Origin: Candidatus Latescibacterota bacterium | GTDB lineage: Bacteria; Latescibacterota; UBA2968 | Length of the DNA stretch: 64,000 nt | Direction: 5' to 3' | Assembly (NCBI GenBank): GCA_965204745.1 | Contig: OZ242010.1 | Span: 4,544,001-4,608,000 of the forward strand | In this document: one piece after another, positions 1 through 64,000 of the stretch | How positions within the stretch are numbered: the stretch's first letter is position 1 | Layout: each line of letters begins with the position of its first letter | Notes under the pieces: generated by a model | What the model saw: only the letters and a program-made list of their open reading frames with translations | Database searches by the model: none | What the model was told of the DNA's origin: nothing | Made by a program: the position numbers and the translations under genes

Positions 1-1154
1 GGTATCTGCAACAACAACTTGTCGTTTGGCAGTTCGGCAATTTTCCAAACCCAACTGCCGGGCAAGCCATCGCTTTTCGTCAGCGCGATCCACGCTTGCC
101 CGTCAAAACGAATCAGACCGCCTTGATCGGGATCGGCGATATCGCGGTGGTGCGTGCCAAACCAAAACGCGCCATCTCGCGCCCCCAACGCGGCCCGCAC
201 TGCGTTGACGGGCATGCCCGCCCGTTTGTCGATCACGCGCCATTTGCCGCCATCAAAAACGGAAATGTTATGGCGATTGCCGTGCGTACACCACACGTCG
301 CCATTTTTGCCCACGGCGATTCGATACACCTTTTCGTTGCTCAACCCGTCTGTGCGGTTGTAATTGTGCCATCGATTGCCTCGATATCGGCTCGCGCTTT
401 TGAGGGTCGCGGCCCATACATGACCTTCCCGATCGACGGCCAAGTCGTAAATCCTATCGTGCATAAGTCCGGCTTTGGTCGTGTGGTGATACCAGCGTCT
501 ATCCGCGTACTCAAAGATGCCGTAGCCCGAATAATGACTGCGTTGAAAGAGCGGTTCAGCGCGCATCCAAAATCGCCCTTTGCCATCGACGACCCCCGGC
601 GGGCGCACGATCAAATCCCACTTCATTTTGGTCTTGGTCGTCTCCCATGTCGCGCCGTCGTAGCGCGATGCAACGAGCGAATCCCGGGCGTGTCCGAAAA
701 ACCACATCGCCCCGGCCGCATCTCGCACGATCACGCGCACCTGATGGTCGAAGGTCATCTGCGATAGCTGATTCTGTTTCAGCACAAAGACCTCCCGTTG
801 CCGCGCCCACCACAAGTTGCCTTCGCGGTCAATATAAGGCCATTCCCCGGCATCCAAAAATGACGTGCCCGTAATCGAGCTCCAGCGACCGGCAACAGTC
901 GTATCCCCAGGCACGAGCTCAAATGGCACGCTCGCAACCGTGTTCCAGCCACCGGAAGTCGTATCCAGAACCTGTGCGCGCGCTTCATCTCGCCCTTCTC
1001 GAGCGATCAGACCAGACAACGCGGATGTCACCTCCTCGTGGAGATTGTTCGCACGCCCGGCAGTGACCGTATCCACAGGCACACCCTCGTTTTCCCGCGC
1101 AAGACAAGTGGATGTGAAGGTCAACAGAAGAATGAAGGAAAGTCGGTATGGCAT
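1..1154 (-). CDS. Secreted beta-propeller protein (two-component regulator propeller-like repeats), truncated by the window edge
   Basis: Not in the ORF track. Manual translation from ATG 1154 gives MPYRLSFILLLTFTSTCLA (signal peptide), then repeats GLMHDRIYDLAVDREGHVW, GLSNEKVYRIAVGKNGDVW, GLPGSWVWKIAE. Frame stays open to position 1. Confidence 0.8.
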   Translation of the reverse strand, partial: MPYRLSFILLLTFTSTCLARENEGVPVDTVTAGRANNLHEEVTSALSGLIAREGRDEARAQVLDTTSGGWNTVASVPFELVPGDTTVAGRWSSITGTSFLDAGEWPYIDREGNLWWARQREVFVLKQNQLSQMTFDHQVRVIVRDAAGAMWFFGHARDSLVASRYDGATWETTKTKMKWDLIVRPPGVVDGKGRFWMRAEPLFQRSHYSGYGIFEYADRRWYHHTTKAGLMHDRIYDLAVDREGHVWAATLKSASRYRGNRWHNYNRTDGLSNEKVYRIAVGKNGDVWCTHGNRHNISVFDGGKWRVIDKRAGMPVNAVRAALGARDGAFWFGTHHRDIADPDQGGLIRFDGQAWIALTKSDGLPGSWVWKIAELPNDKLLLQI

Positions 1155-1220
1155 GGGAAAGTCACTGGATTCTACCCCTGCTTTAAGCTGCGTCAGATCA
1201 GGTGCTGACATACTTTTATT

Positions 1221-1460
1221 TTTAGGACCACTGACCGCTCGGTGGTCAGGTTGGGCGGGACTGACAACTGACAACTGACAACTTGGGGTGACCGGACTTC
1301 TTACCTCTTGCGTCTTCCCTCTCCCCTCTTACTTCTCACCTTTTAGGACCACTGACCGCTCGGTGGTCAGGTTCCCGTCTCACCTCTTACCGAAGGGGGT
1401 TGGGCGGGGACTGACAACTGACAACTGACAAAGGTGAGAGGCAAGACGGGAGAAGACTTA
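1221..1460. repeat. Heptamer tandem repeats (CTGACAA; CCTCTYN-like) plus a duplicated ~32-bp unit TTTAGGACCACTGACCGCTCGGTGGTCAGGTT
   Basis: Direct reading; duplicated unit near 1221 and 1341. Confidence 0.85.
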
Positions 1461-1484
1461 CACTCACTGCTCGCCTTTGAATTA

Positions 1485-1742
1485 GGTTGTGTTGACATTT
1501 CATTTTTTTGTTGCGCGAGGGGACCTATCCCCCGGCCCCGTTATTCGCTTCGCTCATTGTAGGCTACGCCTGTGCCTGCGAGGAAAGGGGAGTAAAGTGT
1601 CTTTGATGGCTTCTCGCTCTGGTTGCTCTGATGGCGTTGACCGAGGGCATAAAGCGATTAAAAATCCCTCATCAATCCCCTCGCAAAACCGCTCACAGTT
1701 CCCCCCTTCCTCAAAGGAAGGGGGGCCAGGGGGGTAGGTCCC
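1485..1742. repeat. MITE terminal repeat (GGTTGTGTTGACATTT) followed by a REPIN-like composite palindromic element
   Basis: TIR shared with 15881, 48747, 52530, 61471. GGACCTATCCCCCGGCCCC...GGGGCCAGGGGGGTAGGTCC ends shared with the other copies. Confidence 0.8.
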
Positions 1743-1853
1743 GATACAGAACCTAGCTATCGCCAGTTGTACCCCGCTCGTGTTTTGTGCCTTTGAACTG
1801 GCTGTCGCCAGTTGTACCCCGCTCGTGCCTTTTGTGGCTAATTCCATCTTGTC

Positions 1854-3059
1854 TTACGGTCGCATGGGCGATCCATCTGGCGCGCGGGTTTGCGTCCATT
1901 GGATGATCTCGTCTTGGGGCGGGTATTTCGCGGCGAGGGCTTCGTCGATGTCGATGCCCAGGCCGGGCGCGTCATTGGGATACATGTAGCCTTTTCGCAC
2001 TTCGGGCAGGCCGGGGAACATGTCGTACACCAACTCGTCGAAGCGGCACCATTCCTGAATCCCAAAATTGGGCGCCCACAGGTCGAGGTGCAAATTGGCG
2101 GCGTGACCCACTGGGGATGTGTCGCCCGGGCCGTGCCACGCGGTTCGCACGTTGTACATATTGGCAAAGGCCGCGACATTGCGCGCAGGGGTGATGCCGC
2201 CCATCTGGCTGACGTGCATGCGAATAAAGTCGATGAGGCGGTCTTGGATGAGGGGCATCCATTCGTGCGGGTGGTTGAAGAGTTCGCCCATGGCCAAGGG
2301 CGTGGCGCATTGGGCGCGCATGTGGTGAAAATACGCATTGTCTTCTGGCGCGAGGGCATCTTCGAGAAAGAAGAGTTTGAACGGCTCTACGTCCTTGGCG
2401 AATTGGATGGCGTCTATGGGGCGCAACCGCTCGTGGATGTCGTGGAGCAATTCGATTTCCGGGCCGATTTCCGCGCGCACATATTCGATCATGTCGCACA
2501 TGCGCCGGCAGTATTCTCGCGGATGGTAATACGCCCCGTCCGGCGCGCCATCGGGTTTTTGGATGGTCTGCGACTGCCCGCCGTACCCGCCCATTTGCAC
2601 GCGGATGTGCCGATAACCCTGTTCCATGTGGTAACGCACGCTCTCGACCACTTCGCGTTTGTCGCGGCCATTGGCGTGTGAGTAGGTGTCTGCGGCTTCT
2701 CGACACTTGCCGCCGAGGAGTTGGTACACGGGCATGCCCGCGCGTTTGCCCATGATGTCCCACAGGGCCTGATCCACGCCCGAGATGGCGTTGTTGAGCA
2801 CCGGGCCATTGCGCCAGTACCCGTTGACCATGCTCATTTGCCAAATTTCTTCAATGCGATTCGCGTCGCGCCCGATGAGAAAGGGCTTGAGGTGTTTTTC
2901 AATGGCTGTCTGTACCGCGTGAAATCTCTGTGTGAAGGTCGCACATCCCAACCCGTAAAGCCCGTTTTCCGAGGTGGTGATTTTGACGATGACGAGGCGC
3001 GATCCCGCGGGTTGCGTCACGATGGTTTTGACGTCTTTGATCGTTACCATTTCCGACAT
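1854..3059 (-). CDS. Mandelate racemase/enolase-superfamily dehydratase (RspA/ManD-like)
   Basis: Motifs YWRNGPVLNNAISGVDQALWDI, LLHDIHERL, FFLEDA, AMGELF, TAWHGP. GGAGGA SD before ATG 3059. Confidence 0.9.
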   Translation of the reverse strand: MSEMVTIKDVKTIVTQPAGSRLVIVKITTSENGLYGLGCATFTQRFHAVQTAIEKHLKPFLIGRDANRIEEIWQMSMVNGYWRNGPVLNNAISGVDQALWDIMGKRAGMPVYQLLGGKCREAADTYSHANGRDKREVVESVRYHMEQGYRHIRVQMGGYGGQSQTIQKPDGAPDGAYYHPREYCRRMCDMIEYVRAEIGPEIELLHDIHERLRPIDAIQFAKDVEPFKLFFLEDALAPEDNAYFHHMRAQCATPLAMGELFNHPHEWMPLIQDRLIDFIRMHVSQMGGITPARNVAAFANMYNVRTAWHGPGDTSPVGHAANLHLDLWAPNFGIQEWCRFDELVYDMFPGLPEVRKGYMYPNDAPGLGIDIDEALAAKYPPQDEIIQWTQTRAPDGSPMRP

Positions 3060-3083
3060 GCTTATCCTCCTTGAGAGACACAA

Positions 3084-3311
3084 CTACGTGGCTGCAAACC
3101 CTCCGACTTCAACCGATACGGCATCGAAACGCGCGTCGCCGGGTTGGTAGGACAGCAATTCCATACCGATGGGTTGCCCGCTCGTTTCATCTTTGATGAT
3201 GATGCCATCGCCAATTTCCGTACACAGTTGGTTCTTGCGCGGAGCCTGCCAGTAAATCGTCAGCAACTCGGCCTCGGCCTCATAGAATACCTTGACTTGT
3301 GCCATAGACAT
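3084..3311 (-). CDS. DUF2283-like small protein
   Basis: KVFYEAEAELLTIYW...IIIKDETSGQPIGMELL resembles the DUF2283 pattern. Confidence 0.65.
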   Translation of the reverse strand: MSMAQVKVFYEAEAELLTIYWQAPRKNQLCTEIGDGIIIKDETSGQPIGMELLSYQPGDARFDAVSVEVGGFAAT

Positions 3312-3325
3312 ACCGCCCTTCTTTG

Positions 3326-4366
3326 CTATAACCCCTCGGGCAACGCGAGGGCGAATCGGCGTGCGGCTTCGCGGAGTTTTTCCGCCGTGCCCTTCGGAAT
3401 GGGAATGCCATCGACAGCGCGCTGGGCCAGAGTGAGATTTTCCGGTTCGCCTGGCATGAGAATGTCGTCGAAGCCATCGGCTTTGGGCAATGCCTTGAGT
3501 TCATCGACCAGATTATCCACGAGGTTTTTGTACTCGTCGAGGTCGATGAAAAACGAAATGTCGATGGCGGCGACAATGCCGTTTTGCGCTCTGGGATTTT
3601 TGCCCCCGCGCAACACGGGCGCGAGCAGGGGATTGCCGGCCATCAGGCTGGACAAACACTGAAAAATCAGCGCGAGCCCCGATCCCTTAGGCCCGCCTGC
3701 CGGGCGCAGGATGACGCCTTTGCGTGCATCGGTGGTCGGGTTGCCTTGGGCATCGAGTGCCCAGTCCGCGCCGAGGGACACGCCCTTGTCCCGGGCGAGA
3801 TCGAGTTTGCCCCCGGCCGCGACGCTGGTCGCCATATCGAGGCTGATGGGGTCGCGCTCGTTTGCGGGAATCGCGATGGCGATGGGGCTGTTGTGCAGGC
3901 CCGCGGCTTTCGCGCCAAACGGGGCCATGTTGGGCGGGCTACAAACAATGGCAATCCCGGCAAAGCCCTCGTGCGCGGCCATCAAGGCGTAATAGGCCAT
4001 CGCGCCTTGGTGCGTGACATTGCTGAGCAACACCCACCCAATGCCCACATTTTTCGCCATGTCAATGGCTTTGTGCATCGCGGGCACAGTGGCGACCGGG
4101 CCGAGCGCGCGGTCGCACGCGATATGGGCAACCGCAGGCGATTCTTTGATCGTGCGGATATTGGGCCGCGCATTCATCGCGCCGGATTCGATGTTGTCGA
4201 GATACGAGAGCACGCGCAAAACCCCGTGCGAATCCACGCCGCGCAAATTTGCCCACACGAGCACTTCCGCTTCCATCGCGGCATCTTCGGGCGGCATGCC
4301 CGCGCGTTCAAAGACGGACTGGATAAAGGGTTCGAGATGTTCTGCGCGTATGCGAATGTCTGGCAT
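3326..4366 (-). CDS. Ldh_2 family (malate/L-lactate/sulfolactate) oxidoreductase
   Basis: ANLRGVDSHGV, NSPIAIA, LDMATSVAAGGK, GPKGSGLA, MPGEPE. Confidence 0.9.
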   Translation of the reverse strand: MPDIRIRAEHLEPFIQSVFERAGMPPEDAAMEAEVLVWANLRGVDSHGVLRVLSYLDNIESGAMNARPNIRTIKESPAVAHIACDRALGPVATVPAMHKAIDMAKNVGIGWVLLSNVTHQGAMAYYALMAAHEGFAGIAIVCSPPNMAPFGAKAAGLHNSPIAIAIPANERDPISLDMATSVAAGGKLDLARDKGVSLGADWALDAQGNPTTDARKGVILRPAGGPKGSGLALIFQCLSSLMAGNPLLAPVLRGGKNPRAQNGIVAAIDISFFIDLDEYKNLVDNLVDELKALPKADGFDDILMPGEPENLTLAQRAVDGIPIPKGTAEKLREAARRFALALPEGL

Positions 4367-4774
4367 GGGAGTCCTTTCAAAAAGCAACCACAGGCATGTT
4401 CCGGCGGGTGCAAGCCGGGATGAACGCGGAGCGCAGGTAGGCCCACTGGATTAAAGCATTCCAGCACAAGCCCTGTGCCCACCCGTCGAGAAATCTTGAC
4501 TTTGCGATTTTTACGCGCTATGGTAACGCCGCACAAAGTTAGGTCGGCATTTTGGGGGCGTCAAGGGAATTGTGAGCGATCAGCGTTTAGCGTTCAGCCC
4601 CAAAGGCGGTTGACCACTGCCCACTTGGGGCATGAGGCCGGGGTCACACACACGGCGGGGTGAGGACGGGATGGGCACGCACGGGCGGCGAGGTGGCGAG
4701 GTGAGGCCGCACGGGCGGTTGGGCGATGCCCTTGTGCTCGCCCAAAGGCGAAAGCAATCACAGGAGATTTTATC

Positions 4775-5770
4775 ATGAGAATTGGGATTATGGGCATGCA
4801 CTACGGGCATATCGGGGGGATGTTTCACTCGGCCATCAACGCGCCAAATGGCGAGGTTGTCGGCCTCGTGGAAGCAGATGACGCGCTGTACCAAAAATAC
4901 ACCGCACAGCAGGCCATCCCGCGCTTTGCCACGCTCGAGGATATGCTCGAACAGGCAAGACCCGACCTGGTGATCGAGGGCTTGGCGCATGACGAAAAAA
5001 CGCCCGTCATCGAAATGTGCGCCGCAGCGGGCGTCCACATGTTGCTCGACAAACCGCTTTGCCGCACGCGGGACGAATGGCATCGGATCAAAACCGCGGT
5101 GACAAACACCAAGCTCTCTACGTTTTTCACCTCGCGCAGTTACTCCGCCTTTATCGCCCTGCGGCAGGCCATTCAAAACGGCGATTTGGGCGACCTCGTA
5201 AGCCTGATTACCACGCACCCGCACAAACTCGGCGCGAATCCCCCATCGCTCTACTTCGATGCGGACAAATACGTGGGCACCTTCCACGACTTGGCCGGTC
5301 ACGGCGTGGATCAAGTGCGCTGGCTCACCGGGGCAGAATACACGGGCGTTCACGCGCTCGGCACGCTCAAAAAACACATCGGAACGGGCCTCGTGTTCGA
5401 CCACGTCCAAGCGTCGTTCCAACTCGACAATGGCGCGCTCGCCACGGCCACAGCCGATTGGCTCACGCCGAGAGATGCGCGGTCTTTTGGGGATACGCGC
5501 TTTATCATCATGGGCACGGAAGGCTCGGCGCACTTGCGCGCTTACGCCGACGACCATCTGCTCATCGCGTCCAACAAATCGGGTATGTACATGCCAGAAC
5601 TCCCGCCCTCCACGCAGCACGTTTTTGTCGAGAACATGATCGACGCCCTCGCACGCGGCGAAGAGAACTTCATCTCTACCCACGACACCCTCGCGGTTGC
5701 CAATGCCTGCATCACAGCCGAAGAATCCGCGCGGCAAGGAGGGAGGTTTTTGGAGATTAGGGAGGAGTAG
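4775..5770 (+). CDS. Gfo/Idh/MocA family oxidoreductase
   Basis: N-terminal RIGIMG, LLDKPL, DLAGHGVD. AGGAG SD upstream. Confidence 0.88.
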   Translation: MRIGIMGMHYGHIGGMFHSAINAPNGEVVGLVEADDALYQKYTAQQAIPRFATLEDMLEQARPDLVIEGLAHDEKTPVIEMCAAAGVHMLLDKPLCRTRDEWHRIKTAVTNTKLSTFFTSRSYSAFIALRQAIQNGDLGDLVSLITTHPHKLGANPPSLYFDADKYVGTFHDLAGHGVDQVRWLTGAEYTGVHALGTLKKHIGTGLVFDHVQASFQLDNGALATATADWLTPRDARSFGDTRFIIMGTEGSAHLRAYADDHLLIASNKSGMYMPELPPSTQHVFVENMIDALARGEENFISTHDTLAVANACITAEESARQGGRFLEIREE

Positions 5771-5972
5771 TCCGAATCGCGGATTGTCGCGGAGCGCGGA
5801 TTAAAATCCGTCCATCTGCGCCGCTCCCAAGCGGTCAGTCTCCGCCCTTCCACCCGGCCCGGCGGTGAGGCGTGAGACGCAAGAGGTGAGACGTGAGATG
5901 TAAGATGTAGGGGCGATGCCCCGTGCTCGCCCAAAGAGACAAGAGGGGAGACCGCTCAATCTCTGACAAAAT

Positions 5973-6008
5973 AGCCCTACCGGAACGCATCCGGCAGGGC
6001 TGTTTTTT
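5973..6008. terminator. Probable bidirectional intrinsic terminator between convergent genes
   Basis: AGCCCTACCGGA...TCCGGCAGGGCT stem followed by a T-run and preceded by an A-run. Confidence 0.65.
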
Positions 6009-6268
6009 TATTTTCCGTAATGATACCGACAGGCAATAATGGTCAAAGCGTCTTGCGATACAGCATAAACCAAGCGGTGTTCTGCGTTAATACGCCTCGA
6101 CCAATAGCCCGACAATTCACCTTTTAAGGGTTCTAACTTGCCTATCCCTCGAAATGGGTCTCGCTGTGTTGCTTTGATCAGATCATTCACCTGTTTGTGC
6201 AATTTTTGATCGCGTTGCTGAAACCAGAGATAGTCTCGCCATGCGGTTTCCGTGAATACCAATTTCAC
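6008..6268 (-). CDS. yoeB: Txe/YoeB family toxin
   Basis: AWRDYLWFQ...PFRGIGKLEPLKGELSGYWSRRINAEHRLVY...CRYHY. Confidence 0.95.
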   Translation of the reverse strand: MKLVFTETAWRDYLWFQQRDQKLHKQVNDLIKATQRDPFRGIGKLEPLKGELSGYWSRRINAEHRLVYAVSQDALTIIACRYHYGK

Positions 6269-6519
6269 GCTTCTAATAACTCCCGTTCTGAAAATTTTCC
6301 TTTCTCTGCCTCGGCGATAGATCGGCGCAAGTGGGCCGCATTGGCGGGGTTTGAAAGCAGGTACAGGGTTTCCTGCCAGGAATTAAATTCTTCCAGCGAG
6401 AGGATGACCGCTTTTTGACTTCCCTCGCCGCAGATAATCGTGGGGTCGGCATCTGTTGCGACGCGCTCGATGATGCGATCCAAATCGCGCTTGGCTTCGT
6501 TTATCGTAATGGCATTCAT
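6265..6519 (-). CDS. yefM: YefM/Phd antitoxin
   Basis: AVILSLEEFNSWQETLYLLSNPANAAHLRRSI; 4-nt overlap with yoeB. Start set at MNAITI. Confidence 0.93.
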   Translation of the reverse strand: MNAITINEAKRDLDRIIERVATDADPTIICGEGSQKAVILSLEEFNSWQETLYLLSNPANAAHLRRSIAEAEKGKFSERELLEA

Positions 6520-6554
6520 AGATAACCGCCTTGAGTTTGGGCTTGGGACAGTTC

Positions 6555-6929
6555 TCATTTCGGGATAACAGCATCCAAGTATTTTGAATACCATGAAAGT
6601 ATGGCGACTAAAACGCTGATAATCGTCGTCGCAATCAACCCGTAAAACCATCGCCTATCGGTTTTGAGTTCCGTCTCCACGCGGTTAATGTCGCTTTTCA
6701 AGTTGCTTTCCACGCGGTTGATATTGCTTTCCACGCGGTCAAAGCCCGCGTCTATGCGGTTTAACAACTGCTCAAAACGGGTGATGGATTGACTTTCCAC
6801 GCGGTCGATATCCTTCTCATTCTGTTCGGTTTTGGTCTCAACCGCAACCACGCTTTTTTGCGTGTCATCTAAACGGCGGTCTTGCTCGGATACGTCCTTT
6901 TTAAGCCTCGCCACCTTCTCGGAATCCAT
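6555..6929 (-). CDS. Coiled-coil repeat protein with C-terminal membrane anchor (DUF1640/Bdr-like architecture)
   Basis: GAAAGGAG SD; repeats DRVES/NRVES/NRVET; C-terminal WFYGLIATTIISVLVAILSW. Confidence 0.7.
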   Translation of the reverse strand: MDSEKVARLKKDVSEQDRRLDDTQKSVVAVETKTEQNEKDIDRVESQSITRFEQLLNRIDAGFDRVESNINRVESNLKSDINRVETELKTDRRWFYGLIATTIISVLVAILSWYSKYLDAVIPK

Positions 6930-7320
6930 CGTAACAACTCCTTTCTCATCGCGTTTGAACATGCGTTGCCCGCTTGATGGGCTGTAAAAAAGTACACAAA
7001 ACGGGGATGCGTGGCAAGTGGGATTTGCCACGCATTTCGCATATCTCGCTGCATTGCAAACGCGCCTCGATGAAATCGACACTGCGATTTTTCATACCTT
7101 CTTCAAAATCTCTCCTCTAGTGGGATAGGCGAATCGGCGCATCGATCAACGGAACGGGGTATAGGCCAGTTCATCAACGAATCAACCGTAGGGCCAGACC
7201 CTGTCCTCGTATCTAGCACAGAGACCGATAGCGAAACGCCGAGGGCTGATTTCAGGGATCGATCAGGCCATTGGTTTTCCTTTCGCGTCTTTCGCAGTCG
7301 CCCCACTGCCCGCTGACCGA

Positions 7321-7486
7321 CATAAAAAAATTTCCGCAGGCGCGAAAAATCTTCTGCTCAACCACTACTGGCCGGGCGATATCCGCGAGTTGCAAAACAC
7401 GCTCAGGCGTGCGATGGTGTGGGCAGATGGCGAAATCCCGACCCGAGAAGCCATTGAAGAAGCCATTTTGCCCGGATTTGGAACCG
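7321..7486 (+). pseudogene. Fragment of the sigma54-activator gene (copy of about 15510-15676)
   Basis: Near-identical DNA (TTTCCGCAGGCGCGAAAAATCTTCTGCTCAACCAC...GCCATTGAAGAAGCC); no start codon and no rest of gene. Confidence 0.9.
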
Positions 7487-7525
7487 AACAAAAAATGTTA
7501 AAAAAAATCAACCATCAGATCGAAT

Positions 7526-7541
7526 TGGCACGCAACATGCT
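7526..7541 (+). promoter_or_regulatory. Sigma54 (-24/-12) promoter
   Basis: TGGCACGCAACATGCT has GG-N10-GC spacing, one mismatch to TGGCACG-N4-TTGCW. Confidence 0.7.
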
Positions 7542-7691
7542 TAAGTAACGGGCAGGACAGCGGCGGGGATGTTCGGAAGGGCGCGAGGCCAATGTCGAAT
7601 TTTCTGACTTGGCGTGAATCGAACAGGACAGGTAGCCACCTGGGAAAAGTGCAAAGGACTGGAAGCCATCAGTGGAAAGGAGGTGAGTGCC

Positions 7692-7787
7692 GTGGTTAAA
7701 ATTCTGCCGTTTTTGTTCCAGTTGGCTATCGTCATCATAGACAGTTGGCCGGTCATCATAGACAACTGGCCGTCCAAAAAGAGGTAA
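7692..7787 (+). CDS. 31-aa hydrophobic small protein MVKILPFLFQLAIVIIDSWPVIIDNWPSKKR
   Basis: Strong SD GAAAGGAGGTG, GTG start, TAA at 7785-7787; below the ORF-track cut-off. Confidence 0.55.
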   Translation: MVKILPFLFQLAIVIIDSWPVIIDNWPSKKR

Positions 7788-7907
7788 CATTTTGGGCGGA
7801 GACAGCATCAGGGGGCGAGAGTTCTGCCTCGTCCCCTGAAAAATGGCTCGATAACCTACCAAGCCGCCAGTGGTCAGCTATCCGCAGTCAGCGGTCCCAA
7901 AAATTTC

Positions 7908-7937
7908 TTGACAACCCTGTACATTATTTGGTAGTGT
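7908..7937 (+). promoter_or_regulatory. Sigma70-type promoter upstream of ATPase 1 (duplicated at 10769-10798)
   Basis: TTGACA-N18-TAGTGT, with extended -10 TG in copy 1. Confidence 0.55.
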
Positions 7938-8028
7938 GTTTTCATCTTGACCCGTTCCAACCGAGTCAGTATCAAACGCGAGCGTTCATCCCGATCCGAA
8001 CTTTTTAATTTTTTGAGAGGAATCGATC

Positions 8029-9714
8029 ATGCCCATTACCTCGATCACCATTGAAAACTTCAAGGGCATTGGCGAGAAAGCCGTGACCATTCCCATTCGC
8101 CCCATCACCTTGCTGTTCGGCAAAAACAGCTCGGGCAAATCCACTGTGTTGCAGGCCCTGCGCTATTTTTCCGCAGTTATGATGAACCAATGGCCCAATT
8201 TAGGCCGCATAAAAATGAGTGGCGGTTTGAATACAGACTTGAACGATTTTCATTCCCTGGTGCATCGCCATGAGTTGGACCGGAAAATTCGCATTCGTGT
8301 CCATACACAAATTTATCCTTTGCCTTTGAAGCAATGGTATGAAGTGGTAACGGGATGGGTAAAAGGAGACGGAGGATACCATGACTGCGAGTCAATCTCA
8401 CTGGGACATATCTTAGAAACAGGCGAAGAAATATGTTTGAGTTTTCGAAAAAAAAAAGAAAAATTCGCCGATGCAGTGATTGGCTCGAATGGCGAAAAAC
8501 TGATTTTTTGTAAAAAACTAAAAATTGAGGATGAGGATATCGTAGGACAAATATATGTGAATACGACTGATCTTTCTAATCAGGCTAAGAAGCTCATAGA
8601 TTTTCAGCATGATCTATTCCATAAACTATTCCATGAATCTCTTAACCCGAAAGAATTAAAAATAAAAAAATTAACTGATAAAGTTTTTGGCCAAGGACTC
8701 GCTGGACTTGGATCAAATATGCGCCATTTAGGTCCATTCCGAGAAGTGCCTCCTCGCGAGTATGAGATACCCCAAACACCCGACGAATCGCAATGGCAAA
8801 CAGGATTGGGCGCCTGGGATGCCCTCGCACGAGACCCCAAATTGGTCGAAAAAACAAACCACTATCTGAAAGAGGTTTTGAAACTTGGATATACCATCAA
8901 GCAACCGGAACCCGGTCAACACTTTCAACTTCACGATGAAAACAATGAGATAGACGTCGGCCTATCAGATGTCGGTGTTGGCATTGCCCAGGTCATTCCC
9001 GTTGTGGTGGGGGCATTAGATGATAGCCCGAACACTTTTGCGGTTGAACAGCCAGAACTCCATGTTCATCCCGCTGTGCAAGTGGCTTTGGGCGATGTGT
9101 TCATTGACAGCGTAAAACATCGCGAGCAGGCTCGCGAGCAGGCTATTGCAGAGTTCTCGCAGAAGATAGAAAATGCTCTTGAGATCAAAGAACGCATTGA
9201 AAATCTTGAAGAGTCCAAAAGACCTAAGTTTTTTGAGTTGAAAAAAGAAAAACTCAAGATCGATGAATACAATGAGACTTTAGAGTTCATTGAGTTCATG
9301 GAGTCGATACAGGAAAATGGAGAAGGACAAGCTGAATGCGGCGTTCAAGCCGGTTTTGAGTTTATTGAGTTGATACAAGAAAACCCTAAAATCATTGAAA
9401 ACCCTAAGTTTTTAGAGTTCTTTAATGCGATACAAAAAAGCAATTACACCATACTTATTGAAACTCATTCTGAACACTTGTTGTTGCGATTGTTGCGACG
9501 TGTGCGCGAGACAATGCGGCGGCGACGCAGGGCAGAGACAGCGGAATCAGAACAGCCGTGCTACGAATTGACACCTGATGATCTATCAGTGATCTATGTC
9601 CGGCCAACACCGACAGGGATTAAGTTCACCCCTATCAATGTAACGGAAGATGGCGACTTTGATGCACCTTGGCCCGAAGGCTTTTTTGAAGAACGCGATT
9701 CGGAGTGGTATTGA
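8029..9714 (+). CDS. ABC-type (AAA_15/AAA_21) ATPase with C-terminal DUF3696-like tail, copy 1
   Basis: IENFKGI, Walker A GKNSSGKS, DVGVGIAQ, Walker B AVEQPELHVHP, IETHSEH, C-terminal WPEGFFEE. Confidence 0.9.
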   Translation: MPITSITIENFKGIGEKAVTIPIRPITLLFGKNSSGKSTVLQALRYFSAVMMNQWPNLGRIKMSGGLNTDLNDFHSLVHRHELDRKIRIRVHTQIYPLPLKQWYEVVTGWVKGDGGYHDCESISLGHILETGEEICLSFRKKKEKFADAVIGSNGEKLIFCKKLKIEDEDIVGQIYVNTTDLSNQAKKLIDFQHDLFHKLFHESLNPKELKIKKLTDKVFGQGLAGLGSNMRHLGPFREVPPREYEIPQTPDESQWQTGLGAWDALARDPKLVEKTNHYLKEVLKLGYTIKQPEPGQHFQLHDENNEIDVGLSDVGVGIAQVIPVVVGALDDSPNTFAVEQPELHVHPAVQVALGDVFIDSVKHREQAREQAIAEFSQKIENALEIKERIENLEESKRPKFFELKKEKLKIDEYNETLEFIEFMESIQENGEGQAECGVQAGFEFIELIQENPKIIENPKFLEFFNAIQKSNYTILIETHSEHLLLRLLRRVRETMRRRRRAETAESEQPCYELTPDDLSVIYVRPTPTGIKFTPINVTEDGDFDAPWPEGFFEERDSEWY

Positions 9715-9716
9715 TT

Positions 9717-10688
9717 ATGCTGAAAATTTTTGCTATTGATCCCAAAATCTGTGGAAATCTGGATTGGTTTAAATACTGTACAGAGCACTGCCGGCCATCA
9801 CAAGGGCGCGTGATGGTCGATTTGCCGTACGGTCAGTGGTACCGAAATGCGGAACAGATCATTGACCAACTCGCTCAAGACCGTCAACTCCCTCCCATAA
9901 AAGAACGCGGCTTAAAAGCACGTCTGAAGATGGTGAAAGACCAACTGGTAGATAGACCAAGATCTGGTTGGACGAATTGGTATGATGATGATTTCTCACG
10001 GTTTTCTTGGCTTATCGAAACGAGGAAAGAGCACCAGCGAGAGCCGTTTTCCCTTGTCGTCAGTCCTGACTGCGATGGTGTTGATGATGTTAGGCAAGAG
10101 TATCATCCCGATGAACTCGATAGAACTGTACGCGATTGGAATACGCCCAGTGGCGTTTCAATTACGCGCAGTCCTGGAGAATTTGTAACTGCCATTCTGC
10201 CAATGCTTCGCCTTGCTACGACTATTCACTTTTTAGATCGGTATTTTAGCGTAGATACTAACAGTTCTTATACCCAAAATTACAAACGTATTATCGAGGA
10301 GTTAGCCTCGTATTGTGATTCATTTCCATCCCTGACAATCCATTGTTGCCCGGACGCTATGCCTGACCAAACTTACTTTGAAAATGAACTGCACGAGCAC
10401 TACGCCCCCTCAATACCAAAAGGAAAGTCTGTGGCGGTTTTCTTGTGGCAGACAAATGGAAACCCAAAAAGAGGTACTCATCCTTTTCACAATCGCTTTG
10501 TGTTATCTAATCATTGCGGCGTCAGTGTGGGATATGGCACAGATAGTGCAAAGCAAAAGACTCAGGCACCAGACCTCCTCCAGATTATCGACCATGAAAT
10601 ATATCTGAACTTGTGGAATCAAATTCGGGACGAGACATTTCCCATGCTCGATATTGAACGCGAGTTTGAGATTACGGGGATCGCGTGA
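9717..10688 (+). CDS. Putative PLD-fold (MIT_C-like) effector, partner of ATPase 1
   Basis: IHFLDRYF...HNRFVLSN...GYGTD resembles the DPY...HDR.I..D...GLD motif of MITD1-C/BrxL PLD-like domains. Confidence 0.6.
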   Translation: MLKIFAIDPKICGNLDWFKYCTEHCRPSQGRVMVDLPYGQWYRNAEQIIDQLAQDRQLPPIKERGLKARLKMVKDQLVDRPRSGWTNWYDDDFSRFSWLIETRKEHQREPFSLVVSPDCDGVDDVRQEYHPDELDRTVRDWNTPSGVSITRSPGEFVTAILPMLRLATTIHFLDRYFSVDTNSSYTQNYKRIIEELASYCDSFPSLTIHCCPDAMPDQTYFENELHEHYAPSIPKGKSVAVFLWQTNGNPKRGTHPFHNRFVLSNHCGVSVGYGTDSAKQKTQAPDLLQIIDHEIYLNLWNQIRDETFPMLDIEREFEITGIA

Positions 10689-10889
10689 CTAGCGGTGTAT
10701 CCTGCGTACCATAAAATTGAAACTTACAGCAGATCGCAATAGACAACTGGTCGTGTCCCAAAAATTTCTTGACAACCCTGTACATTATTTTTTAGTGTGT
10801 TTTCATCTTGACCCGTTCCAACCGAGTCAGTATCAAACGCAAGCGTTCATCCCGATCCGAACTTTTTAATTTTTTGAGAGGAATCGATC

Positions 10890-12536
10890 ATGCCCATTAC
10901 CTCAATCACCATTGAAAACTTCAAGGGCATTGGCGAGAAAGCCGTGACCATTCCCATTCGCCCCATCACCTTGCTGTTCGGCAAAAACAGCGCGGGCAAA
11001 TCCACTGTGTTGCAGGCCCTGCGCTATTTTTCCGCAGTTATGAACCAATGGCCCAATTTAGGCCGCATAGAAATGAGTGGCGGTTTGAATACAGACTTTT
11101 TTCATTCCCTGGTGCATCGCCATGAGTTGGACCGGAAAATTCGCATTCGTGTCCATACACAAATTTATCCTTTGCCTTTGAAGCAATGGTATGAAGTGGT
11201 AACGGGATGGGTAAAAGGAGACGGAGGATACCATGACTGCGAGTCAATCTCACTGGGACATATCTTAGAAACAGGCGAAGAAATATGTTTGAGTTTTCGG
11301 AAAAAAAAAGAAAAATTCGCCGATGCAGTGATTGGCTCGAAGGGCGAAAAACTGATTTTTTGGAAAAAACTAAAAATTGGGGATGAGGATATCGTAGGAC
11401 AAATATATGTGAATACGACTGATCTTTCTAATCAGGCTAAGAAGCTCATAGATTTTCAGCATGATCTATTCCATAAACTATTCCATGAATCTCTTAACCC
11501 GAAAGAATTAAAAATAAAAAAATTAACTGATAAAGTTTTTGGCCAAGGACTCGCTGGACTTGGATCAAATATGCGCCATTTAGGTCCATTCCGAGAAGTG
11601 CCTCCTCGCGAGTATGAGATACCCCAAACACCCGATGAATCGCACTGGCAAAAAGGATTGGGCGCCTGGGATACCCTCGCACGAGACCCCAAATTGGTCG
11701 AAAAAACAAACCACTATCTGAAAGAGGTTTTGCAACTTGGATATACCATCAAACAACCAGAACCCGGTCAACACTTTCAACTTCACGATGAAAACAATGA
11801 GATAGACGTCGGCCTATCAGATGTCGGTGTTGGCATTGCCCAGGTCATTCCCGTTGTGGTGGGGGCATTAGATGATAGCCCGAACACTTTTGCGGTTGAA
11901 CAGCCAGAACTCCATGTTCATCCCGCTGTGCAAGTGGCTTTGGGTGACTTGTTCATTGACAGCGTAAAGCATCGCGAGCAGGCTATTGCAGAGTTCTTGC
12001 AGAAGATAGAAATTGATCTTGAGATCAAAGAACGCATTGAAAATCTTGAAGAGTCCAAAAGACCTAAGTTTTTTGAGTTGGAAAAAGAAAAACTCAAGAT
12101 CGATGAATTCAATAAATTCATTGAGACTTTAGAGTTCATTGAATTCATAGAGTCGATACAAGAAAACGGAGAAGGACAAACTGAATGCGGCGTTCAAGCC
12201 GGTTTTGAGTTTATTGAGTTGATACAAGAAAACCCTAAAATCATTGAAAACCCTAAGTTTTTAGAGTTCTTTAATGCGATAAAAAAAAGCAATCGCACCA
12301 TGCTCATTGAAACGCATTCTGAACACTTGTTGTTGCGATTGTTGCGACGTGTGCGCGAGACAACAGAGGGAGAGCAGACAGAGCACCCATTGACGCCCGA
12401 TGATTTGTCAGTGATCTATGTTCGATCAACGCCAGAAGGAGTTGAGTTCATCCCAATCAGCGTGACGGAAGATGGCGATTTTGAGGTCCTTTGGCCCGAA
12501 GGCTTCTTCGACGAGCGCGTGGAGGAGCTTTTCTAA
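10890..12536 (+). CDS. ABC-type ATPase with DUF3696-like tail, copy 2
   Basis: Near-identical to copy 1 up to RRVRET, divergent tail ending WPEGFFDERVEELF. Confidence 0.9.
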   Translation: MPITSITIENFKGIGEKAVTIPIRPITLLFGKNSAGKSTVLQALRYFSAVMNQWPNLGRIEMSGGLNTDFFHSLVHRHELDRKIRIRVHTQIYPLPLKQWYEVVTGWVKGDGGYHDCESISLGHILETGEEICLSFRKKKEKFADAVIGSKGEKLIFWKKLKIGDEDIVGQIYVNTTDLSNQAKKLIDFQHDLFHKLFHESLNPKELKIKKLTDKVFGQGLAGLGSNMRHLGPFREVPPREYEIPQTPDESHWQKGLGAWDTLARDPKLVEKTNHYLKEVLQLGYTIKQPEPGQHFQLHDENNEIDVGLSDVGVGIAQVIPVVVGALDDSPNTFAVEQPELHVHPAVQVALGDLFIDSVKHREQAIAEFLQKIEIDLEIKERIENLEESKRPKFFELEKEKLKIDEFNKFIETLEFIEFIESIQENGEGQTECGVQAGFEFIELIQENPKIIENPKFLEFFNAIKKSNRTMLIETHSEHLLLRLLRRVRETTEGEQTEHPLTPDDLSVIYVRSTPEGVEFIPISVTEDGDFEVLWPEGFFDERVEELF

Positions 12537-12538
12537 CG

Positions 12539-13489
12539 ATGATACATGAATATGCCTTAGAACCCGAACTCGTCGCAAGTTGGCACAACCGTTCAGACTC
12601 CAGATTCTTCATCGAACACTTCGGTTTTAATCAGACTGGCGACGCAACAGGCCGCGTGGTGGCTCAATATCCCAAGAAGTGGGAAAAACGAGTTTGGGAT
12701 GCGTTCTCTGCAAACTCTGGACAATCTACAAGATCCTTTGAGACCCGAAGACGTATTGAGACATTGTTGCGCGAGTTAAAGAAAACTCTTATCCGCCGCC
12801 CTAATATCAGTTGGGACGATCAACGCACTTGGCTCGAAAATGCCGAACAGGAGAATACGCGCCATCCATTTCATGCAATCTTGGCCTGCGACAATCCTCG
12901 CAACAAACCCAATGTCGTGCGTGGAGACGACGTACTAGATGATACTCCTCCTCTCTGGCGCGTGCGTCCTGCAATCCCAGTAGAGAGGCAGGCGATGAAG
13001 ATGGCAAATCACCTTGAACCAATGTTGCGCTGTGCAACGAAAATTTTTTTTGTCGATCCATATTTTCGTGCGTTAGAACCGAGATTCCAAAATCCTTTAC
13101 GAGAATTTCTACGCATCATTTGTGATGGCAGTCGCCCTGTTACGCTTGAATACCACACGGCCTGTTACGACAATGCACCGGCTTGGGATCATTTTCAACA
13201 GGAATGCCAAGATGCGCTTCCGGATATCATCCCCCGAGGTTTCGAACTCACCGTCCGCCGTTGGGAGGAACGGCCTCGCGGCGAGCGGCTTCACAACCGC
13301 TATATTCTCACTGACGTCGGCGGCGTACAGTTCCCACATGGACTCGACGAAGGCACTGGTACAGACGATATTTCCCGGCTAAGCAGAGAAATTTATCGGA
13401 AACGGTGTAATGATTACGGTCATTCCGGTTTCAATCCTGCATTTGATCTGGAGGGAGACATCGTCATCACAGGTAGATCTAGACCTTGA
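12539..13489 (+). CDS. Putative PLD-fold (MIT_C-like) effector, partner of ATPase 2
   Basis: IFFVDPYF...LHNRYILTDVGGVQFPHGLD; distantly homologous to 9717-10688. Confidence 0.65.
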   Translation: MIHEYALEPELVASWHNRSDSRFFIEHFGFNQTGDATGRVVAQYPKKWEKRVWDAFSANSGQSTRSFETRRRIETLLRELKKTLIRRPNISWDDQRTWLENAEQENTRHPFHAILACDNPRNKPNVVRGDDVLDDTPPLWRVRPAIPVERQAMKMANHLEPMLRCATKIFFVDPYFRALEPRFQNPLREFLRIICDGSRPVTLEYHTACYDNAPAWDHFQQECQDALPDIIPRGFELTVRRWEERPRGERLHNRYILTDVGGVQFPHGLDEGTGTDDISRLSREIYRKRCNDYGHSGFNPAFDLEGDIVITGRSRP

Positions 13490-13534
13490 TCGTCACATAC
13501 GTATGATCAACAGCGTATCATAGGAGGAATTGCA

Positions 13535-13846
13535 ATGGGCATCTTTCGCAGAGGGCGGCCTAGCCGACAGGCCCCACCCAATAAACCTGGTCTCTATCGG
13601 TTCAGAAACCGAAAGACTGGCGAGATCGATTATATCGGCGAGACCGCGAATTTGGCGCGCAGGATCTTTGAGCATTTTCGGTCATCCAAACCCGTATCCC
13701 CAAAAACCCACCACGCCGAATGGCAGAGGGCGGATGGTCGAAGCACATCTAAAACCCGCCGAGCGCATGAGCGCGCTAAAATCAACCAGCACAAGCCGAG
13801 ACAGAACAAGCGCGATGGGGGTGGTGGGCGAAGGGCAAGGCGGTGA
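13535..13846 (+). CDS. Small GIY-YIG nuclease-domain protein
   Basis: PGLYRF...DYIGETANLARRIFEH...HE...N; AGGAGG SD. Confidence 0.8.
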   Translation: MGIFRRGRPSRQAPPNKPGLYRFRNRKTGEIDYIGETANLARRIFEHFRSSKPVSPKTHHAEWQRADGRSTSKTRRAHERAKINQHKPRQNKRDGGGGRRARR

Positions 13847-13866
13847 TCGGTGCGTGTCATCAACCA

Positions 13867-13910
13867 AAAATAAGACTTGTCACGAACAGCGCTCGGGCAA
13901 GTCTTATTTT
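13867..13910. terminator. Hairpin (AAAATAAGACTTG...CAAGTCTTATTTT), related copy at about 16361-16416
   Basis: 13-bp perfect inverted repeat with T/A tails. Confidence 0.65.
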
Positions 13911-13954
13911 GTTATACTTCTATTTCTCCTCATTTTTCAACTACGCGGAGCGGG

Positions 13955-14182
13955 GTACAACTGCGATAGCAGTTCATCGTCGGGCTTGCCTCTCACCTCT
14001 TGCCTCTCCCGTCTTGCCTTGTACAACTGCGATAGCGGTTCATCGTCGGGCTTGCCTCTCACCTCTTGCCTCTCCCGTCTTGCCTCGTACAACTGCGATA
14101 GCGGTTCATCGTCGGGCTTGCCTCTCACCTCTTGCCTCTCCCGTCTTGCCTCGTACAACTGCGATAGCGGTTCATCGTCGGG
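13955..14182. repeat. 66-bp tandem repeat, about 3.5 copies
   Basis: Units start at 13955, 14021, 14087, 14153: GTACAACTGCGATAGCRGTTCATCGTCGGG + CTTGCCTCTCACCTCTTGCCTCTCCCGTCTTGCCTY. Confidence 0.95.
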
Positions 14183-14338
14183 ACAAGCCCCCGTGCCTGT
14201 CCGAAGCAGTGACGGGTCGAGGTGTGCCAGTATAGGCCAACAAAATTCGTATCACCATTCACTTCAAAAGGCAAAAGCAACCACGGCTGAACGCGGATGA
14301 AACCCGATTTTGCTAACCGCTAACCACTGAAAGCACCC

Positions 14339-15872
14339 ATGAAACGAATTTTGATATGCTGGATCGGAAATACGGACTTGGACGCCGCAAAAGGAGATAA
14401 AGATGTTGGGGCCGGGCCCATTGCACAGGCATTGGAAGCGCGTGCGTTTGACGAGGTCTGTTTGATTACCGATTATCCAAAGGCCCGCGTTATGCCTTAT
14501 CTCGACTGGTTGCAAAACCGAACCGAGACCCCGCAGCGTTTGTTTTGCGAGAAACTCTCAGGCCCGACTCAATTCGGCGAGATTTACGAAGCGGCTGTGC
14601 GCGTTTGCACGGCGGCTTTGGATCGACAATCCGTTCCAATAGAACTCGCCTTTCACCTCAGCCCCGGCACCCCGGCAATGGCCGCTGTGTGGATCATTTT
14701 GGCGAAAACGCGCTTTCCCGCAGAGTTGATCGAGTCCTCAAGGGCGCATGGCGTTCAAACGGCCGCTGTGCCCTTTGATATTTCCGCAGAATTTCTGCCC
14801 GACCTCCTGCGTGAGTTAGACGCGCAACTGCGGTCGTCAAGCGAAGAACGCCCCACTAAATCCGCGAGTTTTGAAGACGTGCAGTACAGAAGTGCGGTCA
14901 TGGCGCGGTTGGTCGAAAGGGCGCGGCGCGTTGCTATGCGAAATATCCCGGTGTTGCTCGAAGGCGAATCCGGCACGGGCAAAGAACTGTTTGCCCGCGC
15001 GATTCACAAACACAGCCCGCGCAAAGACGCGCCATTTGTCCCTGTGAACTGCGGCGCGATTCCAGCCAACTTGGTGGAATCCGAACTGTTTGGACACGAG
15101 AAAGGCGCGTTCACCGGTGCCCAATCCCGGCGCAAAGGCCACTTTGAAGCAGCAAATAATGGGACGCTCTTTTTGGATGAAATTGGCGAGTTGCCCAAAG
15201 ATATGCAGGTGAGATTGTTGCGCGTGTTATATGCAGGTGAGATTGTTGCGCGTGTTAGAAGAAGGCGAGGTCGTCCGGGTTGGGTCATCCAAACCCATCT
15301 CGGTGGATGTACGCATCATTGCGGCGACGAATCGCAATCTCATTGCGGAAGTCGGCGCGGGGCGATTTCGAGAAGACCTGTTCTATCGGCTCGTGGTGGC
15401 CTATCTCGAATTGCCCCCTTTGCGCGACCGCACCGGGGATTTGGGGTTGTTGATCGACCACGCACTCGCGCTGATCAACCGGGAAAGCGAAAGCCAGCCC
15501 GGGTACAAACACAAACAAATTTCCGCAGGCGCGAAAAATCTTCTGCTCAACCACCACTGGCCGGGCAATATCCGCGAGTTGCAAAACACGCTCAGGCGTG
15601 CGATGGTGTGGGCAGATGGCGAAATCCTGACCCGAGAAGCCATTGAAGAAGCCCTTTTGCCCGAGTTTGGAAACCGCGGAGAAGGCATCCTGAACCGCCC
15701 CTTGGACGCGGGATTTAGCCTGCGCGATCTGATTGACGAAGTCGCAAAACACTATTTGTACCGCGCATTGAAGGAATCAAACACCAAAAAGGAAGCCGCC
15801 GAACTCGTGGGCTTGCCCAGCCCACAGACGTTCACCAACTGGGCAAAAAAGCACGGCGTGAAAGTAACATAA
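14339..15872 (+). pseudogene. Sigma54-dependent activator (RtcR/PspF-like; N-terminal CARF-like, AAA+, HTH), frameshifted
   Basis: [57 protein letters not shown]; split by a 28-bp tandem duplication at 15201-15256. Confidence 0.9.
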
Positions 15873-15880
15873 AAAGACTA

Positions 15881-16300
15881 GGTTCTGTTGACATTTAGGA
15901 GCAAAGCAACTGGCTTGAGCGGCTTATCGAGAAAATCAAGCCCTATCGCAGAATATGCTCTCGATTTGAGAAATTCGGACAGTCGCTCCTTGTCGGGACC
16001 TACCCCCCTGGCCCCCGTTACTCGCTTCGCTTCGTTGTAGGCTACGCCTGTGCCTGTGAGGAAGGGGGGAACTGTGAGCGGTTTTGCGAGGGGATTGATG
16101 AGGGATTTTTAATCGCTTTAGGTCCTCGCGCACCGCCATAAGAGCCACCAGAGCGAGAAGCCATCAAAGGAACTTTTCTCCCCTTTCCTCGTAGGAAAGG
16201 GGCCGGGGGATAGGTCCCCTCGCGCAACGCCATCAGAGCAACCTAAGCCATCAAAGGGCCAAACGCCTTAAATGAGCAAGAAGCAACACAGTTGCTACAC
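15881..16300. mobile_element. Degenerate MITE with nested REPIN-like element
   Basis: TA|GGTTCTGTTGACATTT left end homologous to 48747; REPIN at about 15995-16220; MITE right-part sequence at 16250-16300 without a TIR. Confidence 0.7.
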
Positions 16301-16467
16301 ACCTAAAAAAACGACCATCAGATCGAATTGGCACGCGAGCATGTAGGTGCGGTTCATCAAAAAATTAGGACTTGTCGCGAACAAAGGGTTGCGAGTGTTC
16401 GGGCAAGTCTTATTTTGTTGCTATTCCGCGCTTGTTTTGCCGATTGCTAACTGCTTGGATGGCCGCG

Positions 16468-18411
16468 ATGGCTGAAACACTGACCACAACATCTAGCGCA
16501 ACGCGCGAGGGGGTGACGCGCCGGGCCGTGGTGGTCGGGCTGGCGGTGGTGGTGTGGATCGCGTTTTGGAACACGCACGCCGAGTACCTCGCCCATACAT
16601 CGCGCATGAACATCAGCCATTTTCCGATGGTGCTCTTGTGTACGTATGTGATAGTCGTGTTGCTGAATCACGCATTGCGATGGATAAATCCCGGCTGCGC
16701 GCTTCGTCAAACCGAGTTGCTGGTGGTCTTGGGCATGGGCCTGTTGGCCGCGGCCATTCCCGCTTACGGTTTGACGAGCTTTTTTTTGGGCATGATTTCC
16801 GTGCCGCATTACTTGGCGACGCCTGAAAACCAATGGTCCGAGTTCGTCCACCCGCATTTGCCCGACTGGTTGGTGCCGAGCAATGAGGGCCGCGCCATGC
16901 AATGGCTCTACGAGGGCCTGCCCGCGGGGCAATCCATTCCTTGGAACGTGTGGGTCGTGCCCCTGTTTTGGTGGTTGAGCGTCATCGCGGCCATCGCGCT
17001 GGCCTCTATCGCGCTGGCGAGCATGTTGCGAAAACAATGGGCCGAACACGAGCGCGTGGCCTATCCGGTGCTCGGCCCGCCGGTCGCGCTAGCTGCGGAC
17101 GCGCCCAAAGGCGAGGGCATCTTGCACAATCGGCTGTTCTGGATCGGGTGCGGCCTGATTTTCTTTGTCAAGGCGTGGAATATCCTGTCCTATTTCAACC
17201 CCGGCATCCCCATTATTTGGCTCGGGCAACAGTGGTTCTACTTTGCGCGGTTTTATCCGCCCCAGCACACGGGCGTGAATTTTTTCACCATTGGCTTTGC
17301 GTATTTTGCCAATGTGGATGTGCTGTTTTCCATCTTGATCTTTCACCTGTTGTACCTCAATGAGATCGCGTTTTTTCGGCGCATTGGCTTTACCCTGTCC
17401 GCCAAAACGGGCCCAGGCGACGCGGTGGCGGGTCTGCAAAGCGCGGGGGCGTTTATCGCGCTGGTCTTCTGGACGTTTTGGACCGCGCGCCTGCACTTGA
17501 AAGAGGTGTTCCGCAAGGCACTGCGGGGCGATGAGGGGGTGGATGATTCGGGCGAGTTGATGTCGCATCGCGCGGCGGTTTTGTCCCTTGGCATCAGCGC
17601 GGTCTTCCTGATGTTGTGGTTGCGGACCATGGGCTTGGAATGGAAATTCGTGGGCCTGTTGACCGCGGGCTTGTTCATCGCGTACGTGGGCCTCGCCCGG
17701 GTGATTGCCGAAACCGGCGTGGTGTATATGAGCATGCCGATCAACGAGGCGGGCTTTGCGGGTTTGTTTTTTCACCCGGCGGATTATTCGGCAAATGCGC
17801 GCACGTCGATCACCCTGTTTTCCGCGCTGCGCTGCCAGAGCAAAGCGATGTTTATGGTGCCGCTGGTTCACATCGCCAAGTTGGGCGAGATGATCGCGCA
17901 GGAAAAGGGGCGGTTGTTGCCCATCGCGATCCTCACCTTGGTCGTGGGCATCGGCGGCACAGTGGTGTTGACGCTGTTTTTGAGCTATACGCACGGCGCG
18001 TACAATTTTAACGATTTTCCCTTTACGCGCTATCCACCCCGCGTGTATGACGCCTTGGTCAAAGCGATCAAGGAAGTGCCCGAATACAAACCCGAACGCT
18101 ACGTGTTCCTCGGCGCGGGCGTGTTCCTGTTCAGCGCGATCAGCTTTTTGCGCTATCGCTTTACGTGGTGGCCCCTGCATCAGATCGGGATGATCGTGCC
18201 GGTGGGGCACGCGATGCACTCGACCATGTCCATTTTCATCGCTTGGAGCGCGAAAGCCATTATCCTCCGCATCGGCGGCGCATCCCTGTACCAGCGCAGC
18301 CAACCCTTTTTCGTGGGCATGCTGGTAGGCTATGGCCTCGCCGTGTTCGTCTCGTATTTGGTGGATCAAATCTGGTTCCCTGGCCGCGGCCACCACATGC
18401 ATTCGTGGTAG
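16468..18411 (+). CDS. Polytopic membrane protein (DUF6785/DUF6784, OPT-like putative transporter)
   Basis: Many TM helices; LRKQWAEHERVAYP, RVIAETG, WWPLHQIG, PFFVGMLVG. Confidence 0.75.
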   Translation: MAETLTTTSSATREGVTRRAVVVGLAVVVWIAFWNTHAEYLAHTSRMNISHFPMVLLCTYVIVVLLNHALRWINPGCALRQTELLVVLGMGLLAAAIPAYGLTSFFLGMISVPHYLATPENQWSEFVHPHLPDWLVPSNEGRAMQWLYEGLPAGQSIPWNVWVVPLFWWLSVIAAIALASIALASMLRKQWAEHERVAYPVLGPPVALAADAPKGEGILHNRLFWIGCGLIFFVKAWNILSYFNPGIPIIWLGQQWFYFARFYPPQHTGVNFFTIGFAYFANVDVLFSILIFHLLYLNEIAFFRRIGFTLSAKTGPGDAVAGLQSAGAFIALVFWTFWTARLHLKEVFRKALRGDEGVDDSGELMSHRAAVLSLGISAVFLMLWLRTMGLEWKFVGLLTAGLFIAYVGLARVIAETGVVYMSMPINEAGFAGLFFHPADYSANARTSITLFSALRCQSKAMFMVPLVHIAKLGEMIAQEKGRLLPIAILTLVVGIGGTVVLTLFLSYTHGAYNFNDFPFTRYPPRVYDALVKAIKEVPEYKPERYVFLGAGVFLFSAISFLRYRFTWWPLHQIGMIVPVGHAMHSTMSIFIAWSAKAIILRIGGASLYQRSQPFFVGMLVGYGLAVFVSYLVDQIWFPGRGHHMHSW

Positions 18412-18486
18412 AATAAATTTCTTTTTGTCAACCCATCCTCTATTCATGAGATGGACACCTAATCCCCCAACGCAAAGAAGATTTTT

Positions 18487-21400
18487 ATGCGTAACCGGAT
18501 TTTATCAACGGGCTTGTTGATGACCGCTCTGATCGTGCTGATCTTTCTGAGCTATCGGGCCGTTGCTGAACCCGATGCCCAAGGTGGCGCGACCACAGGG
18601 GAAATTTCCCCGATTGCTGAACCGCACGCGAAAATGCCCGATGTACGCAAAGCACGGCGGTTGCTCGAACGCATCGCCGAAGCCACGCACAGATCGGATG
18701 ACATTACACAGCGCACGAAAGTTGCCGCTGGCGCCAATGCCAATACGCGGCTGTCGCTCGACCTGATCGCCAATGGCGGATCGGGCAATCGGCGAAATGA
18801 TGGCGTCACATCGGGCACCGTGTCTGGGCGAGGCACCAAAATTGCCATTGAGATTTTCGCAACCGGCGTCACCACCCCTTTGATCGGCATGCAACTTCGG
18901 TTTGACTTTGATTCGTCCCTCGTCACCTTTGTCAAAGCCGAGAACAGCGCGTTTGCCTTGAACCTGCCATCACCACCGACGGGCACAGACTTCGCGGCGA
19001 CGTCACCGGTCACATTGCCATCGTCTAATTTTCTGGCACGGGCAGAGTTCACCACAGCGTCCGATGTCACGGATAGGGAATTTTCCATTGGCATTGCGTC
19101 GGTGGTGCTTTCTGAAAGCCAGTCCTCGAGCGACAGGCTCATCACGAGAAACCGGATCTCGTTTAACGTTCCCACTACTCTCACGCCCGATTTTGATGGC
19201 GATGGGATGGTAGGCTTTTCCGACTTCTTGGCGTTTGCAGGGCGATATGGCACGCGGCGCGGGGATGGCAGATACCAAGCCAAGTACGATTTGAACCGCG
19301 ATGGCGCAATAGACTTTTCTGATTTTCTGAGTTTTGCCGGCAGTTATGGCAAGCCGCCCCCTAACAGTGGCGGTAGCAGTCCCGACGGTGAGCAACGGGG
19401 CGGTACGCCCAAGATGTACTGGGTGGACACGGGGAAGATTCAGCGTGCCAACCTCGATGGCTCGAATGTCGAAGACCTCATCACCACAGGATTGAGTGCG
19501 CCAGATGGCATCGCGCTGGATGTGGAACGCGGAAAGATGTACTGGACGGACTGGATCGCGGATAAGATTCAGCGTGCCAACCTCGATGGCTCAAATGTTG
19601 AAGACCTCATCACCACAGGATCGTATGGGCTAAGGGGCATCGCGCTGGATGTGGAGCGCGGAAAGATGTACTGGACGGACTGGTACACGGCTAAGATTCA
19701 GCGTGCCAACCTCAATGGCTCGAATGTCGAAGACCTCATCACCACAGGATTGAAGTCGCTAGATGGCATCGCGCTGGATGTGGAACGCGGAAAGATGTAC
19801 TGGACGGACTATGGCACGAATAAGATTCAGCGTGCCAACCTCGATGGCTCGAATGTCGAAGACCTCATCACCACAGGATTGAGGCTGCCACGGGGCATCG
19901 CGCTGGATGTGGAACGCGGAAAGATGTACTGGACGGACTATAGCACGAATAAGATTCAGCGTGTGCCAACCTCAATGGCTCAAATGTTGAAGACCTCATC
20001 ACCACAGGATTGAGGTATCCAGGTGGCATCGCGCTGGATGTGGAGCGCGGAAAGATGTATTGGACGGACTGGGGGGCACGGCTTAAGATTCAGCGTGCCA
20101 ACCTCGATGGCTCGAATGTCGAAGACCTCATCACCACAGGATTGAGGCTGCCACGGGGCATCGCACTGGATACCTCGGGGGCCGGTAGCAACGGCGGCGG
20201 TGGCAGTAGTCCCGATCTGATCGTTGAATCGCCTTCGGTCAGCGATAGCACCTTGACGCCTGGGCAATCCTTCACCTTGCAAGCCACAGTTCGCAATCGC
20301 GGCACGGGACAATCAGCCTCGACGACCTTGCGCTATTATCAATCGTCCAACGCGACGATCGCCACGAGCGATACAGAAGTGGGCACGGATTCGGTCAGCG
20401 GTCTTTCGGCTTCGGGCACGGGTTCGGGATTGATCCGTCTAACTGCTCCGTCGAGTGCTGGCACGTATTACTACGGCGCGTGCGTGGCAAGCGTCAGCGG
20501 CGAGAGCAACACCGACAACAACTGCTCGGATGGCGTGCGCGTCACGGTGAGTAGCGGCGGTGGCGGTGGCGGTACGCCCAAGATGTACTGGGTGGACCAG
20601 GAGGCGGCTAAGATTCAGCGTGCCAACTTGGATGGCTCCCAGGTTGAAGACCTCATCACCACAGGATTGGGTACGCCATCTGGCATCGCGCTGGATGTGG
20701 GACGCGGAAAGATGTACTGGACAGACTGGGACACGGATAAGATTCAGCGTGCTAGCTTGGATGGCTCCAATGTCGAAGACCTCATCACCACGGGATTGTG
20801 GCAGCCACTTGGCATCGCGCTGGATGTGGGACGCGGAAAGATGTACTGGACAGACCAGGGCACGGCTAAGATTCAGCGTGCCAACTTGGATGGCTCCAAT
20901 GTCGAAGACCTCATCACCACAGGATTGAGGCGACCAGTTGGCATCACGCTGGATGTGAGACGCGGAAAGATGTACTGGACGGACTGGGACACGGAGAAAA
21001 TTCAGCGTGCCAACTTGGATGGCTCCCAGGTTGAAGACCTCATCACCACAGGATTGAGTTACCCACGGGGCATCGTGCTGGATGTGGGACGCGGAAAGAT
21101 GTACTGGACGGACTATGGCACGGAGAAGATTCAGCGTGCCAACTTGGATGGCTCCAATGTCGAAGACCTCATCACCACAGGATTGAGTTATCCACTTGGC
21201 ATCGCGTTGGATGTGGGACGCGAAAAGATGTACTGGACGGACTGGGACACGGAGAAGATTCAGCGTGCCAACTTGGATGGTTCCAATGCCGAAGACCTCA
21301 TCACCACAGGATTGAGGGAGCCAAATGGCATCGCGCTGGATACCTTGGGGGCCGGTAGTATCAGTCGTCCCGATCTGATCGTTGAATCGCCTTCTGTCAG

Positions 21401-24137
21401 CGACAGCACGCTGACGCCTGGGCAATCCTTTACCTTGCGCGCCACGGTTCGCAATCGCGGCACGGGGCAATCAGCCTCGACGATCTTGCGCTATTATCAA
21501 TCGTCCAAATCGACGATCGCCACGAGCGATACAGAAGTGGGCACGGATTCGGTCAGCGGTCTTTCGGCTTCGGGCACGGGTTCGGAATCGGTCAGTCTAA
21601 CTGCGCCGTCGAGTGCCGGCACGTATTACTACGGCGCGTGCGTGGCAAGCGTCAGCGGCGAGAGCAACACCGATAACAACTGCTCGGATGGCGTGCGCGT
21701 TACGGTGAGTAGCGGCGGTGGCGATGGTGGCGATGGCGATGGCGGTGGCGGTGGCGGTGGCGGCGAGGTTGGTACGCCGAAGATGTACTGGAGAGACACT
21801 GGCACGGCCAAGATTCAGCGTGCCAACTTGGATGGCTCTCAGGTCAAAGACCTCATCACCACAGGATTGAGGGAGCCACTTGGCATCGCGCTGGATGTGG
21901 GACGCGGAAAGATGTACTGGACGGACTATGGCACGGATAAGATTCAGTGTGCCAACCTCGATGGCTCCCAGGTTGAAGACCTCATCACCACAGGATTGAC
22001 TACGCCAGTTGGCATCGTGCTGGATGTGGAACGCGGAAAGATGTACTGGACGGACACTGGCACGGATAAGATTCAGCGTGCCAACTTGGATGGCTCCAAT
22101 GTCGAAGACCTCGTCACCACAGGATTGACTACGCCAGAAGGCATCGCGCTGGATGTGGAACGCGGAAAGATGTACTGGACGGACTGGGGCACGACTAAGA
22201 TTCAGCGCGCCAACTTGGATGGCTCTCAGGTCGAAGACCTCATCACCACAGGATTGACTACGCCAGTTGGCATCGCGCTGGATGTGGAACGCGGAAAGAT
22301 GTACTGGACGGACACTGGCACGGCCAAGATTCAGCGTGCCAACTTGGATGGCTCCAATGTCGAAGACCTCATCACCACAGGATTGAGTAGGCCAAATGGC
22401 ATCGCGCTGGATGTGGGCCGCGGAAAGGTGTACTGGACGGACATTGGCACGGCTAAGATTCAGCGTGCCAACTTGGATGGCTCTCAGGTCGAAGACCTCA
22501 TCACCACAGGATTGAGGACGCCAGGTGGCATCGCGCTGGATACCTCGGGGGCCGGTAGTATCAGTCGTCCCGATCTGATCGTTGAATCGCCTTCGGTCAG
22601 CGACAACACGCTAACGCCTGGGCAATCCTTTACCCTGAAAGCCACAGTTCGCAACCGGGGCACGGGGCAATCAGCCTTGACGACCTTGCGCTATTATCAA
22701 TCGTCCGACGCGACGATCTCCACGAGCGATACAGAAGTGGGCACAGCTTCGGTCAGCGGTCTTTCGGCTTCGGGCATGGGTTCGGAATCGATCAGTCTGA
22801 CTGCGCCGTCGAGTGCTGGCACGTATTACTACGGCGCGTGCGTGGCAAGCGTCAGCGGCGAGAGCAACACCGACAACAACTGCTCGGATGGCGTGCGCGT
22901 CACGGTCGAGGTCAAGGATGACCACAGCAATACCCGATCTGACGCGACCAGCCTGTCTTTGGGTAGCTCACGCTCTGGGCAGATAGACACCGGCGGCGAT
23001 GTCGATTACTTCAGAGTGCAAGTCAGCCGTTCTGGCACCTTGACGGTTTATACGACAGGATACACCGATACTTATGGTACGTTGCAAAACCGTTTCGGCT
23101 CCTCTTTGGAAACCGATGACGATGGAGGAAGTGGTAATAATTTCAGTATCGAACGTTCCGTGAGTGCGGGGACCTACTACATCGCAGTACGAGGATATGA
23201 CTCGTCAGCGACTGGAAGTTATGCCGTTCACGCAAATCACGAAGAGGCAGAGGTCTCCGGCACCGCAGGGACCTTCCACATTGATCTCGTCTTCCCCAAC
23301 GACAGCGACTTCACGGCCTCACAGAAAGCATTGTTCCAGCAGGCCGCCACGCACTGGATGTCGATCATCACAGAAGACCTTCCGGATATCGACTTTTCGA
23401 CCAATCCGGTCTACTACTATGACGTGTTGTTGGGCCTGATTCACGTCGACGACGCTGTAGATGATTTGCGGATATACGTGCGTAGCGTCTATATTGACGG
23501 GTTGAGTAATACGCTGGGGCAAGCGGGGCCATTACATATACGGCACAGTTCTAACCTGCCGAGCCTCGGCATCCTACTCCTCGATGCGGCTGACCTAAAG
23601 CGCATGGAAGAGGACGGATTCTTGTACTCGGTGATTCTTCACGAGATGGGGCATGTGCTGGGAATCGGTACCCTCTGGAGCGAACACGGCTGGCTTCAGA
23701 ATCCATCTTCCAACAACCCGGGGGCAGACACGCACTTTACCGGGCCGCGGACGATTCAGGCGTTCGACAATGCGGAAGGTTGGGACTACACAGGGGCTAA
23801 GGTACCGGTAGAGAATGAGCGCGATAAAGGCCAAGACGGGCATTGGCGGGAGCGCGTGTTGGACCATGAACTCATGACGGGATGGACAGAGAGGGGCATG
23901 CCCGAAGCCCTGAGCGCGATCACGATCCAATCTTTAGCCGACCTCGGCTATCGAGTTGACATCAGTCGGGCCGACGCATACAGCTTGCCCGACCCAACCC
24001 AGGTGAGTGCGAAAACCGCCGAGGGACATGGCCTCAGTTTCGAGAACTGCATCCGAAGCGGGCCGATCTACGTCGTAGATGAGCAGGGGCGCGTCCTCCG
24101 CATTATCGAAAATGAGGCGCACCCCGCCAAAGAATAA
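18487..24137 (+). CDS. Giant secreted protein: cohesin-like, EF-hand/dockerin-like, 3x[6 YWTD (LDLR class B) repeats + CARDB], PPC, leishmanolysin-like M8 metallopeptidase; frameshifted at about 19962
   Basis: DFDGDGMVGFSDFL, 18x KMYWTD-type repeats, PDLIVESPSVS, HEMGHVLGIG...GHWRE...ELMT. An extra GT (CAGCGTGTGCC vs CAGCGTGCC) splits ORFs 18487-20013 and 20010-24137. Confidence 0.85.
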
Positions 24138-24183
24138 ACAGCGGGACTTGGGGAAGGGAACGCCCAGTAGGGATGTTGGGCGG

Positions 24184-24246
24184 ACTGACCACTAACCACT
24201 AACCACTGACCACTGACAACTGACAACTGACAACTGACAACTGACC
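24184..24246. repeat. Heptamer tandem repeat (CTRACMA)x~9
   Basis: Direct reading, immediately before the thiG ATG. Confidence 0.9.
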
Positions 24247-25023
24247 ATGACAAACGACTTCACAATCGCAGGCGTGACCTACCGATCTCGACTGTTGATC
24301 GGCAGCGCGCGCTATCCCAACATGCAAGTGATGCTGAAGGCCATCGAGGCCAGCGGGGCAGAGATCGTCACCGTGGGGATACGGCGGATCGACATGCATG
24401 ACGCATCCGGCGAGGGCGTGCTCAATTTGCTCGACAGATCGCGCTACGCCATTTTGCCCAATACAGCCGGGTGTTTCACGGCGCGAGACGCGGTGTTGAC
24501 CGCAAAATTGGCACGCGAAGCACTCGAAACCGATTGGGTCAAATTGGAGGTGATCGGGGATGAGCGCACCTTGTTTCCGGACGTGACCGGGTTGCTCCAC
24601 GCTGCCGAAACACTGGTGAACGACGGGTTCACCGTGTTGCCCTATTGCAATGACGATCCCATTACCTGCAAGAAATTGGAGGACTTGGGATGCGCTGCGG
24701 TGATGCCCCTCGGCGCGCCCATTGGTTCGGGCATGGGGATTCGCAATCCCTACAACATTCAAATCATTTTGGATTCGGTGCGCGTGCCGGTGATCGTGGA
24801 TGCGGGCGTGGGCACGGCGTCCGACGCTGCGTTGGCAATGGAATTGGGATGCGATGGCGTGTTGCTGAATACCGCAGTCGCGGGGGCGCGGCATCCGGTA
24901 AAGATGGCCCGAGCGATGAAAAACGGGGTTCAGGCCGGGCGATGGGCGTTTGAGGCCGGGCGGATTCCCCGCAAGTTGTACGCCACGGCTTCCACGACAA
25001 TGGAAGGACGGGTGGTCTTGTGA
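24247..25023 (+). CDS. thiG: Thiazole synthase
   Basis: [38 protein letters not shown]. Confidence 0.97.
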
Positions 25024-25649
25024 CGCCCCTCTATCTGATTGCGGATCGGGCGACGTGCGGGGATCGTCCGCTGTTGGATGTGCTCGCGCGGGCATTGGAC
25101 GCGGGCGTGCGATTGGTGCAGGTGCGAGAAAAGGCCCTGCACCGCGATGCGTTGAACGCACTGGCTACCCGCGCGTTGTCTCTCACTGCGCGTTATGACG
25201 CGATGCTCTTGATCAACTCCGCAACCGATGTCGCGCTGAAGCTCGGCGTGCAAGGCGTGCATTTGCCGAGCGATGTATCGCCGCGAGGGACCCGCGATTG
25301 GGCCATAGCCCGCGGCGCACGGGATTTTTTGATCGGCTATTCCGCGCATACGCTCGCGGAATTGGATCGCGCAGAGGGCGCGGATTTTGTGACGTACAGC
25401 CCCATTTTCACACCGGGGTCCAAGCCCGGTTACGATGGCGCGAAAGTGGGCCTTGTCGGACTCGCGCAAGCCGTAACGCATTCTCCCATGCCCGTGTACG
25501 CCCTCGGCGGGATAACCCCCGGTCGCACCTCCAAATGCAGGGCGACGGGATGCGCGGGCGTCGCGGCGATGTCGGGCATTTTGGCGGCAACAGATCCGGG
25601 CAGAGCCGTGCGCGAATATTTAGCAGCGTGGGAAGAGTTTGAACCATGA
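25020..25649 (+). CDS. Thiamine-phosphate synthase family (ThiE/TenI-like)
   Basis: [33 protein letters not shown]. Confidence 0.85.
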
Positions 25650-26443
25650 AACAAGCACTGACTATCGCGGGATCAGACTCTGGCGGGGGCGCGGGCATTC
25701 AGGCGGATTTGAAAGCCTTTCACGCGCACGGCGTATTTGGCCTGTCGGCGATAACATCGGTCACAGCGCAAAATACCCAAGCCGTGTGCGCGGCCTATGA
25801 GTTGCCCGAACAGATCATCCGCGCTCAGATCGCCGCCGTGTTCGACGATTTTGAGATCGCCGCGGTCAAGACCGGGATGCTGTCCTCCTGCGCGATTGTC
25901 GAGGCCGTGGGCGATGCGTTGGCAACGCGCAACCGGCAACCGCTCGTGGTCGATCCGGTGATGGTTTCCACCAGTGGATTTCCATTGCTCAACGCCGATG
26001 CCATCCAAGGCATTGTCCATCACCTATTGCCCCTCGCAACTGTTGTGACGCCCAACCGGCATGAAGCGGAAGTGTTGGCCCACCAAAAAATCGACACGCG
26101 AACAGCCGCGGGCATTGCCGCGCGAAAAATCGCCGATTTGGGCGCGCGTGCCGTGCTGGTCAAAGGCGGGCATTTGCAGGGCGCGGCTGTGGATGTGCTG
26201 TGGGATGGCGATAGCGAGACGCTTTTTGAATGCGAACGCCTAACCACCGCGAACACGCACGGAACCGGATGCACCTTAGCCTCGGCAATCGCCGCCAATT
26301 TGGCCCTGGGATGCGGGTTGCGCGATGCCATCGCCAAAGCAAAAACGTACCTTACCGAAGCCATCCGGCACGGCCCGAACATCGGCAAAGGCAATGGCCC
26401 GACCGATCATTTTTATTTTTTTCGACAAGTGATTCTGCGATGA
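25646..26443 (+). CDS. thiD: Hydroxymethylpyrimidine/phosphomethylpyrimidine kinase
   Basis: LTIAGSDSGGGAGIQADLK, VDPVM, TPNRHEA, THGTGCTL. Confidence 0.97.
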   Translation: MKQALTIAGSDSGGGAGIQADLKAFHAHGVFGLSAITSVTAQNTQAVCAAYELPEQIIRAQIAAVFDDFEIAAVKTGMLSSCAIVEAVGDALATRNRQPLVVDPVMVSTSGFPLLNADAIQGIVHHLLPLATVVTPNRHEAEVLAHQKIDTRTAAGIAARKIADLGARAVLVKGGHLQGAAVDVLWDGDSETLFECERLTTANTHGTGCTLASAIAANLALGCGLRDAIAKAKTYLTEAIRHGPNIGKGNGPTDHFYFFRQVILR

Positions 26444-27087
26444 AGAAAATTGGCAAACTCCATGTGATAACCGATATCGTCTGTCAAGATCGCTTCTCAC
26501 ACGAGGCGTTGGCGCGACTGGCCGTTGCAGGCGGGGCCGATGCGATTCAGTTTCGGCAAAAAGCGGGCGCGACGCGCGAGTTGATCCAGACCGCGATTGC
26601 CGTGAAACAAGCGTGTGGCGACGTGCCCTTAATCGTGAATGATCGGGTCGATGTGGCGATAGCCGCAGGCGCGGATGGCGTGCATTTGGGGCAGGAGGAT
26701 TTCCCCATTGACCGGGCGCGCGCCCTGCTCGGGGAAAGCGCGCTGATCGGCGGCACCGCAAAAACGCGCTCGCAAGCGCGTCAGTGCATGGCACAAGGCG
26801 CGGATTACATCGGCTTTGGCCCGATTTACACCACTGATTCAAAAGCCGATGCCGGAAGCGCGAAGGGGCTGGATGCCTTGCGCGAGTTGGTCGCTGGGAT
26901 CGACATTCCGATTGTCGCTATCGGGGGCATCGGCCTAGAAAATGTCGTTGACGTGATGGACACTGGCGCGCACGGCATCGCGGTGATCTCAGCGGTGTGC
27001 TGTCAGGCCGACCCCGCGGAGGCGACAAGGAAGTTGCGGAACGCTACATTATCGGTACCCCCCGTTACTCGCTACGCTTCGTTGTAG
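26440..27087 (+). CDS. thiE: Thiamine-phosphate synthase
   Basis: IQFRQK, LIVNDRVDVA, GVHLGQED, GPIYTTDSK, VAIGGI; ATGA overlap with thiD. Confidence 0.93.
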   Translation: MKKIGKLHVITDIVCQDRFSHEALARLAVAGGADAIQFRQKAGATRELIQTAIAVKQACGDVPLIVNDRVDVAIAAGADGVHLGQEDFPIDRARALLGESALIGGTAKTRSQARQCMAQGADYIGFGPIYTTDSKADAGSAKGLDALRELVAGIDIPIVAIGGIGLENVVDVMDTGAHGIAVISAVCCQADPAEATRKLRNATLSVPPVTRYASL

Positions 27088-27405
27088 GCTACGCCTGTGC
27101 CTAAGAGGAAGGGGGAAACTGTGAGAGGTTTTGCGAGGGGACCTACCCCCTAGCCCCGTTACTCGCTACGCTTCGTTGTAGGCTACGCCTGTGCCTAAGA
27201 GGAAGGGGAAATGGCGAGCGGTTTTGCGCGGGGATGGTGTGAGGGATTTTTAATCGCTTTATGCCCTCGCGCAACGCCATCAGAGCAACCAGAGCGAGAA
27301 GCCATCAAAGGAGCTTTACTCCCCTTTCCTCGTAGGAAAGGGGCCGGGGGATAGGTCCCCTCGCGCAACGCCATCAGAGCAACTAGAACTAGAAGCCATC
27401 AAAGG
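27055..27405. repeat. REPIN-like composite repeat cluster
   Basis: Two copies of GTTACTCGCTACGCTTCGTTGTAGGCTACGCCTGTG plus hairpins and core shared with 1519 and 15995. Confidence 0.85.
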
Positions 27406-27457
27406 AAATCGCCTCGTTTTATTTTTTTGATTAGAACAACTCGAGATCAAATGGGTA

Positions 27458-28363
27458 CTATGTGGTTGCACCCGTGCGGGCTTGGATGTCTGACATGTCT
27501 TCGACGACTGTGAGCAGGCCCGAATGGTCGAGTTCGCCCCGGCCTTTGACCATTGCCGTTTTGAACAATTCAAAAACCTCGCTGGTGACGGGCAAGGGCA
27601 CGCCGAAGTCGTTGCTCGTTTTTTGGATGATGTTGAGGTCTTTGTAGTGCAGGCGGATGCGAAAGCCCGGGTCAAAGTCGCCGTTGACCATGCGTTCGCC
27701 CCGGTTTTCGAGGACGCCGCAACGCGCGAGTCCGCCGCTGAGGACTTGCACGATTTTGAGCGGATCAACGCCCGCTTTCGCGCCCATTGTGAGGGCTTCA
27801 GAGACGCCGGCAATGGTGATGGCGACGAGGATTTGGTTGCACGCTTTCACGGTTTGCCCGGCGCCGAGGGGGCCGCACAAGACCGCGCTTTGGCCCATGA
27901 TGTCAAAGAGCGGTTTGACGGTGTTGAACGTGTCTTCGTCGCCGCCGACCATGATGGAGAGGGTGGCGTTTTGCGCGCCGATGTCGCCGCCGCTGACGGG
28001 GGCATCCAGACATTTGACGCCTTTTTCTGCGAGCACATTCCCCACATGCGCGGCAGTGCTGGGCGCGATGGTGCTCATATCGACGAAGATCATGCCTTCG
28101 TGCGCGCCTTCGACAATACCGCCCGCGCCCAAGGCGACGCTTTCCACGTCGGGCGAATCGGGCAACATGGTGATGGCGATGTCACTTTGTTCGGCCACGG
28201 CTTTGCCAGAGCAGGCGGCCATGGCCCCTTTGCCGACGAGTTCGTCAACCGCGTCTCGGCTGCGATTGTGAACGATGAGGTCATACCCGGCGGCGAGTAA
28301 ATGCCCGGCCATGGGCTTGCCCATGATTCCGAGGCCGATAAATCCAACTTTTGGTTGCGACAT
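27458..28363 (-). CDS. garR: 2-hydroxy-3-oxopropionate reductase / beta-hydroxyacid dehydrogenase
   Basis: GFIGLGIMGKPMA, DAPVSGG, GAGQTVKACNQ, FDPGFRIRLHYKDL. Confidence 0.85.
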   Translation of the reverse strand: MSQPKVGFIGLGIMGKPMAGHLLAAGYDLIVHNRSRDAVDELVGKGAMAACSGKAVAEQSDIAITMLPDSPDVESVALGAGGIVEGAHEGMIFVDMSTIAPSTAAHVGNVLAEKGVKCLDAPVSGGDIGAQNATLSIMVGGDEDTFNTVKPLFDIMGQSAVLCGPLGAGQTVKACNQILVAITIAGVSEALTMGAKAGVDPLKIVQVLSGGLARCGVLENRGERMVNGDFDPGFRIRLHYKDLNIIQKTSNDFGVPLPVTSEVFELFKTAMVKGRGELDHSGLLTVVEDMSDIQARTGATT

Positions 28364-28391
28364 GTGATACTCCTTTCCTTTTTTGTGTGCG

Positions 28392-29219
28392 CTAAACGAA
28401 TAAGGGCTGATCGGATTGTGGGACGATGCCCGCTTTTTCGGCGCGTGCGAACAAGTCCGCGATGGCGGCCTCGCCATCTGTGCCGTAGTCCAGCGTGTAG
28501 TGGTTGACGTAGAGGTCGATGTGTCGTTGCATCACGGCTTCGTCCATTTCCTGCGCGTGCTGGCGGATGTAATTTTTGACCGCATCCGGATTGGCGTGTG
28601 CGTATTCCACGCTGGCGCGCAAGGAGCGGTCGATGTGCTGAATGTTCTCGCGTCCGAGATCGCGGCGGGCGAGGATGCCGCCGAGGGGAATGGGATGCCC
28701 GGTGCTCGCTTCCCACCACTCGCCCAAGTCGATGACTTTGTGCAAGCCGTACTCCGGGTACGTGAATCGGGATTCGTGGATGATCACGCCAGCGTCAACA
28801 TCGCCTTGTTGCGCGGCGTCCATGATTTCGTGAAAGGGCATGACGGCGAGGTCGGTCAACGCGGGATTGAAGAGGCGCAATAAGAGCGCGGCTGTGGTGA
28901 GCCGGCCGGGAATGGCGATGCGCTTGCCCAAGAGATCGTCGGGATCGAGCGCGTCAGGGGCGACGACGAGCGGGCCACACCCTCGGCCCAACGCGCCCCC
29001 GGAATGCAGCAGGCAATACCGGTCGCGCATCAAAGCGAGGGCGTGGAATGAGATTTTGGTCATGTCCAACTGCCCGGCCATTGCCAGGCGATTCAGGGTT
29101 TCGATATCTTCGAGCACCTCGCGGCATGCTGGCGCGCCGTCAATTTTGCCGTGAACCAGCCCGTAGAAAATGTACGTGTCATTGGGACACGGGGAATAGC
29201 CGAGAGAGATATGGGACAT
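28392..29219 (-). CDS. mqnD: 1,4-dihydroxy-6-naphthoate synthase
   Basis: GYSPCPNDTYIF, GGALGRGCGPL, IIHESRFTY, HIDLYVN. Confidence 0.95.
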   Translation of the reverse strand: MSHISLGYSPCPNDTYIFYGLVHGKIDGAPACREVLEDIETLNRLAMAGQLDMTKISFHALALMRDRYCLLHSGGALGRGCGPLVVAPDALDPDDLLGKRIAIPGRLTTAALLLRLFNPALTDLAVMPFHEIMDAAQQGDVDAGVIIHESRFTYPEYGLHKVIDLGEWWEASTGHPIPLGGILARRDLGRENIQHIDRSLRASVEYAHANPDAVKNYIRQHAQEMDEAVMQRHIDLYVNHYTLDYGTDGEAAIADLFARAEKAGIVPQSDQPLFV

Positions 29220-29298
29220 GGCGAACCTCACGAAAAGCGGTTTTCATTTTTTTTGGCTCTCGTTACTCGCTACGCTTCGTTGTAGGCTACGCCTGTGC

Positions 29299-30135
29299 CT
29301 ACGAGGAAGATACAAGGGGGGAAGAACGTCTCCCCTCCCCGTTTCGGGGAGGGGCCGGGGGAGGGGTTCTGTTTGATTTTAAGACAGCTTCTGAGATGGA
29401 CGGTATAAGTTTTCGCACGGCGGTTTGGGCGCGGTGGACCGCTCGGGGGATTTCCCACGCGGCTTTGTCGCGATCTTCCACGCGGTTGCTGATGGCGCGC
29501 AGTTCGAGGAAGGGGACCGCGTAGAGGGTGCAGAGATGCGCGGCGGCCACGCCTTCCATGGTTTCGCAAATCGCGTTGAAACGCGCTGCCAACGCATCGC
29601 CGATGTCGCGGCGGCCCGTGCATTGTTGCACGGTGACAAATGGCCCTCGCGCCACGGGTTCGCCCGATTGCTCGAGGATGCGTTCGGCTTTGGCGACGAG
29701 TGTGGAATCGAGGGGATACGCATTGTAATAGTCGCGGTCTGTCGAGAGAATGGGAATGCCGATTTCCTCTGCGGGACGCCAACCCGCGGGCGTGAGAACG
29801 CCCAGTTCGCCGTAATTTTCCTGGGTGGCGAGCGCGAGGTCGCCCGGGCCGAGGTTAGATGCGAGGTAAGCACCGCCAATGCCGATTTGCAGAACGAGGG
29901 CGGGATTGAGGCGTTCCAGCGCGGCGGTGAGGGCCTGCGCGGTGTTGACCATCCCAACGCCGGTTTCGACGAGGACCACGGGTACATTACAGAGCATGCC
30001 GCAAAAATGGGGGCGATGTCCCACCTGCTTTATGGTCAGGCCCTCGCGCAAATTTTGTTGCTCATAAGCCGTGGCGGTGAGGATGAGCAGGGGATCACGC
30101 GCCTCGCCAAGTCGTGTCGATGCTCGTGTACCCAT
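29299..30135 (-). CDS. mqnB: Futalosine hydrolase
   Basis: TGVGMVNTA, GIGGAY, ETMEG, ELRAISNRVEDRD; adjacent to mqnD. Confidence 0.9.
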   Translation of the reverse strand: MGTRASTRLGEARDPLLILTATAYEQQNLREGLTIKQVGHRPHFCGMLCNVPVVLVETGVGMVNTAQALTAALERLNPALVLQIGIGGAYLASNLGPGDLALATQENYGELGVLTPAGWRPAEEIGIPILSTDRDYYNAYPLDSTLVAKAERILEQSGEPVARGPFVTVQQCTGRRDIGDALAARFNAICETMEGVAAAHLCTLYAVPFLELRAISNRVEDRDKAAWEIPRAVHRAQTAVRKLIPSISEAVLKSNRTPPPAPPRNGEGRRSSPLVSSS

Positions 30136-30967
30136 CGGTGTATCTCTTCAGGTGATCGGGCAGGTGATCCAAAAACCACTTGCCCGATTGCGGGATTTCC
30201 CAGGGAATGTCGATTTTGTGATTGCGATCTCGAAACCCAATCGCACACGAGAGTCGCGTCTCGTCCAACCGGTTGGGAAACGCGCCGTGATACGTGCGAT
30301 GGGCAAAGACGATCATGTCGCCCCCGTTGGTGAACAGGGGCACCAACCCCGGAATATCAAACCCGGCGTATTGGTGTTCAGGCTCGCCTTCGGGATAAAA
30401 CGAGCGTCTGTCCGCGGTCAAGTTGAATCCTGCGGGACCTTCCCAATTCTCGACATGGGAATTTTCGATCACGCACAAGCCGCCGTGAACCGGGCGCGAG
30501 CCGGTCAGATAAAACCACTTGCCCGACGGCCACAGCCCGCGGTTCAACACGTCGCCCGTACTCGCGATTTTGTCGGAAAACCCACACCAATCCGTATGCC
30601 AGCGCACGGGTTGAGACCCGGACATGCGGATGATCGCGGCGGAGCGGTGGATGGTCAATTCGTCCGTGCCGATCAAATACCGGTGGATGTCCATAAACGG
30701 TTCGTAGTCCAAAAGTTCCCACGCGCCTGGGCCGGATTCGATCCACGCATGGCGCGTGCGGCTCTCGCCATCTGTCAACATGCCTTCGGGATCCGTGCCG
30801 TCATACACGGCTCGTTTCAGGCTTTCGACGATCTCGTCGGGCAACACATCCTTGACAATCGCAAACCCGTGCGCGTCGAGGCAGTCGGACATGGCGTCGA
30901 GTTCATCGGTCGCAAACTCGTAGCAATAGCCCAAGTCGGGTTTTTCGATGTGCGAGTAGTCTGTCAT
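30095..30967 (-). CDS. Phytanoyl-CoA dioxygenase family (2OG-Fe) protein
   Basis: HGFAIVKDVL, WHTD, GGLCVIENSH, GDMIVFAHRTYHGA. Confidence 0.85.
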   Translation of the reverse strand: MTDYSHIEKPDLGYCYEFATDELDAMSDCLDAHGFAIVKDVLPDEIVESLKRAVYDGTDPEGMLTDGESRTRHAWIESGPGAWELLDYEPFMDIHRYLIGTDELTIHRSAAIIRMSGSQPVRWHTDWCGFSDKIASTGDVLNRGLWPSGKWFYLTGSRPVHGGLCVIENSHVENWEGPAGFNLTADRRSFYPEGEPEHQYAGFDIPGLVPLFTNGGDMIVFAHRTYHGAFPNRLDETRLSCAIGFRDRNHKIDIPWEIPQSGKWFLDHLPDHLKRYTDGYTSIDTTWRGA

Positions 30968-31000
30968 GATTTCCTCCAAAGAAAAAAAGAGAGATGGGGA

Positions 31001-31425
31001 GCCACAAAAGGCACAAAAGGCACAAAAGGGGTACAATTGGCGATAGCCCGTTCAAAGGCACGAGCGGGGTACAACTGGCGACAGCCAGTTCAAAGGCGTA
31101 GGGGCGATGCCCGTGCTCGCCCGAAGATACAAGATGGGAGTTTAGCCACAAAAGGCACGAGCGGGGTACAACTGGCGACAGCCAGTTCAAAGGCGAGCAG
31201 TGAGTGTAGGTCTTCTCCCGTCTTGTATCTTATACCAATTTGATTTTATATTAGCCGCCTCCTGCCTCACATCAGAAATAAATAAGCGTTCCGTAGGGAT
31301 CATTGCTGGTCTAAAACGTTTGGCCTTACAGCCTTGGGGTGGAAGGGTGGGGACTGACTACTGACTACTGACCACTGACCACTGCCTCTTGCCTCTCCCG
31401 TCTTGCCTCTCACCTCTCACCTTTT
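31001..31425. repeat. Cluster of GGGGTACAACTGGCGAYAGCCAGTTCAAAG palindromic repeats, a GTAG-REP and heptamer repeats
   Basis: Same units at about 1750-1840 (reverse) and 63440-63540; GTAGGGGCGATGCCCGTGCTCGCCC near 31098. Confidence 0.85.
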
Positions 31426-31450
31426 TCCGTGCTCCCCCGTCAGAGTCGTC

Positions 31451-34030
31451 TTATTCAAACGCCGAGGTGCGGATTTTGTATTGCACGGGGCCGTCGATTG
31501 AGCGGAGCGGGAAGAAGCAATGGGCGATGCCCGTTTTTGTCATGCGAAAACCGGGGTCGTCTGCGAGTGCGATTTTGTCGGCATCTATGCGTTGAACGCG
31601 TAAGCCACGGGTCGTGCCATCGCCGAATGTCACTATGGCGATGGTGCCGGCGATGGCGTCGATCTCAGGTGCGTCCGTTACGACGAGGGCATGGTACGGC
31701 GCACCGTCTTGGATTCGCAACACATCTGTGACCTGCCCTTCGTGCGTTCCGCCGCCGGTTAATTGCGTGGTTTGCCATTGCAGTTTTTGCCCGCCCCACA
31801 AGCCCATCGTTTGCACTGTGCCGTCTCGTTCTCGCACAAACCCGACTTCGCCCTGTAAGGTGAGGTCGCCAGCGCGAAAGGGTTTCTCGCCGGGGTGCAA
31901 GACGATGTGATCCGTGACGCCTCGGTGGCGGATGGCGAGGTAGATGCCGTGCGTGCCGATGTTTGTTGCGTTGACAGAGTCGATAAATGCCCGGTCTCGA
32001 AAGGGTTCGTGAACGGCCGCAAATTGGCTCGCTGATTCCCCGGTGTGGCGCACCATGAGCATGGGCATGCGAAAGTGGTCCAGCGCTGGCTCGTCTTCGT
32101 TTGCGCGGCGCACAGAGGGGGCGTCGCCCATGAAGATGTCGCGGTTTTCCGTTCCGAGGAGGTGAATCCGCACCGCAATCCCGTCGTTTTCCCGGAATGT
32201 GACGCGGGCATTTTTCGCGCCCTTGCCGCGCGATGCGTTTTGGAAAAATGCGTAGCCGATGTTTCGGCCCTGTGCGTCGCCATGGTCGCGCTCGTGTTCG
32301 GGCAAGCGCGCAGTCACGCCCGGCAACAGGTTTTCGCCGTAGGGTTGCAAGGGAATGTCGGTTTCGGCCCGCATGTCATTATCCGCGCTACCGTGGATAA
32401 CCCAGTCGCGTTGCTGACCGCCGCGCACATAAAAGAGATCGACCGCGTAGTGATCCCCGTCTCCGGCGTTGACGAGCATGACCCAGCGGCGATACGTTTT
32501 GGCGAGGTCGGGGTACGCGCCTTCGCCACGCGCTTCCAGCCATTGCACGTCGCGGTGCGCGGCTTCGTACGCGAGCAGGGATCCGTCCGTCAGCCCCCGT
32601 CTGTTGTCGAGTTGCTGTTCGCGTTCGTCGATGAGTACGGTATTGTGACACAAGGTGCTGAGGGTCCACTTGCGATAGCGGGTGTGCGTGTAGCCCACGT
32701 CGGAGAGCAGTTCGCGGCCTTTGGCGAAAAGTACGAGGTTCAAATTGTCGGCATGGGCGTGCCCGTAAGCCCCGGAAAAGTGGAGATGCACTTGCACTTG
32801 ATCTTTGCCTTTTCCGCGCCCCAACCACGCATGCCCAACCCCGGGTAGCAGGGTTGAGCGCGATTGTGCAAGCGGTTTGAGATCGGGATCGACGCGCTTG
32901 CCGTCCAACTGCGCCCATGCATCGTGCATGGGGATCCACCGCCCATCTGGATAGCGGCAAATATCCAAAAGCCGATTGGCCTTTTTTACGATAGCGAGGT
33001 CGCGCTCCAAATCGAGATCGTCGTATCGCACGACCTCGGCAGACGCATAGCCCGGCGGATCTGAATATCCCTTCAGCGCGTCGAACACTTCTTGCATTCC
33101 GGCCATGGTCATCCGGTGGTAGCCCAAGCTGCCTTCGTGCCAAAATCCATCTGCGTAAAACTGACGCTCGAATAGGCCGATGCTGCGTTGAATGGCTTCG
33201 CGCACTAAGTCGGGATCGCGGAGCACGCGCCCGATCACCGCGTACCCGGCGTAAATCCGAGGGCTCGCATTGGTATAGAGAACCCCGTGAAAACCGTCTT
33301 GGCGAATGGCCCCGCGGAAAAGGTCGTGCGCGATGTGGTGGTTGACGTCAATGCCGAGGGCATCGGACAATCGCGCCAGTTCGCCGCTTTTGTAAATCGC
33401 GTCGTAGGCCATTGCCAAATTGGTCGGCATTTCATCGTGCCGCCACCGCCCCCACTTGCCGCCAAAATTTGGATAGGGCGGTTCAAGTACAAAGCCCTTT
33501 TGCTCGTGCGGCCGGTCATAGCTTACGAGAAAACCGGGATAGTATCGGGCGAATGCGTCCAAAATTAACGCCACGCGCCGCGCATAATCCCCGTCGCCAG
33601 TCGCCTGATAGAGTTGCCCCAAGTCTTCTGCGATAGCCGCAAAATACCCCCGCGCTTCCCGCCACGCCTTGGCCCGAAAGTGGTAGCGATACCCGGTTTC
33701 ATCTTCCCAAAACGGATAGGTCACGGCCTCGCCGACGGGGTTGACGACCGTCAGCAGTTGATCATCGGGATACCGCGCATTGGGAAAGGCCATTTCGCAA
33801 TAGCGACACTGCACGCGGTGCGGGTCGTTGATGGACCATCGCAACTGCCCCTCTTGGGCACCTGCGTCACAATGGGGACATCCCACAAAGCGGAATCCCG
33901 TCTTGTCCGGGATCAATGCGACCATCTCCGCTTCGGACAGGGCCATCACCGGGCGCACGCGCCGCTTCAATCGCGCGACCTCTCGCTCCGTCAAATTCAC
34001 GCGATATATTGGATGCTCTTCTGCCTGCAT
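31451..34030 (-). CDS. Heparinase II/III-like polysaccharide lyase family protein
   Basis: DGFWHEGSLGYH, GHAHADNLNL, LLSDVGY, STLCHNTVLIDE. Confidence 0.85.
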   Translation of the reverse strand: MQAEEHPIYRVNLTEREVARLKRRVRPVMALSEAEMVALIPDKTGFRFVGCPHCDAGAQEGQLRWSINDPHRVQCRYCEMAFPNARYPDDQLLTVVNPVGEAVTYPFWEDETGYRYHFRAKAWREARGYFAAIAEDLGQLYQATGDGDYARRVALILDAFARYYPGFLVSYDRPHEQKGFVLEPPYPNFGGKWGRWRHDEMPTNLAMAYDAIYKSGELARLSDALGIDVNHHIAHDLFRGAIRQDGFHGVLYTNASPRIYAGYAVIGRVLRDPDLVREAIQRSIGLFERQFYADGFWHEGSLGYHRMTMAGMQEVFDALKGYSDPPGYASAEVVRYDDLDLERDLAIVKKANRLLDICRYPDGRWIPMHDAWAQLDGKRVDPDLKPLAQSRSTLLPGVGHAWLGRGKGKDQVQVHLHFSGAYGHAHADNLNLVLFAKGRELLSDVGYTHTRYRKWTLSTLCHNTVLIDEREQQLDNRRGLTDGSLLAYEAAHRDVQWLEARGEGAYPDLAKTYRRWVMLVNAGDGDHYAVDLFYVRGGQQRDWVIHGSADNDMRAETDIPLQPYGENLLPGVTARLPEHERDHGDAQGRNIGYAFFQNASRGKGAKNARVTFRENDGIAVRIHLLGTENRDIFMGDAPSVRRANEDEPALDHFRMPMLMVRHTGESASQFAAVHEPFRDRAFIDSVNATNIGTHGIYLAIRHRGVTDHIVLHPGEKPFRAGDLTLQGEVGFVRERDGTVQTMGLWGGQKLQWQTTQLTGGGTHEGQVTDVLRIQDGAPYHALVVTDAPEIDAIAGTIAIVTFGDGTTRGLRVQRIDADKIALADDPGFRMTKTGIAHCFFPLRSIDGPVQYKIRTSAFE

Positions 34031-34149
34031 AGCGAACCCTCCCGAGAAAATTTGCACTGCGTTAAAAAAACACGAGCGCGTTGACATGGTCTATCCAGTT
34101 CCCTACCTTGTTCCCATTGCAAATCCAAACGCAATTCTTGGAGAAAGCG

Positions 34150-34332
34150 ATGATACAAAAAATCGTTCACAAGCGAAACATAACAACGCATGATCAGGCG
34201 AAAGAAGATCTAGCCTATTGGCTGAGTCGGCCCGCGGAAGAGCGGGTTTTGGCCGTGGATCATCTCAGGCGACAACATCATGGAAGCACAGCGAGACTTC
34301 AAAGAGTTGCTCGCGTTGTTCAACGCGCATAA
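34150..34332 (+). CDS. Small protein of the type found upstream of minimal nucleotidyltransferases (putative TA partner)
   Basis: DLAYWLSRPAEERVLAVDHLRR...RLQRV pattern; overlaps the next ORF. Confidence 0.65.
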   Translation: MIQKIVHKRNITTHDQAKEDLAYWLSRPAEERVLAVDHLRRQHHGSTARLQRVARVVQRA

Positions 34333-34390
34333 TGTCGAATACGCGATTGTGGGCGCTTACGCACTTTCATTTTACGGCGTGCCGCCATGA
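34280..34390 (+). pseudogene. Truncated nucleotidyltransferase
   Basis: MEAQRDFKELLALFNAHNVEYAIVGAYALSFYGVPP* stops just before the expected R-x-T-x-D-x-D catalytic motif. Confidence 0.7.
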
Positions 34391-34529
34391 TTGCAAGAGG
34401 GTGCGAATGCTCAATCCCTCCAAGTGGTCGAGCAATGTGGTTTGAATCCGCTCGACGGTTGCTGTTGCGAGAGCACTTGCATCAATTCTACCTCGCGTTC
34501 TCGCTCCTTATTAGACCACGCAACAAAAC

Positions 34530-34563
34530 AAGCCCGGGTTCGCGAGGAACTCGGGCTTTTGGT
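34530..34563. terminator. Hairpin terminator AAGCCCGGGTTC...GAACTCGGGCTTT (second copy at about 41557-41588)
   Basis: GC stem with T tail; copy 2 follows the stop at 41527. Confidence 0.7.
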
Positions 34564-34666
34564 TTTTCGCAAAAACCAAGCGCGCTTCGGTGGCGGGGCG
34601 AAGCCTGAAAGTTGAGAACAAATGATATTACGCAATGTCCCGCTTGTCATTCATCGGGGAATCGCG

Positions 34667-35662
34667 TCAGGCTTCCGCATCTAACACGCGCTGAAAGGCA
34701 TCCAGATCATCCGCTTGCATCGCCGAGCGAAGCAACTGCTTGAGCCGTTGCAAATCGTCGATGGTCGCAATGCGAGCGGTGAACTGGCCGGCCACCCCCG
34801 CATCAAAGCGAATCTCCAACGCTTCTCGGATGCTCTCTCGAATGCCCTGCTCAATGCCCTGCTCAATGCCCTGCTCAATGCCCTGCTCAATGCCCTGCTC
34901 AATGCCCTGCTCAATGCCCTGCTCAATGCCCTGCTCGATGCCCTGCTCGATGAACTGTTCCTTGAACTGCTCCTGGATCTGTTCCTTGAGGTATTGGGCA
35001 AACGATGACTCACGCATAATCGCGTCCATAAAACCCTCCTGTAAAAAAATCCGCGTGATGGTGGGCAGATCATAAGCCAACCCACTCAAAACCGCCAAGC
35101 TATTCAAAAAATTAGCCTTTTCTGATTGATCCAACGAAACCGAATCGCTCCTGCGAACACACTCGCGCAACCAGTCCTCGGAAGCCACCCCCACAGGAGG
35201 TTGCATCAACGGCGCGAAAGGAAGCAAGCCCGGATGACCACCCTCGAGGATACCTTGCCCGTCTATCTCGGTCAATCGAAGCACCTTGTATTCTACAAAG
35301 ACGCGATGGTCGGGAAGTTCTTGAATGTAGTATCCTTCATCGCGGCGCCCGGCATTGGGACGCAGGTAGATGACAAAGGCATAGACCGGCAGGTCATAGC
35401 GTTCGATGAGGCGGAGGATATAGATCGCCATGCGAAGAGCCATATTCGCGCTGTCGGTGGTTTGAAATTCGATGTGTACCAAGGCTTCCTCGCCATCGAT
35501 CCGCACGCGAATCACGCTATCGACCATGCGCGTTTCAATCCTCGGGAGTTCGGTGTCGAGAACTTCTTCAATTTCGACATCATCGCGTCCGAGTGCCAAG
35601 TGGACGAGGTCTTGGGGGTAGATGTGAATCAACTGCTTGGGAATCGTGTCGTATTCTGCCAT
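34667..35662 (-). CDS. Rpn family (PD-(D/E)XK recombination-promoting nuclease/putative transposase) with (EQGI)9 repeat
   Basis: RMVDSVI, HIEFQT, MALRMAIY, VIYL; 12-bp tandem repeat at 34841-34948; C-terminal LEIRF...DLQRLKQLL. Confidence 0.88.
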   Translation of the reverse strand: MAEYDTIPKQLIHIYPQDLVHLALGRDDVEIEEVLDTELPRIETRMVDSVIRVRIDGEEALVHIEFQTTDSANMALRMAIYILRLIERYDLPVYAFVIYLRPNAGRRDEGYYIQELPDHRVFVEYKVLRLTEIDGQGILEGGHPGLLPFAPLMQPPVGVASEDWLRECVRRSDSVSLDQSEKANFLNSLAVLSGLAYDLPTITRIFLQEGFMDAIMRESSFAQYLKEQIQEQFKEQFIEQGIEQGIEQGIEQGIEQGIEQGIEQGIEQGIEQGIRESIREALEIRFDAGVAGQFTARIATIDDLQRLKQLLRSAMQADDLDAFQRVLDAEA

Positions 35663-35848
35663 GGGGAACCTCCTGAGATTGTTTGAACGACTTGCGGAAC
35701 AACAATAAATAATCCGCAATCCCTCGCGCGATGTCAAGGGATTTTCCCATCCGTGCCCAACCGCTCTACCCAACAGCCCATCCGTGTCTGAATCGCGGAT
35801 TAAACGGATTAGGGGATTGCGCGGATTACCTCACACCGCCCTACCGCA

Positions 35849-36111
35849 GGACCTATCCCCCCGGCCCCCGTTATTCGCTTCGCTCATTGTAGGCTACGCC
35901 TGTGCCTACGAGGAAAGGGGGAGCGCATGGCTTTCTTGAAGGTTTGTATCCCTGGCTGTTTTGATGGCTTTGAGCGAATGGATCACGCCATGAACCCCAA
36001 AAAACCGCTCGCCATTCCCCTCGGAAGACCCATCGCCATTCCCCCTTCCTCGCAGGCACAGGCGTAGCCTACAACGAAGCGTAACGAGTAACGGGGCCAG
36101 GGGGTAGGTCC
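35849..36111. repeat. REPIN-like element (~260 bp) with inverted ends
   Basis: GGACCTATCCCCCCGGCCCC...GGGGCCAGGGGGTAGGTCC ends, each carrying the 35-bp module; core shared with 41770, 47490 and 60080. Confidence 0.85.
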
Positions 36112-36244
36112 CAATTCCCATCGTCACTTTTAGGCTTGACAAGAAACAGGGTGGTACCTTAACTTGTCTCCAGCATCGTTATTTTTCGCACGCAGGCAAA
36201 AGCGCAGGCCTGCACAACTCGTTCTATTTTTCGGGAGGGATCAC

Positions 36245-39200
36245 ATGTTGACTGCCATTTTTCGACGTTGTTCAAACCTGTTTGGAGGCCACCGTTCCCC
36301 TGCGAAAAGAGGGGTTCATGTCGCCCATCCCCGTCTTGGCGTGCCGTTCTATTTCATTGCAAATCAGTCTGTTTTGTTGGCTATGGTCGCGCTGGTTTTG
36401 CTGATGGCATCAGGGCCGGCTTTTGCCCAAACCGACTACGATACGGACAACGACAACCTGATTGACATCAACAACTTGGCGCAACTGAATGCCATTCGCT
36501 GGGACCTCAACGGCGATGGTGCCATAGACGCAAGTGCCTCGACCGCCGATACGACCGCCTACAACACCGCCTTTTCCAACGCCATGTCGGGCATGGGTTG
36601 CCCTGCCACCTGCACCGGCTACGAGCTGATGAGCAACTTAGACTTCGACGAGAACAGTGACAACGAAATCACCGCAGCAGACGCCACCTACTGGAACAGC
36701 GGCACGGGCTGGGATCCCATCGCCCGCGACCCTTCAGGGCAGCGATTCGCAACCACCCTCAAAGGCAACGGCCACACCATTGACAACCTGTTCATCAATC
36801 GCAGCAGCAATAACCAAGGGCTGTTCGCCGCCGTCGAAAATGGCGCCCGCATCGAATCCCTCGGCATAACCAACGCCAGTGTCACCGCAAGTGAGTATGT
36901 CGGCATTCTAACCGCCAACAATTACGGCGAAATCGTCGCCTGTTACACCACCGGCGCGATAAGTGCCTCCAACTTTGCCGGCGGGCTGGCAGGCTTTCAT
37001 CACTCCGACGCCGGCACTGCAGCCACTATAACTACGAGCTACTCCACCGCTTCCGTCACCTCAGGCGCAAATGGCGGAGGGCTTGTGGGGAGGAGCTCCC
37101 AGGTTGCCGGAGCAACAACTACTATAATAAACTCATACTCCACAGGCGCGGTTAGCACCGGCGGAGGGTTAATAGGGAGTAATAACTTAGGCACCACAAC
37201 CGCTAGCTACTGGGACACCTCAACCAGCGGCCGCGCCACCAGCGCGCTCGGAACGGGCTACGCCACCGCCGCCCTCCAGGGCCCCACCGACTACACCGGC
37301 ATCTACACCGCCTGGAACGCCAACATCGACGGACAAGCCGGCAACGACGATCCGTGGGCCTTTGGCACGGCGTATCAGTATCCCGTATTGAAATATGCCA
37401 GCATGGACACCGCGGTGCAGTTCGCTGCCCAGCCCGTGCGTTATGACACGGATAGCGATGGCCTCATCGAGGTTTCGAGCTTGGCACAACTCAATGCCAT
37501 ACGCTGGGATCTCAATGGCGATGGTGCCATAGACACAAGTGCCACGACCAGCGATACGACCGCCTACAACACCGCATTCCCCAGACGCGACTCGCGCTCT
37601 GGTAGCCGGATGGGTTGCCCATCCGGTTGCACCGGCTACGAGTTGATGAACAACCTGGACTTCGACGAGAACAGTGACAACGCAATCACCGCAGCAGACG
37701 CCACCTACTGGAACAGCGGCACGGGCTGGGATCCCATCGCCCGCGACCCTGCAGGGCAACAATTCGAAACCACTCTCAAAGGCAACGGCCACACCATCGA
37801 CAACCTGTTCATCAATCGCAGCAGCAATAACCAAGGGCTGTTCGCCGCCGTCGGAAATGGCGGGCGCATCGAAGCCCTCGGCGTAACCAACGCCAGCGTC
37901 ACCGCAAGTGAGTATGTCGGCATTCTATCCGGCAACAACTACGGCGAAATCGTCGCCTGCTATACCACCGGATCGATAACCGGCACCAACTTTATCGGCG
38001 GGCTGGCAGGCTTGCAGTCCGGCCGCACCGGTGCTCCAGCCACTATAACTACGAGCTACTCCACCGCTTCCGTCACCTCAAACGCAGCGAATGTAGGCGG
38101 GCTTGTGGGGAGGACCTTCCAGGCTGCCGGATCAAGCTCAACCATAATAAACTCATACTCCACAGGCGCGGTTAGCTCCACCGGCGGCGGGTTAATAGGG
38201 AGTAATAACTCAGGCACCGCAACCGCTAGCTACTGGGACACCACAACCAGCGGCCGCGCCACCAGCGCGCTCGGAACGGGCTACGCCACCGCCGACCTCC
38301 AGGCCCCCACCGACTACACCGGCATCTACACCGCCTGGAACGCCAACATCGACGGACAAGCCGGCAACGATGATCCGTGGAACTTTGGCACGGCGTATCA
38401 GTATCCCGTATTGAAATATGACGGCATGGACACCGCGGTGCAGTTCGCTGCCCAGCCCGTGCGTTATGACACGGATAGCGATGGCCTCATCGAGGTTTCG
38501 AGCTTGGCACAACTCAATGCCATGCGCTGGGATCTCAATGGCGATGGTGCCATAGACGCAAGTGCCTCAACCAGCGATACGACCGCCTACAACACCGCAT
38601 TCCCCCGCCGCGACTCGCGCTCTGGTAGCCGGATGGGTTGCCCTTCCGCCTGCACCGGCTACGAGTTGATGAACAACTTGGACTTCAATACCGATGGCAG
38701 TTACCCCAACTGGACGGGCATCGGTGTGGCGGCCAGCGGCGCTGCAACCGCCTTCTCTGCCACCTTTGACGGCAATGACAACACCATTTCCAACTTGTCT
38801 ATCAATTCCAGTACCAGCACCGCCACCGGCGGCGGTTTCATCGGTCTGTTCGGCGATGTCAGCGGCACGATTAGAGATGTGGGCTTGTTGGACGTGAATA
38901 TCACCAACACCCGCACTTCCACCGCCAGTTCAAACAACTTTGGTCGAACCGGTGCCTTGGCGGGTCGCCTCAGTTCCGGCGGCACGGTGCGCGGGAGCTA
39001 CGTTGCCGGCGGCTCCGTAACCCACACCACCAGCAGTACCAGTTTTGGCTCTCTCGGCTGTCTATTGGGCTACTCCGAGGGCACCGTCCGCGACAGCTAC
39101 GCCACCTGCAATGCGACCGGAGCGAACAATAATACGCTTTCTATCGGCGGCCTGATCGGGGAAACCCAAGGTACCGTCGATTCCACCTACGCCACTGGGA

Positions 39201-41527
39201 CGGTCACCAATACCGGTTCCGGTGCCATCACCGCCGGTGGCCTGATCGGTTGGTCCTATGGCCTGGTCAGCGTCAGCTACGCGACCGGGAATGTCACCGG
39301 TGCCGGCGCCGGCAGATTGGGCGGCCTGATCGGGGTGATGGAAGGTTCCAGCTTCGCCAGCTACGCGACCGGGAACGTTTCTGGTAGTGGCACCGGCACC
39401 GGTGGCACCGAAGGAGAAAGCCATAGAATGGGCGGCCTGATCGGGCAGGTAGAACTCGGTAGTGGCGAATACCTGCGCGCCAGCTACGCGACCGGGAACG
39501 TTTCCGGGAGCGGCACCGGCGTCAAAGCGGGCGGTCTGATAGGCCGCGTGACCGTCGCTGACATCAACTCGATAACCGCTGTCTATGCTATCGGTGCTGT
39601 TTCCAACACCAGCACCGGCACCACAGCCACCGGCGGCCTGGCGGCAGAAGAGGTGGGGGCAATCACGTCGATAATAGCCAACAGCTACTGGGACACCCAA
39701 ACCACCGGGCAGGACACCACCGCTGGAGCCAGCAGTGGCACCAGGGGTCAAACCACCAGCGCACTCCAAACCCCCACAGGCTATACCGGCATCTACACCA
39801 CCTGGAACCAGAATCTGGACGGGCAAGCGGGCAACGACGATCCGTGGAACTTTGGCGCGGCGGATCAGTATCCCGTGTTGAAGTATGGCGGCCTGGACGC
39901 CACCGCGCAATTTGCGATGCAACTGGGCATACCGACGGGTGTGGCAGTGATGGCCAATGCGGACACCTTAGTCGTGCGCTGGCGTTCGGTGAGTGGTGCG
40001 ACGGGGTACGCAGTGCAGTGGAAATCCGGCATGCAGAGCTACGCCGCCTCGCGTGAGGCCGCCACCACGGCTACGCTCTACAAGATTCCCAACTTGACGC
40101 CGGGGACGACCTACACAATACGTGTCAGTGCCACCAGGGCCGGTGCTCGCGGCACACCTTCGGTCGAGGTCATGGGCGTCCCAGAGGAGCCCCGAGGGGC
40201 AGGGCAAGAACCGGAACCGGAACCCGAACCGGATCCGGATACGGAGCCGTCCTTCACCGAGGCGGTTGATCCGCAAAGCTATTGGCAAGACAAGGCCATT
40301 GAACCGCTGACCTTGCCCGTGGCAACAGATGGCAATGGGGACCTAACCTACAGCCTGACGGGTCTGCCCGAGGGGTTGACCTTTGACGCCGAGACGCGCA
40401 TCGTGTCTGGCACACCACTCGAGGCGGTAGAAAAAGCGATCTACACCCTGACCGTCACAGATGAAGATGGCGATGAGGCCGCCCTGAGTTTCTTCCTCAC
40501 CGTCGTTGCGAACCTGTTGCCCTCCTTTGGCGATGCGAGTGTGGATACACTGGCCTATACGCGGAAGCAAGAGATCGAATCCTTGACCCTCCCGCAAGTG
40601 ACCGGTGGCGATGCCCCGCTGACCTACGCATTGACCCCCGATCTGCCCGAGGGCTTGCGCTTCGATGGCGCGACCCGGGTGCTGTCTGGCACACCGCTCA
40701 AGGCAACGGACGAAACGACCTATACGCTGACCGCCACAGACAGCGATGGCGACGAGGCCACCCTGATGTTCACCCTCTCTGTGATAGCTGATCCGATGCC
40801 GACCTTCGGCGATACGGCCGTCGCCGCACGGGTCTATATGCAACATCGAGAGATCGATCCCCTGACGCTCCCGCAAGCGACCAGTGGCGATGCCCCGCTG
40901 ACCTACGCGCTGTCCCCGGTTCTGCCCGAGGGCTTGACCTTTGACGCCGAAACGCGAGTGCTGTCTGGCACACCGATCAAGGCCATGGATGAGACGACCT
41001 ACACGTTGACCGCCACAGATGGCAATGGCGATGAAGTGCCTCTCATGTTCACCCTTGAAGTCCCGGACCTGATGCCTGCCTTTGGCGATACGACTATCGC
41101 CGCACAAAGCTATCTCGTCAATCAAGAGATCGCGTCCCTAACGCTCCCGCAAGCGTCCGGTGGCGATGGAATGTTGGTCTATATCCTGCTCCCATTCCTC
41201 CCAGATGGCCTATCGTTTGACCCGACCACGCGCACTCTTTCCGGTATGCCGACCGAGGCGAAGGCCCAGGCGACCTACACCTTGAGCGCGTTAGACGCCG
41301 ATGGCGATGTGGCCTCGCTACCCTTCACGCTCGAAGTCTCACTCCCCTCGCCCGACCTCAATGGCGATGGGGTTGTGAATTTCGCCGACTTCTTGACCTT
41401 TGCCAGCAAGTTCGGCTCGCGACTCGGCCAGGAGCGATACGACGCCCGGTGCGATCTCAATGGCGATAGTCAAATTGACTTTGACGACTTCCTCATCTTC
41501 GCCGCCGACTTTGGCTCATCAGGCTGA
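36245..41527 (+). CDS. Giant surface protein: extended signal peptide, 3 GLUG-motif modules, FN3, Ig-like (He_PIG) repeats, C-terminal EF-hand/dockerin-like
   Basis: GGAGGG SD; SGPAFAQ cleavage site; AQLNAIRWDLNGDG modules; GGLVG/GGLIG; LPEGLTFDAETR; DLNGDGVVNFADFL. Confidence 0.85.
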   Translation: MLTAIFRRCSNLFGGHRSPAKRGVHVAHPRLGVPFYFIANQSVLLAMVALVLLMASGPAFAQTDYDTDNDNLIDINNLAQLNAIRWDLNGDGAIDASASTADTTAYNTAFSNAMSGMGCPATCTGYELMSNLDFDENSDNEITAADATYWNSGTGWDPIARDPSGQRFATTLKGNGHTIDNLFINRSSNNQGLFAAVENGARIESLGITNASVTASEYVGILTANNYGEIVACYTTGAISASNFAGGLAGFHHSDAGTAATITTSYSTASVTSGANGGGLVGRSSQVAGATTTIINSYSTGAVSTGGGLIGSNNLGTTTASYWDTSTSGRATSALGTGYATAALQGPTDYTGIYTAWNANIDGQAGNDDPWAFGTAYQYPVLKYASMDTAVQFAAQPVRYDTDSDGLIEVSSLAQLNAIRWDLNGDGAIDTSATTSDTTAYNTAFPRRDSRSGSRMGCPSGCTGYELMNNLDFDENSDNAITAADATYWNSGTGWDPIARDPAGQQFETTLKGNGHTIDNLFINRSSNNQGLFAAVGNGGRIEALGVTNASVTASEYVGILSGNNYGEIVACYTTGSITGTNFIGGLAGLQSGRTGAPATITTSYSTASVTSNAANVGGLVGRTFQAAGSSSTIINSYSTGAVSSTGGGLIGSNNSGTATASYWDTTTSGRATSALGTGYATADLQAPTDYTGIYTAWNANIDGQAGNDDPWNFGTAYQYPVLKYDGMDTAVQFAAQPVRYDTDSDGLIEVSSLAQLNAMRWDLNGDGAIDASASTSDTTAYNTAFPRRDSRSGSRMGCPSACTGYELMNNLDFNTDGSYPNWTGIGVAASGAATAFSATFDGNDNTISNLSINSSTSTATGGGFIGLFGDVSGTIRDVGLLDVNITNTRTSTASSNNFGRTGALAGRLSSGGTVRGSYVAGGSVTHTTSSTSFGSLGCLLGYSEGTVRDSYATCNATGANNNTLSIGGLIGETQGTVDSTYATGTVTNTGSGAITAGGLIGWSYGLVSVSYATGNVTGAGAGRLGGLIGVMEGSSFASYATGNVSGSGTGTGGTEGESHRMGGLIGQVELGSGEYLRASYATGNVSGSGTGVKAGGLIGRVTVADINSITAVYAIGAVSNTSTGTTATGGLAAEEVGAITSIIANSYWDTQTTGQDTTAGASSGTRGQTTSALQTPTGYTGIYTTWNQNLDGQAGNDDPWNFGAADQYPVLKYGGLDATAQFAMQLGIPTGVAVMANADTLVVRWRSVSGATGYAVQWKSGMQSYAASREAATTATLYKIPNLTPGTTYTIRVSATRAGARGTPSVEVMGVPEEPRGAGQEPEPEPEPDPDTEPSFTEAVDPQSYWQDKAIEPLTLPVATDGNGDLTYSLTGLPEGLTFDAETRIVSGTPLEAVEKAIYTLTVTDEDGDEAALSFFLTVVANLLPSFGDASVDTLAYTRKQEIESLTLPQVTGGDAPLTYALTPDLPEGLRFDGATRVLSGTPLKATDETTYTLTATDSDGDEATLMFTLSVIADPMPTFGDTAVAARVYMQHREIDPLTLPQATSGDAPLTYALSPVLPEGLTFDAETRVLSGTPIKAMDETTYTLTATDGNGDEVPLMFTLEVPDLMPAFGDTTIAAQSYLVNQEIASLTLPQASGGDGMLVYILLPFLPDGLSFDPTTRTLSGMPTEAKAQATYTLSALDADGDVASLPFTLEVSLPSPDLNGDGVVNFADFLTFASKFGSRLGQERYDARCDLNGDSQIDFDDFLIFAADFGSSG

Positions 41528-41593
41528 CAACTGCGAAAGACGCGAAAGGAAAAAGTAAAGCCCGGGTTCACAGTGAACTCGGGCTTTACTTCT

Positions 41594-42360
41594 GGACCTA
41601 CCCCCCTGGCCCCGTTACTCGCTACGCTTCGTTGTAGGCTACGCCTGTGCCTGCGAGGAAGGGGGGAACGGTGAGCGGTTTTGCGAGGTGGGACCTACCC
41701 CCTGGCCCCCTTCCTAAGAGGAAGGGGGAATGGTGAGAGGTCTTCCGAGGGGAATGGCGATAGGTTTTTGGGGGTTCATGGCGTGATCCATTCGCCCAAA
41801 GCCATCAGAACAGCCAGGGATACAAACCTTTCAGAAAGCCATGCGCTCCCCCTTTCCTTGTAGGAAAGGGGGCCGGGGGGATAGGTTTTGCGAGGTGGGA
41901 CCTACCCCCTGGCCCCCTTCCTGCGAGGAAGGGGGAACTGTAAGCGGTTTTGCGAGGGGAATGGCGATGGGTCTTGCGAGGGATTTGCGCGGGGGAGAGT
42001 TGGGTTTCTATGGCGTGATCCATTCGCCCAAAGCCATCAGAACAAGCATAGATATAAGCCATCAAAGGAACTCTACTCCCCTTTCCTAGTAGGAAAGGGG
42101 CCGGGGGATAGGTCCCAAACGCCATCAAAACAGCTAGGGATCCAAACCTTCAAGAAAGCCATGCGCTCCCCCTTTTCTCGTAGGCACAGGCGTAGCCTAC
42201 AATGAGCGAAGCGAATAACGGGGGCCGGGGGGATAGGTCTCTATGGCGGCAGGGGATGCGAAGGACACAGTGCAGGGAAAGGACGAAGCGGCGGTAGGGA
42301 TGTGTGGGGTAATCCGCGCAATCCGCGTAATCCGTTTAATCCGCGATTCAGACACGCACG
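41594..42360. repeat. Array of several REPIN-like elements and AATCCGCG-type repeats
   Basis: Multiple GGACCTACCCCCTGGCCCCCTTCCT-AGGAAGGGG hairpins and repeated cores. Confidence 0.85.
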
Positions 42361-42432
42361 GGCGGTTGAGTGGAGCGGTGAGCTCTCGCCCTTCTGTTTC
42401 TCTCGTTCCCATCTCGCCCTTCATCTATTCTT

Positions 42433-43452
42433 TCATCCCCATGGTTTCAAAACGACCTTTGCACACGCGCCTGTGGTTTGCAATTCCCAGGCTTTTTGAA
42501 CGTCGTCCAGTGAAAACATGTGTGAAATCAGCCGGTCCAATTTGTCTGCATTTGCGCGGACGACCTGCATCAACTTGGGCATGTCTTGCAAATTGTAATG
42601 CCATGATCCGACGAGCGTAATCCCTTTGCGGATCATATCTCGGCTGATACGCAGGGGCGTGTCTTCCCCGCATTCGCCCACAAATGCCACTTGCCCGCGC
42701 CGTCTCACCGCGTCGATGCACAGCCGATGCGCGGGCACTGCGCCCGAGCAATCCACAGCCGCATCCACGCCGACCCCGTCCGTCAAGTCCATAACTCGTT
42801 GCAACGCCTGATCATCTGCGGGATCGATCACCTCGTCCGCGCCCAATGCAAGGGCTTTCTCGCGCCGCCACGGATTGATATCCACGGCGATCACGCGCGC
42901 GCCTCGGTGCTTGCCATTGATCACGCCCCCAAGGCCCACAGGCCCTAAGCCCGTCACCATCAACGTATCAAACGCCCCTATCCCCATGCGCTGTGCCGCG
43001 CCAAAGGTGGGGCCTAAACCGCAACAGGCCATCCCCCCGTGTGCGTAGGAAACATCATCCGGCAGTTTGGGCAACAACCAGTCCGGCTTTAACAGATATT
43101 GCGCCATCGTGGCTCGGCCCTCGGCACTACCCGTAAATTGGTCAAACGCGACATTGTGCTGGCAATGGATGTAATCGCCACGGATGCACAGGGCACAGAC
43201 CCCGCACGGATATTGCGGCATCACCGCCACGCGGTCGCCCACCGCCACGCGCACGGGTTGGGCAGTTTCGACCACTTCCCCTGCGGCTTCGTGCCCCAAC
43301 GAGGTCGTCGCCCTGCCATTCGCAAAGCCCTTGTACTCGGTACACATCGGCGCGGCGTGAACTTTGACCAACACCCAATTCTCTTTTGGCTTCGGCTCTG
43401 GGACGTCGATCACACCGCCCTCGCGCTCCCCAAAAATTGCAGCGACTCTCAT
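42433..43452 (-). CDS. Zinc-binding alcohol dehydrogenase family
   Basis: MCTE, LGHEAAGEV, CGVCALC...C, GLGPVGL; GGAGGT SD. Confidence 0.9.
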   Translation of the reverse strand: MRVAAIFGEREGGVIDVPEPKPKENWVLVKVHAAPMCTEYKGFANGRATTSLGHEAAGEVVETAQPVRVAVGDRVAVMPQYPCGVCALCIRGDYIHCQHNVAFDQFTGSAEGRATMAQYLLKPDWLLPKLPDDVSYAHGGMACCGLGPTFGAAQRMGIGAFDTLMVTGLGPVGLGGVINGKHRGARVIAVDINPWRREKALALGADEVIDPADDQALQRVMDLTDGVGVDAAVDCSGAVPAHRLCIDAVRRRGQVAFVGECGEDTPLRISRDMIRKGITLVGSWHYNLQDMPKLMQVVRANADKLDRLISHMFSLDDVQKAWELQTTGACAKVVLKPWG

Positions 43453-43589
43453 TTGCCACCTCCCAAATAAAGTTGACAGGGTTCGGACATCGGTATTCAT
43501 TCAGACGAATCAGGCGTAATGGGCGGGGACTGATAACTGACAACTGCCTCTCCCCTCTTGCCTCTCCCCTCTTGTATCTTGGAAGTAAG

Positions 43590-43790
43590 GGTTAATTAGG
43601 AGTTGCGCCCTCGTATCGAGATAAGCCATCTTGATGCCCGGCTCGGGGAAGGCCGGCCCCTCTTGAAGGCGATGACCTTGTAGGTAAGATAGGCCCCCCG
43701 ACCGCCGGGTCTATGCCGAAGAGTATCTAAGCCCCTTGAGGCTGCATATACAAGACCGGTAGACTTGGCGTCAATGGTCGGGACGCGACC
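43590..43790 (+). ncRNA. IS110 bridge RNA (target- and donor-binding loops)
   Basis: Guides CCCCTCTT 43657-64, AGGTAAGA 43682-89, AGAGTATCT 43720-28, ATACAAGA 43748-55 within GGCC/GGCC and GTCTA/TAGAC closing stems. 5'/3' limits are approximate. Confidence 0.8.
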
Positions 43791-43839
43791 CCGAGCGCGC
43801 ACCAGATCCCTTACAACCCCCTCATCACAGGAGGCCCCC

Positions 43840-44847
43840 ATGTCGAAATCTCACCCCGCTTTTGCCGGCATTGATGTCAGTGCCCGCACGTTGTCCGTTG
43901 CCCTGTCCAGACCCGGACAAGCTGTCATGCAAGCGACCTTTGCCAATGATCCCCAAGCGCATAAGCGGTTGCTGAAGTGGCTCACGAAGGGCGGGCACAT
44001 GGTCTCTGTGTGCCTCGAAGCGACCGGGCTTTACAGTTTGGGGGTGGCCTTGGCCTTGCATCGGCATCGCCACACAAAGGTCATGGTCGTCAATCCCAAA
44101 GCGATGAGCAAGTACGCCCAAGCCTGCATGCAACGGGCGAAGACGGATGCGAAGGATGCGTTGTTGATCCTCGACTATGCCGAGCGCATGCCTTTTGTGC
44201 CTTGGCAAGCGCCGAGCGAGCAACGGCTTCAACTGCAAGCCCTCACCAGACGCATTGACCAACTCAAGCAGGAGATCATCCGCGAACAGAGCCGCAACCA
44301 CGCGCAGAGCTACCACATCCGCAGCACACGTCTCATCGCACGCGATATTCAGGTGAATATTCGACACTTCAAACGCCGGATTGCATACTTGGAAAGCCAA
44401 GCCCTCGATCTCGTTTTGCACGATGAGCCCCTCAAGCGTGCCTACCAACGCCTCTGCTCGACGCCTGGCATCGCGCAAACGAGTGCCTTGCGGCTCTTGG
44501 CCGAGTTGACCCTTTTGCCAGAGGAGATGCAACCGCCCCAGTGGGTCGCACATGCAGGCCTGGATCCCAAACCCAAACAATCCGGAACCGCCAATCCACA
44601 AAGACGCATCTCGAAAACCGGGAATAAGTACCTCCGCCATGCCCTCTATATGCCTGCCTGGGTGGCCATCAGACACGAAGGCCATGTCAAAGCCTTCTAT
44701 GACCAACTCATCGCCCGCGGCAAGAAACCTTTGCAGGCTATCGTTGCGGTGATGCGAAAGTTGCTCCATTCGATCTGGGGCATGTTGCGCCATGACCAAG
44801 ATTTTGAGGGCGAAAAATTCTATCGAATCACCCCGAAAACCCCTTGA
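43840..44847 (+). CDS. IS110 family DEDD recombinase/transposase
   Basis: GIDVSA, CLEATG, KTDAKDA, PGIAQ, AGLDPKPKQSG, SKTGNKYLRHALY, AVMRKL; AGGAGG SD. Confidence 0.97.
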   Translation: MSKSHPAFAGIDVSARTLSVALSRPGQAVMQATFANDPQAHKRLLKWLTKGGHMVSVCLEATGLYSLGVALALHRHRHTKVMVVNPKAMSKYAQACMQRAKTDAKDALLILDYAERMPFVPWQAPSEQRLQLQALTRRIDQLKQEIIREQSRNHAQSYHIRSTRLIARDIQVNIRHFKRRIAYLESQALDLVLHDEPLKRAYQRLCSTPGIAQTSALRLLAELTLLPEEMQPPQWVAHAGLDPKPKQSGTANPQRRISKTGNKYLRHALYMPAWVAIRHEGHVKAFYDQLIARGKKPLQAIVAVMRKLLHSIWGMLRHDQDFEGEKFYRITPKTP

Positions 44848-44910
44848 CCTTTTAAGAGAGTATCTTACCTTTTTGCCTTTCACTTCTCGAAAAAACAAGG
44901 GAAGCCCAAC

Positions 44911-45993
44911 ATGAAAAAACCCATCCGCATGGCGATAGTTGGCGTGGGGCGCATTGGCGTGTTTCACGCTCGGCACGTTCAAGAACTCGCCCGCGAGACC
45001 GGGCAGTGCGAACTCGTGGCCGTGGCGGACACTTATGCTGACACGGCTGTGCGCGTCGTTGCCGAACTTCAGGCCGATCAGGAAGTCGAAATTCGCGCTT
45101 TCAAGAACGTGTTTGACCTCGCGGCGGCGAACCTCATTGACGCGGCGTTTATCGCGTCTCGCACCGAAGACCATGAACGCGATGCGCGAACCCTCATCGA
45201 CGCGGGTTGCCGCGTGCTCTTGGAAAAACCATTGACCGATTCGCTCGCATCTGCCCGAGCATTTATCGCGGACCTCAACCGCGATGCCACGCGCAAGAAC
45301 GCGCTGATGCTGGCTTTTATGCGCCGCTATGACCCCCCGTTGCTCAAAGTCAAAGCGCTGATCGACCAAAACGCCATTGGCAAAATTTTCAAAATCGTCT
45401 CGGTTCTCGAAGACCCGATTCCACCGCCCGAGGGTTACAACAGCGCGGGCTTGCTCAGCGACATGGCGGTTCACAACTGCGACGAAATCCTCTGGCTACT
45501 CGGTTGCCCCATGCCCGAATACGTGGCCGCGTTTGGGTCCAATCTTTACAACAGCACCATCAGCACGGTTCCAGAAGATTACGACGACGCGTTTTTGCAG
45601 ATGTGGTTCCCCGGGCACTTGATCGGTCAAGTCTCGGTCAGCCGCAATCACGTCGCGGGATATCGCAACGCCACTTGGGTCTATGGCGATCAAGGGGTGA
45701 TTCACGTCGGCCACTTTCGGGAAAACCCGCTCGCGGTCACAGTCGAAGCCTACGGTCGCAATGGCATCATCCACGAGGAAACCATCGCCCTGCGCGACTA
45801 CGGCTCGGATGTGCCCGTGTTCATCACCCGATTCGGCGAATCCTACAAAAACGAACTCGCGGATTTCATCACCCACTGCATCGCCGACACCCCATTCAGC
45901 GTCACGCACGAAGACGGGTACAAAGCCATGAAAATCGCCATGATCGGCGGCGAATCAATACGTCCGAAAGAGGCCGCGCAAAAGATAGCGTAA
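44911..45993 (+). CDS. Gfo/Idh/MocA oxidoreductase (inositol 2-dehydrogenase-like)
   Basis: GVGRIG, LLEKPL, AFMRRYDP, DMAVHNCD. Confidence 0.88.
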   Translation: MKKPIRMAIVGVGRIGVFHARHVQELARETGQCELVAVADTYADTAVRVVAELQADQEVEIRAFKNVFDLAAANLIDAAFIASRTEDHERDARTLIDAGCRVLLEKPLTDSLASARAFIADLNRDATRKNALMLAFMRRYDPPLLKVKALIDQNAIGKIFKIVSVLEDPIPPPEGYNSAGLLSDMAVHNCDEILWLLGCPMPEYVAAFGSNLYNSTISTVPEDYDDAFLQMWFPGHLIGQVSVSRNHVAGYRNATWVYGDQGVIHVGHFRENPLAVTVEAYGRNGIIHEETIALRDYGSDVPVFITRFGESYKNELADFITHCIADTPFSVTHEDGYKAMKIAMIGGESIRPKEAAQKIA

Positions 45994-46149
45994 ATTAGCT
46001 ACCCGTCCCCGCTCCTATTTCTACCGCACTCACGCACACGGCCGGGCGGATGGGCGGCGGGGAACGCACGGGTTGGGGGCTAGGGGGTTAGGTCTCGATG
46101 ATGGAGCGTTCCTTTTGCACCTCGCTCGTGGCTAAATTCGCGCCTCGCC

Positions 46150-47376
46150 TCACTCATATCTGATAGCTTCAACGGGATCCAGCTCTGCGGCGCGTTTTGC
46201 GGGCCAGCGGGTGAATGCGAGGCAGAGCAACAATGCCAGTGCCGAGATGAGGATGAAATCCAGTGCGTTCATCGTCACGGGCAGGGCATTGATGAAATAG
46301 ATGTCGCCGGAAAGTGAAATCGGGGCATAAGTCTTCTGGATCCAGCACAGGCACCCGCCCAACACATTGCCGAACAACACCCCGGCCGCGCCGATCAGCA
46401 GCCCTTCTCGGGAGAAAATTTGTGCGATGCTTTTGGGGGCCGCGCCCATCGCCTTCAAAATGCCAATTTCGCGCCTGCGCTCATTCACTGCCAGCGTCAA
46501 AATGCTGATGACGTTGAACCCCGCGACCACCACAATCAGGCTCAACACCACAAAACTCGCCCATTTTTGCAACCAGATCCACGCGTACAAATTGCCCTGT
46601 GCATACATCCAAGATGTGGGAAACAGGTCGGGATGCGCCGCCTTCAACACCTCGCGCAATTCAGTGCTGACGCGATTGGCTTCAAACGCATGAACCAAGC
46701 GCACTTGAATGCCCGTCGCGTGATCCCCCCACTTCAAATCGCGTTGTGTAGCCGCGAGGGGCACATAGACCAGCGCGGCGTCAAATTCGTAAAATCCCGT
46801 TTCAAAAATGCCGGTCACCGCGTATTGCCGAAGCGGGGGCATAAGGCCCGTGGTCACATCTTTGGGCGCGACCAAGAGGCGAATCGTCGATCCCACCGAA
46901 GCACCCAATTTTTTGGCGAGAGTTTTGCCGATCACCATTCCGAAAATGTCGCCATCCCCGTGCGTCAAGTCCCATATTCCTCGTAGGATCATCTCGCTCG
47001 CAACCCCCGCATTGTCCACCCCCCGAACCAGCACGCCCGATGTCACCGCGCCTATGCCTTTGACTGTCCGCAACACATACCCTTCTGTTTCGATGACGGG
47101 AGTGGCCGAAACCACCTCGGGGTGTTCTGCGATCAGTTGGATGATGGGGGCGTAATTTTCAATGTGGTCGCCATAAGGTCGTTGCACGGTCACATGGGGA
47201 TTCATGCCCACCTGACGATCAAAAATCATGTCCGCGTACCCGTTCATCACAGACAGGGTAATGATCAGCACGGCCACGCCAAGGCCGACGCCGACAATGG
47301 CGATGGCTGAGGTGAGGCCCATTTGCCGGCCCATGCTATACAGGTGCCGGCGCACGATGATCCATTCGTATTTCAT
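46150..47376 (-). CDS. Lipoprotein-releasing ABC transporter permease (LolC/LolE family)
   Basis: GVGLGVAVLIITLSVMNG, GIFETGFYEFD, ERRREIGILKAMGA, PVEAIRYE. Confidence 0.92.
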   Translation of the reverse strand: MKYEWIIVRRHLYSMGRQMGLTSAIAIVGVGLGVAVLIITLSVMNGYADMIFDRQVGMNPHVTVQRPYGDHIENYAPIIQLIAEHPEVVSATPVIETEGYVLRTVKGIGAVTSGVLVRGVDNAGVASEMILRGIWDLTHGDGDIFGMVIGKTLAKKLGASVGSTIRLLVAPKDVTTGLMPPLRQYAVTGIFETGFYEFDAALVYVPLAATQRDLKWGDHATGIQVRLVHAFEANRVSTELREVLKAAHPDLFPTSWMYAQGNLYAWIWLQKWASFVVLSLIVVVAGFNVISILTLAVNERRREIGILKAMGAAPKSIAQIFSREGLLIGAAGVLFGNVLGGCLCWIQKTYAPISLSGDIYFINALPVTMNALDFILISALALLLCLAFTRWPAKRAAELDPVEAIRYE

Positions 47377-47416
47377 GATAGTTGTCAATGCGAATAAAGC
47401 GTTGAATCCATTTATT

Positions 47417-47603
47417 GGGACCTACCCCCCTGGCCCCCCTTCCTGTGAGGAAGGGGGGAATGGCGAGAGGTTGTGCGAGGGGTTTGGGTTTCTAGGGCGT
47501 GATCTATTCGCTCAAAGCCATCAGAACAGCTAGGGAGACAAACCTTCAAAAAGCCATGCGCTCCCCCTTTCCTTGTAGGAAAGGGGGCCGGGGGGATAGG
47601 TCC
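47417..47603. repeat. REPIN-like element
   Basis: GGGACCTACCCCCCTGGCCCCC...GGGGGCCGGGGGGATAGGTCC ends with shared core. Confidence 0.85.
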
Positions 47604-47888
47604 TACGAGGAAGGGGAAGAACATCTCTCGTTGCGGAGAGGCGCCGGATGACTCGTCCATGTCTTTGGGCGATTGGTCTCGGCTTGCTTCTTACTCGCTT
47701 TCTACTCTTAATTCGCATTGTCGGTTGTCAGTTGTCAGTCCGCCCAGCAATTCGCGTGATAAGTTGCCTGCTCGTTGTCCGCATACCGCATTACACGAGG
47801 CCAACAGCTTGGTATCACTGGGCGGGCACGGGGGCCACGGCCCTACGCGCTTACACCCGCAGGGCCATGCCTGTGTTTATCTGTGTTC

Positions 47889-48728
47889 TTATGTGGTTGC
47901 TTCCCACACGCCGCGTTCAAAGCTGCGGGGGAGGAAGCCCAATTCGCGTCTGGATTCGGAGATGTCAAAGGCTCGGTCTTCGTTCATGCGCCGCACTTGA
48001 TCGGCTTGCAGGGGAAAGTTGGGTAGCCATTTTTCGCACAGGCCGACCAGCGGCAGGGCGACAAATAGTGGGATGTGAATTTTCAGCACCAACCGCTCGG
48101 CCACCTGCGCCAGTGTGTCGATCATGTCGCAATACGTCATGGGTTGGGGGCCAGCCAGCGTATAGGCTTTGCCAATCGCGCCTGTTCGCCAGAGCGCGCT
48201 TATGACCGCGGTTGCCACATCTTCCACATAGACCGGTTGCACCAGATTGTCGCCCGTGCCGAAAATGGGCATCAGGCGGTGGCGGTTCAAAAACGCATAG
48301 AGCCGCGACAAATTGCGATCATCCCCAGGCCCGTAAATCATGGACGGCCGCAACAGGGTATAGTCCAAATCAGATGAGATGACAGCCTCTTCCCCTGCGA
48401 TGACCGCACCTACGCTGTCGGCATTGACCTTTGAAAACCGCCTCGCTGAACTGAAGAACACAGCGCGTTTGACGCCCGCTTTGGAACAGGCATCGACGAG
48501 TTGTGGGGCAAACCGAATGTGTGCCACGCTGATCGCCGAGGTGCATCCAGCAAGCGCGTCGACAAACGACTCGGGGCGTTCCAAATCGCCTTTGTGGAAA
48601 GACACGCCATCCGATTCGCACTTCGGGAGATCGCGCCGCACCAAGCAACGTGCGTGTTCGCCGGCCCTTAAAAGGGCGTCCAAGACAAATTGACCGGTAT
48701 AGCCGGTCGCGCCGGTGAGAAAAATCAT
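47889..48728 (-). CDS. NAD-dependent epimerase/dehydratase (atypical SDR)
   Basis: TGATGYTG, LRPSMIYG, QPVYVEDVA. Confidence 0.88.
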   Translation of the reverse strand: MIFLTGATGYTGQFVLDALLRAGEHARCLVRRDLPKCESDGVSFHKGDLERPESFVDALAGCTSAISVAHIRFAPQLVDACSKAGVKRAVFFSSARRFSKVNADSVGAVIAGEEAVISSDLDYTLLRPSMIYGPGDDRNLSRLYAFLNRHRLMPIFGTGDNLVQPVYVEDVATAVISALWRTGAIGKAYTLAGPQPMTYCDMIDTLAQVAERLVLKIHIPLFVALPLVGLCEKWLPNFPLQADQVRRMNEDRAFDISESRRELGFLPRSFERGVWEATT

Positions 48729-48746
48729 GGGAGTCAGTGGTCAGTA

Positions 48747-49247
48747 GGTTGTGTTGACATTTACGAGCCATGCAACTGGCTCGGTTTATCGAGAAAATCA
48801 AGCCCTATCTCAGAATATGCTCTCGGTCTGAGAAACTGGAACAGTCGCTCCTTCAGCATCCTCGCTTTTGCGACCACGCTCATCGTATTCACTGCCGTTC
48901 CGCAGTTCAAAGAAGGCATCCCAACAATGCCATCGCAAAACCCCCTCCGATCAAGCCATCACGCACAGCGCGCAAGTCCGTCTCGCAACCAATGTCCATT
49001 ATGCCAACCTACTTTGCAGGCTAGCGCATGTCGTGTGATTACAAAAGCGATTTGCGCTGTGCAAGCCTCTCGGCGTTTGAGAGCGGCATTTTTTGCCTAC
49101 TTTTTTTTGCTGTTGAAAAAAAGTAGGTCGCCGAAGGCATCAAAGGCAACCAACGAGGCTGTAGGACCAAACGCCTTAAATGAGCAAGAAGCAACACAAC
49201 ACAGTTGCTACTCTGTGCGTAAAAAAAAATGAAGTGTCAACACGACC
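48747..49247. mobile_element. Complete 501-bp MITE with 16-bp imperfect TIRs and TA duplication
   Basis: TA|GGTTGTGTTGACATTT...AAGTGTCAACACGACC|TA; no transposase ORF; lies between two co-oriented genes. Confidence 0.85.
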
Positions 49248-49275
49248 TAGCGCGGCGGGCGTTGATCGCTTGCTT

Positions 49276-50394
49276 TCACAATTTGCGATACAGTGCATCG
49301 AGGTGGGCGATCATTTTTTGGTGGGAAAAGTGTGCGCGGGCGTACTGCTCGGCTGCGCGTCCCATGCACTTGCGAAGCCGGGGGTTGGACAGCAATTTAT
49401 CTGTTGCGGAACACAGGGCGTCCACATCATTGGGCGGCAGCAACAGGCCGGTTTTGCCATCTTGCACGATTTCGGGGATGCCGCCGACTCGCGTTGCCAC
49501 CACCGGGACGCCGGCCGCCATCGCTTCCATCGCGGAAATGCCCGCGCCTTCAAAATCCGAACACGATACGAACACGTCCAAGTCCTTCAAAAATGCGCGT
49601 TTGTCCCGGCATATTCCCGAAAAAACAACGGGATTGCCCAGGGACGCAGACAGCCGGTGCAGGGCCTCGGCCGCCATCCCGTCGCCGGCGATTTCAAAAG
49701 AGACATCGGCATGGGTTTCGCGCAAGTGCCGCGCCATGCACACGAACAAATCCAGCCGCTTGATCGGGTAAAACATCGCCAAGGTTCCCACGCGGCGGCC
49801 CGTTCCGCGCTCGGCGGAGGCGAAAAAATCCACATCGATGCCATTGGCGATGACCTGAAAATCCTCGGGTGCTCCGAGGCGATAGGTCAGCAATCGCTGC
49901 TTCAGCGCGTCGCTCACGCAGACAAATCGATCCGTTATGCACGCGGTCACGCGCTCGGCACTGGCGTAGAACCAACTCTTCCACTTGGAAAAATATCCCT
50001 CTAACACATCGCCGTGATACGTGTGTACAATCGCGGGCACGCCGGCCAACCGGGCCGCGAATCGCCCCAAAATGCCGGCCTTGGACAAATGCGTATGCAC
50101 GACTTGCACGCGCTCCCGGCGCATCAGGCGGTAGAGATGCCAAAACGCCTTGAGGTCATGGATCGGATGGGGCGCACGGCGCAGCGCGGAGATGAGATGC
50201 AGGGATACGTTGAGCGCGCGCGCGTCTGCGATTAAATCCCCCTCGTTCTTTTCCGGCATGCCGGTCACGAGCGCGATGCGATACTGGTTTGGATCTAATC
50301 CGCCAATACCGGTCAAAACGCTTTGCGGCGCGCCCCCCACGGCCAAGCGCGTGATGATGACCATGATGCGGGTTCTCTTATCTGTTGGTTTCAT
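49276..50394 (-). CDS. Glycosyltransferase family 4
   Basis: GGAPQSV, VHTHLSKAG, NGID, EGAGISAMEAMAAG. Confidence 0.92.
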   Translation of the reverse strand: MKPTDKRTRIMVIITRLAVGGAPQSVLTGIGGLDPNQYRIALVTGMPEKNEGDLIADARALNVSLHLISALRRAPHPIHDLKAFWHLYRLMRRERVQVVHTHLSKAGILGRFAARLAGVPAIVHTYHGDVLEGYFSKWKSWFYASAERVTACITDRFVCVSDALKQRLLTYRLGAPEDFQVIANGIDVDFFASAERGTGRRVGTLAMFYPIKRLDLFVCMARHLRETHADVSFEIAGDGMAAEALHRLSASLGNPVVFSGICRDKRAFLKDLDVFVSCSDFEGAGISAMEAMAAGVPVVATRVGGIPEIVQDGKTGLLLPPNDVDALCSATDKLLSNPRLRKCMGRAAEQYARAHFSHQKMIAHLDALYRKL

Positions 50395-51347
50395 GGCTCA
50401 AACCGAAAAAATCGCAAGACCTTGCGCGTGCCCAAACAGCGGCGGCGTTGAATGGCGCGGCGTTTTTTTAGGGTTGCGGGCAACAATTTCAAAAAGTCGA
50501 GGTGCGCGCCCACAAACACGGGCAACCGATGCGGGATTCGCACGGCAATGCCGATCCAGTGCAACAACTCGCCCAACAGCAGGCACGGCAGAAGTACGAG
50601 GCCCTCGACGCAGGACGCATTTTTTGCGATGACCAAGTACCGATTTTTCCAAATATGGCGTTGCACGGCCGCGGGCTTGCTCAGGGTGCGGACCTTGCCG
50701 CCTTGGGAGCCGGAGCCCAGATGATAGGCCATGACCTCGGGCGCGAACGCGCATCGCCACCCGCGCAGTTGCGCCCGCCATGCCAGATCCACATCTTCCC
50801 AATACAAAAAAAAATCCTCGTCAAAAAACGAGTCGCCCTCGCGGATGTCATTCAGCATGTCGCGACGGCAAAAAAGCGCGGCGCCACTACCCGCAAAAAC
50901 AAATGCCCGCTCGGTCGTGTTGCGGCTGTTGACCACCTTTAACCACGGCTGCAACCACAGCCCCACATAGTCGATCTGATCCGTGTCGGCCTTGTAAATG
51001 CGGGCGGCGATGGACCCGATAGTCGGCTCCTGCTCAATCGCTTGCCGGGCGCGATACAAAAAATCCCGATCCAGAAACACATCGGTGTTCAGAATCAGGA
51101 TGTAATCGCTCGTCGTGTGGCGAATGCCCAGGTTGTACCCCCGCGCAAACCCCTCGTTATTGGGTCGCGCAATCAGTTGCACGCTCGGGTACCGCGTGCG
51201 GATCGAGGCGACGGATTCATCGGTCGAGCCATTGTCTATGACCACCACTTCATCGGGCCGTTGGGTTTGGGCAAAAACAGCGTCCAAACAGCGACCGATA
51301 AATGCCGCTCCATTCCAGTTGACGATGACCACGGCGATCTGTGTCAC
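50391..51347 (-). CDS. Glycosyltransferase family 2
   Basis: VIVNWNG, IDNGSTD, LNTDV, FDEDFFLYWEDVDL; start codon uncertain. Confidence 0.9.
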   Translation of the reverse strand: MTQIAVVIVNWNGAAFIGRCLDAVFAQTQRPDEVVVIDNGSTDESVASIRTRYPSVQLIARPNNEGFARGYNLGIRHTTSDYILILNTDVFLDRDFLYRARQAIEQEPTIGSIAARIYKADTDQIDYVGLWLQPWLKVVNSRNTTERAFVFAGSGAALFCRRDMLNDIREGDSFFDEDFFLYWEDVDLAWRAQLRGWRCAFAPEVMAYHLGSGSQGGKVRTLSKPAAVQRHIWKNRYLVIAKNASCVEGLVLLPCLLLGELLHWIGIAVRIPHRLPVFVGAHLDFLKLLPATLKKRRAIQRRRCLGTRKVLRFFRFEP

Positions 51348-51455
51348 CAAAAGACCTTTGCAATATGGGGTTTGAATCTGTCGAAAAGAATATGGCGAAA
51401 CCCCGGCCAAAAGTCAACCCGTTTGCAAACCTCGTCGCGCTTGACAGGGTAGATC

Positions 51456-52469
51456 GTGGGCGTTATTTTCGCAAAAATCTGCCATCCCAACCCATGGGGT
51501 TCCCCTTTGACCGCTTCCAACACAGGCACGGTTATCCGCCATCACCTCGGGCATTACGCGGTCCAAACCGAGGACCGCGTGGTCGCGTGCGCCCTGTCCA
51601 GTCGCTTGCGAAAACAACTCGAATATCCCGAAGCCGCGCCGGGGTCGCGCCGGCAGCGCGTGCAATCGGTCAGGCGGGTGCGCGTCATCGATCCGGTCGC
51701 CGTGGGAGACCGCGTGATTTTCGGTGAAGGTGCGGACAACACGGGGATGATCCGCGAGGTGTGCCCGAGGCGCAACAAGGTCTCTCGCCGTGCGTCAGGC
51801 GGGTCCCAAAAAGAACAACTCTTGGCTGCCAACGTCGATCAAATCGTGCCCATCCTGTCCGCACGCGAGCCCGATCCTGACTGGCACCTTCTCGATCGCA
51901 TGTTGGGCATTGCCGAGTGGCAACACGTCCCGGCAACCGTGTGCCTCAACAAACTCGACCTCGCCGATGAACCATGGGCGCATCGGATCATGCAACCCTA
52001 CGAGGCGATGGGGTATCCGGTGGTCTATACGAGCATTGTTTCCGGCGCGGGCAAAGACGCCTTTTACGACCTGCTTTGCGGGCGCACCACCCTTTTCATG
52101 GGCCCTTCTGGCGTCGGAAAATCCAGCTTGCTCAACTATTTGCAACCCGGCTTGCACTTGCGGACAGGCCCCATCAGCAAGGCCACGGGCGCGGGCACGC
52201 ACACCACGACCCACACGGAATTGGTCGCGCTCGACAACGGGGGCTTTGTCGGCGATATGCCCGGGGTGCGCGAGTTTTATCTTTTCGACATCCCGGCCGG
52301 AGATATTCCCCTGCTCTTTCGGGACTTTCACCCACATCTCGCGGCCTGCCGGTTTCGAGATTGCAACCACATCCACGAACCCAACTGCGCGGTCAAAGCC
52401 GCCCTCCATGCCGGCAACATCGCGCCCCAACGCTACGCGAGCTATCTAAAACTGCGAGAACGACCGTAA
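51456..52469 (+). CDS. rsgA: Ribosome small subunit-dependent GTPase A
   Basis: AANVDQ, NKLDL, GPSGVGKSSL, HTTT, DMPGVRE, CRFRDCNHIHEPNC; start codon uncertain. Confidence 0.93.
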   Translation: MGVIFAKICHPNPWGSPLTASNTGTVIRHHLGHYAVQTEDRVVACALSSRLRKQLEYPEAAPGSRRQRVQSVRRVRVIDPVAVGDRVIFGEGADNTGMIREVCPRRNKVSRRASGGSQKEQLLAANVDQIVPILSAREPDPDWHLLDRMLGIAEWQHVPATVCLNKLDLADEPWAHRIMQPYEAMGYPVVYTSIVSGAGKDAFYDLLCGRTTLFMGPSGVGKSSLLNYLQPGLHLRTGPISKATGAGTHTTTHTELVALDNGGFVGDMPGVREFYLFDIPAGDIPLLFRDFHPHLAACRFRDCNHIHEPNCAVKAALHAGNIAPQRYASYLKLRERP

Positions 52470-52529
52470 CGCCCCTGCCATAAAACGACGAAGCCCCGAC
52501 TCCAAACGAGCCGGGGCTTTTGCGTATTA

Positions 52530-52700
52530 GGCTGTGTTGACATTTACGAGCCATGCAACGAGATGGGATGGGGCGGTTTATCAAAAAAATCAAGCCCTAT
52601 CGCAGGATAGGCTCTCGCTTTGAGCAACTGGGACAGTCGCTAACTCGGCTTTCTCTGTTTTGTTGCATCGCCTAAAAACAAAATGTCAACTCGGGGGGTA
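52530..52700. mobile_element. Short (~170 bp) member of the same MITE family
   Basis: TA|GGCTGTGTTGACATTTACGAGCCATGCAAC as at 48747; degenerate right end AAATGTCAAC. Confidence 0.7.
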
Positions 52701-53010
52701 GCGCGTAGGTCAGCGGTTCATCGCCACTGGTCGCTTGCGGGAGCGTCAGGGACGCGATCTCTTGATTGACGAGATAGGGCTGTGCGGCGATGGTCGTATC
52801 GCCAAAGGTGGGCATCATATCCGGGACTTCAAGGGTGAACATGAGATGCACTTCATCGCCATTGCTGTCCGTGGTGGTCAGCGTGTAGGTCGGCTCGTCC
52901 ATGGCCTTGATCGGTGTGCCGGACTGTGCGAAGGTCGGCATCGGATCGGCTGTCACAGAGAGGATGAACATGAGATGCACTTCATCGCCATCTTCATCTG
53001 TGGCGGTCAG
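52695..53010 (-). pseudogene. Orphan Ig-like (He_PIG) module fragment homologous to about 40720-41160
   Basis: SGTPIKAMDEPTYTLT...PTFGDTTIAAQPYLVNQEIASLTLPQA is near-identical to part of the 36245 gene, with an internal deletion. Confidence 0.8.
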
Positions 53011-53021
53011 GGAACAGGCTT

Positions 53022-56000
53022 TCATTGGAAGTGGGAGTCGGGATGGAGGCTTCGAATGTAGGGTTCAATGGCTTGAGCGGTCGTGCGCGTAGCAGTTGGC
53101 TCGATGACGTTCCCTCTGAGGAGGGCCTCGTTCCGGAAGAAGAGGACGTATCGAATGATCAGGATTATATCCGAGAACAGCCTCACATCGCCATCGCCAT
53201 CCACATCGAGAATGTTCTGATTGACCAACGTGTCGAGGTAGGGTTCAATTTCTTGAGCGGTCTTGCGCGTGGCAGTTGGCTCGATGACGTTCCCTCTGAG
53301 GAGGGCCTCTTCCCGGAAGAAGAGGACGTATCGAATGACCAGGATTATATCCGAGAACAATCTCACCCGGCCATCGCCATCCACATCCAAGTTGGCACTC
53401 GGTGTTTCGTCATCGGTCAGGGTCAGGGTCACGGGTGCGGGTGCGGTGATGCCTTGGGCGTTGTTTGCGGTTGCAGACACGCTGACCGTCTTCTCGTCTG
53501 CCCGGTCGTCGTTGTCCGCTGCGGTGATCGTCACGGTGCCCGTGCTCGTTGTGGTCGTCGCCGCGATGATCAGGGTGTCTGCACTTGATAGCGTGAAGTC
53601 GCTCGCAGTCGCAGGGGACACAGGCGTAGCAGAGACCGTGATCGTCGTGATCGCGCTCGATGGATGCGATAGGGTCGCCGTGATCGTGGAAACCTCGGCG
53701 TTTTCCGAGATGGACGAGGGCATCAGCACCAACGTCACGGTCGGCGCATCTTCATCGTCGGTCGTCGTCACTGGAACATCCTCGTCCATAAGGGCGTCGT
53801 AGTTGGCATCGCCGCTTGATAGGGCGAGTCGCACCGCCCAGGTGACGTCCCCGTCGTCGATGGTGTCGTCCTGCCCGGTCACGGTCACGGTTTGTGCCGT
53901 GTTATAGCTCGCCGGCGCGAAGGTCAGCATCGCAGGCTCAACCCGCCCTTCGCTCGGGTCTTGGCTCGTCACAGAAATCGTCACCGCCGCCGAGGGTTGC
54001 GTCAGCAGGGCCACCGTGAAGGTCGCCGAGCCGCCGGCCTCTGTGGCCTGCCCGGTTATCGTGCTGATGTCCAAGCCGAAATCGTTATCGCGGTTGATCA
54101 TGTACACGCTGACAGGGGAGAGCGCGTCATAGTTGGTGTCCTGCGTATCCGTCTGGTTCACCGAAAGGGTGACCGTATAGTTCTGGTTGCCATCGACGTT
54201 GTTGGCGGGGGCATCGTCCTGTCCGGTCACGGTCACGGTTTGTGCCGTGTTCCATGTTGTCGATGAGAAGGTCAGCACCGAGGGCGATACAGTACCTTCC
54301 GTCGTGTCTGAACTGACCACCGAGAGTGCCACGTTCCCCGTCGGCTCGGAGGCGAGCGTGACCGTGAAGGTCTCTGCCCTGCCCGACTCTGTCGTGTGGA
54401 GCCTGACCGTCGTCGTGGTCATCGCCGACACCTCAATCGCCGCCTCGTCGTCATCGGTGATCGTCAGCGACGCAGCCTGCACGGTGCCAGCGCCGTGGTC
54501 GTTCTCCACAGCGGCGGTCTGCACCATCACCGCGTTGTCTGATGCGTCTATGTCGTTGTCCACGGCGGTGAGTGCCACCGTGTCCGTCGCGTTCGCCATT
54601 TGCCCGGCCGCGATGGTGATCGTCGAATCCGAACCCACCGTGTAGGCATTCGCCACCGGGCGCACCGTGATCGTCGTCGCCGCGCTCGATGGGTGTGTCA
54701 GCGTCGCGCTCACCGTGCTCACGCCGCCGGCCTCCGAGATGGACGCGGGCGACAGCATTAGTGTCACGTCCGGCGCGGCGTCATCGTCTGTGATTGTCAA
54801 AGCCGTGCCGGTCACACTGCCTGCGCCTTGGTCGTTGTTCGCCACAACGGACACGGTCACGTCGCGATTAGGCGCATCGGTCGCGTTGTCCACGGCCGTG
54901 ATCTCTACTGTGTCCGTCGCGTTCGCCGTGCTCCCGGCCGCGATGGTGATCGTCGAATCCGACCCCACCGTGTAAGCACCCGCCACCGGGCGCACCGTGA
55001 TTGTCGTGATCGCGCTCGACCGATGCGACAGCGTCGCCGTGATCGTCGAAACACCGCCGGTCTCTGCAATCGACGCGGGCGACAGCGTCAGTGCCACATC
55101 CGGCGCGGCCTCATCGTCTGTGATCGTCAGGGTCACGGCAGACGATAGCGACGCCCCATTGCCACCTGCCACCGTTGCAGACACGGTCACGCGCTTGTCC
55201 GGCGCATCGGTCGTGTCGTTCACCGAGGTGATCGTCACGGCGCCTGTGCTCGTCGTCACATTCGCCGCGAAGGTCAGCGTGGTCGCGGTCGATAGCGTAA
55301 AATCGCCCGCAACCGCAGGGGCCACCTCGGTCGCTGAAACCGTGACCGTCGTCGCCACGGTTGCAACGCGATCTAGCGTCGCCGTGATCGTGGAAATCTG
55401 GGCATTCTCCGTAATTGACGCCGGAGTCAAAACCAATGTCACCTGCGCCACTTCGTCATCGATAATCGTCAGCGTCGCATCAGTGACCGATCCCGTGCCT
55501 ATGCTGTTGCCCACCGTGCTCGACACGGTCACCGTCTTGTTCCCCGAAGATATGCTGTTGTCCACCGTCGTGATCGTCACGGTGCCCGTGCTCGTCGTTG
55601 CGCCCGCCGCGACGGTCAGCGTGGCCGGCGTACTCAGCGTGTAGTCGCCCAGAACCGCAGGCGACACAGCCGACGCTGAAACCGTGATCGTCGTCGCCGC
55701 GCTCGACGTGTGAGACAGGGTCGCGGTCACCGTCGAAATCGCGCCGTTCTCTGAAATCGACGCAGGAGACAAAACCATCGTCACGTCCGGCGCAGCGTCG
55801 TCGTCCGTCAGCGTCAAAGCCGCACCGGTCACACTGCCCGCGCCTTGGGTGTTGCTCATCACACCTGGCACGGTCACGTCGCGATTAGGCGCGTCTTGGG
55901 TATTGTTCACCGCTGTGATGACCACCGTGTCCGACGCGTTAATCGTGTCCCCGGCTGCGATGGTGATCGTCGTATCCGAACCCACCGTGTAAGCACCCGT

Positions 56001-59000
56001 CAATGGGCGCACCGTGATCGTCGTCGCCGCGCTCGATGGACGCGATAGCGACGCCGTGACCGTCGAAACCGCGCCGTTCTCCGAAATCGACGCCGGTGAC
56101 GCCGCCAACGTCGCTGTCGGTGCAGGGTCGTCGTCCTCCAGCGTCAAAGTCGCACCAGTTACACTGCCCGCGCCTTGGGCGTTGCCCGCCACAACGGACA
56201 CGGTCACATCGCGATTAGGCTCGTCTTGGGTGTTGTTCACCGCTGTGATGACCACCGTGTCCGTCGCGTTCGCAGTGCTCCCGGCCGCGATGGTGATCGT
56301 CGTATCCGCCCCCACCGTGTAAGCACCCGCCACCGGGCGCACCGTGATCGTCGTCGCCGCGCTCAACGGGTGTGCCAGCGTCGCGGTCACGGTGCTCATC
56401 CCGCCGCTTTCCGAGATCGACGAGGGCGTCAGTGCCAACGTCACTCTCGCGGGTTGGAACTGAAATTGCACGGTGGTGTCCATGCCGGCATACTTCAAGG
56501 CCGGATACTGATCCATCGCGCCAAAGGTCCACGGATCGTCGTTGCCGGCTTGTCCGTCGAGGTTGGCGTTCCAGTTGTAGTAGGTGTCGTTGGCGGTGGC
56601 ACCGTAGGTAGTAGGGCTTAGGAGATCGCTAGTCGTCTTGCCGACAACGCCGCTACCGCCTGCGCTGCTGGTCTGACCGCTGGTTGAGGTGTCCCAGTGG
56701 CTATCGGTCACTGTACCAGCCGAACTGCCCACCAAACCGCCTTTCGTGCCGGCACCCGTGACCCGTCCTATCGCGTAGCTGGCGGTCACGCTACCGCCGC
56801 TCGCGATTTGACCCACCAACCCGCCGCCCACCGCGCTGCTGTGTCCCGCGAACACAGAGCCCAGCGCGTAAGACGCCACCACCTCGGTCTGATCGGTCAG
56901 CCAACCCACCAAACCGCCGGCCAATCCGTCACTCGTCACAGATGCAGGAACGCGCACAGAGACGAGCGCGTAGCTGCTCACAATGCGGTTGGTGCCCGAA
57001 GTGCGATAAGACCGACCAACCAAACCACCCACACCCCACCGCGACCCCGAAACGCGACCCGTCACATAACACGACGAGATGGTGCCCCCACCACCTTGAT
57101 TACCGGCCAGACCACCCACGCGGTCAGCACCGGTCACATTCACATTCAACAACCCCAATCCCGAAACATCGCCATCAACCGCATGGAACAATCCTGTATT
57201 ATGCCGAGACCCCCGGTTGATGAACAGGTGGGAGATCGTCTTGTTGTTGCCTTTGAACGTGCCGCCGTAAGGCCCCACAGGGTTCCAGCCCGCGCCGCCA
57301 TTCCAGTAGGTGGCGTCTGCTTGGGTGATCGCGCCGTCGTTGTTCTCGTCAAAGTCCAAGTTGTTGAGCAGTTCGTAGCCGATGCAACCTGTGGAAGGGC
57401 AACCCTTGCTCGCTGACAAGTTCCCGTTGGGAAAGGCGGCGTTGTAGGTCATGGCATCACTATCGGCGACGACCCCATCGCCATTGAGATCCCAGCGCAT
57501 GGCATGCAGTTGGGCCAAGGTCGAGACCTCGAGGAGGCCATCGCTATCCGTGTCGTAATGCACGGGTTGGGTAGCGAACTGCGCCGTGGTGTCCAGGCCG
57601 GCAAACTTCAAGGCCGGATACTGATTCGTCGTGCCAAAGGTCCAGGGATCATCATTGTTGGCCCCCGAAGCATCTATGGTCAGATCGTCCCAGTTGGCAT
57701 AGATGCCACTCGCAGACGTGACCGATTGTAAGTCGGCAGTCAGTTTGCCCTCCGGCGCAACAGTATCGCTATCATCGGCAATGTCGCTTGTTTGCGTGTC
57801 CCAGTAGCTATCGGTCACTGTACCTGAGTTTTCCGCCAGCCCATGCTTGTGCAGGCAGGCCCCCGTTACTGAGCCTGTTGAGTAGCTCGACGCTATCGTC
57901 GCACCCGGACCATTGGCACCTACCAACCCGCCGCCAGTGGCCCACGGCCCCGACTGATTGCACACCACAGACGCCGTGGCGTAACTCGCCACGATGTACG
58001 ACCCCCTCTGAGCGGCGCCCACCAACCCGCCGACATTGGTGTTCGCCGTGACCGACCCCGTGACGTAACTCGCCGCGATCCGACCCTTGTTCAGACCCAC
58101 CAGCGCGCCCACCGTGCCCTGACCCGTATTGATCACCGCGTTGACTAACCCCAAAGAGCGGATGTGGGTAGTGGTGTCCGTGCTTGCGAAAAATCCCGAA
58201 AAGTTGACGTAGCGGTTGATGTACAGGTGGGAGATCGTCTTGCCGTTGCCCTCAAATGTGGCGGTGTATGGGGAGGTGTTGCTACTGCCGATGGGTGCCC
58301 AGCCCGCGCCGCCATTCCAGTAGGTAGTGTCTGCTGAGGTGATCGCGCCGTCGTTGTTCTCGTCAAAGTCCAAGTTGTTGAGTAGTTCGTAGCCAGTGCA
58401 ACCGGAAGGACACCCCATGCCCGAGAAGGCGGCGGGAAAGGCGGCGTTGTAGTTCATGGTATCAGTACTGGCGACGACCCCATCGCCGTTGAGATCCCAG
58501 CGTATGGCATTGAGTTGCGCCAAGGAGGTGATGTCAATCAGGCGGTCGTTGTCCGTGTCGTAGTCAGTGCCCGTCCGGCCCTGGGCGGACAGGGAATGAC
58601 CACCATACTTCAGTACCGGGTACTCGCTGCTGGTGCCGAAGTACCACGGATCGTCTCTGCCTTGGCTATCGCCGGTGTTGGTATTGCCATCCAAGTTCAG
58701 GTTCCAGTTGGCGTAGATGCCAGTATAGCCAGTGGGACTTTGGAGATTGCTGGTGCTCTGGCCGCTACCTCTTACCACAGACCCTGTAGTTTTTGAGGAG
58801 TCCCAGTAGCTGTCGGACGCGTTACCTCCGTCTTCGTCCCCGACTAATCCGCCGGGGTTACCGGTGGTGGTGAAGCTACCTGCGAAGTACGAATTTTTTA
58901 TAGTGGCATCGCCCAACAAGTTGCCTACCAAACCGCCGACTTGGCTATGGTTGGAGATGGATACAACAGATGCATGGGAGTAGCTAGTTGAGATACTTCC

Positions 59001-59630
59001 TGTGAGAAACTGGCCGACTAATCCAGAAATGTACGAATTGCCCGTCAGTGTGCCGGTGGTGTAGCAGGCGACGATTGTGCCGGAATTCTCGCCTACTAGA
59101 ATGCCGGATCTTGTTAATCCCCTAACATTGGCGTTGGTGAGGCCGAGGGTTTCGACGCGGGAACTGGATCCAAATTGATAGAACAGTCCGATCTTTTGGG
59201 TGGAGCCACGGTTGATGAACAGGTTGTCGATGGTGTAGCCGTTGCCCTTGAAATTGCCCGTGTAGGTACCACCTATGGGTAGCCATCCGGCACCGCTGTT
59301 CCAATAGGTGGCGTCTGCTGAGGTGATTGAGTTGTCGTTGTTCTCGTCAAAGTCCAAATTGTTGAGCAGTTCGTAGCCGGTGCAACCGGAAGGACACCCC
59401 ATGCCCGAGGCGGGGTTACTGAAGGCGGTGAAGTAGTTCGTAGAGTCGGTGCTCGACACAACACCATCGCCGTTGAGATCCCAGCGAATGGCGTTGAGTT
59501 GCGCCAAGGAGGTGATGTCAATCAGGCGGTCGTTGTCCGTATCGTAGTCGTTTTGGGCAAAAGCCGGCCCCGATGCCACCAGCATGCCCAACGCGACCAG
59601 GGCCAACAAGTGAGCGTAGCGGGAGGTCAT
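53022..59630 (-). CDS. 2202-aa surface protein: 3 GLUG-motif modules, Calx-beta/Ig-like repeats, duplicated C-terminal dockerin-like unit
   Basis: SGPAFAQ signal; AQLNAIRWDLNGDG; repeated VTLxLxPxSISE...DDD units; 2x LDVDGDGxVRLFSDIIL. Confidence 0.85.
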   Translation of the reverse strand: MTSRYAHLLALVALGMLVASGPAFAQNDYDTDNDRLIDITSLAQLNAIRWDLNGDGVVSSTDSTNYFTAFSNPASGMGCPSGCTGYELLNNLDFDENNDNSITSADATYWNSGAGWLPIGGTYTGNFKGNGYTIDNLFINRGSTQKIGLFYQFGSSSRVETLGLTNANVRGLTRSGILVGENSGTIVACYTTGTLTGNSYISGLVGQFLTGSISTSYSHASVVSISNHSQVGGLVGNLLGDATIKNSYFAGSFTTTGNPGGLVGDEDGGNASDSYWDSSKTTGSVVRGSGQSTSNLQSPTGYTGIYANWNLNLDGNTNTGDSQGRDDPWYFGTSSEYPVLKYGGHSLSAQGRTGTDYDTDNDRLIDITSLAQLNAIRWDLNGDGVVASTDTMNYNAAFPAAFSGMGCPSGCTGYELLNNLDFDENNDGAITSADTTYWNGGAGWAPIGSSNTSPYTATFEGNGKTISHLYINRYVNFSGFFASTDTTTHIRSLGLVNAVINTGQGTVGALVGLNKGRIAASYVTGSVTANTNVGGLVGAAQRGSYIVASYATASVVCNQSGPWATGGGLVGANGPGATIASSYSTGSVTGACLHKHGLAENSGTVTDSYWDTQTSDIADDSDTVAPEGKLTADLQSVTSASGIYANWDDLTIDASGANNDDPWTFGTTNQYPALKFAGLDTTAQFATQPVHYDTDSDGLLEVSTLAQLHAMRWDLNGDGVVADSDAMTYNAAFPNGNLSASKGCPSTGCIGYELLNNLDFDENNDGAITQADATYWNGGAGWNPVGPYGGTFKGNNKTISHLFINRGSRHNTGLFHAVDGDVSGLGLLNVNVTGADRVGGLAGNQGGGGTISSCYVTGRVSGSRWGVGGLVGRSYRTSGTNRIVSSYALVSVRVPASVTSDGLAGGLVGWLTDQTEVVASYALGSVFAGHSSAVGGGLVGQIASGGSVTASYAIGRVTGAGTKGGLVGSSAGTVTDSHWDTSTSGQTSSAGGSGVVGKTTSDLLSPTTYGATANDTYYNWNANLDGQAGNDDPWTFGAMDQYPALKYAGMDTTVQFQFQPARVTLALTPSSISESGGMSTVTATLAHPLSAATTITVRPVAGAYTVGADTTITIAAGSTANATDTVVITAVNNTQDEPNRDVTVSVVAGNAQGAGSVTGATLTLEDDDPAPTATLAASPASISENGAVSTVTASLSRPSSAATTITVRPLTGAYTVGSDTTITIAAGDTINASDTVVITAVNNTQDAPNRDVTVPGVMSNTQGAGSVTGAALTLTDDDAAPDVTMVLSPASISENGAISTVTATLSHTSSAATTITVSASAVSPAVLGDYTLSTPATLTVAAGATTSTGTVTITTVDNSISSGNKTVTVSSTVGNSIGTGSVTDATLTIIDDEVAQVTLVLTPASITENAQISTITATLDRVATVATTVTVSATEVAPAVAGDFTLSTATTLTFAANVTTSTGAVTITSVNDTTDAPDKRVTVSATVAGGNGASLSSAVTLTITDDEAAPDVALTLSPASIAETGGVSTITATLSHRSSAITTITVRPVAGAYTVGSDSTITIAAGSTANATDTVEITAVDNATDAPNRDVTVSVVANNDQGAGSVTGTALTITDDDAAPDVTLMLSPASISEAGGVSTVSATLTHPSSAATTITVRPVANAYTVGSDSTITIAAGQMANATDTVALTAVDNDIDASDNAVMVQTAAVENDHGAGTVQAASLTITDDDEAAIEVSAMTTTTVRLHTTESGRAETFTVTLASEPTGNVALSVVSSDTTEGTVSPSVLTFSSTTWNTAQTVTVTGQDDAPANNVDGNQNYTVTLSVNQTDTQDTNYDALSPVSVYMINRDNDFGLDISTITGQATEAGGSATFTVALLTQPSAAVTISVTSQDPSEGRVEPAMLTFAPASYNTAQTVTVTGQDDTIDDGDVTWAVRLALSSGDANYDALMDEDVPVTTTDDEDAPTVTLVLMPSSISENAEVSTITATLSHPSSAITTITVSATPVSPATASDFTLSSADTLIIAATTTTSTGTVTITAADNDDRADEKTVSVSATANNAQGITAPAPVTLTLTDDETPSANLDVDGDGRVRLFSDIILVIRYVLFFREEALLRGNVIEPTATRKTAQEIEPYLDTLVNQNILDVDGDGDVRLFSDIILIIRYVLFFRNEALLRGNVIEPTATRTTAQAIEPYIRSLHPDSHFQ

Positions 59631-59830
59631 TTTGTCGCTCCTCCCGAGGGGGGGGGGGGGGGGGGGGGGTACACTGTACTGATCAGCCTAACAGATTGTT
59701 TTGCAATGAAATAGAACCACACGCCAAGACGAGAATCGGCGACATGAACGCCCGTTTTCGCGGTGGGACAAGCGGTAAAAACATAGGGCCAAATGATGTT
59801 CAAACAGCGGCTGAAAATGGTGGGAATCAT
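59627..59830 (-). CDS. Leader ORF homologous to the extended signal region of the 36245 gene, containing a C22 tract
   Basis: GVHVADSRLGVWFYFIAKQSV vs GVHVAHPRLGVPFYFIANQSV; AAAGGAGG SD; G22 at 59648-59669. Confidence 0.75.
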   Translation of the reverse strand: MIPTIFSRCLNIIWPYVFTACPTAKTGVHVADSRLGVWFYFIAKQSVRLISTVYPPPPPPPSGGATK

Positions 59831-59996
59831 CTGGAGCCTCCTTTGCAAAAGTTGTCGCACAGACCGGGCGCGGCTTTTCCTCCGCGCTCAAAATCGAAAT
59901 AGCGAATGGGTAAAAAATTAAAAATTACGCTGTTGTTTGTCAAGTGGTAAAATGACGATGGGATCGGTGGCCAGTCAAGCGAGAAGGACAGGCGAG

Positions 59997-60479
59997 GGGG
60001 ACCTACCCCCTGGCCCCCTTCCTAAGAGGAAGGGGGAACTGTGAGCGGTTTTGCGAGGGATTGTGTGTAAGGGTTTTTAGATTTTCATGGCGTGATCCAT
60101 TCGCGCAAAGCCATCAAAACAGCCAGGGATACAAACCTTCAAGAAAGCCATGCGCTCCCCCTTTCCGCGTAGGCACAGGCGTAGCCTACAATGAGCGAAG
60201 CGAATAACGGGGGCCGGGGGGATAGGGCTATGGCGGCGGGGCGTGCGAAGAACACAGCGGATGTGAAGGACGAAGCGGCGGTAGGGTGGTGGGTGGATCT
60301 TGCCTCTTACTTCTTGCCTCTTACTTGGGGAAAGGGCTTGCGGTTGGGCGGATGGGCACGCACAGGTGGCATCGAAGGTAGCAAACGAGGGGGCAGGACC
60401 AAACGCCTTAAATGAGCAAGCAACACATTTGCTACTCTGTGCGTAACGTTAAATAAAAAAATAAAATGTCAACAGAACC
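59997..60479. repeat. REPIN-like element, heptamer repeats and MITE right-end fragment
   Basis: Shared cores; ...AAATGTCAACAGAACC|TA at 60464-60481. Confidence 0.8.
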
Positions 60480-61429
60480 TAGCAAATACGCGACAAAAAC
60501 AGCGACAAAAACGCTTTGGCGTGGGCGTGCATCACGCAATCGACAGGCGTTCCAAGACGCCCTTTTGCGGGTGCATCTCGGCGGTCGGCCACCACTTGAC
60601 CCAACGTCAGATCGCCCGATGTTTCCACATCGACAGCCACGGTCTCTATCGCCATCAAGTCGGGTGCGATAGCCGCGCCCACGGCGAGGGGATCGTGCAA
60701 ATACACAATCGGCTCTCGCCCGCTGTGGCGATAGCGTGCGCGCATATCCCGCGTGGCATCCACGACAAATTGAGACCTCGCGGTATTCAAAGGCGCGATG
60801 TGGTTCTCGATATCCGATTCGCGCAATACGACTCGATGGGTCGCATCTAAGGGCGCGATGATGAGCGCCGCGCCCGAATGGATAACCCGTCGCGCCGCGT
60901 GGGGATCCGCATAAAAATTGAACTCTGCCACAGGGGTTACATTTCCCGGTTCGGCTATCGCGCCCCCCATCGCGATGACCTGCTTTGCCTTTTGAAGCAC
61001 CCCGGGCACGCGCTGTTCGGCCAGTGCCAAATTCGTCAGCGGGCCAACGGCAATGACGATGACCTCGCCCGGTTGATCGGACAGGGTCTGCACCAAAAAA
61101 TCAACCGCATGCACGCCCCTCCCCGTCTGCTGGTTCGCATCGAGCTCTGGCAACACGGCTCGCCCCATCCCGGTTTTTCCGTGAACATGGGTCGCAACCA
61201 CGGGATCGCGTTTTAGGGGCCGGTCCGCACCGGCAAAAACAGGGACATCCATCCGTCTCAACAGATGGAGCACCCCCCGTGCATTGCGCGTGCCAACATC
61301 TAAGGGCACATTGCCACTCACCGTACAAATTCCCACCACATCCAACTCTGGCGACCGCAACGCCAGCATCATCGCCAGCGCGTCGTCCACGCCGGGATCC
61401 GTATCCAAAATTACGGGTTGCTCGGTCAA
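60479..61429 (-). CDS. Nucleoside hydrolase (IUNH family)
   Basis: ILDTDPGVDDA, VGPLTNLA, AEFNFYADP, LHDPLA; probable TTG start after GAGGA. Confidence 0.93.
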   Translation of the reverse strand: MTEQPVILDTDPGVDDALAMMLALRSPELDVVGICTVSGNVPLDVGTRNARGVLHLLRRMDVPVFAGADRPLKRDPVVATHVHGKTGMGRAVLPELDANQQTGRGVHAVDFLVQTLSDQPGEVIVIAVGPLTNLALAEQRVPGVLQKAKQVIAMGGAIAEPGNVTPVAEFNFYADPHAARRVIHSGAALIIAPLDATHRVVLRESDIENHIAPLNTARSQFVVDATRDMRARYRHSGREPIVYLHDPLAVGAAIAPDLMAIETVAVDVETSGDLTLGQVVADRRDAPAKGRLGTPVDCVMHAHAKAFLSLFLSRIC

Positions 61430-61470
61430 AAGTCGTTCCTCGGTTTGGTGGTCAGCGATCAGCAAAATTA

Positions 61471-61843
61471 GGTTGTGTTGACATTTTATTTTTTTGATGT
61501 TACGTACAGATTAGCAAATGTGTTGCTTGCTCATTTAAGGCGTTTGGTCCTACAGCCTCGTTTGTTGCCTTCGATGCCTTCGGCGACCTACTTTTTTTCA
61601 ACAGCAAAAAAAGTAAGCAAAAAATGCCGCTCTCAAACGCCGAGGGGCTTGCACAGCGCAAATCGCTTTTGTAACAGAACGATATACGCCAGCCTGCAAA
61701 GTGGGTTGCAAGATGGACGTGGGTTGCCAATGGACTTGCGCGCTGTGCGTGATGGCTTGATCGGAGGGGTTTTTGCGAGGGTACTTGATTTGATGCCTTC
61801 TTTGAACTGCGGAACGTCAGGGCTTGATTTTCTCGATAAACCC
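61471..61843. mobile_element. Truncated inverted copy of the 48747 MITE
   Basis: TA|GGTTGTGTTGACATTT; reverse-complement homology to about 48785-49247. Confidence 0.85.
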
Positions 61844-61861
61844 CTCCGTGCGTACCCATCT

Positions 61862-63370
61862 CTAAATCCCATACAGCGATTCGTACTTTGCGTGCAAGTG
61901 CCGCATTAGAGGGGCGTGGGTCAGGGGCTTTCCCGTTACCACTTCGACCAGATCGCCTGCGCGGTAGCGTTGGCCTTGCGAATAGATCTTATCCGTCAGC
62001 CAATTTTTCAGCGGTTCAAAATTGCCTTCGGCAAACTGGGCATTCAAATCGCCGACATCTTCGCGTGCTTGTTCAAAAAACTGCGCCGCGTACAAATTGC
62101 CCAGTGCGTAGGTTGGAAAATACCCAATGCCACCCCCGCTCCAGTGAACATCTTGCAAACAGCCGAGCGCGTCGTTTGGCGGAGTTAGGCCCAAGTATTT
62201 TTCAAACGTCTCATTCCAAACCCCCGGCACGTCTTCGGCTTTTAGTCCGCCGTCTATCAGGGCCTGTTCGATTTCAAAACGCAGCATGATGTGCAAATTG
62301 TACGTGGCTTCATCGGCTTCCACGCGGATAAACGAGGGCGCGACCGCATTGACTGCCGCGTAAAAATCGCCTTCGGAGACCCCGCGTAGCGCGGTTGGGA
62401 ATGCGTCTTGTACTTTGGCAAAAAAGCAGGTCCAAAACCCCCGGCTACGCCCGACAAAATTCTCCCACATGCGCGACTGGGACTCGTGAATGCCCAGAGA
62501 GACCGACTCGCCCATCGGCGTGCCGTAACGCGCTTCGCTCAATCCCTGATCGTAAATCCCGTGCCCGGCTTCGTGCAGGGTGCTGAAAAATGCCTCGGAG
62601 AAGAAGCGCGGATTGTACCGCGTGGTCAACCGCGTGTCCCCCGGCCCAATGCCGCTGCAAAACGGATGCGTGGTGATGTCCAAACGCCCGCGGTCAAAAT
62701 CGAACCCGATCTGCGCCGCCGCCCATTTGCCAACCGCTTCCTGTTGCCCAATGGGATACTCGCGCCTTAAAATGGCTTCATCGGGTTTTTTCTCGGAGTC
62801 GGCAATCGCGCCCACCAGTTCGACCAATTCGTCTCGCAAGGCGGAGAAAATCCGCGTCAAATTTTCAGTGGTTTCCCCGGGTTCGTAATCGTCCAACAGC
62901 GCGTCATAAGTGGTCGCGCCCGTGCCCAGTGCAGCGGCTTCGCGGCGTTTTAAGTCGAGCACGGTTTGCAGATGGGGTTGAAACAGGGCGTAATCCGATT
63001 TTGTGCGTGCGTCTCGCCACACCTGTTGCGCCATGGTCGTGACCCGTGCGAGTTCTTCGACCAGGGATCGGGGCAATTTGACGGCCCGCTCATAGCCCCT
63101 GCGAATTTCGCGCACGTTGACCGCTGCTTCGGAATGCGGTTCATGCGCCTCCGCGTCGATCTCTGCGAGCCACTCGCCGATTTGCGGCGCGGTTGCGCGC
63201 TCGTGCATCATGCCCACCAACAAGGCGAGTTGCTCCGCGCGATGCGCGGCTCCGCCCTTGGGCATGTACGTGCGCTCGTCCCACCCCAACACGCCAGCGC
63301 ATGATCCCAACAGGGCGATCTGTTTCACTTCTGCAATCAACCGCTGATACGCGGATTTGACATCGGCCAT
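61862..63370 (-). CDS. Carboxypeptidase Taq (M32)
   Basis: HPFC, LHEAGHGIYDQG, HESQS, IRVEADE, GCLQDVHW, GYFPTYALG. Confidence 0.96.
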   Translation of the reverse strand: MADVKSAYQRLIAEVKQIALLGSCAGVLGWDERTYMPKGGAAHRAEQLALLVGMMHERATAPQIGEWLAEIDAEAHEPHSEAAVNVREIRRGYERAVKLPRSLVEELARVTTMAQQVWRDARTKSDYALFQPHLQTVLDLKRREAAALGTGATTYDALLDDYEPGETTENLTRIFSALRDELVELVGAIADSEKKPDEAILRREYPIGQQEAVGKWAAAQIGFDFDRGRLDITTHPFCSGIGPGDTRLTTRYNPRFFSEAFFSTLHEAGHGIYDQGLSEARYGTPMGESVSLGIHESQSRMWENFVGRSRGFWTCFFAKVQDAFPTALRGVSEGDFYAAVNAVAPSFIRVEADEATYNLHIMLRFEIEQALIDGGLKAEDVPGVWNETFEKYLGLTPPNDALGCLQDVHWSGGGIGYFPTYALGNLYAAQFFEQAREDVGDLNAQFAEGNFEPLKNWLTDKIYSQGQRYRAGDLVEVVTGKPLTHAPLMRHLHAKYESLYGI

Positions 63371-63673
63371 TTTTCCTCCTCGTGGTAATTTTCATTGCGA
63401 TATACAACGCGGTAAATCTATATGGGCGAGATGGGATTTTAGCCACAAAAGGCACAAAAGGCACAAAAGGGGTACAACTGGCGATAGCCAGTTCAAAGGT
63501 GAACAATATGTGTAGGGGCGATGCCCCCGCGCTCGCCCAATATCAAAATCAGTGGTCAGTCTCCCACCCCTCAAGCAATCAAAACAGGGTAGCGGGAAGG
63601 GCTTGACAGAAAACGGTCACGCGCCCATCATGCGACATTCGCAACATGCGACATTCTCAACAGGAGGTCGACC

Positions 63674-64000
63674 ATGAAAATTGTGGACATCGAAGTCATC
63701 CCCATTGCCATGCCTTTGGCAAAACGCTATGACAACCACCACGGGCGCACGCGCATGTACGACATCGATCAGCACGTGGTGGTCAAAATTCACACGGACA
63801 ACGGCTTGATCGGCTATGGCGATTACGAAGACCGGCCCGCGATTGCGCCCGAAGAAATCGAACCGCTCATCGGGCGCAACCCCTTTGACTTTTTGCACAA
63901 CAATTTCAACCTGGCACTCGGCATGGCCCTCTACGATGTGATGGGCAAATACGTCGAAGTGCCCGCGTACAAACTCATGGGCCAAAAAGTGCGAGACGCC
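63674..64000 (+). CDS. Mandelate racemase/muconate lactonising enzyme family, runs off the window
   Basis: AGGAGG SD; MKIVDIEVIP...VKIHTDNGLIGYG...MALYDVMGKYVEVPAYKLMG. Confidence 0.88.
   Translation, partial: MKIVDIEVIPIAMPLAKRYDNHHGRTRMYDIDQHVVVKIHTDNGLIGYGDYEDRPAIAPEEIEPLIGRNPFDFLHNNFNLALGMALYDVMGKYVEVPAYKLMGQKVRDA

Follow-up and report, generated by a model that had tools for sequence, protein, structure and literature searches.

The YWTD propeller blades studied here combined an almost invariant DNA scaffold with six hypervariable codons, a pattern that was probably generated by repeat duplication and gene conversion among blades, together with diversifying selection on a predicted binding face. 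They were found in a gene of a sponge-associated Candidatus Latescibacterota bacterium whose genome (G000) consists of a single contig. The window, i.e. the whole stretch of 64,000 nucleotides that was analysed, holds 18 blades out of a genomic family of 144, which form about 24 propellers at 15 loci.

Due to a frameshift, the gene appears as two ORFs. Its modules are arranged as a hydrophobic N-terminus, a dockerin-like pair, three successive units composed of a YWTD propeller and a CARDB domain, a PPC domain and an M8-like peptidase:

18487..24137, plus strand: whole gene, ORFs 18487-20013 and 20010-24137 (ORF list, Pfam and motif coordinates)
19189..19326, plus strand: two Ca-loop motifs, DFDGDGMVGFSDF and DLNRDGAIDFSDF, dockerin type I-like (Pfam Dockerin_1, 21.1 bits, below the cut-off of 22.9)
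19411..20183, plus strand: YWTD propeller 1 (Pfam Ldl_recept_b, 129.9 bits); blade starts at 19411 (123 bp), 19534, 19663, 19792, 19921 (131 bp, frameshifted) and 20052 (132 bp)
19961..19964, plus strand: 2-base insertion in blade 5, with CAGCGTGTGCC here and CAGCGTGCC in the other 17 blades, shifting the frame; the 2 bases are absent from one contig of run X5, and runs X10, X1 and X12 have no contig over the site
20211..20549, plus strand: CARDB domain 1 (Pfam CARDB, three stretches, 120.3 bits; motif limits)
20580..21353, plus strand: YWTD propeller 2, six 129-bp blades starting at 20580, 20709, 20838, 20967, 21096 and 21225; for a blade start s, codons 7, 8 and 10 lie inside s+18..s+29 and codons 31, 32 and 34 inside s+90..s+101
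21369..21707, plus strand: CARDB domain 2 (Pfam, residues 453-558 of ORF 2; motif limits)
21714..21763, plus strand: Gly/Asp linker, coded by short GGTGGC / GGCGAT tandem repeats
21780..22553, plus strand: YWTD propeller 3, six 129-bp blades starting at 21780, 21909, 22038, 22167, 22296 and 22425 (propeller used for the structure model)
22569..22907, plus strand: CARDB domain 3 (Pfam; motif limits)
22998..23195, plus strand: PPC (bacterial pre-peptidase C-terminal) domain (Pfam PPC, 26.6 bits, cut-off 25.9)
23463..23975, plus strand: Leishmanolysin-like (M8) metallopeptidase core (Pfam Peptidase_M8, 27.3 bits, cut-off 21)

EF-hand matches in the dockerin-like pair were likewise under the Pfam cut-off. 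The Peptidase_M8 match covered profile positions 166-333 of 529 only and the NCBIfam scan assigned no peptidase family to this module; HEMGH (23640-23654) is the HExxH zinc site of the M8-like core. Judged from its sequence, the gene product is probably a secreted M8-like metalloprotease with a dockerin tether, in which the three propellers, with a CARDB spacer behind each, are predicted targeting modules.

The 18 blades occurred in three groups of six with a period of 129 (TRF). Fifteen were exactly 129 bp long, the first blade being two codons short and the sixth one codon longer. The preliminary description had presented them as nearly identical, including at silent sites, with variation gathered in two short windows, and this was fully borne out. 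In the 18-blade codon table, 20 of the 43 codons displayed a single residue, 12 of them through a single codon. Amino-acid entropy reached 1.8-2.9 bits at codons 7, 8, 10, 31, 32 and 34 and did not exceed 0.94 elsewhere, except at codon 41, where the value of 1.86 is partly due to the differing tail of the last blade of each propeller. Variable codons flank conserved ones, 8 and 10 surrounding T9 and 32 and 34 surrounding P33.

Nei-Gojobori estimates from the 15 canonical blades of the gene (three were dropped over length or frame) gave a dS of 0.125 and a dN of 0.051 for 33 scaffold codons, and a dN of 1.12, near saturation, for the six hypervariable ones. Among 94 blades of the genome (50 of the 144 were excluded from codon statistics because of loop indels, truncation or stops), the corresponding figures were a hypervariable dN of 1.14 against a scaffold dS of 0.114, the latter across 15 loci; GAC, for example, was kept in 88 of 88 blades and GGA in 93 of 93. 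A replacement excess at the six codons was thus recovered across both the repeats of the gene and their genomic paralogues; the ratio of about 9 is very high for selection alone, and only a rough figure, since it comes from NG86 counting with saturated codons and a homogenised denominator. The 94 blades carried 89 distinct six-residue combinations, with W enriched 3.2-fold and D, N, S and Y about 2-fold at the variable sites.

Persistence of the third base in variable codons, also reported initially, was confirmed: across the 94 blades, its diversity at every one of the six codons fell short of the level predicted from codon usage for the residues present, and 0 of 2000 simulations per codon reached the observed value. 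T/G changes at these third positions were nonetheless common. Five hypervariable codons had T as commonest or second-commonest third base, and C occurred there in 0-4 of 94 blades. Silent sites of the scaffold were nearly fixed on codons that are rare in their synonymous sets genome-wide (GGA 9%, ACA 11%, CCA 13%, CGT 10%).

The AF2 model of propeller 3 (pLDDT 95.1, pTM 0.92) displayed 24 strands forming six four-stranded blades, with KMYW(T/R)D as strand 2. Foldseek placed it at TM 0.85-0.91 to LRP6, LRP4, nidogen and LDLR, and Ldl_recept_b (Pfam PF00058) matched the two ORFs with 129.9 and 413.9 bits (cut-off 21; 4 and 13 stretches). According to DSSP, the six variable codons of the model correspond to the strand 2-3 turn and the strand 4-1 connection. 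In an up-down blade of four strands these are alternate connections, so that, by blade topology, the variable residues would share one propeller face, as had been proposed before. The consulted parts of two publications place ligand binding by YWTD propellers at the top face (PMC12667055, PMC5452030).

Across the 15 loci, the blades were associated with CARDB arrays, Calx-beta giants, PPC domains and a Ser/Thr kinase, and loop-length variants occurred among them. Most loci are long open frames (367-6383 codons), each with its own partner domains; stops or breaks inside blades or frame were recorded at three of them (5180265, 3279648 and the window gene). Silent-cassette antigenic variation, in which promoterless partial cassettes would feed one expressed gene, was rejected as a model on these grounds. 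The protein scaffold and the same variable positions were found in 34 of the 41 searched genomes of the order (G000 included), mostly at 65-76% DNA identity, and more than 6,500 database proteins belong to the family. In relatives, the M8 module was accompanied by 0, 1 or at least 3 propellers, or by LRR arrays instead. The view of a library tuned for the M8 peptidase proved too narrow in the light of these varied partners; judging from fold and analogy, the YWTD propeller is probably a general extracellular binding cassette. Neither this genome-wide extent nor the frameshift of the gene had been mentioned in the preliminary description.

Several observations bear on how blades exchange and diverge. 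Loops were decoupled from the scaffold: pairs whose scaffolds differed at 0-1 of 99 nucleotides still differed at 4.1-4.7 of the 6 variable residues, as compared to 4.88 under independent draws; the scaffold of blade 22296, for instance, was identical to those of two blades located at distances of 0.6 and 1.3 Mb, whose loops differ from its own. Exchange is indicated by the presence of all four haplotypes at 97 of 183 informative scaffold site pairs within the 129-nt unit, and scaffold variants were propeller-specific. In one comparison, paralogues were closer than orthologues: for the kinase gene shared by G000 and another genome, G018 (kinase domain dS 0.49, about 92% identical), the G000 blades displayed a dS of 0.21 to other G000 blades versus 0.43 to their G018 orthologues. 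At scaffold codon 21, which encodes Asn in G000, five blades of the G018 kinase propeller carried His, and nearly all variable residues of this propeller differed between the two species.

We propose that blades and entire propellers are duplicated and swapped time and again, through gene conversion and unequal crossing-over both inside a locus and across loci, which would keep about 37 scaffold codons almost uniform, silent positions included. Residue changes at six codons per blade, located in the strand 2-3 turn and strand 4-1 connection, would meanwhile be fixed by strong diversifying selection. As its predicted ligand-binding surface, each propeller would thus display an individual ring of variable residues, up to 36 in number and rich in W/Y/D/N/S, with loop-length variants in addition. 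That these codons keep their third base would follow from a recent divergence in which selection fixes only those mutations that alter the amino acid. Gene conversion as homogeniser, selection as driver and binding as function are thus what we infer from these patterns.

Homogenisation combined with targeted diversification had been suggested initially. The general idea was supported by dN/dS, by loops that vary on near-identical scaffolds, by the mosaic scaffold and by the kinase-gene comparison with G018; the "targeted" part was not, as nothing in the data calls for a mutator. Ordinary descent was visible in propeller 3 and the propeller at C1:3243235, a recent whole-propeller duplicate, which matched blade by blade (e.g. 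TGTD/TTPE versus TGTE/RTPE), with changes at 17 of 36 variable codons versus 27 of 222 others. Loop residues were also kept blade by blade between orthologous propellers L015 (G007) and L018 (G030), which belong to two bacterial families.

It is possible, and here only tentatively suggested, that silent identity of the scaffold is kept by more than intragenomic conversion, through gene flow, with blade or propeller cassettes passing between symbiont species that live together, or through purifying selection on DNA or RNA (homology for recombination, translation pace); this would add to exchange and diversifying selection and not replace them. Plain concerted evolution predicts a scaffold divergence at least equal to that of the species. 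Yet, scaffold dS between G000 and its sister species G016 (94 versus 38 blades) was 0.127, close to the values within these genomes (0.114 and 0.098) and below the thiGED dS of 0.32, and none of the 33 scaffold codons differed in majority form, which means that gene flow between species or silent-site constraint must be added. Scaffold dS for G026, from another family, was 0.31 (3 blades only). The M8 gene, moreover, lacks synteny, and neither of the two closest genomes yielded it. On the other hand, the G018 kinase-propeller blades were at neutral level relative to G000 (scaffold dS 0.39-0.43), which speaks against a universal silent-site constraint; the neutral rate was calibrated on a single housekeeping block (727 codons), other syntenic blocks displaying 85-92% DNA identity, and no transferred segment with flanks was identified.

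An improbable further reading would make the invariant scaffold DNA the working part of a combinatorial receptor system, in which some 144 interchangeable blades reassort loop sets over 15 surface-protein genes and the pool is even shared between co-resident symbiont species. Such a cross-species pool would explain why G000-G016 scaffold silent divergence is 2.5 times below the housekeeping value, and a dedicated factor might focus change on the six codons. If true, the blade pool would continually renew loop sets across surface proteins.

Recent amplification from one founder, of the kind known from "continuously amplified" propellers, with unconstrained loops and no positive selection, is quite improbable. 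Silent sites nearly fixed on rare codons are what a single founder would leave, and young, highly repetitive propellers are described from all major lineages in the consulted part of PMC9218822, where lineage-specific nucleotides indicate independent amplifications. However, unconstrained sites cannot outrun silent ones, and replacement divergence at the six codons exceeded scaffold dS about nine times; synonymous T-to-C changes at their third bases were rare, and recurrence in 34 of 41 genomes, mostly at 65-76% DNA identity, indicates that the design is old.

A targeted mutator (an atypical DGR or another system) rewriting positions 1-2 of six codons per blade is very unlikely, even though the NNT/NNC/NNG pattern resembles the AAY-to-NNY outcome of DGRs, loops were saturated on identical scaffolds and those of the kinase propellers differed at nearly every variable residue between species whose kinase domains share about 92% identity. 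The RVT_1 search of the complete single-contig genome did not find a DGR-type reverse transcriptase; its only match was a retron Ec67-type RT-Toprim (NF038237, 708 bits, cut-off 450; PADLOC RT-Toprim_I-C, E 1.8e-218). Variation at the hypervariable codons involves all four bases, while adenines beside and between them stay fixed in CCA (80/82), GGA (93/93), ACA (90/91) and AAG. A classical DGR, already doubted in the preliminary description, was ruled out on these two grounds. Moreover, third bases also change (T/G), the L015 and L018 loops were kept across families, and loop-length variants are not expected from point mutators.

Finally, an assembly artefact (repeat collapse or polishing) is hardly credible: frameshifts do occur in repeat genes (the window gene and L056), and the best-matching run X10 has no contig over the 19961 site, but four independent runs each have contigs on the gene, X10 with 0 differences in the listed unique pieces, the family and its variable positions recur in other genomes and database proteins, and polishing errors would not yield in-frame, residue-diverse loops.

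Several known systems share parts of this pattern. DGRs likewise combine variable codons of persistent third base with an otherwise constant receptor scaffold; here, however, neither a DGR reverse transcriptase nor a template repeat is present, change does not focus on adenines, and 144 variable units stand against one C-terminal variable region.

Animal YWTD propellers (LDLR, LRP2/4/6, ApoER2, nidogen; PDB 3S8Z, 3V65, 1NPE, 1IJQ) are similar in profile (PF00058, 414 bits), fold (TM 0.85-0.91, 28-34% identity), six-bladed organization and position of YWTD in strand 2. Their blades are divergent and followed by an EGF module, whereas the present ones are about 85-95% identical in scaffold with CARDB behind each propeller, and the Pfam scan of the window gene contained no EGF family. 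PknD has a propeller of high symmetry whose variation clusters on a single face. The M. tuberculosis PknD sensor domain (PDB 1RWI) matched at E 3.8e-19 and the PknD-type "Pizza" designer propeller Pizza6 at E 2.3e-50, and one member of the present family is also the ectodomain of a Ser/Thr kinase. Yet, PknD comprises just one NHL-type propeller from one gene, whereas the present family spans 15 loci, between which exchange and turnover can be measured. The amplified, highly repetitive beta-propellers of Pereira and Lupas (2022), as far as described in the consulted part of PMC9218822, also display near-identical blades, few silent changes and lineage-specific nucleotides common to the blades of one propeller; they differ from the present case, which adds site-specific hypervariability and multi-locus exchange, and the words YWTD, LDL, concerted, gene conversion and positive selection are absent from the main text of that paper.

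The pattern itself is already known from fungal immune receptors and is found here in bacterial YWTD propellers. In the consulted part of PMC1805685, the WD40 repeats of Podospora anserina NWD/HNWD proteins (HET-D, HET-E, HET-R) are near-identical and evolve in concert within and between 10 loci, with four selected codons flanking conserved ones on the interaction face. Here too, near-identical repeats occur at many loci with probable exchange inside and across them, and a few diversifying codons are paired around a conserved one, where by topology they would share one face; residue combinations are mostly unique in both (55 of 69 repeats there, 89 of 94 here), and both repeat domains are joined to varied partners. 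Near-identity also characterizes the "highly internally conserved" WD/ANK/TPR repeats of fungal NLRs (consulted part of PMC4986451). In contrast to the cytoplasmic STAND/NLR proteins, the present ones are extracellular (dockerin-like, CARDB, Calx-beta, PPC, peptidase, kinase ectodomain), and Pfam detected neither NACHT nor NB-ARC beside the blades of the window gene and loci, where the partners were CARDB, Calx-beta, PPC, M8 and Pkinase. The bacterial blades further distinguish themselves by their YWTD/LDLR class B type (43 residues, six blades), the absence of RIP, a varying loop length and scaffold DNA held in common with a sister species at less than neutral divergence.

Region 19408-22545 lies inside a single large gene, and the 18 repeats announced in the preliminary description were all located there as three groups of six, i.e. 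three six-blade propellers. The gene is organized as follows (window coordinates).

18487-24137, + strand: window gene, reading as two open reading frames, 18487-20013 and 20010-24137
19408-22545, + strand: blade region
19961-19964, + strand: two added bases in blade 5 of propeller 1
Same gene, Ldl_recept_b (Pfam): 17 stretches matched, 129.9 + 413.9 bits (cut-off 21)
Same gene, CARDB (Pfam): three domains
Same gene, PPC (Pfam): one domain
Same gene, Peptidase_M8 (Pfam): short yet significant match, 27.3 bits (cut-off 21), including HEMGH
Same gene, dockerin-like pair of Ca loops (Pfam): 21.1 bits, slightly below cut-off

Blades were read in a register of 43 codons starting at K-M-Y-W-T-D, with codons 7, 8 and 10 falling in YWTD-x-x-T-x-K and codons 31, 32 and 34 in G-L-x-x-P-x-G. 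Variation was indeed concentrated in these two short windows, as initially claimed: the six codons reached 1.8-2.9 bits among the 18 blades, while the remaining ones did not exceed 0.94 bits, apart from codon 41 (1.86 bits, partly due to the differing end of each propeller's last blade). At 20 of the 43 codons the encoded residue was the same in every one of the 18 blades, and at 12 of these 20 the codon itself never changed. Silent and replacement variation were far from equal: by the Nei-Gojobori method, the 15 canonical blades (129 nt, full-length, stop-free) showed scaffold dS and dN of 0.125 and 0.051, versus a hypervariable dN of 1.12, the latter being a count over saturated codons.

The same pattern extended to the whole source genome (G000), which is a single contig (C1) of 5.48 Mb with 56.5% G+C, the window being C1:4544001-4608000. 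An nhmmer search with a blade profile recovered 144 blades in 15 loci, forming about 24 propellers. Codon statistics were restricted to the 94 complete, stop-free blades with a length of exactly 129 nt. Most of the 50 dropped blades carried, by eye, indels in the same two loop windows (e.g. up to 12 added residues after YWTD, or, in another blade, LITSASGLRNPSGI) and the statistics therefore understate loop variability. Silent choices were nearly fixed (TAC 94/94, GAC 88/88, GGA 93/93, ACA 90/91, CCA 80/82, CTC 91/91), even for codons that are rare genome-wide (GGA 9%, ACA 11%, CCA 13% and CGT 10% of their synonymous sets). The six variable codons displayed 2.3-3.6 bits and 89 distinct six-residue combinations, with a 3.2-fold enrichment in W, an about 2-fold enrichment in D, N, S and Y, and neither C nor M. 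Persistence of their third base, noted from the outset, was confirmed, since its diversity was far below that predicted from codon usage for the same residues (0/2000 simulations per codon). T/G changes at this base were frequent and usually altered the residue, and synonymous T-to-C changes were rare.

Among the other loci, a second YWTD/Calx-beta gene (C1:3279492-3286476) is split into two overlapping frames past its first propeller. Locus L012 of the close relative G016 (G016:C1:640906-644676) contains twelve head-to-tail blades, and no CARDB spacer separates blade 6 from blade 7. In one or the other loop window, several neighbouring blades have a word in common, suggesting that they were duplicated in tandem very recently.

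The position of the variable residues was examined on a predicted model of propeller 3, built from an alignment of 13 propellers (pLDDT 95.1, pTM 0.92, 24 strands). This model superimposed on the YWTD propellers of LRP6, LRP4, nidogen and LDLR with TM scores of 0.85-0.91 at 28-34% identity. KMYW(T/R)D forms one strand, KIQRAN the next, a short third one lies within VEDLIT (KDLI in model blade 1), and PxGIALD opens the next blade as its strand 1. The turn formed by codons 7, 8 and 10 would therefore be that between strands 2 and 3, and codons 31, 32 and 34 the connection between strands 4 and 1 together with its entry. Since alternate connections of an up-down meander share a face, the six positions of all six blades are predicted, from strand order, to line one side of the propeller. 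The proposal of a single ligand-binding face is thus consistent with strand order, and its ligand-binding part is drawn by analogy with other YWTD propellers. LDLR residues K560, H562 and H586 may correspond to blade positions 8, 10 and 32. These residues are described as belonging to the top face in passages of PMC5452030, and it is at this face that YWTD propellers bind their ligands according to parts of PMC12667055 and PMC5452030.

Propellers were proposed to tune recognition for the M8 peptidase, a view that proved too narrow. The 15 loci pair them with CARDB arrays, Calx-beta giants (up to 6383 codons in a single open frame), PPC domains, small dockerin/EF-hand proteins and a Ser/Thr kinase, for which the propeller is the ectodomain. 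Conversely, the M8 module of other Latescibacterota occurs with zero, one or at least three propellers, or with LRR arrays instead. Such varied partners, together with M8 modules devoid of propeller, point to a general binding module rather than a protease-specific one. In two of these Latescibacterota loci (L027 and L029), the M8 module is fused to long near-identical leucine-rich repeat arrays, with no YWTD propellers. The kinase gene (C1:2540588-2542798 and, in the close relative G018, L013) encodes a Ser/Thr kinase, a transmembrane segment, a long E/A/R-rich linker and the YWTD propeller ectodomain, a PknD-like layout; its propeller begins mid-blade and stops mid-blade, at a point common to the two species.

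The M8 module was present in 27 of the 41 genomes searched, G000 included, and was not found in the two closest genomes, G016 and G018 (E <=1e-10). Likewise, DNA upstream of thiG was unrelated in G016, G018 and two further relatives, G003 and G007. Direct comparison of window-gene orthologues was therefore impossible, and the kinase gene was used. More broadly, over 6,500 database proteins of 146-466 residues matched one propeller at E <=1e-20, some of them mislabelled as lactonase YvrE or YncE; the 12 examined share this scaffold consensus and have blades that are less identical to one another. The blade family was not described in the literature found on YWTD in sponge symbionts or on Ldl_recept_b in bacteria, and the main text of PMC12993501, on sponge Latescibacterota, does not mention YWTD, LDL, propeller, leishmanolysin or dockerin.

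Several observations bear on how the pattern arose. When informative scaffold sites were taken in pairs within the 129 nt, all four haplotypes occurred for 97 of 183 pairs, and scaffold variants were propeller-specific. Blade pairs with 0-1 scaffold differences still differed at 4.1-4.7 of the six variable residues, versus 4.88 expected from independent draws; divergence in the loops is decoupled from that of the scaffold. G000 and G018 have orthologous kinase genes (kinase domain about 92% identical at the protein level, dS 0.49), yet the G000 blades of this gene stood at dS 0.21 from the remaining G000 blades, against 0.43 from the corresponding G018 blades. Scaffold codon 21 is His in five blades of the G018 kinase propeller and Asn in G000, and the variable residues of the two orthologues are different almost throughout. 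The earlier proposal that blades are both homogenised and diversified fits these data: the mixing of scaffold variants and the decoupled loops point to exchange among blades, and the closeness of paralogues at the kinase gene to concerted evolution. Duplication followed by point change was also apparent: the propeller at C1:3243235 is 92% identical to window propeller 3 and corresponds to it blade by blade, with differences at 17 of 36 variable and 27 of 222 other codons. Stable loops occur as well: L015 (G007) and L018 (G030), orthologous propellers of genomes in different families, retained loop residues and even loop insertions. These results fit a model in which blades would be renewed by duplication and gene conversion, the six face residues would then undergo diversifying selection, and purifying selection would follow once a specificity becomes useful.

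One observation fits this model less well, namely that silent sites seem to be shared across species. Scaffold dS between G000 and G016 blades (94 and 38 canonical blades, G016 having 53 in seven loci) was 0.127, about the same as within each genome (0.114 and 0.098), and the majority form differed at no scaffold codon. The downstream housekeeping block thiGED displayed a dS of 0.32, i.e. 2.5 times that of the scaffold, and other syntenic blocks were 85-92% identical in DNA. The low scaffold value might reflect either gene flow or constraint on silent sites, as blades of two species cannot otherwise coalesce after the split. The G018 kinase blades, at 0.39-0.43 from G000, stand at the neutral level. 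A general constraint is therefore less likely, and what remains would be gene flow or a recent common origin. If confirmed, this sharing would bear on gene flow among co-resident symbionts.

Two other mechanisms were rejected. A classical DGR, already disfavoured initially, found no more favour genome-wide: the RVT_1 search gave as sole match a retron Ec67-family RT-Toprim (type I-C; G000:C1:5010687-5012423, L011 1369-3105), and adenines next to variable codons are invariant. Donor cassettes were dismissed as most of the 15 loci are in long open frames; stops or frame breaks affect three of them, the window gene and those at 5180265 and 3279648.

In the window gene, blade 5 of propeller 1 reads CAGCGTGTGCC versus CAGCGTGCC in the remaining 17 blades; the two added bases break the gene and possibly denote a true pseudogene or an assembly error. 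One contig of public run X5 lacks them at 19961, so that the gene may have an intact allele or the assembly may be in error. The best-matching run, X10, was identical to the window gene in the listed unique pieces, its contigs not spanning the frameshift site. Contigs of four runs broke at repeats, 213/381 to 344/575 of them fitting two places; of the differences listed, only 19505 A>T in X5 fell in a variable codon, parts without contig cover being uninformative. Sponge metagenomes were among the runs containing the gene, whose hydrophobic N-terminus resembles, by eye, a signal peptide.

Elsewhere in the window, a heptamer array (ACTGACC, 9.9 copies, 24184-24251) separates the window-gene end from thiG. 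Two stretches of about 1.3 kb (about 40224-41528 and 43547-44889), with many copies in G016 and G018 at 79-84% identity, look like insertion sequences. A third one of about 1.1 kb (about 34521-35678), with dozens of full or partial matches in the same genomes (67-86% identity), is probably a further multi-copy repeat-domain or mobile family.

Taken as a whole, an extracellular YWTD propeller with constant scaffold and variable loops is borne by proteases, adhesin-like giants and a receptor kinase. Such proteins are candidates for host recognition in sponge symbiosis, with specificity turnover between close species. For protein engineers they would also form a large library, made by nature, of six-blade propellers that are stable and nearly symmetric and have about 36 tolerant surface positions each.

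By fold and family, the window propeller is a YWTD (LDLR class B) one, without the EGF partner of its animal relatives; by sequence, the nearest solved relatives of bacterial type are the PknD sensor from Mycobacterium and the Pizza designs. As a natural binder scaffold it would obey the same evolutionary logic as fungal NLR sensors and TAL-effector repeats. For the WD40 repeats of Podospora NWD proteins, the same model of duplication or conversion plus selection is proposed in passages of PMC1805685 and PMC4986451, and there as here the selected codons flank a conserved one (PMC1805685). In their evolution the blades behave as do the highly internally conserved repeats known from fungal NLRs, although the window gene is not an NLR; the kind is already known, and the blade family is a well-marked, unusually large, multi-locus example of it.

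Follow-up and report, generated by a model that had tools for sequence, protein, structure and literature searches.

A multi-copy IS110-group insertion sequence with a predicted bridge RNA in its left end, inserted in heptamer repeats of a Latescibacterota genome

IS110-group insertion sequences directed by a bridge RNA have been known since 2024, including some that target host repeats. The best described is IS621 of Escherichia coli. According to Durrant et al. (2024), the left target guide (LTG) of the IS621 bridge RNA copies the top strand of the left target together with the core, and the right target guide (RTG) carries the core and the right target as their reverse complement. For the donor, a left guide (LDG) and a right guide (RDG) follow the same logic, and the CT core is present in all four guides. 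A handshake guide lies 3' of the RTG core (Hiraizumi et al. 2024), and the circular form of IS621 drives expression of the bridge RNA (Durrant et al. 2024). ISPpu10 of Pseudomonas putida is also an IS110 element; it is described as having all of its insertions at one conserved intergenic repeat, with the stem-loop of that target as a second specificity determinant, and it is reported to act in trans (bioRxiv 10.64898/2026.03.19.712850). RNA-guided transposition that preserves the old copy is described for CazIS110-1 and for seekRNA-type IS1111/IS110 elements, and TBL-only RNAs are described as taking part (bioRxiv 10.1101/2025.10.25.684509, which cites the seekRNA work of Siddiquee et al.).

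The DNA analyzed here, referred to as the window, is a stretch of 64,000 nucleotides from a Candidatus Latescibacterota genome (contig OZ242010.1, positions 4,544,001 to 4,608,000). Positions 43573-44865 of the window are a multi-copy IS110-group insertion sequence with a predicted bridge RNA in its left end. The favored reading, to which a probability of roughly 0.88 is assigned, is that this is an active or recently active element with a DEDD/Ser recombinase and a left-end bridge RNA that work by an IS621-like mechanism. The observations cover the anatomy of the element, the homology of its protein, a two-loop fold that is conserved, guides that covary with their targets, and an occupancy of sites that follows complementarity.

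The element resembles IS621 in several respects. The transposases have the same pair of Pfam domains and the same catalytic residues, and in both elements the bridge RNA lies in the left end, with the target loop ahead of the donor loop. In both, LTG and LDG read as the top strand and would pair with the bottom strand; RTG and RDG, as reverse complements, would pair with the top strand, and CT is the core in all four guides. Candidate handshake nucleotides lie 3' of the RTG core, and a repeated host sequence is targeted. In contrast to IS621, the guides are short: LTG comprises 5 nt plus the core instead of the 7 nt plus the core described for IS621, RTG extends 5 nt beyond the core, and the whole target spans 12 bp. 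IS621 targets a REP palindrome and this element a tandem heptamer simple repeat, several guide lineages coexist here in one genome, and the similarity of the two proteins is moderate (E 5.8e-36). The likeness to the ISCro4 transposase (PDB 9t56) is one of protein alignment (E 7.6e-40). Unlike IS1111-group elements, which carry their RNA in the right end, this element has its predicted RNA in the left end. The target of ISPpu10 carries a stem-loop; the heptamer arrays targeted here are pyrimidine-rich on one strand.

A search of the available literature returned no paper tying IS110 elements or bridge RNA to heptamer or simple-sequence-repeat targets, or to Latescibacteria; the supplementary catalogue of Durrant et al. 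(2024) may already list the element. The findings leave the known mechanism unchanged. What is new is the element itself, its simple-sequence target, its short 5+2+5 guide code and the coexistence of guide lineages. The element is an example of natural bridge-RNA reprogramming within one genome and one genus, in which related elements have the same donor ends and different targets, and of a mobile element that exploits simple-sequence repeats in an uncultured lineage. The compact predicted recombinase of 335 aa is a candidate tool; the 5+2+5 guide code is short, and its specificity is probably not high.

Anatomy, transposase and copies of the element

The element sits between two divergently transcribed genes and contains one open reading frame. 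The features of the locus are as follows.

42433-43500, minus strand: zinc alcohol dehydrogenase, left neighbor of the insert
43545..43572, plus strand: heptamer array left of the element, ending in the left target CCCCT (43566-70) and the core CT (43571-72)
43573..44865, plus strand: IS110-family element, 1293 bp with one copy of the CT core counted at the right end; 52 full-length copies have the same ends
43829-34, plus strand: AGGAGG ahead of the transposase reading frame
43840..44847, plus strand: transposase, 335 aa, PF01548 (DEDD) and PF02371
44857..44865, plus strand: right end of the element, left donor AGAGTAT and core CT
44866..44870, plus strand: right target TACCT, in the right flank
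44911-45993, plus strand: GFO/IDH/MocA oxidoreductase, right neighbor of the insert

The element begins with TGTATCTT... and finishes with ...AGAGTATCT. Its ends, read by eye, share the direct repeat GTATCT and lack terminal inverted repeats; the placement of the boundary is ambiguous within the TCTT common to both junctions. An array with a period of 7/14 spans 43545-43574.

The transposase matches PF01548 (DEDD_Tnp_IS110) with E 1.2e-24 and PF02371 with E 4.8e-20, and both scores (87.3 and 72.2 bits) exceed the Pfam cut-offs, as expected of the IS110 family. Its best match among solved structures is the ISCro4 transposase, aligned over residues 7-326. In the alignment with the IS621 transposase from the PDB, residues D12, E60, D103, D106 and S248, with positions counted by hand, coincide with the catalytic positions of IS621, given as D11, E60, D102, D105 and S241 by Hiraizumi et al. 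(2024); the numbering of the IS621 PDB chain is offset by 2 from that of Hiraizumi et al. The alignments, which cover nearly the full length of the protein, clearly place it as a homologue of the bridge recombinases of IS621 and ISCro4. The transposase was found at E <= 1e-40 in 4 of 31 genomes in a first search of the source genome and 30 relatives. In a scan of species-representative genomes it was found only in two Latescibacteria MAGs, together with one 48% match in a Gemmatimonadota MAG.

BLAST of the element against the source genome returned 66 segments, of which 52 are full length and the other 14 are fragments at about a dozen places. The full-length copies fall into groups by identity: 31 at 100%, six at 99.0-99.9%, eight at 96.1%, one at 95.7%, one at 94.8% and five at 88.5-89.1%. 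All 52 share common ends, are flanked by CT on both sides, and lie within CNTCTYN heptamer arrays. There is no target duplication beyond the core dinucleotide, as is characteristic of the IS110 group. A number of copies this high fits transposition that preserves the old copy. One copy carries an extra C after the second base of its left end.

Guides and predicted fold of the left end

The sequence-only reading had proposed that the left end encodes an IS110 bridge RNA with four readable guides. All four strings are present, in an IS621-type layout around a CT core, and the target-loop/donor-loop arrangement that it drew from IS621 agrees with Durrant et al. (2024) in guide orientation and core. 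The guides and the predicted stems are as follows.

43637..43782, plus strand: predicted core fold of the bridge RNA, from single-sequence and alignment folds
43637-43 with 43776-82, plus strand: predicted closing stem
43644-54 with 43692-700 and 43666-69 with 43676-79, plus strand: predicted stems of the target loop
43657..43664, plus strand: LTG, CCCCT with core CT and T, a copy of the target top strand
43682..43691, plus strand: RTG, AGGTA with AG (core complement), then AUA as a candidate handshake guide
43704-18 with 43757-69 and 43730-33 with 43740-43, plus strand: predicted stems of the donor loop
43720..43728, plus strand: LDG, AGAGTAT with CT, identical to the right end of the element
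43748..43755, plus strand: RDG, ATACA with AG and A, the reverse complement of TCTTGTAT at the left junction

Two of the matches stood exactly as first reported: CCCCTCTT at 43657-64 equals the left flank at 43566-73, and the reverse complement of ATACAAGA (43748-55) is TCTTGTAT, which lies at 43570-77. The other two held in sequence and moved by one position. AGGTAAGA (43682-89) is the reverse complement of TCTTACCT, a right flank located at 44863-70 rather than 44862-69, and AGAGTATCT (43720-28) is identical to the right end, which lies at 44857-65 rather than 44856-64. When extended, the LTG match becomes CCCCTCTTG (9 nt, left junction, same strand) and the RTG match becomes AGGTAAGATA (10 nt, right junction, reverse complement). 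The RDG match of 8 nt is at the left junction as a reverse complement, and the LDG match of 9 nt is at the right junction on the same strand. Four matches of at least 8 nt did not occur together in any of 1000 dinucleotide-preserving shuffles of the interior of the left end: 797 shuffles had none, 180 had one, 22 had two and one had three. The AUA that follows the core complement in RTG is complementary to the core-adjacent donor TAT, and one of its positions could also pair with the target T.

The two internal loops, which had been offered for checking by folding, were recovered both in the single-sequence fold and by RNAalifold of 19 left ends from four genomes (seven variants from the source genome, six from G016, five from G018 and one from G030). 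The RNAalifold layout consists of a closing stem and two units, each a stem, an internal loop and a stem-loop. The predicted left-end RNA therefore has a target-binding and a donor-binding internal loop, as do bridge RNAs of the IS110 group. Across the alignment, 98.2% of 677 cells in 36 scaffold pairs are paired, compared to 30-56% when the partners are slid by 1-3 columns. Double-sided changes were found in four scaffold pairs (eight cells), a number of such pairs reached in 3 of 500 shuffles, and the observed covariation score was reached by none of the 500 shuffles. The covariation signal in the stems is modest, with 22 of the 36 scaffold pairs invariant or departing only through unpaired cells, because the aligned relatives are close. 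The stability of the single sequence is unremarkable (z = -1.09 for 43636-43790 and z = -2.74 for the whole left end). Rfam covariance models gave no match to 43300-45100 at E <= 1, and Rfam 15 may contain no bridge RNA model.

The most telling evidence for the fold is the pattern of the alignment, in which the guide segments of the 19 left ends are variable columns amid otherwise invariant scaffold words. LDG is kept in 18 of the 19, the G030 row having 2-3 substitutions. The two-loop fold is supported, though not proven by covariation alone. The bridge RNA would be roughly 150-200 nt long and would lie upstream of the recombinase gene within the left end.

Guides, insertion sites and target arrays

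The changed-guide lineages in the source genome and in related genomes allow the guides to be compared with natural sites. The main guide pair (LTG CCCCT and RTG for TACCT) is carried by 45 copies. Their sites are CCCCT-CT-TACCT in 20 cases, CCCCT-CT-TGCCT, with a guide U opposite G, in 17, and TACCT-CT-TACCT in four; two more are at CCCCT-CT-CCCGT, one at ...TACTT and one at ...TGCCC. Eight of the 45 are at sites with 8 or fewer Watson-Crick matches out of 10. The 95.7% copy has LTG TCCCTCTC and RTG for CACCT, and its site, TCCCT-CT-CACCT, matches at 10 of 10 positions. In this single-copy variant, positions 1 and 8 of LTG and position 4 of RTG are changed, and the site is altered at exactly those places. 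In the five 89% copies, LTG is CGCCT or TGCCT and RTG specifies TACTT; their sites read C(G/A)CCT or TACCT, then CT, then TACTT in four cases and TACCT in one. The G-to-A differences at these sites fall where a guide G could wobble.

The same correspondence extends to relatives. The G016 elements (81-84% protein identity) have guides TCC(T/C)C-CT-TTTCT or TTCCT, and their sites are ...CCCC-CT-TTTCT within another kind of repeat, which is REP-like. Those of G018 (76-78% protein identity) have guides CTCGCCT-CT-CCC, and their sites are (C/T)T(C/T)(G/A)CCT-CT-CCCGT in heptamer arrays, with CCCGT as the right flank in 14 of 18. In the more distant G030 relative (54% protein identity), RTG matches the right flank (AACGT), LTG ends in CAT, and the CT core is absent from two of three left junctions.

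For the guide pairs of five lineages from three genomes (CCCCT/TACCT, TCCCT/CACCT, YGCCT/TACTT, TCCYC/TTTCT and CGCCT/CCC), with one mosaic copy (own_v6) and three G030 copies left out, a matrix of guides against sites has its diagonal as the maximum of both row and column in all five. Mean matches are 7.1-10 of 10 on the diagonal and 2.0-8.0 off it, and only the identity among 120 lineage permutations reached the observed sum. Guides of this IS110-group element therefore covary with its natural target sites, the exception being the mosaic copy, and the covariation that the sequence-only reading had suggested as a check was found, with changed guides at correspondingly changed sites.

Occupancy in the source genome follows complementarity to the main guide pair.

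CCCCTCTTACCT (perfect site): 20 occupied, 5 empty
CCCCTCTTGCCT (U-G wobble at one position): 17 occupied, 65 empty
TACCT-CT-TACCT: 4 occupied, 83 empty
CCCCT-CT-TACGT: 0 occupied, 18 empty
CCCCT-CT-TGCGT: 0 occupied, 38 empty
CCCCT-CT-CCCGT: 2 occupied, 8 empty, an outlier for the main guide

Perfect and wobble sites differ in occupancy with Fisher p = 1.2e-7. These counts amount to a natural specificity profile: 80% of perfect sites are occupied, 21% of those with one U-G wobble, and about 5% of those with two distal LTG mismatches. The predicted target code is confirmed in natural sequences by covariation and occupancy.

In the older view of IS110/IS1111 elements, the words in the left end would be subterminal repeats bound by protein, and the transposase rather than an RNA would choose the target. 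The words are indeed present as DNA, and the six sequencing runs listed for the organism include no RNA run. However, in the conserved fold these words occupy loops, and their strand orientation is the one that RNA-DNA pairing requires. Wobble (G-T or U-G) is tolerated in the pattern predicted for RNA: occupied sites include some that place A or G against a guide U, or A against a guide G. The protein also has homology to two recombinases whose structures were solved with a bridge RNA. Recognition of the words by protein is extremely improbable.

The bridge-RNA reading leaves a question about which RNA guides which copy. The source genome contains 58 target loops with nine different guide pairs, some in truncated left ends. 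One of these, at G000:C1:2972662-2972850, retains a whole target loop (LTG CCCCT and RTG CCCGT) but no longer has the 3' stems of its donor loop. Co-resident lineages differ in their target loops and have identical donor ends. Their bridge RNAs, and those from truncated orphan left ends as well, could therefore act in trans as a shared pool and redirect copies of other lineages. The copies at 1927368 and 5150716 are of the main type throughout, yet they are sited at CCCCT-CT-CCCGT, which matches the orphan guides at 10 of 10 positions and their own at 7 of 10. Two of the ten CCCGT sites are occupied, compared to 0/18 for TACGT and 0/38 for TGCGT, which are closer variants. In addition, the ISPpu10 preprint (bioRxiv 10.64898/2026.03.19.712850) reports experimentally that bridge RNA and recombinase act in trans, and the TBL-only RNA described in bioRxiv 10.1101/2025.10.25.684509 bears on the orphan left ends. 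Against this, the orphan left end is without the 3' stems of the donor loop, only two copies are concerned, half-match off-target insertion is documented for IS621, and loss of one 7-bp unit by slippage beside the element gives the same junction. The two copies may reflect trans guidance, half-match off-target insertion or 7-bp slippage loss.

The mosaic 94.8% copy is a further case. Over its first 125 nt it is closest to the 89% lineage (118/125), and over the remainder to the 96% lineage (143/144 in the next segment compared). It sits at a site that fits the guides of the 95.7% copy, and its own guides match at only 7 of 10 positions. Homologous recombination between lineages explains this copy equally well. 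Taken as a whole, redirection by a shared pool of guides is possible though doubtful.

The sequence-only reading had also taken the target to be a unit pair of the heptamer repeats that fill intergenic space. All 52 copies are next to CT in CNTCTYN arrays, with the same boundaries and at the predicted site or one close to it in sequence. The near-matches it listed were borne out at 1323 (one mismatch) and 1381 (two mismatches); the third place, 60298-60326, is a heptamer array with no match within two mismatches. In the window, the target 12-mer occurs 17 times within two mismatches, compared to 2.18 expected. The source genome has 690 arrays of at least three CNTYTYN units (28,084 bp), and a shuffled genome has none. 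The longest stop-to-stop frame over the site has a median of 532 nt for the 690 arrays and 1431 nt for 690 random places; all that this crude proxy shows is that the arrays avoid long open frames, which fits an intergenic position. The arrays may serve the element as a "safe harbor".

Among 21 genomes of the genus, a four-unit heptamer pattern occurs 1718 times in the source genome, 1564 times in G018 and 1-90 times in the other 19, including 15 times in G016, whose related element reads a different repeat. The arrays are thus expanded about 100-fold only in the two genomes whose element lineage targets them. The expansion is perhaps one or two evolutionary events, rather than a statistic, because the genomes that bear the element are nearest kin: the neighboring oxidoreductase is 90-91% identical among the three of them, compared to 81% or less elsewhere. 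A cyanobacterial origin of the heptamers, following the STRR idea, was rejected, as no phycobilisome family was found in the genome. The donor junction, too, consists of a heptamer, GTATCTT, twice in tandem, in the same xxxTCTT register as the target units. Given this register and the excess of arrays in the two genomes whose element is programmed against them, it is conceivable that the recombinase, acting on target-like half-sites 7 bp apart, generates or amplifies its own target arrays. Such co-expansion is very improbable; if it did occur, the element would be building its own target field.

Candidate promoter, proposed mechanism and mobility

A candidate promoter is split between the two ends of the element.

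43575..43580, plus strand: TATCTT, candidate -10 hexamer of a promoter complete only at the circle junction
44844..44849, plus strand: TTGACC, candidate -35 hexamer in the right end, overlapping the stop codon

When the right end is joined to the left end in silico, the junction reads TTGACC, 18 nt, TATCTT, a match to consensus only. The split promoter is present in four lineages, including the relative with 54% protein identity: in G016 and G030 both hexamers are identical to these and 17 nt apart, and G018 has TTGAAC with the same -10. In the integrated copy, a scan for sigma-70-like sites found none ahead of the left end, and a scan for promoters and terminators found one internal promoter-like site, no more than in shuffles, and no terminator. 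The candidate split promoter fits the published circle-driven expression of bridge RNA.

By homology with IS621, the element would leave its site as a circle, and the joining of its right and left ends would assemble the promoter from which the bridge RNA is transcribed. The donor loop would then pair with the circle junction AGAGTAT-CT-TGTAT, and the target loop with CCCCT-CT-TACCT, a particular unit pair in the host CNTCTYN arrays. The recombinase would exchange strands at the CT core, and insertion would therefore occur without duplication. It is by analogy that RNA production, the circle and its promoter, and the chemistry are proposed for this element.

It is also conceivable that the element is a fossil whose guides record past targeting and whose copies are now immobile. 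Some copies are broken, with a frameshift in the copy at 3890249 and about 12 fragments, and neither a circle junction nor an empty site was found in the public contigs examined. However, the 31 copies at 100% are identical over 1292 bp, and the transposase frame is open in almost all copies. In one public run set, the depth is 74 over the flanks and about 2600-2700 over the contigs of the element; this ratio of about 35-fold is near the copy number. Immobility of all copies is improbable, and the favored reading remains an active or recently active element.

The public DNA comprised four contig sets, in which there was no circle junction, no contig across the element and no precise empty site. 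One of the sets covers both flanks and stops at the ends of the element. In G018, the closest relative, the orthologous intergenic region is free of the element and has sequence in common on both sides; its array is shorter, and the locus is not a base-exact empty site because the length of the heptamer array differs. A 315-nt internal skip is present in one low-depth contig from another organism.

Heptamer arrays across the genus

Four-unit matches to the host heptamer repeat CNTCTYN number 1718 in the genome that holds the window (G000) and 1564 in the relative G018, whereas the remaining 19 genomes of the genus contain 1–90. These two heptamer-rich genomes are exactly those with an IS lineage directed at heptamers.

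Mosaic, tandem and truncated copies in G000

Three loci in G000 hold mosaic, tandem or truncated IS copies.
G000:C1:602783-604074 (L063:100-1392), mosaic IS copy
G000:C1:1121591-1124179 (L052), tandem pair of IS copies, identities 100% and 96.1%
G000:C1:2972662-2972850, outside the window, truncated IS copy in which left-end positions 1-182 run straight into the final 6 right-end nucleotides

Nucleotides 1-125 of the mosaic copy, which include the target loop, are closest to the co-resident 89% lineage, and the remainder is closest to the 96% lineage. Its insertion site matches the guides of another lineage at 10/10 positions versus 7/10 for its own. In the tandem pair, a single heptamer unit, TACCTCT, lies between the copies. 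The truncated copy retains a complete target loop, with guides that read CCCCT-CT-CCCGT, and is missing the 3' stems of the donor loop. Two full-length copies of the main type (target CCCCT-CT-TACCT) are flanked by sequence equal to this guide pair.

Former and divergent targets

Older fragments, with identities of ~89-91%, are also present in G000.
G000:C1:921773-922155, old IS fragment
G000:C1:1263488-1264353, old IS fragment
G000:C1:1433019-1433889, old IS fragment
G000:C1:2089406-2089465, old IS fragment

The left target guides (LTGs) of these fragments are of the CCCCC-CT type, similar to those of the relative G016. Three of the fragments are preceded by one common flank, CGCCATTCCCC-CT, suggestive of a further former target. 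The related IS copies of G016 (L087-L092, L111) occupy another kind of repeat, roughly GAGATGTTCTNCCCC-CT-TTTCTCGNAGGGAGG, which is REP-like and not a heptamer array. In the relative G030, the copies (L034, L038, L042; 54% protein identity) have a right flank, AACGT, that fits the right target guide; the LTG ends in CAT, and the CT core is absent at two of the three left junctions.

Other repeats in the window

A second heptamer family, ACTGACC/ACTGACA, occurs at 1260-1283, 1410-1431, 24184-24251, 31353-31384 and 43527-43545, often immediately adjoining CNTCTYN arrays, as just left of the IS element. At 13955-14182, a 66-bp unit is repeated 3.5 times with 98% identity, and every unit contains a heptamer array. 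The long array of 129-nt units at 19424-22541 (alternative readings 258 and 387 nt) probably codes for repeat domains. At 59648-59669 lie 22 consecutive G.
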